A stretch of DNA of 64,000 nucleotides from Eledone cirrhosa (lineage: Eukaryota), in assembly GCA_964016885.1 (NCBI GenBank), contig OZ024740.1, forward strand, positions 276,830,001 to 276,894,000. Direction: 5' to 3'. Position 1 is the first letter of the stretch; each line of letters starts with the position of its first letter. The translations under genes were made by a program, and so were the position numbers. Below the pieces are notes generated by a model. The model made no database searches. It saw only the letters and a list, made by a program, of their open reading frames with translations, and was not told the DNA's origin. Shown one piece after another: positions 1 through 64,000 of the stretch.

Positions 1-2360
1 AGATTGTGTCAGCGAGCACGTGTATGAATAAGAAAATGTGTGCGTTTGTAGACTATAGATACAGAGAGATAGACAGAAAGATGGAGATACGTATACGGAA
101 GAGAGAAATAATTAAAAAGAGATTGAGTGAGAGAGAAAGAAAGTAAACCTGGGAGTTTGAGAATGAGAGAGAGCAACAAAGAAGCGTAAGGAAGTGAAGG
201 GGAAAATATTGCGTGTTTTAACGTAATTTAGGTGTGTGAAAGAGATTTCCTTTGTTTGTTATGCCACATATGTTCGTATATGTGAACATGCATGTGTGCG
301 CGTATACGTGCAAGTCTCTTCGTGTACTTGTTAGCGTTTTTGTGGCAATGCATGTGTCTGTGTATGTGTATGAGTGTGTTAGACTATATTCGTTTGAAAG
401 AAGGCAAGAGAAACAAAAGAGAGAAGAAAAGAGATTGAGAGAGTGGAAGGGAAATAAGTATAAGATAGACTGAGTTAACGAGTGGGTGAGAAAATAAAGC
501 AGCCTCCATCATGTAAAAAGGTAAATTAACAAGTAAAACTGTCTGACGTCAAGACATCCTGCTGTGACGTTGGATGACAAGGTCGCTGCTTATGACGTAA
601 TCTTTCATTGCTAACGTAATAGTTGCGACATGATTGATGTTGTTGTTTAACTTCATGTCAGTCCTGATCGAACATGCCTAACATCAAATCGTTCCAGCTG
701 TGACCATTCCGTTATAGATTCAAAAAAGACGATAGGGAACTTAATATGTCTATTTCTTGCAATTCAAGTGACCATGGATGGGTTTTCTTAATTGATTGCC
801 CGAAAGCATAAGGGCTGTAACGGTAAATCTTAGATATATACCTCCACTTCCCCATCATCACTACATTGTTTTATCTCTAACATTATGTGCTAAACACTTT
901 CCTAAATCTTGAACTGAAACCCTTTGGAACTCGTACGGTCTCGTGTGTATTTTTTCTTTTCCCTTTCCAACAAATATAAGAAAATATTGATTATATCTTA
1001 TACCACATCGAGACAGTGGGTAAAGTTTCGATACTCGTATGGTTCAAATTAATTTCATCGACTATGATGACATTAGTGGGAATGTCAATAGATCCAGAAC
1101 ATGCTAATATTTCCTCTTCCTTCTATTATCAAGACTGTATTTAGTAAACAAGCAATAATTTTAATCGGCTGCCTCATTTGTTTAATCTCACCTTATATCG
1201 TTGAGATACATATCCAAGTTAATCCAAATGCATAGTTGAGTGCACGGAGGACAATTCGTAATTCCCAAATAAATGTGGTGATATTCTAGTCACGCAAACA
1301 GGCTTTACTGAACTTTCACTGCCCCAGTTCACATAGTGGTATATATTATGTGAAAGTTTAGACTATTGTAGTATGCGTTGCAGAATGTCTTTTGTTCTGA
1401 TATTCTTTGATCTTAACTTCAATGCTCCCATGGCTATCAAAAGTCTACAGCGTACTGGCTTTCTTATCAGAGAGTCTCGTTAGAGTCAGTTTGATAAAAT
1501 GTGACGTAAACCAGCTATTTTTCTTCTGACTATATAGAATAGGCTACAGAGACACATGCAGACTGTGTATACCTAAATCTTCACGTGAAAAACAACATTA
1601 GTGTAGTTATGTTTAAGACAAACAAGCAAAAACTATTTTGTAAAGCAGACATACACATGTAATAATGTATATTTAACATTGCTGGGTATCTTCCTTCATC
1701 ATAGATCATATCCATAATGTTGTTGTTTTGTCCTTAGATGAGCATCGATCAAACTGATCTATGATCAAAAACTTTCCACTCGTAAACATCTTTGTTTGGC
1801 TGCTATTTCTAGCAGGTCGTATGATTACGTAGATGCCCCGATCCAGAAAATCAATGGAATAACAAGCAAATTTCCATCACATGACGCCTTACCGCTAACT
1901 GTAAAATTATTCAAAAGCACACTCATATGTGATGACTCAACCTGCTAGAAATAGCAACGAAATTTCCAGCAAACCACATTCCCCCACCATAAAAATAGAA
2001 CATTGGATAATAGAGTCTTAGATATATAAAAGGACAGGGTAGTTTCGGTTAGAACATCTTTAACATAGGTTTGTTTGATCAGGGTTGACATTGGGTTAAA
2101 CAAAAACAGCGAGAATACTTTGGATAATGAGAATCTGTGTTCACTTTACTTTAAGGAGAGACGTGATTGTGAGGTCTGAAATTTTCTTTATTTTCTCTAT
2201 CAGGATTAACTTAAACAATTGCTAAAAATGAGTCAGAACTTTTACTGGTTTCAACTATATTGGAACAATTTATTGCTTGTTATATCAATTTCTCTTTGCC
2301 GAATCACTAGCAATGACATAGTGTGTGTGTATGTGTTTATGTGTGTGTGTGTGTGTGTGT

Positions 2361-2401
<41 letters not shown>

Positions 2402-2550
2402 CGAGAGAGGGAGAGAGAGTGCATGAGAGGGGAGAGAGAGAGAAAAAAAAGAGAGAGATAGCATGCGATATATATAGAGAGAGAATGGTAAAAAGAGGAG
2501 CAGATGAGAGAGAGAGAGAAAAACAATAACGTGAGTGAATGAGATACAGC

Positions 2551-2596
<46 letters not shown>

Positions 2597-2879
2597 ATAC
2601 TGGAATTCGAGTGAGAGATAGTGAGAGAAAAGCGAAAGAGAGAGGGGAGAGAGAGATGGGGGGGGGAGCGAGGAAAGGGAAATAGAGTGGATAAACGTAG
2701 AAGAATGCGTTTTATTTAAAATGTGAACTATAAATGATATTCATAAAAACGGTTATCCCTATGTATATATAGCTAATGAAAACTGAATGAAACAGTTATT
2801 CACAACAAAGGTTTGTTGCAAACAACTTCTTCGGGAAAATTCAACTATAACTCTGAGTGCATCCATTTTCAGGAGAAAA

Positions 2880-3030
2880 TGTACAGATTCTATCTTATTC
2901 GTCATATCACCTTGATCACCTTGCTCGACCAGTCTGTCGGGCGTCCATTCGGCGCCGCTGGTCACAGCACGCCGTCCATTCCTCTCTGGATCGTGCTTTC
3001 CTCATCCATGTAGTCCCAATCATATTACTA
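2880..3030 (-). mobile_element. Possible RTE-type LINE 3' end fragment
   Basis: Minus-strand peptide IGTTWMRKARSREEWTACCDQRR resembles the W..A..R..W C-terminus of RTE ORFs. The fragment is short and decayed. Confidence 0.3.
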
Positions 3031-3061
3031 AAATCGTAACTCCACCTTCGTATATATATAT

Positions 3062-3141
3062 AAGAGGGTGTGGTAAGATACCAAGTGGACCATAACACAC
3101 CAGTCTCCTCAATGCTTAGGGTAGTAGAGTGGGTAATAGGA
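3062..3141 (-). mobile_element. 3' tail of a Penelope-like hairpin element family (same family as 13383-13578 and 41758-41942), cut by a SINE
   Basis: ggtgtggtaagataccaagtggaccataac...cttagggtagtagagtgggtaatagga closely matches 13391-13465 and 41768-41841, and starts right after a (TA)n tract. Confidence 0.7.
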
Positions 3142-3298
3142 AATGACCTAGTGTATTACTGGTACTTTACTTTATCGACCCCGTAAGGATGAAAGGCAAA
3201 GTTAACATCGGCGGGATTTGAACTCAGAATGGCAAGGGCCGTAACTCTATGCGTCAAAGCATGGCGTCCGACCCTCTACCGATACTGCCAATCCACCG
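3142..3298 (-). mobile_element. tRNA-derived SINE (family A)
   Basis: Reverse complement has an A-box-like tggcagtatcgg, B-box gagttcaaatcc and core gcctttcatccttacggggtcgataaa...gtaccag, which resembles the Meta/Sauria-type SINE core. About 14 copies in the window. Confidence 0.9.
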
Positions 3299-3499
3299 TA
3301 TAATGTATGTATGTAAGTGTATGTATGTATGTAAGCCATAGTATGAACCTCATTAAGAACATACGGCGTTCGAGTTGTGAGATGTGTGGTCATTTACTGT
3401 TCTCTAAACGTGGGGACATCACTTATTTCAAATCACATAAAAGCCAACTCTATGCAGCTCTATTCCTGCAATACTAGATGAAACAACATGCGTGGTGTG

Positions 3500-3755
3500 C
3501 AAAAATAAAAAAAAATCGGCAATTTCTGATCTTAAAAGGCATATCAGGGAACATAAGGATGACATCCTACAAAGTGACCCAATCAATCCAATTGTGTGTA
3601 CATCTTTTGTCTGTCACATTTGCTGCAGACCGTGCAAATTTGCAGCTGGACTTAAAAGCCACCTAAGAAACCATAGACGAACGTTTTCAGTTGGTGATCG
3701 TTTTTAGGGGAGCATAGGGAAAAGACAATCATCTGCAAAGATGAAGCAATTACCA
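3500..3755 (+). mobile_element. RTE-clade LINE 3' end with C2H2 zinc finger and (TATG)n tail
   Basis: Peptide CHICCRPCKFAAGLKSHLRNH, then a short 3' UTR ending in (TATG)n. The same motif (LAGLKSH) occurs at about 52340 and 52975. Confidence 0.6.
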
Positions 3756-4066
3756 TGTATGAATGTATGTATATGTGTATGTATGTATGTATGTATGTAT
3801 GTATGTATGTATGTATGTATGTATGTATGTATGTATGTATGTATGCAGGTATGTATATGTGCATGTATGCATGTATATCTGTAAGTATGAACGTATGTAA
3901 GTATACTTGTATATATGTATATATATATATATGTATGTATGTATGTTTTCTCTTTCTCTTAATTTCGAGTATATTTTTTTGACCGTATGTATGTATGTAT
4001 GTATGTATGTATGTATGTATGTATGTATGTATGTATGTATGTATGTATGTATGTATGTATGTATGT

Positions 4067-4552
4067 ATGTATGTATACATGTATGTTTGTATGCATGCAT
4101 CGATGTATGCATCTGTGAATGCATATGTATGTATGTACGTATATATGTAAGTGTATATGCATATATGTATGAATATATGCTTGCATGTATGTATACATTT
4201 ATGCATGTGTGTATGTATGTATATATGTATGTATGAATGTATGTACGCATGTATGTATGTATGTTTGTATGCATATATGTATGAATGTATGTAAGTATGC
4301 ATGTATATATGTATATATGTATACTTACATACATTCATACATATATGCATACAAACATACATACATACATGCGTACATACATTCATACATACATATATAC
4401 ATACATACACACATGCATAAATGTATACATACATACAAGCATATATTCATACATATATGCATATACACTTACATATATACGTACATACATACATATGCAT
4501 TCACAGATGCATACATCGATGCATGCATACAAACATACATGTATACTTACAT
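4067..4552. repeat. Long inverted duplication (about 235-bp arms) of degenerate TATG microsatellite
   Basis: gcatgcatcgatgtatgcatctgtgaatgc (about 4093) is mirrored by gcattcacagatgcatacatcgatgcatgc (about 4497); centre about 4310. Confidence 0.85.
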
Positions 4553-6122
4553 GGGCCCGCAAGAATACACCCAACAACTTCGATATCACCATGGGATCTA
4601 GTAACTCGGCACAGGTAACCGAATTAGTCGGTCTATTTCTCTTAAACGAAATACACAAGAACCTACCTTACTTCAACGATGGCCTCTACCGAGACGACGC
4701 ACTTTTCCTCTTACAATATAAAAAGTTCAATATAGAAAGAACTAGAAAACAATTACATAAAATATTTAAAAGCTATTACTTAGGTATCACTTTAGATAAA
4801 CACACCAAAAATGTTAACTTCCTGGACGTTACTCTCTACTTAGACTCTAAAAAATACACACCTTATCATAAACCTAATGAAAACCTTTTCTATGTTAATA
4901 CCAACTCTAACGACCCTAAATCTGTACTGACCTCAATCATTAAAGGTGTATCTAATAGAATCTCTAGCCTTTCTTACAACGAGAATACATTTAATCGTAA
5001 CTCCCAAAACTATAATGAAGCCTTAGCCCGTTCCGGCCATAGATATAAAATTAAGTTTAAACCTAAATCGTCAACCACCCATAGACAACCTAATATACTT
5101 TCACACAACATAAAAGTAAATATGATCATAGTATTGAAAGTCCTGACTCCTATACAAAGGGCACCATAAAAAAAGTTAAATCACACCACAGCAATAATCC
5201 TAAGAAACACAACAGAAAGAAAAATATAGATAAGAAGGAACCTAACACCACACTAAATAGTAGTATGAATAACAACCATAAGAACAATAGAAGTAGTAGC
5301 ACATTTTTCAACCCTCCGTTCAACTTAAATGTATCAACAAACATACCTAAAGCTTTCTTCTCTACTCTAGACAAAAACTTCCCAACTAACCCTAAATACC
5401 ACAACCTATTTAACAAAAATACAATTAAAATATCCTACTCCACCACATCTAACATAGCAGACCATATAGCCAGCACCAATAAGAGAAAGATTAAAAAGTA
5501 CTTCAAATTACACCAAAGTAATAATGTCCAGCATAGAAATAACCTGAACAATAACACAGTACAAGACCATACAGCAAGTCACACTAATAATACCAATAAT
5601 AATAATACTCACCATAATCATAATACTAGAAGTAGAAACAGAAACAACCACTCAAATGCATACCCCCTTAACCAGTATACTAGTTACCAAAACAATTGTA
5701 ATTGTAGGTCTAACAAGACAGGCCCATTAAACGAGAACTGCCTAATTAAAGACATTGTCTATTCCGGTACTGTAACCGCTAATCACACCCCGAAAGTATA
5801 TATAGGCTCAACATCGAATAGCTTTAAGACCAGATATAATTCACACCTTTATTCGTTCAAAAACCCTAAACTTAGCAACGTAACCTTACTATCCACATAC
5901 ATACACTCATTAAAATCAAGTAACATACCATACCCCTTAAAATGGGAAGTGATAGCTGAGGCCCCTTCATATAGACCACCTAACAAATCTTGTAACCTTT
6001 GCATCCTCGAGTCTAAAAATATTATTCACTCTAACCTTAGCCTACTAAATAGGAAATTATAGATCTTCTACACGTGTCCACATCACCATAGATTCTCGAT
6101 CCACTACTTCAAACCTAGTAAC
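4553..6122 (+). pseudogene. Penelope-like element (Naiad-type), 5'-truncated RT + GIY-YIG ORF, frameshifted
   Basis: RT motifs FDITMGS...ELVGLFLL, GLYRDD, VNFLDVTL, YHKPN; linker FFNPPFN..V.TNI.K.F...DKNFP; CNC..PL...CL; GIY-YIG VYSGTV...VYIGSTSNSFKTRYNSH; CNLCILE...LNR..CPH. Frameshift near 5110-5260 and a stop at 6060. Confidence 0.92.
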
Positions 6123-6170
<48 letters not shown>

Positions 6171-6171
<1 letters not shown>

Positions 6172-6679
6172 CTACCACATTCTGAGAAATGGTATGAGCA
6201 TAGGCCAGAGGCGGTGATGGAGAACAGTCAGGTGAAGGTGCTGTGGGATTTTAGGATACAGACGGACAAAAAACTGGAACACAATAGACCTGACCTGGTG
6301 GTTGTGGACAAAGAAAAAAGATCGTGCCTGATTGTGGATGTGGCCTGCCCGTTCGACACGAGAGTGCAAGAGAAGGAGAGGGAGAAAATTAACCGATACC
6401 AGGACCTAAAGTGGGAGGTGAAAAGGATTTGGAACTGCCATGAAGTCAAAGTGATCCCGATTGTCATAGGCGCACTGGGGACTATCTCCAAAGGTTTCCA
6501 GGGATGGTTAAAGAAAATCGGCCCCTTCACGCTTTTTGGAACGCTTCAAAAGGCATGCTTGCTTGGAACGGCAAGAACCCTCCGATACGTCCTGAATATC
6601 TGAGGCTGCAGGTAGTGGCTTGATATTCAATCCAACGGACTTTCCAGTTAACCAACATCAATGACTGAGATTCAAGGAA
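6171..6679 (+). mobile_element. R4/Dong-clade non-LTR retrotransposon 3' fragment (restriction-like endonuclease domain)
   Basis: KWYEHRPE...LWDFRIQTDK..HNRPDLVVVDK...IVDVACP.D...EKEREKINRYQDL...VIPIVIGALG...LQKACLLGTAR; flanked by (TAA)n on both sides. Confidence 0.9.
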
Positions 6680-6689
6680 TAACAATAAC

Positions 6690-6722
<33 letters not shown>

Positions 6723-6732
6723 TAAAAAAATT

Positions 6733-7478
6733 ACCAAGCCAACATAATACAAAATGGGTGCAGCCCATTATGCCGTGTATGCAAAAAACAACCAGAGACC
6801 ATTGACCATATAATTTCAATGTGCAGTCCTATAGCTCCAACCGAATACCTAAACAGGCATGACAGAGCTGCACAATACATACATTGGATAATGTGTAAGC
6901 ATTTTGACCTGCCCCATCAAAAGAATTGGTGGGAACATCAACCACCTCCCATACTTGAAAAAGATCACATCTCAATCTTGTGGAACTTTAGCATCCAAAC
7001 AGACCGAAAAATAGATGCAAATAGACCTGATATAATATTGAAGGACTTTCAAAGGAGGGTATGCCTGCTAATTGATATGTCTGTTCCAATAGACAAGAAT
7101 GTATCTATAAAAACATTTGAAAAATTGAGCAAGTATAAGGACCTGGAGATAGAAATTGGAAAAATGTGGAAATTGAGAACTAAAACAATACCAGTGGTTG
7201 TAGGCGCTCTGGGAATGATACCTAAGGGGTCTAACGACTACTTATCGCAAATCCCAGGAAACCCGCGTATAGGAGAAATACAAAAGATAGTACTAATGGG
7301 AACTGCCCATATACTAAGGAAGATCCTGTCAATATAAGTACATCACAAGTCTAAACACTAAGGATGCATGTGTGAATATGTATGTTCTTTATTGAACATG
7401 GCGGACCTTGTTGTCTCTTGAGGTCACTGGTTGTGACTTGGTGATAACTCGTATAAACATAAAGAAAGATAAATGCAA
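6733..7478 (+). mobile_element. Second R4/Dong-clade 3' fragment (CCHC + RLE), a different family
   Basis: CRVCKKQPETIDHIISMC...YLNRHD...WWEHQP...LWNFSIQTDR..ANRPDIIL...IDMSVP.D...EKLSKYKDL...VVVGALG; ends in (TAA)n at about 7479. Confidence 0.9.
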
Positions 7479-7516
7479 ATAATAATAATAATAATACTAA
7501 TAAAAATAAAAATAAA

Positions 7517-7825
7517 GACGAATGTCGGAGATAACACTAGACCACCACCTTTTAATTTATCCAACTAGACCTTCATGAATATAGGACTACACCTTAATTA
7601 AAAGACCACACTGACCAAAATACAGTCAATAAACTCCCGCTTGATCTCTTACATTATACAATTAAAAGATTTAAATAATATAGACACTCAAATAAATTCC
7701 CAATATACAACACCAACTAAATAGCGGACAACTGTGTATATGACTCCAATTACTCCAGTATATATTATGCCACTCACTATCCACTATCCTGTCATAAAAA
7801 ACTTCAACTATCTCTATACAATCTG

Positions 7826-7876
<51 letters not shown>

Positions 7877-8724
7877 ATATATATTTATATATATATATGC
7901 ATTCTCACACATATGTATATACTTTATATTATATATACATATACTATGTAAAAACTATCTAGTTATAATAAACTAAATAAAAAATTTTTTTAACCCCCTC
8001 CACACATGTTTAAAAGCAACCCTTATTATATTAAAGCAACCCTTATTATATTAAAAGCAACCCTTATTATATTAAAGCAACCCTTAATTTATCAACAACA
8101 TTAATTACCTCCCTTTGTTATTAACCCCATTTACAACTTCCTGTGTAAACTTATAAAATTAAGCAACATAACGGTTTAGCAACAGCTTAATAACGGTTAA
8201 TACAAACCCTAGAAAAGTTAATTTGTAGATAAAAAATGCATAAAATAATATACCTAAAATAACAACATGGCCAGTAATTCGGCGGAATTTACATTTAACA
8301 AACAAACACCTATTGACTATAAACGACTCAAAATAATCCCATGGTTAATAGCTGTGGGTTATAAACAACACATACACATACATACGAACTACAACACAAA
8401 AACAAATGAAAATCACATACCCAACTCTATTACGTACTTTGCATTACACCTTACATAACAAATACCTAAATTATCCCCACATGCCTCTCTAACAAATTGC
8501 ACACTATCTTAAACATTTATAACAATTATAACATGCTTTAACACTCCACATAATGCTTTTGACACTAATAACAATTATGTACCCTAAATGTTCTAAATGA
8601 CTAGGATTTTAGTTACACGTTTCGACATTCCTTATGCTCCGATGAATCCAGACTTCCCTCTGGAAGAAACAATTGTCAGCAAATAAATGTTCTAAACTAA
8701 AATTTAATCGTTTTAACACTTTGT
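7517..8724 (+). mobile_element. Probable 3' UTR/pseudo-LTR of the Naiad element at 4553, resuming after the R4 insertions
   Basis: Same AC-rich strand bias as 4553-6122; ends with an HHR (8635-8681), AATAAA (8682) and a (TA)n tract. Contains a 20-21-bp repeat aaagcaacccttattatatt x4 at 8013-8086. Confidence 0.6.
8635..8681 (+). ncRNA. Minimal type I hammerhead ribozyme (C4 variant)
   Basis: tgct-CCGATGA-a-tccaga cttccc tctgga-a-GAAA-caattg-TC-agca: stem I tgct/agca, stem II 6 bp, palindromic stem III, GUC triplet. Confidence 0.75.
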
Positions 8725-8749
8725 CTATATATATATATATATATCTTTT

Positions 8750-8903
8750 GTGAGGAAGACCAAGGTTAACGTATGTTGATGCCCTAAGGACAGACACTGG
8801 TCTGTTGGAGACGCAGGACATGGCAGCGATAATGAGGAACAGAGACCGCTGGAGAGAACTCGTCCATGGATCTCGGGAATTTTACCCGCCTTAGAATAGA
8901 AAA

Positions 8904-8905
<2 letters not shown>
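8750..8905 (+). mobile_element. RTE-type LINE 3' fragment
   Basis: GRPRLTYVDALRTDTGL...AAIMRNRDRWRELV* is a typical RTE C-terminus. Confidence 0.65.
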
Positions 8906-8971
<66 letters not shown>

Positions 8972-9031
8972 TATATGTATATATATTTATATATATCTAA
9001 ATATCTATATCTATATCTATATCTATCTATG

Positions 9032-9144
<113 letters not shown>

Positions 9145-9167
9145 GCATGTATGCATGTATATATGTA

Positions 9168-9258
<91 letters not shown>

Positions 9259-9315
9259 CTATACATATCTCTATAATAGCGAGAGTCTATGGCTCCGTTA
9301 ATCTATCGTGATATA

Positions 9316-9385
<70 letters not shown>

Positions 9386-9539
9386 AGTGTGTGTGTGTAT
9401 GTATGGCTGTATGTCTGTATGTCTGTATGTATGTATGTATGTATGTATTTATGTATGTACGTATGTACGTATATATGTATGTATATACATGCATGTATGT
9501 ATATATGTATGTTACTATATCTGTCATACATTACTCTGC

Positions 9540-10039
9540 ATCTTAGTTTATCATCTTCTATAGGGTGGAGCTCTTATTTATTTTCTCTCCCATTCTTTCC
9601 TTCCCATTTCTCTCCTCTCTTATATTTATCTATTCTTCCCTGTTTCTGCTGTTTGTCTTTCTTCCTGTTCTTTACCCTTTCTTCCGTTTTCCTTTCTTTC
9701 ATTCTTTCATTTTCTTGATTACCTCTTTTTCTTTCTTTCCTTCCTTCTACACTCACTTGTGTTATTTCTTCCTCTTTAATAGATCCCTCTCTTGTCTATC
9801 TACTTCCGTGCATGCTTCACTTCCATAATTCCTTGCTTTCTATTATTTTGTTAAATCATCTTTGTTTCTCCCTATTTTTGTCTTCCTTCCTCTTTTCCCG
9901 CCTGTCTGTCTACCTTCCTTTCCTCTTTCATTGATATCTTCCCTTTTTCACTTTCTTTCATTTTCTTTTATTCCTCTTTATTTATTTCTTAAATTCATCA
10001 TTCCATTAATTCATTCATTTTTCTCTCTTCCTTCATTTT

Positions 10040-10111
<72 letters not shown>

Positions 10112-10440
10112 ATTCTTCCTTTTCTATTCTTTCATTCTTTCTTTTTTTCTTCTTTTCCCTTCTTTATTTTTCTTTTTTTCTTCGTTTTCTTTTCTTTCTT
10201 TCATTTTTTCTTCTTTTCCTTTCTTTCTTTCTTTTTTCTTCTTTTTCCTTTCTATCCTCCTTTCTTTCTTTTGTTTTTATTCATGTATTGTTTCTTTCTG
10301 TTATTCTTTCCACTTATATTTCTTCAAGCTATTCATTTTTTTTTTCTATTTTCCTTCTGAAGCGGTAATTGTTCTTCCTTCGTTCTACATCTTTATCTAT
10401 TTCATTCTTTATTTATTTTTTTTATTTTTATTCTTAATCT
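9540..10440. repeat. Pyrimidine-rich low-complexity tract including (CTTT)n
   Basis: Directly visible; (TTTC)n core at about 10037-10110. Confidence 0.9.
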
Positions 10441-11113
10441 AGTATTCATTAGTTGTTTTCTTTACTTATCTTCTTATTGTTTGTATGTCTTATTGTTTGA
10501 TTGTGTGTTGTTGTTGTTTTAACCTTCTTGTCTTATGTATGCAATTTGTTTGAGCACTGACAATTAACTAGTTTAATTTTATTATATATTTATTTATACT
10601 TTTGAATATATGTTTTGATTTGATTTCTGTTTTCAAATTCAAAGCAATCAAGTAAAAAGTTAAGTAAACCCATCATAATAAAAACGATAGCAATAACATC
10701 AATAATAAAATATCAACTAAAGAAGTTTAAAAAACAAAACAAAAACAATTTAAAACAACAAACAACCTCCCTCTCCTTCACAAAAAAACATGGCAGTCTA
10801 GCACGCCAAGAACACTAAAATAATAAAAACAACCAACAATAACATTAATAACACCAACAGCAACAAAAGCGACTTGCAACAACCAGCAATAAGAAGGTAG
10901 TACAAACAACAAAAATGACAACTTGATTTTAAAATGCTGCAGCAGCCACAATAAGGAATGAGTAAATATGTGGTTTACCATTTCAAGTCACTTGGCTATT
11001 TTTCTGGCCACACCTTGGAGTCCAGTGTTTCTAATCTCATAGTTCAAACATAGAAAGAAGCAATGGTAGCTTAACGTTTGATACTGTCTTCCACACACGT
11101 CTTAATAAGTAGC

Positions 11114-11385
11114 CTTCTTCTTCTTCTTCTTCTTCTTCTTCTTCTTCTTCTTCTTCTTCTTCTTCTTCTTCTTCTTCTTCTTCTTCTTCTTCTTCTTCTT
11201 CTTCTTCTTTCCAGCGAGGGTCGTGACGGCAGAGCCCCCAAACACTCCCTCCAGTGGATCCTGCCAGAAGCAACCGTCTCCAACTGATCCGGCTGTATCC
11301 CCAAGCGTGACCAGCCAAGCTCATGGATGATATCCAACCATCTTGCTCGGGGTCTACATCTGGGTCTCCTACCTGTTGGTTTCGA
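11114..11385 (-). mobile_element. RTE-type LINE 3' end with (GAA)n tail
   Basis: RRPRCRPRARWLDIIHELGWSRLGIQPDQLETVASGRIHWRECLGALPSRP followed by about 32 GAA units. Confidence 0.75.
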
Positions 11386-12063
11386 CCTTTTTTTTTTAAA
11401 TTAAAAAATAAGAAAATAAAACTTATTGAAAACATATTTCTCCCATAATTTAAATGATCTCACCCAACTTCTCCACTCCAACGGCCACTTACCCATTATA
11501 AATATCTCAAGACTCTTTTTACCCTATCTTCAACTATATCACCAGGGCTGTCAGTATTCTCCTTGCACACGCTAAAATTTAACCTTGGTATAAGCCAATA
11601 CAAATATATTAATTTGTTTGCTTCATCACTAATCTGCCCCAGAATCACACAGAACATTGTTACTTTCTCTTCAATTTTCCTCTCTATCCTGGCATCACTC
11701 CAACTTTGTACTGAAAGTAGTGGTTTCACTAATGCGACAGAGATGTTACTCCAGTCTACACCATATTCTTTTTCACACTGTAGCTCTATCATCATTAGCC
11801 TAATCCAAAAGCATCCAGGATTGTTATAAGAAGCGGGATTTGAACATGGGACAAAATGAGCTGGAATAGCTACTCGAACAACTCCGTTAATTCGGAGACG
11901 ATCTAGATTGTTTCGTTTACCGACACGGAAATAAAGAAATGCAAATTGACTTGACACAGTGCATAGAGTACGGGAACACGGAACAAATACCACAAGGCAT
12001 TTTAACCAAACCTTTAACGGCTCTTTCAATTAGTTCCAATAAATATTATCTAATAAAGCAAGG

Positions 12064-12255
12064 GGGCGGATTAGCAGAATCAATAGAAGGTCGGACACCA
12101 TGCTTTGCAGCATAGAATTACGGCCCTTTACTGTCTGAGTTCAAATCCCGCCAATGTTAACTTTGCCTTTCATCCTTACGGAGTTCGATAAAATAAAGCA
12201 CCAGTAATGCACTTGGATAATTGCTGGCCTTGCGCCAAAAGAAGAAAATATTATC
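12064..12255 (+). mobile_element. SINE family A with about 20-bp target-site duplication
   Basis: B-box gagttcaaatccc; aatattatctaataaagcaa is present on both sides (about 12042 and 12247). Confidence 0.9.
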
Positions 12256-12959
12256 TAATAAAGCAAAAGAAAACATTGAACTTACCATTTCATAGACCTA
12301 AAATTCAATTTTACTCTAAGCACTTCTCTCCGATTTGAGGCACTATTAATAATTCTGCAAGTTTACGTCTATTTAAACGAAAGGATGAAGTACAATTTAA
12401 TGGAGAATCCTCTCTGAATAGAGAAACGTACTCCTCAGGAAAAATAGTGAACTCTTATTCGTAGAACACCCATAATACTAGGACTTAGATCTTGACTTTA
12501 TATCTATCTTGCTGCTAAGTATAGTATTTATATTTACAATTTTGATAACAATTTAGAAGAAAACAAAATCACAACAATGGCAACTATAAACCGACAATGG
12601 AAAATCTACGTGGTCGTTTGACCTCTTAGAAATAGTAGTCAAATGTCATTCAAATTGGACTTTGCTCGCTTTAAATGGACATATTCGACAATATGTTCAT
12701 CTGATATAAAGAAAAAAGACGGGATATTTATTTCTGGAAAACTCTGTTTATAGAAATGTTTTATCATAACTGACCCGGTGTTTAACAGCAGCTACAAGGG
12801 TAACAGCAATAACAAAAATGTAACAACATAATTAAAACAAGCAATGGACCTCCGTCGGTTTCGATAGCGAATGTTCAACTTGTTCGATCAATGAAATTAG
12901 CCTTCTCGTGAAATAATATTGTGACTGAGCTTTCCACAAATATGTCCCCTTAACGTAAT

Positions 12960-13140
12960 TCTCAAACGGGGGATTCAGCTTGAAAGAGTCTGGGACAAGG
13001 CTGAACGTATGAATTACAGGCACTGTCCATCCGACGGATTTCTAAACAGTTTCCGTCAACCCGATTTCACTCACAATGAATGGTTTGACTCGATACTATG
13101 ATAAATGACACAGGGCCAAGTGCTATGGAGTGGAGTTTTC
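12960..13140 (-). mobile_element. Degenerate SINE of a second family
   Basis: cagtttccgtcaacccgatttcactcacaa...gacacagggccaagtgc resembles the antisense of a CORE-like SINE body. Confidence 0.35.
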
Positions 13141-13382
13141 TTCACCATTCGATCATGCTGCGTTCAATAACAACAAGCATCAACATTTACAGCAGCAATA
13201 TCAGAAATTACAATTAGTATTACAATTCCGATCATCTTTATCGGTGGCAAAATGATCTTAATAGACGTTGACGTAATCATAAGCTTTGGGACACTTCTTT
13301 TTGAATTGTTATTTTTGCATTTTACTTCGTAAATTGTATATCATCTTTTTTATATATATCTATCTTATATATATATATATAT

Positions 13383-13574
13383 AACGAAGGAGGTGTGGTA
13401 AGGAACCAGATGGAACATAACGCACCAGAGTACTCAATACTTAGGGTAGTAGAGTGGGTAATAGGAAAATGTTTGACCCCGACGGCAGATCTCAAGCCGT
13501 TTCTACGGCTATAAAGCCGACAGCTATATAGTCGTCTAAACGGCTTGAGCTCTGCCGTCGGGGTCAAACATTTT

Positions 13575-13578
<4 letters not shown>
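13383..13578 (-). mobile_element. TA-embedded fold-back mini-element (Penelope pLTR-like), family H1
   Basis: Arms 13462-13502 / 13538-13578 (taggaaaatgtttgaccccgacggc... / ...gccgtcggggtcaaacattttccta), unique tail 13383-13461, (TA)n on both sides. Confidence 0.85.
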
Positions 13579-13635
<57 letters not shown>

Positions 13636-13742
13636 ATGTGTGTGTGCGTGTGTGTGTGTGTGTTTCGAAGAGATTGTTTTATTAAAAACAGCTGCAAGCA
13701 GAATAGGGCTCTCAACATTTGAAGTTTATAGTTACGATGGAG

Positions 13743-13813
13743 ATTAATAAAGATGCTGATGTTACATAAATTGTTTATTCAACGATTTATGTAACATCAG
13801 CATCTTTATTAAT
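13743..13813. repeat. Inverted repeat with about 29-bp arms between microsatellites
   Basis: attaataaagatgctgatgttacataaat / atttatgtaacatcagcatctttattaat. Confidence 0.85.
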
Positions 13814-13815
13814 GT

Positions 13816-13873
<58 letters not shown>

Positions 13874-14190
13874 ATGTGTGTATGTGTGTATGTGTGTGTG
13901 TGTGTGTATATGTGTCTGTGTGTATGTGTGTGTGTGTGTGTTTTAGTACAAACTTGTTATAAATATCCAACGGTTTAGGTTTAGAGCATTCAGTTATGAA
14001 TAATCAGTTACAACAGTGGCATTACATAGTTACCAGGTACTTAAATATCTTTAGGTTTAAAGCCGACGAAACTTAAATATCTGCCTAATGCTATTTTTTT
14101 CCTTTTAGTCCCTGCCTACTATATCAAGCGTAATGCTAATATATTTCGTCAGTATACTGTGTCGTTCGCTTTATGTCTATTTACATTTTG

Positions 14191-14282
<92 letters not shown>

Positions 14283-14318
14283 TACACATACACACACCTA
14301 TATATATATATATATATA

Positions 14319-14630
<312 letters not shown>

Positions 14631-14743
14631 AAGTAAACAGAAATATATATATATATATATATATAAAGTAAACAGAAATAACAACACACAACAGTATATG
14701 GAAGGAATATATTAGGTTAACGCTTGAAATAGAAGGATGAGTG

Positions 14744-14779
14744 TCTTAACGTTTCGGAGGCTAGACTTTCATCAGAAGA
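14744..14779 (-). ncRNA. Minimal type I HHR with a weak stem II
   Basis: Reverse complement tctt-CTGATGA-aagtctagcctcc-GAAA-cgtt-aaga. Lies in a TA-flanked island whose end (aagtaaacagaaataacaacac) recurs at about 36935. Confidence 0.6.
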
Positions 14780-15258
14780 AAGAATGAGAAACTAGAATGA
14801 TTGTAGGGACGGGCGGGGTGGAATTGGCGAAAATATTTTTGGAGAAAAATAACAGGTCCATTCATGTTGCCATCTCTTGGAAAACTGTTAATGCTGGCGT
14901 TTTGTACGTTTTATATATATATATATATATGTAGATATATGTAGATAAATCTACCAAAATATACGGTAGTATCCAATCCGTATGAAGAACTCGATGTAAT
15001 CCAAATATTATGAAAAGAGAAGATGTATTCACAAATTTTCGATAAAAATCTTAAGAAAACAGAGTCAAGAAAAATTAATAAAAAAATGAAATAAAAACAA
15101 AGAACAAGTTCCTTATATTAAAATATTTATCATTTTACGATCATTTCTAGGATGTATATGTGTGTTGGTATGTATATCATATAGATCTATGTAAAAATAT
15201 TACAAATAATCAGAGGAAATATTCATACCTTCACATATACATGCTATCTTCAGAAATG

Positions 15259-15300
<42 letters not shown>

Positions 15301-15492
15301 TATGTATACGTACATACATATATATATACAGACGTACAGTAGTATGTATATATATATACATACATGCACACATATATATATGTACCTAGCATTTATTATA
15401 ATGCTCGGTTTGTTTGTAAACAAACATCCCGAATTAAGCCGTACAGTGTTTAGCAACCATCGTTGCCCTTTTGTTCAACACTGACAAAGGAA

Positions 15493-15533
15493 CGATGTAC
15501 TAGTTTCAAGCGTATTAGCTATCGTCAGCACCG
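15493..15533 (-). ncRNA. Minimal type I HHR
   Basis: Reverse complement cggtg-CTGACGA-t-agc taatac gct-t-GAAA-ctag-TA-catcg; stem I cggtg/catcg. Confidence 0.75.
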
Positions 15534-15972
15534 TATACCTTCCTGCCAGATGATTGAACGTCTGAAAGTATATACTTTCCTTATGCATATTAACGGCTGA
15601 GCAGCCTAATTTGCATATCGAGTGAGTTAATCGGCCGTACTAAGAGTGAGGGAGAAATGAAATTTCGTTTATTTTTTCCATTTATATATATATATATATA
15701 TATGTCTGAAATGTATAGCCTTACACACGCTGACGAACCGAGGTTACTCCATTTCTTTCAACAACTTACTGGCGAAACAGATCTCTTTGGATTTGTACGT
15801 GTGTTATATAGTTATAGAGGTATTTATTTACGCTTTAATTTATATTTTTAATTATCGTGTCTATAGTCTACCTTTCATAGGTTATAGATTTCATACACTG
15901 GTGGTTTTTTCCCTGTTTTATTGATAGCGTACTGTATATCTCTCTCTGGTGTGTTACCTTTTCAACATATTG

Positions 15973-16093
<121 letters not shown>

Positions 16094-16822
16094 AATATAT
16101 CGAAAATGACGTGCACAGTTTTGAACTCTACCGGCAGTACTGCTAGTTCCTTCGGTTTGACACCATCTTACACGATATTAAACACAGTCCCAGAGTATTT
16201 TACAAGACGAAAACTAAGTACATGACGAGCACAATGTGTGATGAAAATGGTCATTTAGACAAATTTAAACACATAGGGATAAATTGAAACACAAAGTAGG
16301 TGACACGCGCAGAGGAAAATGTCAGTTAGTAGTGATAGCCACGTTTGAACGGAGTAGTAGCACTGAGATAAAAGAACGAGATAACAGTGTCAAGTGTTAG
16401 AAAAGTAGATGTAGTGGTGAAAGTAATAACTCAACAAAAAAGGAAGTGCAGGACCCACGTGGTCACAGATGATATTTAAAACCTTGCAACAAACACATTG
16501 TTGGCTTATTAGTATGTATTCATTGGTAGTATTCCCCTCATCAAATAACTTAATATTCTAATCTAGATAGAACGAATATTAAGTCCAGTAAAAGTTATCT
16601 CATTCATCCGATACGACTTTCTGGAATTTGGAATATGATATTTGCCTGTAATATTCTGAAGCGTTTATATATGCAGCCACAGATTCTAGATTATAATCTA
16701 GAATCTTAGATAATTATCTAAGCTTCTGAAGATCCATTGAAAAGGTGAAAGCAGAGATTCCATTCTGAAACTAAACTATCATCATCTTTTGCAATAATAG
16801 TAATAGATATTTACCCGCAATT

Positions 16823-16940
<118 letters not shown>

Positions 16941-17362
16941 CATACAGACACATATATACACACGCACACGCTCATTCACTCACTTACTCGGAAGGAACGT
17001 CTTCAACAGAAGAAAAGGTCAACAACCGTATTGCCTATTAATTTGTGTGGTGAATAAGTGTAATTATATTTTAAACTGCATTAGTCCATTAACTCAGAAA
17101 GTATAGCTACCCATATATAATGAGAAATGTTTTACGTGCAGTGCGTATTAGGGAAAGTAAATCATCAGAGGTAAAGAACATAAATAGACTATGCACACAA
17201 ACACAAGTCGAAACAAACCGCTTGGCACCACAGTCGCAATTTCACATATCTCCCACCCCACCCCTCTCTCTCTCTCTATATATATATATTATGTATATGA
17301 AAGACGTGAAATAAGAAAAATTTAAAAAAAAATTAAAAATTAACTTACTTACTAAAATTTTC

Positions 17363-17444
17363 ACTCCAACTAATTAGTTTCTGTAATGGGATAGAGATAG
17401 TTACGTAATATAACCATCGATAATTCATTACGTCATCAGGAAGT
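17363..17444 (-). ncRNA. Type I HHR with extended stem II
   Basis: Reverse complement acttc-CTGATGA-c-gtaatg...gatggtta...taactatc...cattac-a-GAAA-ctaattag-TT-ggagt. Confidence 0.75.
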
Positions 17445-17623
17445 CTATTCTCAGCTAAGTCTCCAGGCAATGCGCGGACACTAGGGACTCATGTATTTGG
17501 TAGCATTAGTGTACATCTGTACGCATATGTTGGTAGATATACTAATTCTCTGTATATTATGTATATATATATAAATTATATATATATATATAGAGAGAGA
17601 GAGAGGGGGGGATAGGTAAAATG

Positions 17624-17658
<35 letters not shown>

Positions 17659-17663
17659 AAATC

Positions 17664-17698
<35 letters not shown>

Positions 17699-17700
17699 AA

Positions 17701-17774
<74 letters not shown>

Positions 17775-18044
17775 GAAATAAAACAGTAGCAAACACTAAA
17801 GGGATTTTCTCTCAGAATAACATCAAAACATTTATTTACACAATAGGGATTTCCGCATCTAATTGTACCGGTTTCAGCTTCATATGCTTTTGCAACGACG
17901 GAAGTATATAATGCAATTAAATTGCATATTAATAAGAATAATAAGAATATGGAAAAAAGATTGTTTTTATATACATATTTAGGGAGAAAAGTTCACATTT
18001 TTGTCCGTAGTTTTCTTTCTTGTATCTCTTAGTGTTGACCTTAG

Positions 18045-18116
<72 letters not shown>

Positions 18117-18118
<2 letters not shown>

Positions 18119-18421
18119 CTAAGGATTAATATGGTTCATTGATTACTCAATGAATATAGTTTTACAATAGATTAAAAGCACTCTACAAGAAGGTTTTTTT
18201 TAGTTATTAATATTATTCAGAATATTAATAAATGAAGACATTCTATTCCAGTATTGGCAGTCAATACTGGAATTGAACCATCAAGACCGTTGAGGTATGT
18301 CATACATCAATTCCTGTATTTTATCTGACGAGGACATACTGAAAAAAACAGCACAGTACCTTCGAAATATATATAATAAAACATATTTTGGTTATGTGAA
18401 TGTCTTCATTTATTAATATTC
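18117..18421. mobile_element. TA-embedded fold-back mini-element family H2 containing an HHR (18319-18381, +)
   Basis: gaatattaataaatgaagacattc (about 18220) is inverted at about 18398; HHR ttttat-CTGACGA...GAAA-tatata-TA-ataaaa; second copy at 36325-36521. Confidence 0.8.
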
Positions 18422-18483
18422 GGTAGGGGTTCTCCTACATGGATATAAAGTAGTGGCCGTACTCGAAAACGAGTTGGCAGCCA

Positions 18484-18487
<4 letters not shown>
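18421..18487 (+). mobile_element. 3' UTR tip of the RTE-derived element (matches 52388-52454)
   Basis: cggtaggggttctcctacatggatataaagtagtggccgtactcgaaaacgagttggcagccacca is an exact match. Confidence 0.85.
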
Positions 18488-18526
<39 letters not shown>

Positions 18527-18747
18527 TATATTCTAAGGAGTACAGACAAGGTGGACAAAAAAATAATTATTGTAACCACTAATAATTGAAGAATCCGCTC
18601 TACTCTTAATTCCTCAAGAGCTAACAGAAATTGAACAAGATATAATATTGTTTCATATGCTGAGGTATACGGGTTGTTTCGTTATCAAAATAAATTAGCT
18701 AAAAAGTTTGCAGTAACTTATTTCTGTTTATTGGAGGAATATAAGGA

Positions 18748-18930
18748 TAATTGTTTCTACTTTTGGCACAAGGCCAGCAATTACCCAGTACATTATTGGT
18801 ACTTTATTTTATCGACCCCGTAAGGACGAAAGGCAAAGTGATCCTCAGCGGGATTTGAACTCAGAATGGCAAGGGCCGTAACTCTATGCGTCAAAGTATG
18901 TCATCCAACCCTCTACCGATACTACCAATT
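18748..18930 (-). mobile_element. SINE family A
   Basis: aattgtttctacttttggcacaaggcc...gggatttgaactc...ctctaccgatact. Confidence 0.9.
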
Positions 18931-19537
18931 CAATGGTTCGAACTCAGTATATAGAGGTTCAAATTTAAATATCACAAGGAAATTTAATTCGAGAGAACTA
19001 TTTTATCTGCCAACTAACCGTCCGTTGTTTTCTGACAGAATATGAAAATTATTACATTTTGCTTCACTTAAACTCCCAGGTTTAATATAGGTTATAGGCA
19101 AATGCCTTTATTTCGTGTGGAATAGTAGATAGTACACACAGAATACTACAAATTAAACAAACAAAATATAAATATATAAGAATATAAAACTAACAGAAAA
19201 TAGTGAATAATAGAAATATAATAAATTGTCATATTCATAGAGGAAACAAAGTAACAAGCAACTTATATTCATTTTCGTCTGTATGATTCAGCAATGACTT
19301 TCAGATTGGCAATAAATAAAGTCAGAGTTGGAAATGTAACCTCTTTGTCATTTAAATTTCCTTGGTTTTATCTGAAGTTCGGGTGAGTGGAATTCTTTGA
19401 ATAAAAATTTCTTTCGCCCATCAATAAAGGTCAATAAGTCATCTTTGTACCGAAAATTATCGTTAAATGTCTGTAATTCGGTACATATATGTATGTATGT
19501 ATGAATGTATGTATATATGTATATATGTATATATGTA

Positions 19538-19595
<58 letters not shown>

Positions 19596-19611
19596 CGTGT
19601 GTGTATGTATA

Positions 19612-19687
<76 letters not shown>

Positions 19688-20509
19688 GTATGCATGTATG
19701 CATGTATGTATTTATATGTAAATATATTTATGTGTGGATATATATATTCATACAGTGACACACATTGAAACGTGCATACTGTATATATGCCCATATATGT
19801 GTGTTACATACACAAATGTATATATATACATGCATATATATCTATATGTTTATATATACGAATATATATATATATATAATATATGTATGCTTGCATATAT
19901 GTTTATGTAATAATTATATATATAATGTGCGTGTGTGTATATATATATATATATATATACATACATATATACATACATACAGCTGCATGCATACATATAT
20001 TGAATGTTCTTATATAAATCGTGCTGGATGTTTTTGATCGGAATGGAGGCGAGAGAAATAGATCAGCCGAGAATCCCGTTAGTTTTCCTATTATCTACTG
20101 AAAACAAGGAATTGAGTTTTGGTGGTTGTTTTGATGATAGTGGTGGTGGCGGCGAAGGTTTTGGTGATGTTGCTGGTGGTGATGGTGGTTGTGTTGGTGA
20201 TGTCGGCGGGTCGTAGAGAAACGACAGTTATCGGGTAGAAAATTTATTACACCCTTAATTGAATTCTAACTGTATTATAACTGGTACTTCTTTTAGTTAT
20301 TTCGATTCTATATTATTTTAATATTTATTGTATTCAATTTCTCTGCTGTAACTATGAGTGTGCGTGGTGTATGGTGTGGTGCTAGGGTGGTGCAATGGAG
20401 GTGCATGCAAATGTATGTTTATTAATACGCCTGTATGAGAGTGTGCTGCGTGAACATATCTGTATATTACAGGTGTGATGTTGTGAATTTCGTATACGTC
20501 GTACGTGGT

Positions 20510-20640
<131 letters not shown>

Positions 20641-21054
20641 TATGTATATGTGTGATTTCTAAGGGCTACTTTTAATACTAAGCCTTTATGACGTCCACCA
20701 CCCACCTTAACGATTTAACACTGATAAATAACAAAGATTCAGTTTCTATTTGACAGCAAAGTCGATGGCTGTTTTGAAAAGTAGTCTTAGTTTATTGTGT
20801 GTAGATCTAAAGAAACTAGAAGTATACCATATTTTATAATGTTATTAAATTTCGCTTGATCGATGAAATGTTGTGCTTCACTGTTGCGACCATTTTCTAG
20901 TTTATTTCGAAATTTTTGAATTATCTCAAGAACTACTCTTTTATCTTAAAATACAATAAATAAATAAAAGATAAATAAAATGAATTTAAAAGAAAAAAAG
21001 AAACAACATAAAATGTCCATTAAATTTATTGTTCTTCGGTGATTTCATCGACAT

Positions 21055-21695
21055 CGTTATTGTCGTCGTCGTCGTCGTCGTCGGCGGCGGCGCGGCGGCA
21101 CGGCGGCGGCGTGGTGGCGCGGCGGCGCGGTGGCGGCGGCGGCGGCGGCTTATTTATCATCATCATCGCCGTCAAGTAACTAACTCTCGTCGTCGTCGAC
21201 GCCGCCTCCTCTTTCATCATCGTTGTTGGCGTAATAATCATCGCCGTCGTCGTCGTCGTCGTCACCATCATCGCCATCATCGTTGTTGTTGTCGTCGTGG
21301 TCGTCGTCGTCGTCATCACCATCACCATCATCATCGCCATCACCATCATCGCCATCGTCATCATCACCATCATCATCATTTTCACCACCACCACCACCAC
21401 CACCACCGCCACCACCACCACCACCACCACCACCACCACCACCACCACCACCACCACCACCGCCACCATCATCAACAACATCATCATCATCATCATCGTC
21501 ATCATCATCATTATCACCATCCTCATCAGCAGCACCATCATCACCATCATCGCCATCATCGCCATCATCATCATTATCATCACCATCAACATCAGTATTA
21601 CCGTCATCATCATCACCACCACCACCACCACCACCACCACCACCACCACCACCACCACCACCACCACCACCACCACCACCACCACCACCACCACC

Positions 21696-21729
<34 letters not shown>

Positions 21730-21778
21730 TCATCACCATCATCATTAGAATCATTATCATCATCATCATCATCATCAT

Positions 21779-21809
<31 letters not shown>

Positions 21810-21817
21810 TCCATCCT

Positions 21818-21852
<35 letters not shown>

Positions 21853-22645
21853 ACAGCAACAGCAGCAACAGCAGTATCACCATCATCACCATCATCACCA
21901 TCATCATCATGGTCGCCATCACCATCAACATCACCATCATTACCCCATCAACATCATCACCGTCATCCTCATCACCATCATCATCATCATCACCATCATC
22001 ACCATCATCGCCATCATCACCATCATCACCATCACTATCATCACCATCATCACCATCATCACCATCATCACCATCATCACCATCACTATCATCACCATCA
22101 TCACCATCATCACCATCATCACCATCATCACCATCACCATCATCACCATCATCACCACCATCATCACCATCATCACCATCATCATCATCATCATCATCAT
22201 CACCATCATCACCGTCATCCTCATCACCATCATCATCATCATCACCATCATCACCATCATCGCCATCATCACCATCATCATCGTCGCCATCATCACCATC
22301 ATCACCATCATCACCATCATCATCATCACCATCATCATCATCACCACCATCATCACCATCATCACCATCATCACCATCACTATCATCACCATCATCACCA
22401 TCATCACCATCATCACCATCATCACCATCACCATCACCATCATCATCATCACCATCATCACCATCATCACCATCATCACCATCATCACCATCATCATCAT
22501 CACCACCATCATCACCATCATCACCATCATCACCATCACTATCATCACCATCATCACCATCATCACCATCATCACCATCATCACCATCACCATCATCACC
22601 ATCATCACCACCATCATCACCATCATCACCATCATCATCATCATC

Positions 22646-22677
<32 letters not shown>

Positions 22678-22741
22678 CATCACCATCACCATCATTATCA
22701 CCATCATCACCATCACCATCATTATCACCATCATCATCATC

Positions 22742-22773
<32 letters not shown>

Positions 22774-22815
22774 CATCACCATCACCATCATTATCACCAT
22801 CATCATCATCATCGT
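21055..22815. repeat. Large compound trinucleotide tract (GTC/GGC/CAC/CAT) with 9-bp CACCATCAT higher-order units
   Basis: Directly visible; it produces the spurious poly-His/Pro/Met ORFs. Confidence 0.95.
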
Positions 22816-22980
22816 AATTTTCAAGTAGCGAATTTATAAAGTCGTCCTAATGCTGGATAGAATACATTGCTTCTATTGTTGCAGCTCTGAGATCAAATCT
22901 CTTCGTGGCCAGCTTCACCTTCTCATCTCTTCCATGTCGATAAATAACATCCCTGCCAACTACTATTGTAGAGTTCTCAT

Positions 22981-23461
<481 letters not shown>

Positions 23462-23698
23462 GTCTATATTTTTATTTTTAATTTCATTCGCACCGTTTCC
23501 TTTCGCTATATGTCTCTCCACCACTCCCCTACACACCATTTGAACTCTGTTCCCACACACTTCTCACCCGAGGAAAGGCTTATGCCCGAAACGTCGTTCC
23601 CCACCAACACCCCACTCTCCAGAGCGTGAAATTAATAAACATTCGTTGTACTGCCTCTCTGTTTTGTTCCTGTTCAAATTTTTCCATTATATATATAT

Positions 23699-24205
<507 letters not shown>

Positions 24206-24358
24206 TATATATATGTATTGAAGTTTCCGTTGAAAATTGAAAAAGTCAGAGGAATGAAGAGCGCTCTATGTAAGTTACAGAGCTAAATATTTAATGTATA
24301 ATAAACAATACAGTATAATTACCTGATTACCAGAGGTTTCCCGAATAAGACGAATACA

Positions 24359-24411
<53 letters not shown>

Positions 24412-24547
24412 ACATATATATATATATATATATGATTCCAGTTCCTCAGAGAAATAACAACCCAACCAGGAGCTGGACATATCGGAGTATTGACGGAGTA
24501 AAACACTTCAACAACATGTGTACCTGTCTCTACCACACCAATTCGGA

Positions 24548-24599
24548 CTGCCTGAAGAGGTCACAGCCAATGATGGCGGTCACCGAAATATATTAGCAG
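24548..24599 (+). ncRNA. Minimal type I HHR followed by AATAAA
   Basis: ctgc-CTGAAGA-ggtcacagcca atga tggcggtcacc-GAAA-tatat-TA-gcag; aataaa at about 24609. Confidence 0.75.
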
Positions 24600-25186
24600 A
24601 ACATCTTTAATAAACGAAGCCAAATTTTAAATATTTGACTTAATTATTTTATATATATATATATATTTATATAAATGAAAGGTATAGAAAACACTGCAGC
24701 GAAAAGCGAACAGCATTCCATAGTATAAAAGTGACTATAGCGTCAAAATGGGAAAAATAGTTAACGTAAGATGTGGGAAAAATAATTTAAACTTATCTCA
24801 AAGAGAATCAGGATATAAATTCATCCACAGAATTTAGTGAAATCCAGGGAAAAATCAATAGAGCCTTAACTCATGATAAAATAAAGTTCAAAATACCTAT
24901 CCTTCAATTTGGAAAAACCTTCAAATGCTCTGTATAGTCGTAAGAGTATTTCATGAAAACTTTCAGCGGAGATGGTCACGGTTGGAGTTCATCATCAGCA
25001 GAGCTCAACTCGATAACCAGGATTCTCGCAGATTAATATGCCAAAAAGGGAATTCTAAAGCTGGCCAGTCCAACATCATGCGTGATCACGAAAAACGCAC
25101 ACGAGGAAAAAATGGCTATTGACGTCAGAATGAGACGTAAGTTTGTTTACAAGAAACAACAGTCAAAAACATTCCGAAAAAAACTC

Positions 25187-25227
<41 letters not shown>

Positions 25228-25496
25228 ATCCCTGAATCGACTACTTGAATGGAGCTCAGAAACGAGCTTTTACATCACGGCCCAAACAACTTTTACAACT
25301 GTTTTGGACACATGAAATCATCATCATCATCATCATCATCATTATCAATTCTACGCCGATGTAGTTGTATCAGTGGCATCATAGTTTTCCCTGTTATATG
25401 AGGTTAATCATCCTCTCAACTTTTCTTTTTCTGTTTTCCTTTCTCGTAAATGTTAAAGCCTCCACGAGGGGATACAGCACTTGGATATTTTACTAT

Positions 25497-25692
25497 TGGA
25501 TTGGCAGTATCGATATAGTGTCAGACACCATGCTTTGAAGCATAGAGTTACGGCCCTTTATTCTTTATGATCTAAGTTTAAATCCCGCCGAGGTTAACTT
25601 TATCTTTCATCCATACGGGGTCGATAAAATAAAGTACCAGAAATGTACTGTAATAATTGCTGGCCTTGTGCCAATAGTAGAAACAATTATTA
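25497..25692 (+). mobile_element. SINE family A
   Basis: ggattggcagtatcg...aaatcccgccgaggttaac...gctggccttgtgcc. Confidence 0.9.
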
Positions 25693-26396
25693 TGTAATAA
25701 ATTATATTGATATGGTGTACTCTTGTCTAATTTATTTTTCCTGGGATAGAATTCGTTGAACGCTCGAATGTGAATTCATACATAAAGATTCAGACATTGC
25801 AGTGTGGTTAAGAAGCTCGTTTCGCAATCATGTGATTTTAGGTCCTGTTTTGTTGCATGAAACTTTCAACAAGTGATGTATGGAAGGAATTTGTAGTTTA
25901 CTTGAAGCATTGTACATGAGATGAAAAATTCAAACTTCGATAATGTATCTTTGGACGGTAAAAACATGGCTTGATTTCGTACTTTAATTTATTCATATGT
26001 CCGGCCAGCATCGGACACAGGAATAGTTCCTTCATTTTCTCCGGAAGAAGAGATATTAATCTCGAAATATCAGGACATGAATAAATTAAGGTAAAAAAAC
26101 AAGCCCTGTTTCTTACGATTTAATTATTCTCCGTCCAAACCGGCCTTTAGGCTCACCAGATCAATGGAAAAATTGTTAATACTGTAAATAAAACCCTTTT
26201 TGTACAGCCGACCATGATATTCTTCACTATTTCACTATTATTACTCCAAGAATAACCTGCATGAGAATTCTCGCAAACTCGCCACCTAACTAAGGAAACC
26301 TCTTGTTGAGTCAAACAACACCGTACATTAAAACTATCCATAGTACAGAGTACTCACAACCTCTAACTGGATTACCTAAAACGATCACATTTTATC

Positions 26397-26510
<114 letters not shown>

Positions 26511-26693
26511 GTGAATGCGTGTGTGTGCACGTGTTTGTATCTCGTAACCTACCGCCTCAACAACAACAAAAAATGATTGATAAAAGAAGTACTTTTGTAT
26601 GTATATATGTATATATGTATATATGTATATATATAATGTAAAGAAAACGTTCTCCGGTTTGGAAGAGATGAACCTCAGGTATTTATATCTTAG

Positions 26694-26737
26694 TTAATTC
26701 CGAAGAGTCCCAGGAGGATGAAACATATGTAAGTTAA
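26694..26737 (+). ncRNA. Minimal type I HHR (C4 variant)
   Basis: ttaatt-CCGAAGA-gtcc cagga ggat-GAAA-catatg-TA-agttaa, in a TA-flanked island. Confidence 0.65.
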
Positions 26738-26770
26738 ATTATGATATAACTAACTGTGTTTGGTAACGTA

Positions 26771-26801
<31 letters not shown>

Positions 26802-26873
26802 CGTTGATTTTCGTTAATTCCTGAGCTGAAAACGATTCTCGCTAATTTATATTTATATATATATATATATATA

Positions 26874-26929
<56 letters not shown>

Positions 26930-26997
26930 TTATTTATTAAAATAACAGATTAAAGTTTAAGCAAAGAATCGCTGATTTAACCCTTAATATATATATA

Positions 26998-27040
<43 letters not shown>

Positions 27041-27044
<4 letters not shown>

Positions 27045-27184
27045 ATAATATATGTGAAAACTAAAATCCGAAAAGGGCTCGATGAGGATGATATATATAT
27101 ATATAAATTATATATATAAACCCGTAGAACCAATATTTATTACAAGTACAGATGAAAGTTTAATCTGTACTTATAATAAATATA
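27041..27184 (-). mobile_element. Fold-back mini-element family H3 (related pieces at 26925-26990, 30450-30612, 31547-31598)
   Basis: Arms atatttattacaagtacagat / atctgtacttataataaatat; tail ctaaaatccgaaaagggctcgatgagga is the reverse complement of 30557-30590. Confidence 0.7.
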
Positions 27185-27210
27185 TGTATATACATATAGA
27201 TATATATGTT

Positions 27211-27296
<86 letters not shown>

Positions 27297-28289
27297 CACA
27301 CACACATGCACTCACACATGTATGTATATATATATATGTGTGTGTATTTATGTATGTATGCATATGTCAGGTCATTCTCAAGCGCTACTGGTAACATGTA
27401 ACCCTTTATAATCTGTTGCATGGTTGGGGTGTTGGCGACAAATCCGAAAACTCCACCAAGCTTGCTTTGTTTTTTATCCCACATGACATCTGAAAATATT
27501 TATCAACTTCGAATCAAATGAATTAGGATTATTGAATGTTGTGTAAAAAATCAAAAAAAATGGTAAACAATGTGTCTATGTTGATAGATTTATGCACATA
27601 ATTTTATGACTACTTCTTTCAATTGTCATATGCCACTGCTTGTCCTCAAGTGCCTGCTGACATTCTCTCATCCCTCAGTTTGTTTAACAACATCCTTAGG
27701 TTACAACTGAATATCAAGTGCTTAGGTTTACTGAAATTGTTGTTTATCACTTAACATGCCAGACCATGTGTTTCATACATGCTAGGTTGCAATGTTTAAT
27801 ATGTGTGATACTCTGAAAGACAGTTAAATCTGTGATGACACAATTAAAGAATATTTAATACACCGACATCAACAACCATGAGCTTTCTGGGCCTCAATAA
27901 TTTCATTTATTCCTGCATATTACAATACTTCTTGCATACATTTCTTTTATCTGTTGCAGGCTTTTAAGTTCAGACTTCTATAAACTTTTACTCGAAGGAT
28001 TTTATCGGTTTCTCAATGCAATTGTTTGGCGAAATGTGTGCATTGAGTTAGCACAATTTACATTACAGTACTCACATGAATAATATCCCAACCATATGTA
28101 CATCTCCAATAAATATAATCCCGTGACCAGCATTAACCAATGGGCACCGATAAAGCAGTAGTCCCCGGACATAACATATCTCAAAAATACTCATAATATT
28201 GGCTGATTGATCACCTTGTATGGATGATGCTTACTCCGAGTAACAAAGCAGTGAATCCTTAACTGCTCACCAATAAATTTGAATCACGC

Positions 28290-30260
<1,971 letters not shown>

Positions 30261-30289
30261 TGCAATTGATAATTTATAATAATAATAAT

Positions 30290-30417
<128 letters not shown>

Positions 30418-30639
30418 GTATATATATGTATATATATGTATATATATATTGAGAAGACCCCGTTAAGGGTGAAAGCAGCGATTCTTTGCTTAAACTTTAA
30501 TCTGTTATTTTAATAAATATTTGCTCTACGGTTCTTATATATTTGATATATATTTATCCTTATCGAGCCCTCTTTGGATTTTAGTCTTCAAATTTATTAT
30601 TATTACTATATATGATATATGTAATATATATATATATAT

Positions 30640-31019
30640 TTAAAAGAATAGAGGTGTAACACACGAGTTGTGATATATTGGTAAAAGGAAAAGAAAATGC
30701 TGACAAATTGTTCCCAGTGAAAAATAGTTTAATTAGGAATAAGTAAAAATTAGTAATAAGTATTGGTTAGTATTCAGATTTGGTTTTTAATTTTACCGGT
30801 TGCGCATTTCTAATGCTTTTCAAAAACAATTTTGAGATAGAGCGCCCGTGATGTTTGCTCTATCTCAAAATTATTTTTGAAAAGAATTAGAAATGCGCAA
30901 CCGGCAAAAACTTAAAACCCAAACTGAATACTAACCAATACTTATTACTAATTTTTACTTATTCCTAATTAAACTATTTTTCACTGGGAACAATTTGTCA
31001 CCATTTTCTTTTCCTTTTA

Positions 31020-31025
<6 letters not shown>
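30640..31025 (-). mobile_element. TA-embedded fold-back element (about 170-bp arms) with a decayed U3-A8 HHR
   Basis: Arms about 30674-30843 / 30856-31025 with several mismatches; TTGAAAA-gcat tagaa atgc-GCAA-ccgg-TA; short tail 30640-30673. Confidence 0.8.
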
Positions 31026-31091
<66 letters not shown>

Positions 31092-31102
<11 letters not shown>

Positions 31103-31489
31103 ACAAAAGATGGTTAAAAGAGTTCCATGTATTTTATTATGCGCATTTCAAAAACAAATATCATCCTGCAATAATATTTGTGTTTTCATCAGATAAAACA
31201 GGAATACATGATATGAAGGTTACAAAACACTTGTGAATAGTGCAGTTTTAAATCAACTGCACTATTCACAAGTGTTTTGTAACCTTCATATCATGTCTTC
31301 CTGTTTTATCTGATGAAAACACAAATATTATTGCATGATGATATTTGAAATGCGCATAATAAAATACATGGAACTCTTTTAACCATCTTTTGTTCTTATA
31401 TATTATGTATACTCCAGTCCTACAAACTGTAGAGTGCTTCTTATCCGATATCTGCATTGCTTTATTGTACTACAATAAAACTCACCTCC

Positions 31490-31495
<6 letters not shown>
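31092..31495 (+). mobile_element. TA-embedded fold-back element (about 150-bp arms), HHR in both arms
   Basis: Arms about 31092-31247 / 31255-31403; HHR ttttat-CTGATGA-aaacacaaatatt...atattt-GAAA-tgcgca-TA-ataaaa at 31304-31364 (+) and about 31132-31198 (-); tail to 31495. Confidence 0.88.
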
Positions 31496-31539
<44 letters not shown>

Positions 31540-31599
31540 CATATATAGTAATAATAATAAATTTGAAGACTAAAATCCAAGGAGGGCTCGATAAGGATT

Positions 31600-31661
31600 A
31601 GAGTCCAGAATTAGCAGTCGAAACGGCTTGAGCTCTGCCGTCGGGGTCTTACTTATTCCTA
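31600..31661 (+). mobile_element. Family H1 arm fragment (3' half of the HHR)
   Basis: ccagaattagcagtcGAAAcggcttgagctctgccGTCggggtc matches 13538-13578 and 41896-41942. Confidence 0.7.
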
Positions 31662-31663
31662 TA

Positions 31664-31811
<148 letters not shown>

Positions 31812-31876
31812 CGTGTGCGTGTGTGTGTATGTACGTATGTATGTGTATATATATATATGTATCGTGTATGTATATA

Positions 31877-31938
<62 letters not shown>

Positions 31939-32634
31939 AGTGTGTGTGTATGTGTGTGTGTGAACATACAAACATACACACACACATATATATATACTAC
32001 GCACCCATACACATACAATAATATAGGAGCATGTATGTGTGAAAGAGGGAGTATATGTGTGTGAGCGTATGTAATTGTTTCAATTTAAAAGAATTCTCTG
32101 TCGGTGACTGCATCAGAGACAATTGCCGAACGATTTGCAATTAGTATGTAGACCAATTTCAGTATTTCAATAGTATGTGTTTCCTTCTCTTGCAGAATAG
32201 TTCCGATAACGAATCTTCAACAACAAATATGGTGCTAAGTAATTAGCAGTAATTACTCATTGATAAGTGGTTCTAATTACTGAAAGACAAGCTATAGGAA
32301 AAAGTTGGAAAAGATTACAACTGCAAAATAATGAAATAAATTAATAAATAAATTGACAATATTATTAGAAAAAAAGAAATGAAATTTCACAATTCGGTTT
32401 CAGAAGAAAATTATTACCAAATCATTTTTACTCTATCCGTTCCGGTTTCTTGTCTCCTTCTCCCTCATTCACTTTTACTCTATTCTTCCGTTGTTCTTCC
32501 ATTTTCTTTCTATTTTTCCTTCTTTATTTTCGTTTTTTATCTTGTCACATATTCTATCTCTTTCTTTGGCTCTTTCATTCTCTCTATTTCTCCCACTCTC
32601 CCGTATCTCTCTTGCGCATACACGTGCCCGCGCT

Positions 32635-32692
<58 letters not shown>

Positions 32693-32709
32693 CACACATA
32701 TATATATAT

Positions 32710-32784
32710 ATATATGCATATATGTGTGTGTATATATATATATATATAAATGAAAGGTATAGAAAACGTTGTAGCAAAAAGCCA

Positions 32785-32817
<33 letters not shown>

Positions 32818-32900
32818 TATATAGGCTTTTTTCTACAACGTTTTCTATACCTTTCATTTATATATATATATATATATATACACACACATATATGCATATA
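32710..32900. repeat. Inverted repeat with a (TA)n spacer
   Basis: ataaatgaaaggtatagaaaacgttgtag / ctacaacgttttctataccttt cattta; the arm sequence recurs at 24670-24705. Confidence 0.8.
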
Positions 32901-33231
32901 CCTCCCACTATAATGCCGATCTTCAACAAGAAGAAACACCGTTGAATCGTATTCGTTCCTGTGTCCGAAGAGCCTCTACAACAACACTTACAAGGAAATA
33001 GACCTCGAAAGTTGTTTCAAGCTGCGAGTTAGTCATGAAAACTTGTGATAGAACTGAAGATGCTAACGATTCTGATTCTGGTGATTCTTCTAATACAATT
33101 TAATGTATTCCCACGATTAAGGCTGAACAGTAATCAGTGTTTTTAAATCCAATTTTAATCTTTATAACCAGAATTTTAAAACTTATTTTCACAAAAATAG
33201 TTTTAGATAAATCACCAATATATATATATAT

Positions 33232-33395
33232 GTGTGGTTGGTGTTAGGAAGGGCATCCAGCTGTAAAAAAACCTGCCAGAAACACTTCCGTACGAGCGAG
33301 ACACGGTCTACCGACCATTCCCGCATCAAATGGAACAAAACCGTCTAACACATACTAGCGTGGAAGATGGACGATGATGATGATGATGATGATGA
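33232..33395 (+). mobile_element. Short RTE-related non-autonomous element with (GAT)n tail
   Basis: ggttggtgttaggaagggcatccagctgtaaaa resembles RTE 5' UTR motifs; ends gcgtggaagatggac(gat)n. Confidence 0.45.
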
Positions 33396-33892
33396 TATAT
33401 TACCAATTATTTCATAGCTCCAAGTTTCTCCTAATGTGCGTTCATTCAGTCGACAAAAGATGAACATGTAAATTTGGTTGGAAGGGTAAAAACTTGGGAA
33501 CAAGTCAGGTTTGTTAAAATGGATAAATCTTGATGTTGTAAAGTCATAAAAAGTTAGGGGTTGGTACTCTGTTTCCGATGATTTAAATCTAAATTTTGTG
33601 ACGCATGTACTGAGTGTCATGTCACCATCGTAAGCTTAGTATCAAACCCAGCTGTAATATCCTTGCATCTAAGTATTGGTAGAGGGGATTTTGGAATAAT
33701 GAGGACATTGGAATCTGGTTTGGTGCTGCTGCTGTTGTTGTTATTGTCGTTGGTGTTATATTTGTTGTTAAATATGGTGGAAGATTGGTAGTATTAGTAG
33801 AGCGTCGGTCAACATACTTTACGGCATATAGTTACGGCATTTTACAGCCCACTTTGCATTGTTTAACCATCTATCTCTTTAAACGTTATATA

Positions 33893-34215
33893 TTATTTAT
33901 TTTATCGATCCCATAAGGACGAAAGGCAAAGTTAACCTCGGCGGGATTTGAACTCAGAATGGAAAGGGGCGTAACTCCATGCGTCAAAGCATGGCGTCCG
34001 ACCCTTTACTGATACTGCCAATCCACCACCCTATAATTGTTTCTACTTTTTGGCACAAGGCCAGCAATTACCCAGTTCATTACTGGTACTTTATTTTATC
34101 GACCCCGTAAGGATGAAAGGCAAAGTTAACCTCGGCGGGATTTGAACTCAGAATGGCAAAGGCTGTAACTCTATGCGTCAAAGCATGGCGTCCGACCCTC
34201 TACCGATACTGCCAA
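33893..34215 (-). mobile_element. Two tandem SINE family A copies
   Basis: Two B-box/core units at 33893-34028 and 34034-34215. Confidence 0.9.
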
Positions 34216-34532
34216 GGCGATAATTAAACAAATCTTTTATTTATTTTCCATTCTATTTTCGAATCCCACGTGTACTTGTTTAGTCTTATAACCATGCATT
34301 GTCATTATTTATTCATATATCTAATACATCATTTCTCATTTGGTTACATTTAACCTTTTAACGATGAAATAAATTTGACTGTCAGCGTAACTAAGTTCAA
34401 TTTTTTTTCTTAAGTGAAAGATAGTATAACAATTTTTTTTCACTAAATGCCGAAAACTCTGTGATGAATGTATGTTTGTGCTTATCTACGTATGAACGTA
34501 CGTACGCATGTATGTATACATGTATGTATGTA

Positions 34533-34770
34533 TGTTCTTCTGGTTTTATAATTTCACAAAGTTTTACCAATAGAGAGAGAGTCGGTTTCTAACATAGACA
34601 CAAGACTCTCTCATTGGAATTTACACAACATCAACTAGGTAGATATGTATGTATGCATGCATGTGTAGATATGGATATTATTGTATGTGTGGATGTGGAT
34701 GTCTTGAGTTGTATGTGTACATGTGTATATGCTTTGTATCTGTACATGTGTATATGCAGTTATTAGACGC
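34533..34770 (-). mobile_element. 3' UTR of the R4-clade family seen at 57868-59578
   Basis: Reverse complement of 59378-59580 (gagagagtcggtttctaacatagacacaagactctctcattggaatttacacaacatcaactagg); abuts (TATG)n. Confidence 0.85.
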
Positions 34771-34856
34771 AACATTTTTTTTTATGTATGTATGTATGTA
34801 TGTATGCATGTATAAGCACACCGTTATACACACACACACACACACACATATATGTG

Positions 34857-34901
<45 letters not shown>

Positions 34902-35010
34902 GGTGAATAACGGAAACAAAACAAACACAGGAATGCAAAAATTCAGTTATATTAAGTTCACATACATGTGTGTTTCAGTGTGTGTATATATGTATGTATA
35001 TATATGTATG

Positions 35011-35049
<39 letters not shown>

Positions 35050-35111
35050 TATATATATACATACATATATGTATACATACACATAAATATATGCATACAT
35101 ATATGTATATA

Positions 35112-35165
<54 letters not shown>

Positions 35166-35339
35166 TATACATATATATATGTATGTATATATTTATGTGT
35201 ATGTATACATATATGTATGTATATATGTATATATATATATTATATACATATATATATATATATATTATATACTTATATATATATGTATGTATATATGTAT
35301 GTGTATGTATACATATATGTATGTATTTATATATGTATG

Positions 35340-35391
<52 letters not shown>

Positions 35392-35398
<7 letters not shown>

Positions 35399-35688
35399 AT
35401 TATTATGTAATAAACAACATAAGGCAATTATTCCATTTACCAGTGGTTTCTTAAAAGCAAAAGGTTTTGCTTTCAATCCTCAGAATGAAAAATCCTGGTT
35501 TGTTTCTATAAACCAGGATTTTTCATTCTGAGGATTGAAAGCAAAACCTTTTGCTTTTAAGAAACCACTGGTAAATGGAATAATTGCCTTATGTTGTTTA
35601 TTACATAATAATAATAATTAAGCTCTGTTGCTTACATAGAGCACTCTTTTTTCCTGGACTTTTCCGATGGAATTACTTCATTTACACA
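35392..35688 (+). mobile_element. TA-embedded fold-back element with apparently identical arms of about 108 bp and an intact HHR
   Basis: Arms about 35394-35501 / 35510-35617; HHR ttcatt-CTGAGGA-ttgaaagcaa...ttgcttttaa-GAAA-ccactgg-TA-aatgga at 35522-35579; tail to 35688. Confidence 0.9.
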
Positions 35689-36245
35689 TATATATATATA
35701 TATATATATATATGTTTATGTTTGTGTATCAATATTTTTCTACACAAATACCGAAAGCAATATGTTTCGGATCGTTTATTCTTTTTTTCCATTACATTTA
35801 TGTTTAAGAAAACATTTCTTTCATTTTTCTTGTATTTTTTATTCATTTTATAGCTACATGACATCATTTAATTTATGGCTGAAATAGTTTTGGAGACGTC
35901 TTGGAAAACTTTATGAAAAAGAAATTTAACTATTTGACTTTTGGCCGTTACAAAATTTGGAACTGGTAAATGCTAAAAAAATTATCAATAAGTCTTCTGC
36001 CAATAATACATGTATAGATATGTCTGTGTTAAGATGTATTTATATTTACACACACGCACACTCTGACTCACACACACACGTAGATACATATACACATATA
36101 TAAATATACAAATATAAATATATCTATGATATAATATTATATAAAAGAATTTACATGAATTAACAAAGGTGTACACGATATAACGATATAGATGTCGACT
36201 GATATATAAGAATTAGATCAATATTCATATTTACATATGATTATA

Positions 36246-36324
<79 letters not shown>

Positions 36325-36326
<2 letters not shown>

Positions 36327-36521
36327 CCAAAGATTAATATGGTTCATTGATTACTCAACGAATATAATTTTACGATAGATTAAAAGCACTCTACAGTGAA
36401 GCTTTCTGGAGTTATTAATATTATTCAGAATATTAATAAATGAAGACATTCAGATAATCATATATTTTGATTATATATTTTGATTATGTGAATGTCTTCA
36501 TTTATTAATATTCTGAATAAT
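36325..36521 (-). mobile_element. Fold-back element family H2, second copy
   Basis: Similar to 18117-18243; arms tattattcagaatattaataaatgaagacattca / tgaatgtcttcatttattaatattctgaataata. Confidence 0.8.
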
Positions 36522-36526
36522 ATATA

Positions 36527-36920
<394 letters not shown>

Positions 36921-38017
36921 GTATGTATGTAAAAGGTAAACAGAAATAACAACACAATCGGTACAGTATATGGAAGGAATATATATATATATATATGAAT
37001 TCATGAACCTTTAAACGATAAATCCAAAATTATGTATAGCTGCAAAGTGCAACTAGATTACCTCTATTTAATAATTTTTGTAACAAATATCGAGTGAAGA
37101 AAATGCAAGACTTTCGCAATATAATACTTTCAAAATCTATTGACACTGCGAAATCATGTGCCGCTGACCTGCTTGAAATTGAAGGCTAAACTATCTGTAT
37201 TGAGATTCAATCTCGTTAAAAAAGGGGAAGGCACATTATATAATGTTAGTACTGGATATACTCGACCTAAAACATTTTTAATGACTCCGATTGGAACGCA
37301 ATTGATTATGTATTACTCTAGGCGGATTGACTGGGTTAAGTCTTTTTGAGCACACCTGTCATCAAAAGCGTTCCCAATATAACCATTCCGACTTTGATTT
37401 TAACATAATGTATATAAGACTTCATTTTATAATGTTTCATTCCATTTTGAAGACATCCGTATGTGATTTGGAGTAGGTTTCTTTGCTAGTATACCCAACG
37501 ACGTAAAATACATTTTTAATTATACATAAGAAGTTGAGAGTGATGCAATTGTTATAAGATGCGAATTCATTATTTGATTTTTAAAATAAACAGAACACCG
37601 GAATTAAGGGATATAGAACAACATTGGATTATTTGAGGGTTAATTATGTTAATTGCAATTATCAGAGCATCCTAGATTACGTGCGAAATATCGAGTTGAG
37701 GAAAGAGTAGAGCAAAGATATGTGTACAGTAAAACAACAGGTACTACTGATTAAAGGGACGTATCATTGTGATGAACATAGATATATTAAACAGTGAAGA
37801 AGTCTCAGATCTACTTGGAAAATATGTCTGTTTAAGACGTTTTAATATCAAGCGTACGACATTTATAAGTGTCGGAAACTAGAACTGTAAAATATTATAG
37901 GTGAAGGTCTTGATTAACTAATGTTGTTCTGTTTATAAATGTAAATATTAAGATGGTGGCTACTAGCGATATAGCAGTTGTCTATCCTTCAAATAAGGCA
38001 ATTGTATGTTTCTTGAA

Positions 38018-38140
38018 GGCTCATAGTTTAGTGGTTAGAAAGTTAGATTCGCAATTGTGAAGTTGCGAGTTCGATTCCTTGACCGGAGAATGTGTTATGT
38101 CCTTGAGCAAGACGCTTTATTTTACGTTGTTCTCTCTTCC
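38018..38140 (+). mobile_element. Degenerate tRNA-derived SINE (different family)
   Basis: A-box tagtttagtgg, B-box gagttcgattcc, then gtccttgagcaagacgctt. Confidence 0.6.
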
Positions 38141-38429
38141 AGGAGTTGCGACCAGTAGATAGTATCAACAATGGAAAGACCAATGGATGCATTGTTTCCT
38201 TGGTCCTATTTGACGTGTTCCACACCAATCGGTAAGCAAATGAGGTCTGGGATCTTGTCGATCATTCCAAAAAAGAACGTTTCTGAATAGTTTCTTGGAG
38301 CGGTTATTTAATCATAGAGAAAAGTGAAGTTTGGAGAATTTGACCGCAGAAATTAATTAATGAGTAAGTGGTAGCGCGCAGAAGAAAACAGATAACATGA
38401 TTGGACAGTATCCAGCCTAGAATTACGTA

Positions 38430-38627
38430 CGAGGGTCACCTGAAAAGTCCATAGTCTGACCAAAATACTCTCATGGGATGACCAAATGTGTTTCATTTTT
38501 CAACATATTCCAAGGAAAGAAACAATGCAGTTATTAATAAGAAGAGTTGAAATTAATGCATGTAAGATTTCATAGCTCCAGCGCCACACCTTCATAGTCA
38601 GCCTATGAACTTTTCAGCCCAACCTCG
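38430..38627. mobile_element. Tc1/mariner-type MITE (198 bp) with TA target duplication
   Basis: TA|cgagggtcacctgaaaagtccatagtctgac ... gtcagcctatgaacttttcagcccaacctcg|TA: imperfect 31-bp TIRs. Confidence 0.8.
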
Positions 38628-40442
38628 TATAAATCATTAGTCTAATATGTTGGTATAATGTAGATTCTACTATAATGGTGATGATCTATACGGATTATAA
38701 AAGAACATTCTACAGAGCAAGAACAAAGACACATCGGAAATTTGAAATGACTAAGAATTTTTTTCTGGAAATGCAATTTGTAAAAGCCTATTCTCATCTT
38801 TCTAAAGGGATAAAAAAAAGGTTTTATCAATTAGGCATATAGAAGTTCTGTAATCTCTAGATTGAATATGACAATAATGGAAGGCTAGCGTTTGTAAGAA
38901 TGAGCAGTAGAGATCGACATAACCAAAATATTTATGTCTTCTCTGAATATTACCGGTCTACGTGAGTCAGGTGTAATGCATGTTTGCTATCAAGAATATC
39001 CGCATTGAATTGGGGGATTTGGAAAACTGTATTATTTAAAAGATATCAAACAGCACGGTATACTTGACTGTGTCCATGGTGAGTGGCAGATATAGGAAGA
39101 ATTGATGATATCAGGCATGGAAACTATGAGTATTAACCAGGCGGCATGATATGAGACGACAAATACTATATGTATTTAAGTGTTTGTGTGCTTGAAATAA
39201 CAAAACGAACTTTTTAGAGAAGTTGTATAGATAATTACAACTATATCCCTATTATCTTTTGTAATATTGCATTAAAGATCTATTTTCTGCTTTAAACCAT
39301 TTGTTTTCTTTCATTTTAACAAAACTTTCCACAAGGTCTATGGGTTAGAAACTCAGAACGGCTGTTCAGTGAAAATGTGTGGCTGGTGTGAAATTTATAC
39401 ATATTTCCTTGATATAAAAAGCACGAAGGGATAACCATTTACAAAACCTTTCAGAAATTTAGTAATCAATATCTTATATAAATTTGCAGATGTAGGAAAC
39501 AAGTTTTCAATTTCTCCATTAACAAGCGAGAATTATCATCATTGTCAAACGTAAACCTTAACATTCATACATATAAGAATAAGAAAACTCATCGCTAGAA
39601 CAGCTGGTAAAACAGCTAAATGCTGTCAAAGACAGTGATGATCAAAAATGCCTCAAAGGACATAGATCAGCAACCAGTGGTCAGCAGAGAGACAATCCAT
39701 AAGGTGGGTAACAGGAAGGTGAAATATCGAAAATATTACCTTGTGGATTGTATGCCTGGTGACCACTGGCCGCTGTCTTGTGAGGCATTTTCGCCCATCA
39801 CTGTCTTTGATGGCATTTAGCTCTTTTAACTGCTGTTCCTGCAATAAGATTTCTCGTTTTTATATGTATTCAGATACACTCTCGCTTCGACATTGTTTTT
39901 GCATTTAACTTAACTATCAGATTATAAACTAAATACGATTGTAAAGACCTGATATAATATAGTCTTTGAAAAGCTATCATTAGTCATTCATACTGGGTTT
40001 CTTTTATATGTGTACATAGGTATTTCATGTGCTATTGTGCGTATATATGTTTATAGCCATGTACGTACATAAGATTATGCATATATGCCAGTCAGTCTGT
40101 GTGTAAATATGTCAGTATGTATGCATGTTTACTAACATGCATCAGTGAATGCACGTGTAGATGTATATGTGCACATATGTAAGTATGCATATACGTATGT
40201 ACATTTATATATGATGTATCTGTGTTTATGTATATATATGCATATATATATATTGTGTGTGTATGTGTATATATGCATATATAAGTATATATATATATAT
40301 ATATATACATGATGTGTGCGTATGTGTATATATGCATATATAAGTATATATATATATACATGCTGTGTGTGTATGTGTATATATGCATATAAAAGTATAT
40401 ATATATACATGCTGTGTGTGTATGTGTATATATATGCATATA

Positions 40443-40543
<101 letters not shown>

Positions 40544-40560
40544 GTATATATATATATATG

Positions 40561-40620
<60 letters not shown>

Positions 40621-40634
40621 TATATATATGTATA

Positions 40635-40683
<49 letters not shown>

Positions 40684-40704
40684 AATTAAGTTAAAGATGT
40701 ATTT

Positions 40705-40769
<65 letters not shown>

Positions 40770-41397
40770 TATATATATATAATTATATATATATATAAAT
40801 ATATATATGAATACATACATACACTGATACATACATACATACATACACACATCCATACATACATACATATATACATACATAGACATACATAGGCATACAT
40901 AGAAATACATATGGGTTTATTTAGAATATGTAATATTACTTAGGTGTCTGGCAAATTTTCTTATCCGGAAAACTAATTTCATTTCTTCAACTATATAATT
41001 GGATGTCCCAAAGCACGAAACAATCAGAACCAACACCCTACAAAATGCCATTCCAACAACAAAACAACAAAAAATATCTCATTGTCGTCCAATTAACTTT
41101 GATTTTACTTTATTTCTTTCGTATATTTATTTATCAGTTTTGTTTTGTTACTGTTGTATTTTTCAATTTAATCAAATGAAACTTTGGTATTTTTCACCAA
41201 TGGAATTTGATGCATTTATTTATTATTCATTTGTTTGTCTGACTACCTCCCCCCCCCTCCCCCTCCTCTCCTTCCTCCTTACGTCCTTTCACTTTGTGTG
41301 TGATTCTATGATTTTTCACTAAACTTCTCTCCTTTTCTCTCACTCTCCCTCTGCCTCTTTCCTCCTCCTCATCCTCTCCCTCATCCTCTCCCTCATT

Positions 41398-41501
<104 letters not shown>

Positions 41502-41535
41502 TCTCTGAGTGTTCAATATATATATGTGTGTGCAT

Positions 41536-41569
<34 letters not shown>

Positions 41570-41723
41570 GCATATAAATATATATATATATAAATGTATG
41601 TATGTATACATATATAGAAACGCATGTTTACATATATATATATGTATGTATATATATATATATATACATAAATATATTTATGAACGTATATATACATATA
41701 TAGAAACGCATGCCACAAATGCT

Positions 41724-42101
<378 letters not shown>

Positions 42102-42270
42102 TAGACACATGCAGAGCGAAAGAGAGAGAGAGCAAAGCAAGACATTTCCCTTTATTCACCACGACCAACCCGTCCGATTGATTTATCTCCCTTTCCCTCC
42201 TTGTATCATCTCACCCTATCCCTCTTCTCAGTTTCTCTATTTCCTTCTCTCTATCTCTCTCTTCCTCCTT

Positions 42271-42313
<43 letters not shown>

Positions 42314-42517
42314 GTGAAGTAGTCTCTTCTCTGAATGCATATATATGTAAATGCATGTACGTATGTGTACGAGTAACGATGTAAATACAATTATGCACAA
42401 ACTTATACGGGAGGGAGCATGGATGCAATTCTCTGTATGTATGATCGTGTGAACAGATGTCAGTAATTACACAATAGCTTTATGCATATTCAGGAGTGTC
42501 TTGTAAATTAACCAATT

Positions 42518-42584
<67 letters not shown>

Positions 42585-42637
42585 GCTGCTACTACTACTA
42601 CTACTACTACTATTATTATTATCATCAATATCATCAT

Positions 42638-42684
<47 letters not shown>

Positions 42685-42947
42685 AGTAGTAAGTAGCAGC
42701 AGTAGTAGTGGTGCTTGATTTTCGGTTTGTCTACTAAAGCAATATTGGTCTTTATATTATTGTAGTGATTGCTATTATTATTGTTGCTATTGCAATTGCT
42801 GTTATTGCTGTTGTTGTTGCAATTGCTATTATTGTTGTTGTTGTTGCTATTGCTGTTATTGCTGTTGTTGCTGTTACTCTTGTTTGCTTCTCGCGTGTTC
42901 GCTTTCGTTCCGTAAGTTTCCTTGTGTTTCATTTCTTAATAACATAG

Positions 42948-43064
42948 ATAATTGTTTCTACTTTTGGCACAAGGCCAGCAATTACCCAGTGTATTACTGG
43001 TACTTTACTTTATCGACCCCATAAGGATGAAAGGCAAAGTTAACCTCGGCGGGATTTGAACTCA
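42948..43064 (-). mobile_element. SINE family A (partial)
   Basis: 3' part up to the B-box gggatttgaactc. Confidence 0.85.
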
Positions 43065-43243
43065 TGTTTTGCAAAAGGGCGGAAACTCAACATTCGGTTA
43101 TTTGCGACAAAATCCATATTTTCAGAATAAATACACTCCAAAAGTTTGGAAAAACATTTGAAGTACAAGTACCCCCATCCACACTGCATCACAGGTCAGA
43201 ACAACCAAATTGCTCCCTCAGTAAAACTAACAGCAAAACGGAT

Positions 43244-44110
43244 TTCTCACTAAGAGTTATGACTCTAAATACACATCTTTCACTAAGAGTTATGACTCTA
43301 AATACACATTTTTCACTAAGAGTTATGACTCTAAATACCCATCTTTCACTAAGAGTTATGACTCTAAATACCCATCTTTCACTAAGAGTTATGACTCTGA
43401 ATACACATTTTTCACTAAGAGTTATGACTCTAAATACACATCTTTCACTAAGAGTTATGACTCTAAATACACATTTTTCACTAATAGTTATGACTCTAAA
43501 TACACATCTCTCACTAAGAGTTATGACTCTAAATACACATCTTTCACTAATAGTTATGACTCTAAATACACATCTTTCACTAAGAGTTATGACTCTAAAT
43601 ACACATCTTTCACTAATAGTTATGACTCTAAATACACATCTTTCACTAAGAGTTATGACTCTAAATACCCATCTTTCACTAAGAGTTATGACTCTAAATA
43701 CACATCTCTCACTAAGAGTTATGACTCTAAATACACATCTCTCACTAAGAGTTATGACTCTAAATACACATCTCTCACTAAGAGTTATGACTCTAAATAC
43801 ACATCTTTCACTAAGAGTTATGACTCTAAATACACATCTCTCACTAAGAGTTATGACTCTAAATACACATCTTTCACTAAGAGTTATGACTCTAAATACA
43901 CATCTCTCACTAAGAGTTATGACTCTAAATACACATCTTTCACTAAGAGTTATGACTCTAAATACACATCTCTCACTAAGAGTTATGACTCTAAATACCC
44001 ATCTTTCACTAAGAGTTATGACTCTAAATGCACATCTTTCACTAAGAGTTATGACTCTAAATACACATCTTTCACTAAGAGTTATGATTCTAAATACACA
44101 TCTCTCACTA
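43244..44110. repeat. 33-bp minisatellite, about 26 units
   Basis: Unit cactaagagttatgactctaaatacacatcttt with few variants; each unit carries the near-palindrome AGAGTTATGACTCT. Confidence 0.97.
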
Positions 44111-44998
44111 AAAACAATATCTAATTAACGGCATCAAATAAAACTGTACTTTGAACTCAGCGTGTAACAGTTTCCCTGCCGTCGTCCCTGGGATTGGCAA
44201 TGAAAATGCTACCAGGACCATTATCTCTAAAACTATTATGACTATGGTTGGACAAACCGACAGATACGGTTCAGATAACCAAAGAGAATGTTCCTTAGCG
44301 ATCCAGCTCACAACTTGAGTCGGCCGCAGCGACAGCAGCTGCAGCAGCACAGCTAACAATAACAACATTAACAACATAGACAATAACAATAACAACATTA
44401 ACAACATAGACAACAGTAACATAGACAATAACTTAATCAGCAGCATTGACAGCAAGGCCAAATCACATAACTCAGCAACAGAATTCCTCAAACACAACAA
44501 CCCCAAGGATAGGCTATTCTCCGATTTCGGAAAGGGTGGTGTAAAAGCATCACTACCTTCTCAGACGTACCCACTACTCTGATAGGTGGCGACAGGATTT
44601 CCACAATGTACAAATGTGGACAAGCTCAATGCATATCGGGTCATCCAGATTGAATTCAGATATAGTATCATGTAGGTGAGTAGAGAGGAATAGAGTATGT
44701 TGTTCAAAATTTCAAGCGATTAACTACGCAGACCACACATTTACGATCTCTATGGTCAACTTAAATAGGCTTCGTTGGCAGAAACTTCATTATTAGAAGC
44801 TGAATGCATCTTTTCGCGGTGCACAAAGCATAGTGAGAGCGTGTTAGTGAAGTTCCTGAGCCGGTGTTAACATGGGTATTCAACAACAACTAAAGGTAGC
44901 TCACCCTGACTCATTCCAAGCATGCAGCTGGCAATATATTATACGTTAAAAGTATGAAGGTAATATTTGTGCACTGATAGGTGTGTGTGTGTGTGTGT

Positions 44999-45447
44999 AT
45001 TATTAATATACGAAAAACTCAGATTACCTTTATTGTATTCAGCCATGTAGAGCGATAACTAGTTGTTAGTTATTTGAATATGGCAAAGCTGGCCATTAAT
45101 CGCCCGCATACATGAGACTGACTGGCCTATCTGCTGACATGCAAATCTGACTGAGCAGTTGGTCTGCTAATATGCAGATCTGACTGATCAATCAGTCTGC
45201 TAATATGCAAATCAGGCCGATCAGTCACTGTATATTTCAGAAAATAGCTCTAACAGTTGGCAGGTAAGCAGTAAACTGCACTGATGAAGGGTAACCACCC
45301 AGAAACATTATTGTCTGCAGTTCTGTTTGCATACCAACACAAGAGCGAGAATGAGGGGCTCATTCTACTGATATGGCTTATAAAAGAGGGTGTTTGCATA
45401 ATTGCAAACGAATCGAATATTATTATTAATATTTGAAAAACTCAGAT

Positions 45448-45450
<3 letters not shown>
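44999..45450 (+). mobile_element. Retrozyme-like non-coding HHR element, 423-nt monomer with 29-nt terminal direct repeat
   Basis: attattaatat(ac/tt)gaaaaactcagattac at 44999-45027 and 45422-45450; canonical HHR inside; flanked by (TG)n and (TA)n. Confidence 0.7.
45274..45322 (+). ncRNA. Type I hammerhead ribozyme with canonical core
   Basis: aactgca-CTGATGA-a-gggt aacc accc-a-GAAA-ca ttat tg-TC-tgcagtt: 7-bp stem I, 4-bp stem II, GUC cleavage triplet. Confidence 0.88.
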
Positions 45451-45480
<30 letters not shown>

Positions 45481-45482
<2 letters not shown>

Positions 45483-47997
45483 GTTGGAAAGTAAAAAATC
45501 GGAGAATAGACCGTTAAAACATGTTTATTTAAAATATCACCTACGTACGTTTCGCCCAGTTGGGCTTCTCAAGGGCATAAATAATCACAAGTGTTCCTTA
45601 TATTGCTCGGAAAGAGTTTTTGGGGTTAAATCCACATCAAGGTTCATTGCTCGCAAAAATATCTTGTTTTGATTTTGCAGCAGGTCAAGGGATGTAACTC
45701 TGGCCGGTGTTAGGGCAGTCTTTCCCGGACATTTTTTTTTTTTTTTTGTCGCATCCGTTTGTCTGAGGCTGGGTCTGGTATACAAGGATTGTTTCCTGGG
45801 TGTTATTTTGCAGCGCCTGCCCGCCGGGGTGTTAAGACTTGTTGCAGGGAGATCCAGTGTACTATTTCACTCTTCATCCTTAACCCATCTGAAGAAGGAT
45901 TTTTTAAGCGATGTGTACAACTTATCGCTGTTTCAGCTCTGCTGTTGATGAGCTCGTGGGGTGCAGTCATGATGTGGTAGAGCTCCATGAGGCAAAGATC
46001 GCATTTTCTCTTGAAGTTGTACGGTGCAGCCCTGCCGACAATCTCCCAGTGCGTGGAGAAGCTGATGTTTAAGTCCTTTAGTGATGTGATGTAGTCCGCG
46101 AGCGAAGTGGAGTGCCTTAGTTTTCTATTTGTGAAAGAGTGGAGATGTGTTCGAAACCTAATTTTGAACGGGCCGGAGGTGGCCCCTATATAATGTTTAA
46201 CGCTATTGTGGCTAGTAATAGTGCATCTATATATAACCCTATATATATAACCCTATATAACCATCTATATATAACCCCGGCGACGGTGAACACTGTAGAT
46301 TACTCAAACTATTCCCCTATTATAAAACCAACAAAGGCGACGGCCTACTACCAACGCCTTCCAACCAACATCTTCGTGTACATAAACATGGAAGTGGTAG
46401 AAAGAGTGCACCCGAGCATAAAGTAAAAGGGGCACCGAACGGGCGACTGCGCATTAACACACATAAGAGCGGTCACTTAGATAGAACCACCCGTAGCAAA
46501 AGTACAAGGACACGTAATCGCCACCGTAACGTCCTATGGTTCCACCCCCCTACTCTCGGAGTGTGGCCTCCAACATACCCCGGATGTTCTTCGAAGCCTT
46601 AGAGAAGAACTTCCCGCCCAACCATAGGTATAGAAAAATTCTTAATAGGAACAATATAAAAATATCCTTCTCTACTACTCCTAACCTAGCAGACATCATA
46701 AGAACAACGAACCACAGTAAGATCACCAAGACACAGCACCTCGACACAGACGCGCCTACACCTGACAATAACTATATCGGCCTTAACAACTCCCTGGCAG
46801 AATCCAATAGTGTTGGCAACGGCATCCGCAGACGCAACCAGAATGACAACGAAATGACTGGGGAACATGCAGAACATGACGTGCGGAATAACAATCGCAC
46901 CACCCCGCGTGCTGTGGGTTGTAATTGTGCTAACGACAGCTGCGGTAGCGTAGGTAACAACGTAGGCAGCAACAATGATAGCCTTACCGTGGGAAGTAGA
47001 CGGAACTGCGACAGAAATTACAACTGCCGCAACAGAGGACGCTGCCCCCTTAGAGGATACTGCTTGACTGATAGGGTTATATATAGATGCACTATTACTA
47101 GCCACAATAGCGTTAAACATTATATAGGGGCCACCTCCGGCCCGTTCAAAATTAGGTTTCGAACAGATCTCCACTCTTTCACAAATAGAAAACTAAGGCA
47201 CTCCACTTCGCTCGCGGACTACATCACATCACTAAAGGACTTAAACATCAGCTTCTCCACGCACTGGGAGATTGTCGGCAGGGCTGCACCGTACAACTTC
47301 AAGAGGAAATGCGATCTTTGCCTCATGGAGCTCTACCACATCATAACTGCACCCCACGAGCTCATCAACAGCAGAGCTGAAACAGCGATAAGTTGTACAC
47401 ATCGCTTAAAAATATCCTTCTTCAGATGGGTTAATGATGAAGAGTGAAATAGTACACTGGATCTCCCTGCAACAAGTCTTACCACCCCGGCGAGCAGGCG
47501 CTGCAAAATAACACCCAGGAAACAATCCTTGTATACCAGACCCAGCCTCAGACAAACGGATGCGGCAAAAAAAAAAAAAAAAAAAATGTCCGGGAAAGAC
47601 TGCCCTAACACCGGCCAGAGTTACCTCCCTTGACCTGCTGCAAAATCAAAACAAGATATTTTTGCGAGCAATGAACCTTGATGTGGATTTAACCCCAAAA
47701 ACTCTTTCCGAGCAATATAAGGAACACTTGTGATTATTTATGCCCTTGAGAAGCCCAACTGGACGAAACGTACGTAGGTGATATTTTAAATAAACATGTT
47801 TTAACGGTCTATTCTCCGATTTTTTACTTTCCCACGTGCTTACGCTCTGCTAACTCTCTAGCCCACTAAATATTAACACTTCGAATATTTAATACTGCCG
47901 GCACTAGTATCGAGCACCTTTGGCATACTCTACTTGGCAAATAACTATATGTATCACCTATCCCCCCTTTTTTTCTCTTTCTCGATACGTAAATACT
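45481..47997 (+). mobile_element. Third Naiad-type Penelope element: inverted 3' copy (about 45481-46242) plus forward 5'-truncated copy (about 46280-47997), inserted in (TA)n
   Basis: ORF 46536-47447: PPYSRSVASNI...EKNFP..HRYRKILNRNNIKISFSTTPN; NCRNRGRCPLRGYCL..VIYRCTI...HYIGATSGPFK.R; CDLCLME..INSRAE..CTH. 45481-46242 is the reverse complement of about 47071-47837; a tail of about 160 nt follows; U3-A8 HHR-like core TTGAGAA-gccc aact gg(g/a)c-GAAA-cgtacg-TA at 47746-47776, then AATAAA. Confidence 0.92.
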
Positions 47998-48058
47998 ATA
48001 TATATATAATATATATATATATAAGTTTGCCCAGTTCTTTGCAGATGTTTTATTATAG

Positions 48059-49120
48059 ACTAGAAGTCGTACCCGGCGTTGCACGGGATAAGGTATTGTG
48101 AAATATATAACCACCTTAGCTAAGCTTAGTATTGCCACAACCACGGCTGGCAAATAAGTAAGGGTCTGGTGGTACGTAAGTAATCAACACTGTGGCTTAA
48201 AACGTGAGGAAGAAGTTGTGTACACTTACCAACTGTTTGGGGAATGAGTGTGAGATTTGTTTTGAGCAAGGGAGGCAGAATAACCGGATGCAGCAGACAG
48301 CCAGACATACAGACTGATATTATAAGGGCGTGACGTTATATGTATGTATCTATCTAAAAAGAGAAAGACTAAGAATTATAGATAGAGATCGCTAAATCGC
48401 CTAATGCGGTCCCCAGGGCATTGAAAATTTGAAATTTCTTTGCTCAGAACACTCTCTGAAACATAAGTATTACATGTGTAAAGTTTGAAAACAGTCGGTT
48501 GGGTGCTTCTCTAGTTTTAGGGATTCAAACTCACACACACACACATACAGACATCCTCAGTTTTATATATATAGACTAGCAGAAAACCACCCGGTTGGCG
48601 GTTTTCTACTAGCAAATCTAGTGTATATACTGATATTGTTGAGATTTGGATGAGAAATGTTTTCCGCACCACATGTTCACCGACTCTCTGTGTGTCTTTT
48701 ATGCATGTATAAATATATATATTATCTATACGGTGAAATCTTTGAAATAAATATATGTTAAAACGAAAAAGGAGAAAAAGAGATTAGTGACGGAAATATA
48801 AACGTTATGATACATAAACGTTATGATATAACGATGAAAATATATCTTCAAATGGTCCTTGGCATGGTGTCAAGTCAGAACCGCCTCGAACTGGTTACTT
48901 CTGGCTTGTGCAGGTGTCTCTACAGCAACCAGCGATTCCCTCGGCCTCAGTGACCAAAATCAGTGGAGAGGGGAAGGTAATGTTTCTATAGCGACAGTGT
49001 TTCTCTTGGTAGTACCAAAGTGGAGAAAGGAAGGGGAAGGTAATATTTCTGTAGCACCTACATTTGAGTTTTAGGGAAGGATAGACAGACAGACAGACAG
49101 ACAAACATAGAAAAGCCCAT
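48059..49120 (+). mobile_element. Cluster of non-autonomous Helitron/Helentron-like (DINE-1/Lep1-style) fragments
   Basis: Starts actagaagtcgtacccggcgttgcacggg (48059) and actagcagaaaaccacccgg (48576); 3' parts have catgtgtaaagtttgaaaacagtcgg, (ACAG)n and ttttatatatatagac. Confidence 0.5.
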
Positions 49121-49127
49121 ATATTTC

Positions 49128-49172
<45 letters not shown>

Positions 49173-49412
49173 CACACACAGAAATGTATATATATTTCTG
49201 TGTGTGTATATATATATATTACACACACAGAAATGTATATATATTTCTGTGTGTGTATATATATATATTACACACACAGAAATGTATATATATTTCTGTG
49301 TGTATATATATATATATTTCTGTGTGTGTATATATATATATTACACACACAGAAATGTATATATATTTCTGTGTGTGTATATATATAACACACACAGAAA
49401 TGTATATATATT
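49120..49412. repeat. Tandem array of palindromic units of about 47 bp
   Basis: tttctgtgtgtgta(ta)n-ttacacacacagaaa repeated about 5 times. Confidence 0.85.
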
Positions 49413-49534
49413 TCTTAGAACAAAATTATTATTAATGTTTTGCTGTTCATAACAATTGGAATTGAAAAATTACTTTTGAAATTATTAGTTATTTTACTAA
49501 TGCTTAGATATGTAAACATGAAGCAATGTTTCTA

Positions 49535-49724
49535 ATAATTGTTTCTACTTTTGGCACAAGGCCAGCAATTACCCAGTACATTACTGGTACTTTATTTTAT
49601 CGACCCCGTGAGGATGAAAGGCAAAGTTAACCTCGGTGGTATTTGAACTCAGACCGTAAAGGGACGTAACTCCATGCTATGAAGCATGGTGTCCGACTCT
49701 CTACAGATTCTGCCAATCCACCGC
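49535..49724 (-). mobile_element. SINE family A
   Basis: Full-length match to the family. Confidence 0.9.
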
Positions 49725-50102
49725 CCTAATGTATGTACGTAATGAGGGAGTGAGAGGGGAGAGAAAGAAAAGCATAGGTGAAGTGACGAAGTGACTCTCT
49801 CCTCCTCCTCCTCCTCCTCCTCCTCCTCCTCCCCATTCGTCACAGCGATAGAGGGGAGGAATGTTAGTGTGTTACAAAGAGAAAGAGTGAGAGTGAGAGA
49901 AACAGACAGACTAAAAGAGAGGGATAGCTGGAGAGAGAGAGAGAGATAGAAACCACGCGCGCACGTGTTTCCACTGTCGGACGGACAGACAGACAGAGAA
50001 ATTGCTGGTTATATATTATAAGGAGATGCATAAATCATGAAAGAGGATATTTACTTGAAAATATAATTGGCATAAGTAATCTCCAGACTGTCCATGTCGC
50101 AT

Positions 50103-51095
50103 CTACTCAATGAATCCGCCAGTAGCCTCGATGACTGCTTCAGTGCGAAATCTGAAACGTTGACATGTCAGATTCAGATGATCTTTATATATTTTTAACA
50201 TTTTACTAGTTATTGCGAATGTCACTGATTGTCTTCTCCTATGCCCCATACCTGACAGACAAACGGATTCAGATCTGGGAGGGAGGCTATATATTTGGGA
50301 CGACATGATCATGAAGATTGCAACTCATTCATTCACCAACCATCTTGGTATTATGAGACGACACAGAGGCTTGTTGGTAAGTTCACGGTCTTCTTATTCT
50401 TACATTCTCTATCCAAATCCCCATAAACCTCTCCAACCCCTCCTAATAGTAAGCAGCATTGACACTTGAGCCCTAGGAAAGAAGTGAGGGAAGGATCACA
50501 TGTCGCTCATTATTCAATACTCGTGGAACCATTGCAACCGGAATCTTTGTGTGTATGATATTTTGAACGTCTTTAGGGTCTCTGCGTTATTCTCTCTCAT
50601 TCTATCGGTCAACATGTTGGTCCTGATCAAAGTATTTCTTGTCTAATCATAAGAGAAACAAAATATTCCACGCATCTGATTCTCAACAAGAGATTTTTGT
50701 GAATCAGACGGTTATCATTTGTCTTTGTAGATGTGAACTGGCTTCTCTGCTTCTCTGCTTCTCTGCTTCTCATATGACTAATATCGATGGTCCTCATGCA
50801 GAATTCGTCCGATAGTGTGCCTTGACACGTTGAGCTCGTCAGCAATTGCGCTTATTGAATTTTTGTGGGTTCTTATCGATAATTTTCTGCATTTTCCAAA
50901 TGTGGGTGTTCTGATGTTATTAAGACCATTAGAATGCGTTTTACGTTTGGTTGGTATTGTAGAATCAGTACTTGCGGCTTCGAACTATTTGGGAAATTTG
51001 ACAACAAACGACAGTTTAACTTTCAGGAAGCGAGCAATCTCTAAATCACCATGCTCTGCCTTGAAGGCAACGATTACAGTATGCCTTTTTTTTAA
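50103..51095 (-). pseudogene. Decayed Tc1/mariner (maT/DD37D, Bmmar1-like) transposase
   Basis: Colinear minus-strand peptides: RHTVIVAFKAEHGDLEIARFLKV; IIDKNPQK/SISAIADELNVSRHTIGRILHED; FDQDQ..DPKDV...HTK.P; PP/PDLNP...VWG; CQRFRFRTEAVIEATGGFIE*. Confidence 0.8.
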
Positions 51096-51196
51096 CTGAG
51101 CTAGCTTGATATCTGTCATCATTTATCTGAAAGGAAATGATAATCAGTAAAAGACGTATCCTCAAAGAACTAAGTAACCCCGTATAAATATAAATA

Positions 51197-51272
<76 letters not shown>

Positions 51273-51997
51273 AGCACACAAAATTATACTTAAATGAGGA
51301 ATTTTTATACAGAATTGTGCGCACAGGATCACAGACAAGTACACACAAATAGAAGTGTGCTTATCTTCATAACTATGGATGGGTCGGTAGTATGAGACTG
51401 TACAAAATATTATCTAATACATAATTATCAATATCAATTTCAAATGAGAACAAATAAAAATGACCCATTTGGTTAGCAAAGAGATGTTGTTTAGATCACT
51501 GTTAGCTGGCAAGTATCTCTTCTCAAATTAACTTACACATGTTTTTTCAGTCATATGGAACACTCACCTCAATGCACACATCTCGGGTGTTTCATGTAAA
51601 TATTTCTTAGCCAGTTAGTTGTGCATAGTTAGGTTTCTAGTGAGTAAAGAGTCAGAATGGAAAACATATTTACACGCACGCACGCACACATATATTTGCG
51701 TAGAGAGAAATGCAAACACATACACAAACACAAATTTACACACACACTCACTCATATACTTATAATACATATGCAAAACCATACATTTGAATGAGTTTTT
51801 CAAGGTGGAAATTGGAGTGTTTGTCAACCACTGTATATAATAATTTGGACTTTACAAACAATATTGTTTCCTTTTACTAGAAAATGTTGTTGTTGCTATT
51901 TTCCATATCAGTATAGGGATGTATTTGATTGTGTATGTATGTATGTATGTATGTATGTATGTATGTATGTATGTATGTATGTATGTATGTATGTATG

Positions 51998-53645
51998 TCA
52001 AAGGGCAAAGGAGCTCTTAAGAGTCAATGACCATCCAAAATCACCGGGAGAGATGACCCCTTAGCCTTTGTCAAGGCAGAATTCTAGAGAAGGAAAACTC
52101 TGATATAACACCTGCAACCCTGATGGTATCCAATGATGTTGACTTGTTCTTCTTTTTGGTAAATATCATCTTGGTTAAGAGAGTGGGACTGGCTTTGTGC
52201 AGTGCCTTTGCTCACTATAAAAGCTTCACGGCACAGGCATTGCTTTATATCTGGAGATCTCTCTGTACTTGTCCTCACATGGTACCATGGGCCCAGCACT
52301 ATGTGTCAATAATTGTCACAAGTGTAGTGTTTGTACCAGAGTTTTCAAGTCGCTGGCTGGACTAAAAAGTCACACTCATTCAGCGCTTCGGTAGGGGTTC
52401 TCCTACATGGATATAAAGTAGTGGCCGTACTCGAAAACGAGTTGGCAGCCACCATGTATGTATGTATGTATGTCAGGTCACCAGTTGGGGCTACTGGTAA
52501 CATGTATCCCAGTACAACCTGTCTCATGGTCGTGTCGTTGGCGACTAAACTGGCAACCCCATCAAGGTTTCTTGGTGAGGAGGGTGACTTTGGACATCCT
52601 GGAGGACTAAAAACAAAACCTGTCAAAGGGCAAAGGAGCTCTTAGGAGTCAATGGCTATCCAAAATCACCGGGAGAGATGACCCCTTAGCCTTTGTCAAG
52701 GCAGAATTCTAGGAGAAGGAAAACTCTGATATAACACCTGCAACTCTGATGGTATCCAATGATGTTGACTTGTTCTTCTTTTTGGTAAATATCATCTTGG
52801 TTAAGAGAGTGGGACTGGCTTTGTGCAGTGCCTTTGCTCACTATAAAAGCTTCACGGCACAGGCATTGCTTTGCTTTATATCTTGAGATCTCTCTGCACT
52901 TGTCGTCAGATGGTACCATGGGCCTAGCACTATGTGTCAATGATTGTCACAAGCGTAGTGTTTGTACCAGAATTTTCAAGTCGCTGGCTGGACTAAAAAG
53001 TCACACTGGTTTAGCGCATCGGTAGGGGTTCTCCTACATGGATATAAAGTAGTGGCCGTACTCGAAAACGAATTGGCAGCCACCATGTATGTATGTATGT
53101 ATGTATGTATGTATGTATGTATGTATGTATGTATGTATGTATGTATGTATGTGTATGTTTATGTCAGGTCACCAGTTGGTGCTACTGGTAACATGTATCC
53201 CAGTACAACCTGTCTCATGGTCGGGTCGTTGGCGATTAAACTGGTAACCCCACCAAGGTTTCTTGGTGAGGAGGGTGACTTTGGACATCCTGCAGGACTA
53301 AAAACAAAACCTGTCAAAGGGCAAAGGATCTCTTAAGAGTCAATGACCATCCAAAATCACCGGGAGAGATGACCCCTTAGCCTTTGTAGGCAGAATTCTA
53401 GAAGAAGGAAAACTCTGATATAACACCTGAAACCCTGATGGTATCCAATGATGTTAACTTGTTCTTCTTTTTGGTAAATATCATCTTGGTTAAGAGAGTG
53501 GGACTGGCTTTGTGCAGTGCCTTTGCTCACTATAAAAGCTTCACGGCACAGGCATTGCTTTATATCTGGAGATCTCTCTGCACTTGTCGTCACATGGTAC
53601 CATGGGCCCAGCACTATGTGTCAATAAGTGTAGTGTTTGTACCAG
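51998..53645 (+). mobile_element. Head-to-tail array of about 2.5 internally deleted RTE-derived elements (about 610 bp) separated by (TATG)n
   Basis: Units about 51998-52454 (5'-truncated), 52472-53085 and 53163-53645 (3'-truncated); C..C.R.F.SLAGLKSH zinc-finger remnant near the 3' end; a related 5' end lies at 27366-27460. Confidence 0.8.
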
Positions 53646-54378
53646 ATATTTGTGGAGTATTTGAATCTTTGCAAGATGTTATGCCTCAGGAATTGGAAGA
53701 ATTAACAAATTATTTCGAAGATACATGGATTGGCCGCCCCTTCCGCCGTCGTAGAAGGGATGCCATTTTTATACCCGAATTCTGGAGTATTTTTGATCGT
53801 GTTCAAGAAGACCTACCAAGGACCAACAATTCTTTAGAAGGGTGGCACCGAAGTGTTCAATTATCATTGGGTCATAACTACCCAACCATTTATAAGTTTG
53901 TAGAGTTTCTCAAACTAGAACAAGATATTACAGAGAAAAGGATATTAAGAACCAGAGCTGGACACGAGGATGTCTCCAAACAAGCAAAATATCTAAGGAC
54001 TCATAAAGCGATAACGACGTTAGTGACTGAGTATGGAAATCGAGCCGATAAGTTGGAGTACTTGTGCACTCTAAGTTACCAAATTGAACTACAGAAGTAA
54101 ATTATTATTAATATTTCTATAAAAATATTTTTTTGGTATTCATATTTCTATAAATATATCTTATTTTAGTATGGTATTTCAATAAATCTTTTATTTTAAT
54201 TATTGTCTGTCAATAAAATGTTTAAACTCAAAATCTAATTTCGTTATTCCTTTTCTTCAATTGTCCTTGTATTTGCTTCCCTGCGCTAAATTGTCATACG
54301 CTGAATTGTCTTTGCGCTAAATTGTCATGTGCTGAATTGTCGGCGCTGAATAGTCATGTGCTGAATTATCGGTGTGCC
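53646..54378 (+). mobile_element. MULE-superfamily DNA transposon 3' part
   Basis: LTNYFEDTWIG...FWSIFDRVQEDLPRTNNSLEGWHR...HNYPTIYKFVEFLKLEQ; subterminal repeats of about 15 bp gcgct(a/g)aattgtc x6 at 54283-54370. Confidence 0.8.
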
Positions 54379-54379
54379 C

Positions 54380-54516
54380 TTATGCATATGCTTTGTATCT
54401 GTAGATGCAGAATTTTTGGAATGTTTTATATGTTTTTTACTGTTCCATTAATGGATTGTACTTGTAATTTCCGAACTAGTTGTGTTCTTTCTCTTCCTGT
54501 GAAGCCCAGCTTCTCG
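54380..54516 (-). mobile_element. Fragment of the R4-clade family of 57868-59578
   Basis: Reverse complement of about 59258-59372 (ttactgttccattaatggattgtacttgtaattt). Confidence 0.8.
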
Positions 54517-54989
54517 TATGTATGTATGTACATTTTAGTTAGACGGTATACATATGTAGGGGTGTATATATTTTACGTTCATTAAGTTACAAATAACAGG
54601 AAATTTTATGGGGTGTGTGTGTGTGGGGGGGGGGGGGGGGGGGGCTAAATATTGTTAGTAGAATAAAACATATTGTCTGTAATATCATTTAAACGTTTGT
54701 TGAAACTTATTGAAACACTGTAGTTGTATGGTTAAATGGAATGTTAAGAGAGAAGGAATGTTCTGTGTCTGATTGACTGAATCCGTACCAGCGATACGAC
54801 CTATGATTGTCCGCTATTGATCTGATTAATATATGTTCAGTACACTCAAATACACACACAGAGACATGCGCAAATACACACAGATAGGAGGGGAAATGGT
54901 TGCGGACAAAGAAAGCAGGGAAATAATACAGAGTAAATGAAGATGACGATTCTGAAAAGGAAGGGTGGAAGTATAATTATCATTATTAT

Positions 54990-55372
54990 CAAGTGCTGTC
55001 TTCTAGTAAGTTTGTTGAACGGTGGGTGAAAGTAGCGAATCTGGTCCTAGTGAACTGGCCCGTTCTGAGTATACACCCGTAGACTGACGAGTGGGAGAAC
55101 TGAGAGAGTGCGCTTGCTCTGGTGGTCAGGGTGGCTGTGGTCTTTTGTGTGGTTTTCGCCTCGAGTGACCTTCGGAAATTTTCCACCTATTGGGGAATTT
55201 TTGTTGTTTGAAGTTTTTAAAATTTGTTTCTACACGTTTCTATGTTTATTTTTGTTTGTTATAAACTTTTTTTACACGACCAAACCCCACTTTGTATCGT
55301 CCTGTACCGTTCTGTGCCGTCTCTAATGTCTTTCTTCATGCTAGCCCTTGTGGCCTATAAATAAACCATTAT
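54990..55372 (+). mobile_element. Possible Tx1/L1-type LINE 3' end
   Basis: QVLSSSKFVERWVKVANLV* followed by a T-rich UTR ending gcccttgtggcctataaataaa. Confidence 0.3.
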
Positions 55373-55377
55373 CATTA

Positions 55378-55590
55378 TGTGGATTGGCAGTATTGGTAGA
55401 GGGTAGGACGCTATGCTTTACAGCATAGAGTTATGGCCCTTTATGATCTGAGTTCAAATCCCGCCAAGGTTAACTTTGCCTTTCATCCTTACGGGATCGA
55501 TAAAATAAAGTACCAGTCACACACTGGAGTCGATTTAATCAACTTTCCCCTCCCCTAAATTGCTAGCCTTGTGCCTATATAAGAAACCAT
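55378..55590 (+). mobile_element. SINE family A, long-tail variant
   Basis: Core followed by gagtcgatttaatcaactttcccctcccc; the same variant occurs at 63032-63240. Confidence 0.85.
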
Positions 55591-55781
55591 TATTATTATT
55601 GTTGCTATTATTATTATTATAATTATGAGCAGCAGCAGCAGCAGCAGCAGCAGTAATAGTAGTAGTATTAGTAGTAATTGTAGTAGTAGTAGTAGTAATA
55701 GTATTAGCAGCACTACTAGTAGTAATAGTAAAAGTAGTAGTAGTAGTAGCAGCAGCAGTAGTAGTAGAGCAGCAGTACTGT

Positions 55782-55837
<56 letters not shown>

Positions 55838-56298
55838 ACAATAATGATAATAATGAAGATAGTAATCGAGATCAGCAGAAAAAGAACCACTACCAATAAA
55901 ACAACAACACCAGCAACAACAACAACAACTGTAAGACATTGAAGGAACCTGTATTTCACACGAGAAATATTTATAGACGTCATTTGTAACGATTGCCAAT
56001 ACTGGAAGCAAGGCAGACAACAACAACACAAATAACAACATCAGCAACAACAACAAAAACAACAGCAACAGCAGCAACAACAACAACAGCAACAACAACA
56101 ACAACAACAACTACAACAACAACTACAACAACAACAACAATAACATCACCACCAACAACAAAACAACAACAACAACAACAAAAACAACAACAACAATCAC
56201 AAAAACAATAACAACAACTACAACAACAACAACAACAACAACTACAACAAGCATAACATCTACATAATGATAACAATGATGATTATCATCACCACCAC

Positions 56299-56352
<54 letters not shown>

Positions 56353-57245
56353 AACCATCACCACCACCATCGTCATTACCACCACCATCGTCATCACCAC
56401 CACCATCACCAACGCTACCATCATCATCATCACCATAAACATCAGCAGCAGCATCACCATATGCATCAGCAACACCATCATCATCAGCATAAACACCAGC
56501 ACCATCATCATCATCATCATATACATCACCACCATCTATCAAAATATGCATGAACACCACCACCACCATGATGGTGGTGGTGGTGGTGTTCATGCACCAT
56601 CACCATCACCATCACTACCACCATCACCAACACCACCAACACCATCATCACCATCACCGCACTCACCATCACCATCACTACCACCATCACCAACACCACC
56701 AACACCACCATCACCATCACCATCACCATCACCATCACCATCACCATCACCAGCATCACCATCACAATCATCATCACCATCATCATCAACACCACCATCA
56801 CTACCACCATCACCATCATCACCATCACCATCACCATCACCATTATCACCACCGTCACCACCACCATCATCATCACCATCATCATCAACGCCACCATCAC
56901 CATTATCACCACCGTCACCACCACCATCATCATCACCATCATCATCAACGCCACCATCACTACCACCATCACCACCGCCACCATCACCATCACTACCGCC
57001 ACCAGCACCATCACCATCACCATCACCATCACCATCACCATCACCATTATCACCACCGTCACCACCACCATCATCATCACCAGCATCACCATCAACATCA
57101 TCCTCACCATCACCATCACCATCACCATCACCATCACCATCATCGTATCATCATCCTAATCAAAAATAGCTTTGAATAAAAACAAAAACACAACTTCGAC
57201 AACCACAACCAAATACCTCCTCCGCCCCTCCTCCCCATCATCATT

Positions 57246-57277
<32 letters not shown>

Positions 57278-57345
57278 AATCATGATCATCGCCCTCATCA
57301 TCATCATCATCATTATAATCATCATGATCATCAACATCAGTAGTA
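55590..57345. repeat. Compound trinucleotide tract (TAG/CAA/CAT/CAC)
   Basis: Directly visible; source of spurious ORFs. Confidence 0.95.
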
Positions 57346-57491
57346 TTAGGAGTATTAACAGCAGCAGAAGAATTAGGAAAAACAAGAATTAACACCAACA
57401 CTTCCAATGCCATCGGGTACATTAAGAACATCAGCAGAAAAGGGGGCAATCAAAATCAAATCACCCACCACTCTCTGTCACGCTCTGTGTC

Positions 57492-57561
<70 letters not shown>

Positions 57562-57867
57562 AACGGAAAAAATGAAACGAAATTTCATTTCCAACTCTTA
57601 GTACGGCTGTTACTTAAATATAAGTATGTACACGTACATACATATATGCATACAGACGTACAGTAGTATGTATATATATATATACATACATGCACACATA
57701 TATACATGTACGTATGGATTCACCGAACATTTATTATAATGCTCGGTGTGTTTGTAAACAAACATCCCGTATTAAGCCGTAGTGTCTAGCAACCATCGTT
57801 GCTCGTTTGTTCAACACTCGTTTGTTCAACACAGCCGTTAATATGCATAAGGTAAGTATATACGTTC

Positions 57868-59578
57868 AACAATGGATGGGATGAAGAAAAATCTTGACCT
57901 GGTTACAACATTCTCAAAGGATATAGGAATGGAGTTTGGCCAATATCAATGCTCATACATGACTGTAAAGCGGAGAAAAACAACAACCCAATCTAGCAGC
58001 ATTGTCATTAATGGCCTAACTGTTTCACCAATATCTGATGAGGACTGCTACAGATACCTGGGGATAGATGCGAACATATCCTATAATGGTATCTGTAATA
58101 AGGAACGCGTAACCAAGGAATACTACACCGATTAAGAAAGATCTGGTCATCGGAACTCTCTGCGCAAAGCAAAACAGTGGCTCACAATGTGTTTGCTGTG
58201 CCTGTCCTAACACCAACGTTTGGAATACTCAATTGGACGATAGACGAAATCCGAGCAGTTGATGTTGGAACTCGAAAAATACTAAACACCGGAAACTTCC
58301 ACATCAACAGTGACATAGACCGCCTTTACTTGAAACGTAACACCAGTCCAGACAGCATTTGAATGTCGCATCATATCTTTCCCACAACATCTACGAACCT
58401 CAAAGCGTAGGAGCCCGTCTCTCGAGCAAGTCTATCTGCATGAAACAGATAAGATCATGAGAGTTTGGAAGGAACTCCTCGAGAGATATTCTCTGTGTGA
58501 TAATCAAAAACTAACACACGGGGAAGTCGCTCAGCAGTATCGCAGTGAATCCATGAATGAAAAACTGCATGTTTATCAGCCAAAAATCATGCATGGATAT
58601 GTTGCCAGGAAGCTCAAGATTGAGAGTAATATAGATAAGGAAAGTAGTCTATCTTGGACCAACAACCGCTATATTGGCTCCCACTTTGAAGGATACGCTT
58701 TTGCAATCCAAGAACAGGATATTAACACGAAATACCTGATTCACAAAAGAGATAGGGGTGCAGGAAATCACCTAGATGTGATAACAAATGCAGACACTGC
58801 AGAACTAACATCGAGGATAACACCCATGTCATCAACAGCTGTACAAAGATGTCATCGCGGTACTATCTACCTATGAGGCATGATGTAGTGGCCAAAACAC
58901 TGTACAATGTATTTCGTAAAAAAGATAGCCCCGATAATAAACACATTAAAAGCTACAACAATGTGGAAGACATAATATGAAAGAGAACTGGTGGAATGTT
59001 CCAGTAAAACCCCCAATAAAATGCAGGCATAACAGACCAGATATTATGGTAGGGGACAGGGAGAAGGAAGCATGCACAGTAGTGGAAATTAGCTGCCCAG
59101 CAGATGCCAATATAATATCAAAGATTAGTGAAAAGGAGAATATTTATGCAGAACTGATGAGAAATCTGCAGATACTCCACCCTGATTACACCTTCAGATT
59201 TATACCTGTGATTATTGGGGCACTGGGGTATGTTAGTAACTGCCGCAATTCAAATCTTGAGAAGCTAGGCTTGACAGGAACAGAAAGAACACAACTAGTT
59301 AGGAAATTACAAGTACAATCCATTAATGGAACAGTAAAATTATGTAAAACATTCCAAAAATGTTGCATCTAATAACTGCATATACACATGTACACATACA
59401 ACTCAAAACATCCACATCCACACATACAATAGCGTCCATATCTACACATGCATGCATACATACATCATCTACCTAGTTGATGTTGTGTAAATTCCAATGA
59501 GAGAGTCTTGTGTCTATGTTAGAAACCGACTCTCTCTCTATTTGGAAAAAATTTGTGAAATTATAAAACCAGAAGAAC
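57868..59578 (+). pseudogene. Decayed R4/Dong-clade non-LTR retrotransposon (RT C-terminus, CCHC, RLE, 3' UTR) ending in (CATA)n
   Basis: FSKDIGMEFG..C...YRYLGI; AHNVFAVPVLTPTFGILNWT; SDIDRLYL; MHG; EGYAFAIQEQDINTK; HNRPDIMV..VVEISCPAD...EKENIY..L; FIPVIIGALG. Multiple frameshifts. Confidence 0.9.
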
Positions 59579-59919
59579 ATACATACGTACATACCTACAC
59601 AGTGAGAGTGAAAGAAATGGAAAAATTTAAGCATTAACGGTAATGTTAATGATAGCAGGTAGATGAGAGAGAGGTAGGACAGAATAAAGTGTTAGATCAC
59701 GGCAATGCAACGGTTCACATTACTACTCAACTGAAGCTGAAACGGCGAACACTCTAAGTAAAGCAACCACGACAGATATACACTATAGTTTTTTCTTCAA
59801 TTATCTTTCAAAGGCCACACCAAGTGGAAATGTTCACAGGGCTTAAGTTAGTTAGAGAATGTGTCTCTCACGGTTGGCTTACTCAGAAACACTGGTTCCG
59901 CGGCGGGGCATAGAGCACG

Positions 59920-59983
<64 letters not shown>

Positions 59984-60077
59984 CATGTATGTATATATAT
60001 ATATATATGTATGTATGTATATTCATATATATGTATGTATATATACATATATAAATATATATATGTATGTATGTATG

Positions 60078-60189
<112 letters not shown>

Positions 60190-60218
60190 TATATCTGTGT
60201 TTGTGTATGTATGTGTGC

Positions 60219-60310
<92 letters not shown>

Positions 60311-60345
60311 TGTATGTATATGTATATATATATGTATGTATATGT

Positions 60346-60377
<32 letters not shown>

Positions 60378-60399
60378 GTATGTATATGTATATATATAT

Positions 60400-60473
<74 letters not shown>

Positions 60474-60534
60474 GTATGTATATGTATATATATGTATATA
60501 TATATATATATGTTTGTATAAGTATATATATACA

Positions 60535-60608
<74 letters not shown>

Positions 60609-60881
60609 TAAGTATGCATACGAAAAATAAAATTCCTATTTTATATATATATTCAAAGAAGTTTTTCAATACCTGTATCATTTACTAAACGTTTTCTTTA
60701 CCATAACAACCACCATTCTTCTCTCACATTCTATCCTCCTTTATATTTTCATTACTTTCCCTATTCTCTTCTATATTCTGTCTCCTCGAATAATCTTTCT
60801 TACTCCGCTCTTTCATTCTGTTTCTATTCTACTTTTCTAATCGTTATTTCTCAGATCCTTCCTCATGTCTCTCCGTATTAT

Positions 60882-61255
60882 GTGGATTGGCGGTATCGGT
60901 AGAGGGTCGGACTCTATGCTTTGACTTAAAGAGTTACAGCCCTTTCCATTCTGAGTTCAAATTCCGCCGAGGTTAACTTTGCCTTTCACCCTTATGGGGT
61001 CGATAAAATAAAGTACCAGTAATACACTGTTTAATTGCTGGCCTTGTGCCAAATGTAGAAACAATTATTTCTGATTGGCAGTATCGGTAGAGGGTCGGAC
61101 GCCATGCTTTCCAGCATAGTTACGTCCCTTTACGATCTGAGTTCAAATCCCGCCGAGGTTGACTTTGCCTTTCATCCTTACGGGGTCGATAAAATAAAGT
61201 ACCAGTAATGCACTGGATAATTGCTGGCCTTGTGCCTAAAATAGAAAAAATTATT
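60882..61255 (+). mobile_element. Two tandem SINE family A copies
   Basis: Units 60882-61068 and 61073-61255. Confidence 0.9.
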
Positions 61256-61310
61256 TCTACTAATAAGATATCAACATATATAACTCAGTTTTACTCGACT
61301 AACCAACATT

Positions 61311-61359
<49 letters not shown>

Positions 61360-62920
61360 TTATCTATATATCTATATATCTGTCTATCTATCTATCATCT
61401 ATTTATATATCTATGTTGGTCCGCTATTGTTGATGTTGTTGTTGGTGGTGTTGATAACTCATCATGCAGTTGCTACCGGACTGGTGCTGCTAGTGTAGTT
61501 GCTGTTGTCATTGGTGCTACTGCTGTTCTTTCACAAAGTTTGACGCAGCATGGTGGCGCCCCCCCCTCCCCCCAGAAATCCTTTAAGCTGTTGTAATTGC
61601 CACATAAATGACGCTAATGTTTTCTACCGTCAACTGCAACACGCAGCCCTATTCCATTCAGCATTTGAATAAGTTCCTGAATCTTATCCAGGTTTTTCAG
61701 TTTAATCTCAGACAGGAACTTCAAATTGACTCCTGATCAATTCTTCAACCGAATTCTTTTTACATCCCAGAGAGCACCGCTCCTCTCCAGTAGCATACAT
61801 GCCAAAATCTGCTAGATATTCAACTTCGATGAGTCACTAGAATTCCTCACCCTTTTTGTTGTTTTTTCCGAAACAGGGCGGGAAAACTGTAAATAGTGTT
61901 GCAGTAGGGAACTATAGGATGTAGGGTGAGAACCTCGCTTCTGAAAACCACTTCTATGCTCCCAAACTACCAAGCTTTTGCGATGAATTCAACGTCAGGT
62001 CACATTTCCTTTTTGGCTATTTTAAATGTGGACCTTTTTTGTTGTTTTTCTTGCAGTTACTGCCAATACCTCTATGGGACAGCTAATTGAGCCCTTATCT
62101 CCTTCACTTTAACCAATTTGGCTGCCTGTGCCAAGTATGAATTTTCGTTCTATCCAGGAAGATTTTGAAGAATCCAGTAATTGTCTCTACTGTAGACGCT
62201 TAAAGTGCGTCTGTTATTTCTTTTGTTATTATCGTGCTCAACTTTGTTGCTGGTGGTGTTCAGGATTTCTGTTGAAGTGGGGTTGCGGGGTTGATTATTT
62301 ATTTGCTGTTGTTGTCTTTCTTGTTCATAGTGCTATTGTTATTGCTCTTCTCATTGACATTGTTGTTAGTATTGTTTTCATTAGTACCATTTAAATTAGT
62401 CTTGATTCATTGGTTCAACCTACCACTGCTTGCTTTCGTTGTTGTACACATTGTTGACGATATCGTAGTTTTTGCTTCTGTCACCGCTATTATGGCTGTT
62501 ACTTTCAGTGATATTTTTGTTGTTCTAGTGGTAGTCTTTGGTATCTTTTAACTTTTTTTTTACTGCTACTCAACGGGTTCAAAGTATAATTGTTGCGGTT
62601 GTTTTTGTTCCTCCTGCCAGTGTTGTTGTTGCTATATTTTCGTTCCTTGCATATTTTTGAGATGTTGGTGGTGGTGTGTACTCCAGTTCAGCTCTGTTTG
62701 TTCTAGTTGAAATTTGTCTGTTCTATTTTACAGATGCAAAGGGGTGATGTTTGCCTCTATTTTTGTTTAAAAAATAAGAGACGTATTTGCATATGAAATA
62801 CACATTTTTCTCTGAAGGACCAAATTTGGAAGAACACCTTTTTTGAGGATTGTTGTAAATAATAAAAACCAGGAATTTACGTATCGATGGATATTAGGAA
62901 CACAGTTAAGGTAGTAATAA

Positions 62921-63240
62921 TAATTGGCACAAGGCCAGCAATTGCCCAGAGCATTACTGTTACTTTAATTTATCGACCCTATAAGGATGAAAGGCAAAGT
63001 TAACCTAAGGTAGTAATAATAATAATAATAATGATTTCTACTATAAGTACAAGACCAGCAATTTGTGGAGAGGAGAAAGTCGATTAAATCGACCCCGATG
63101 TACTACTGGTACTTTATTTAATCGACCCCGTAAGGAGGAAAAGCAAAGCTAACCTCGGTGGGATTTGAACTTTGACCGTAGAGGGCCGTACCTCTATGCT
63201 GAAAAGCATTGTGTCACGCTCTACCGATACTTCCAACCAA
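62921..63240 (-). mobile_element. SINE family A: partial copy plus long-tail variant
   Basis: 62921-63007 partial, 63032-63240 near full length; aaggtagtaataataat is duplicated around the partial copy. Confidence 0.85.
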
Positions 63241-64000
63241 CCAACCATAATAATAGTAATAATAATAATTAATAATTGATAAATTAAATAAAACTAAATG
63301 AAATTCAATAACATTAAATGTTCTAAGAAGATAGATAATATATATAACAGAACATTTTAAATGTTAGATAAAGTGAAATAAGAAGACCACGACACCCAAA
63401 CAAAGGAAATATTCCATATAACTGATGGAGATTTGAACCATTATTTCCTCAGGAATGTGCAGATATTATACCGGAGAATGCATTATAAACCATCTTAGGA
63501 AACGACAATTGGAGTTATACATATATAGACAACATTCACGATGTTTGGAAAATATTTGTATAGATAATGTATACATACATACATGGTTTTCGTAGAGTAG
63601 CAATAAGCTGTCCATTTCTAATACCTGGATAGCAGACAAATATAATCTAAAAACTAGAGAATTGAGTGATCTCAAAACGATAGGTCAAGCATAAACCTTC
63701 AAATTGTCTATACATTGCACTACGTCTTGACAGAAGCACTAAATAAGTAAATATATCAAGAATTAAATCTCTATCTGAATAATAGAAAAGCTATAAAGCA
63801 GGGTCGTATGACCGTAAATATTGGTTATTAATAAATACAACAATATTAGAAGACTACAGGCAATGAACTAATACATACTGCCTGGATTGGTTAGAAAAAA
63901 ATCCATGATTATATACAGTATTTATAGATCCTTGTACTAATCGTTGATGCAGCGTGTGTCACAGGCTCTTCTTCTCGGCAATATCTTTGCTATTTTGTCC

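Follow-up and report, generated by a model that had tools for sequence, protein, structure and literature searches.

A non-coding unit in the genome of Eledone cirrhosa (3.0 Gb) is probably a copy of an abundant non-LTR retrozyme family, mobilized by Penelope-like elements (PLEs) through a predicted circular RNA. The unit lies on the forward strand at positions 44998-45456 of the 64,000-nucleotide stretch that we analysed (the window) and comprises 1.08 turns of a monomer of about 436 nt, running from monomer position 1 to 436 and then from 1 to 36. Judged from its sequence, the family is a non-LTR retrozyme: it is small, non-coding and self-paired, carries a type I hammerhead (HHR) and has no LTR structure. 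No stop-to-stop frame of at least 120 aa was found in the unit. A first-pass annotation of the window had proposed a retrozyme-like non-coding unit of slightly more than one turn; the length agrees with the 1.08 turns found, and the identification was borne out by permuted copies, by copies with two tandem HHRs and by the lack of LTR flanks.

The window copy, which is 94% identical to the family majority, is truncated at its 5′ end, where monomer position 1 abuts a (GT)n flank (44981-44998, + strand; placed from sequence and alignment), and runs at its 3′ end into an (AT)n tail (45451-45481, + strand), the target site. Its ends form a direct repeat (44998-45033 and 45421-45456) with a period of 423 nt and 89% identity over 36 nt, 28 of the 30 nt of its core being identical. 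The annotation had described a 29-nt redundancy with this period. The repeat is real, but it is not a property of the family: 3′ ends of family copies cluster while their 5′ ends vary freely, so the redundancy merely marks the point where the second turn of this truncated copy stopped. The period is 423 nt, as against 436 nt in the family majority monomer, because of a private 13-nt deletion (monomer 248-260, at 45244/45245, + strand), which takes out a TATA-like stretch.

A DNA search of the genome gave 4,058 candidates, and full-length matches among the 40 that were scored had 83-89% identity. An exact HHR pattern matched 2,402 times genome-wide and never in the control, a total that takes in a sister family (8 of the first 100 matches listed); a looser pattern gave 3,190 matches against one in the control. 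The copies are dispersed, circularly permuted pieces of the monomer, 0.5 to about 2 turns long. Both the multimers and the permuted copies for which the annotation had suggested searching were found. In a position-sampled set, consisting of the first 30 HHR matches on contig 1 minus one duplicate and two sister-family loci, 3 of the 27 remaining loci carry two tandem HHRs; the sequence-ranked sets had 5 of 30 and 19 of 22 (24/52). The window copy has one HHR only and is not such a tandem. The longest true copy (L044) reaches about two turns, and among the loci examined neither a copy with three tandem HHRs nor a long array was seen. A supposed four-HHR copy (L057) was rejected as an artefact of aligning through a 1.4-kb block that is duplicated. 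Family pieces also occurred in three further contig sets (5,288-5,967 in each), figures that show presence only, and the HHR-pattern scan of metagenomes gave 0 matches.

The sister family (L122, L128, L196-L201, L205, L206, L210; G000:C1) is divergent. It has the same A.A hammerhead core, a single octamer/TCAG module, a fully substituted stem I, the terminal hairpin of the main family and an internal (TA/TG)n stretch, and one of its loci (L205) carries two HHRs in tandem. Separately, 17 of 87 loci carry a tRNA-like SINE in the TATTATT loop of a conserved hairpin, its 5′ junctions differing between loci (L010, L014, L016, L017, L019, L028, L033, L035, L040, L044, L047, L054, L121, L126, L131, L199 and L201); this loop is likely a SINE insertion hot spot.

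Metazoan non-LTR retrozymes described from coral, mussel and axolotl likewise have a type I HHR and are non-coding, low in GC, self-paired, tandem and accompanied by PLEs (PMC7229834). The monomer of about 436 nt lies slightly above the 170-400 nt range given for them, and the dispersed copies of 0.5-2 turns, with no long arrays seen, differ from their arrangement as described there (PMC7229834).

The hammerhead motif occupies 45274-45322 (+ strand), with its core at 45281-45287 and a predicted cut at 45315|45316. It is laid out as AACTGCA, CTGATGA, A-GGG-loop-CCC-A, GAAA, stem III and GTC, TGCAGTT; stem III is short, and stem I continues beyond a 2-nt bulge, reaching about 45259-45337. An Rfam scan of 44900-45600 returned no hammerhead at E<=10, so the call rests on the motif scan and on the comparison of copies. 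For the window as a whole, the best 150 of 337 Rfam rows were dominated by microsatellite matches. The annotation had named this the best HHR in the window: the motif stands, and the ranking is a matter of judgement, with seven other HHR-like matches in the motif scan. Minimal HHR-like motifs with palindromic loops, some of them in inverted pairs, occur at window positions 18325, 23945, 31192, 31310, 35483 and 35528.

Across 71 family segments, the HHR core is exact in 62, and pairs 1-6 of stem I are kept in 68-71, followed by a U-purine bulge and an 8-bp extension. This within-family pairing is partly by construction, because the search expression fixes some stem I letters. The sister family uses other letters in stem I, yet these are paired in 6-7 of 7 segments, and such compensatory changes, like those in a downstream hairpin, are stronger evidence than the pairing within the family. 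In 70 of the 71 segments, the base of stem II is an A.A mismatch. A G-C pair is described as normally conserved at this position (PMC4209133), and natural U.U mismatches there are reported still to cleave (PMC3088659; PMC7229834), as in the axolotl HHR_Amex2 (PMC7229834); the A.A mismatch may slow cleavage. The short stem III suggests that cleavage would be dimer-assisted. Of nine predicted Xenopus retrozyme dimers in one study, eight were reported not to cleave (bioRxiv 2026.07.22.740005). Downstream of the HHR, a hairpin at 45349-45365 (+ strand) has an inner pair that changes in a compensatory manner between copies: among 73 segments it is G-C in 29, A-T in 26, C-G in 9, G-T in 1 and unpaired in 8.

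Upstream of the HHR lies a predicted snRNA-type promoter module (45205-45244, + strand), consisting of an octamer at a U6-like position and a TCAGT box at 45221, placed as in U1/U2/U5. We lean slightly towards a working promoter of this type in the family. The annotation had suggested that the unit possibly has its own POU-dependent promoter, and had listed octamer and TATA motifs and three repeats spaced 33 nt apart. The octamer part held: three 33-nt repeats (45130-45228, + strand) each carry an octamer-like box, at 45139, 45172 and 45205. The TATA motif, TATAAAAG, is indeed present at 45379-45386 (+ strand), but only 7 of 39 copies have it, so it was rejected as a promoter part and is better described as subfamily-specific. 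The promoter-like module is instead found before the HHR, where it resembles the snRNA promoters of the host. In the family, the 33-nt repeats carry a TCAG box besides the octamer, and the sister family has one such module only. An unrelated minisatellite at 43247-44111 of the window (26 copies at 95%) shares the 33-nt period and has another sequence.

Host U1, U2, U4, U5 and U6 genes were taken from the genome (upstream regions of L061-L063, L076-L079, L091-L096, L150-L156 and L242-L243), and 15 hand-picked, non-redundant U1/U2/U5 promoters were compared. In these 15, the first letter of TCAGT lies at -55 to -58, 12 promoters having the exact box and 3 a single mismatch, and a TATA-like stretch follows near -30. 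Host Pol II snRNA genes have AATTAA near -88, TCAGT at about -57 and a TATA-like box at about -30, and the U6 genes an octamer-like box at -77. A distal TAYYTCCCT is shared at -256 to -287 by 9 of 16 host snRNA promoters, and the host 3′ box is AAAATCAGAC-like.

When a matrix built from U1 and U2 was applied to the monomer, its best site (16.2 bits) fell at position 222, on the sense strand and directly before the HHR, a peak reached in 0/1000 shuffles and 0/420 background tiles. The matrix of all 15 promoters was matched in 2/1000 shuffles, and 1/144 window tiles reached its score. With U2 alone (180/1000 shuffles) or U5 alone (92/1000) the monomer site was not significant; the significance of this proximal element (~-57) depends on the training set. 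On five held-out U4 upstream sequences, the matrix ranked the -57 site first in none; by eye, they have TCAG or CCAG at -57/-58. The distance from TCAG to GGC|AG is 53-58 nt in 39 of 45 family segments, compared with -55 to -58 in host genes, and 57 nt in 6/6 sister copies, and that from octamer to TCAG is 16 nt in 35 of 38. The octamer of the unit sits at about -73, near the octamer-like box found at -76 to -78 in three U6 promoters, and the U6-type box of the monomer was equalled in 5/2000 shuffles. We infer a transcription start at monomer 278-282, about 19 nt upstream of the first HHR core. In the window copy the equivalent of the predicted GGC|AG start of intact copies would be 45262 (+ strand), and the private deletion shortens its TCAG-to-start spacing to 41.

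The strongest competing reading concerns the promoter step only. It holds that the octamer, TCAG and TATA-like elements are by-products of a palindromic repeat in a retrozyme without its own promoter, the RNA coming from host read-through. We regard this as a real possibility, if one on which we would not settle. According to a 2020 review, retrozymes seem to have no promoters (PMC7761336). The repeats have a second role in RNA pairing, and, beyond the weak performance of the matrix on U2, U5 and U4, the host AATTAA box (near -88, by eye) and distal box (-256 to -287) are absent from the unit. Moreover, in a comparison of the two families, conservation of the block next upstream (64/91) comes close to that of the promoter block (57/76). 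Against it stand the sense-strand position of the best matrix site directly before the HHR, the spacing kept in both families and the rarity of the U6-type box in shuffles. A 3′ box was also considered for the unit and rejected: the best match had 2.5 bits, compared with 8.4-19.6 for host boxes, and was equalled in 455/1000 shuffles.

Newt satellite 2 also argues against a promoterless element, since this HHR repeat is described as containing a Pol II promoter of snRNA type like the one proposed here (PMC2220036, citing Coats 1994). It is a 330-bp tandem repeat, whereas the unit is dispersed and has a triplicated module. The newt promoter is said to contain an octamer and a PSE. The unit differs from it in that the octamer adjoins the TCAG box, at a U6-like distance; the promoter of the unit is a predicted one.

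The window unit folds with z -6.3 as a linear molecule and -6.8 as a circle, and both long-range pairings named in the annotation are present in the predicted fold. The majority monomer gives z -16.2 as a circle (40 shuffles for each circular fold), a score that the internal palindromic repeats inflate; the folding as a circle that the annotation had proposed as a check was more stable than shuffles for both. With moderate confidence, we favour a circular template over a linear one. In 31 of 37 cases, the artefact row L057 being counted among the 37, the turns within a copy resemble each other more closely than the average other copy does (0.909 vs 0.885), and the two turns of L035 share 21 of 22 polymorphic sites, compared with 0.53 between copies. 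In L032, L044, L047, L049 and L050, the first turn includes sequence 5′ of the predicted start. A linear RNA initiated at the promoter could not supply the template for it, which counts for the circle; new masters call for a circle or else for read-through combined with template switching. The circle is also favoured because related animal retrozymes are reported to accumulate as circular RNAs (PMC7229834).

An element that behaves as a small PLE and forms no circle is unlikely, though it explains part of the data. Here a linear multi-turn or read-through RNA would be reverse transcribed from an internal start, template switching or re-priming would yield the partial tandems, and the HHR would only trim the RNA or be slow. 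Consistent with this, copies stop at about two turns and the stem II mismatch may slow cleavage. In vitro, insertion of an Anolis PLE did not need HHR cleavage, and uncut linear RNA was the main substrate for reverse transcription by one PLE (PMC11167929). On the other hand, the strong self-pairing of the monomer as a circle, the compensatory pairs outside the HHR, the subfamily variants shared by the two turns of L035 and the circular RNAs of related retrozymes speak against it.

The ends of the family copies look, from their sequences, like those of PLE insertions. In the position-sampled set, 3′ ends fall at monomer 36-85 in 23 of 27 loci, with peaks at 36, 41 and 58; a microsatellite tail is present in 22, and 13 have an opposite-strand (inverted 5′) piece beside the main piece. 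The integration in a microsatellite proposed in the annotation is thus borne out, the window copy itself having its (AT)n tail. Most 3′ ends, those at monomer 36 and 41, coincide with an AT-rich site at 45026-45037 (+ strand; ACATTTATTGTA in the family, one change in the window copy), which we infer to be an internal start of reverse transcription. Partial tandems, inverted 5′ copies and tails are described for PLEs. EN+ PLEs (Penelope/Poseidon, Neptune, Nematis and the Anolis Poseidon PAc, for which internal initiation of reverse transcription on AT-rich targets is reported; PMC11167929) have partial tandems and inverted 5′ pieces in common with the family, as well as AT-rich targets and fixed internal 3′ ends downstream of the HHR. 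Unlike them, the unit has no ORF, and its HHR has a long bulged stem I and not the minimal PLE form.

A SINE-like element transcribed by Pol III from a U6-type promoter and ending at the T-run after monomer 58 would account for the octamer at a U6-like distance, for the TATA-like stretch and for 3′ ends at or before a T-rich stretch. Pol III is expected to stop at runs of five or more T. Such runs (at least 5) follow monomer 58 in 18 of 34 read-through copies, which argues against Pol III, and copies carry the upstream promoter and whole turns; we consider this reading very improbable.

As to the machinery, the annotation had named Naiad. Naiad PLEs occur in cephalopods and are described as sharing a (TA)n target preference with the unit, but also as lacking HHRs and having an N-terminal endonuclease; Naiad machinery is unlikely because Naiads lack HHRs, and the two HHR-bearing, (AT)n-targeting PLEs that we examined in this genome both have a C-terminal GIY-YIG. 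Nothing in the analysis linked Naiads with the unit. One of them is the neighbouring PLE (45481-47837, listed without strand), which abuts the (AT)n tail of the window copy. It has a 927-aa ORF with a C-terminal GIY-YIG (weak in Pfam, E 0.092), and its 150 scored copies have 97-100% amino-acid identity, making it a younger family than that of the unit. This very young family (also L171, L194 and L195; intact ORFs of 927-928 aa; 56,055 search candidates) has probably been active recently, to judge from its copies. We rejected it as the source of the unit: it has no similarity to the monomer (best E 0.8). Its terminal repeat contains a TACCTCCCT motif at window 47622-47630, which is also in the snRNA distal box; here it lies upstream of a TATA-like box and of the PLE's own HHR-like motif, whose core deviates (TTGAGA). 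Further PLE pieces lie in the window at 4285-6062 and 28521-29435.

The second HHR-bearing (AT)n PLE has a tail that shares the 12-mer ACATTTATTGTA with the main 3′-end site of the unit in 32/32 copies; the match was equalled in 7/5000 shuffles, for a motif chosen after the fact. At a single locus (L033) the unit is fused to the last ~100 nt of this PLE, which a later insertion into the PLE tail would explain equally well. This second family (window 23467-23713; L204, L212-L241) is young, and its copies terminate roughly 95 nt beyond the HHR cut, at an internal ATATATA. Because tandem copies read through it in L218, L228 and L234, the ATATATA stretch belongs to the element, and it would pair with an (AT)n target. 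The idea that the A.A mismatch is common to the second PLE family was rejected, as only 1 of the 33 sites read has it. Within the unit, two hairpins occupy 45392-45436 (+ strand); the second block, 31/34 identical in the sister family, is a candidate recognition signal and also the likely hot spot of the tRNA-like SINE. In the L198:3868 region, a 5′-truncated, decayed PLE and a sister-family copy meet head-to-head, a single case that is possibly a co-insertion.

That the unit is merely the solo pLTR (3′ end) of a coding PLE, the case that the annotation had named as refuting its proposal, is highly improbable: the insertion anatomy is that of PLEs and vertebrate retrozymes are reported to be related to pLTRs (bioRxiv 2026.07.22.740005), but copies extended 5′ wrap into their own monomer and not into an ORF, no PLE protein match abuts the 5′ junctions of the family in the loci tested (only the sister copy at L198 adjoins one, head-to-head), and the neighbouring PLE is dissimilar.

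In the retrozyme reading that we prefer, copies long enough (at least ~700 nt) to comprise the promoter, an HHR, a monomer and a second HHR would be transcribed from the snRNA-type promoter, probably by Pol II, starting some 19 nt upstream of the first HHR core. The two HHRs would cut, perhaps as a dimer, releasing a monomer that a host ligase would close. A PLE with a C-terminal endonuclease would then nick (AT)n DNA, prime at the AT-rich sites 140-190 nt past the cut and reverse transcribe around the circle; most of the resulting copies would be truncated, and some would be new masters. The window copy itself is probably an inactive dead end: it would not make monomer alone because it has one HHR and its TATA-like box is deleted. 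The complete version of this scheme, a self-promoted retrozyme with captured U1/U2- and U6-type boxes and an A.A HHR that circularizes and is copied by a specific (AT)n-targeting PLE recognizing the conserved hairpin and the 12-mer next to the internal priming site, we put forward as a tentative and rather doubtful combination.

Our search for cephalopod retrozymes, which covered articles but not repeat libraries such as Repbase or Dfam, turned up no paper on one, and the main text of an octopus repeat-annotation paper, its supplements aside, mentions neither ribozyme nor retrozyme. To judge from that search, the family has not been described before within the retrozyme class, though paper supplements may list related elements. 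The class itself is already known. To it, the family adds a precise predicted start in agreement with the snRNA promoters of the host, and insertion footprints of the kind expected from PLE machinery; the transcription start and the mobilizing element of retrozymes were both stated as open in the 2020 review (PMC7761336). Most interest attaches to the predicted snRNA-like promoter and to the fixed internal priming sites; the window copy is ordinary, truncated and probably inactive. If the promoter is genuine, it would, together with newt satellite 2, make snRNA-type promoters a recurrent feature of retrozymes across phyla, and, if the scheme holds, family and PLE would offer a cognate pair for reconstituting reverse transcription around a circle.
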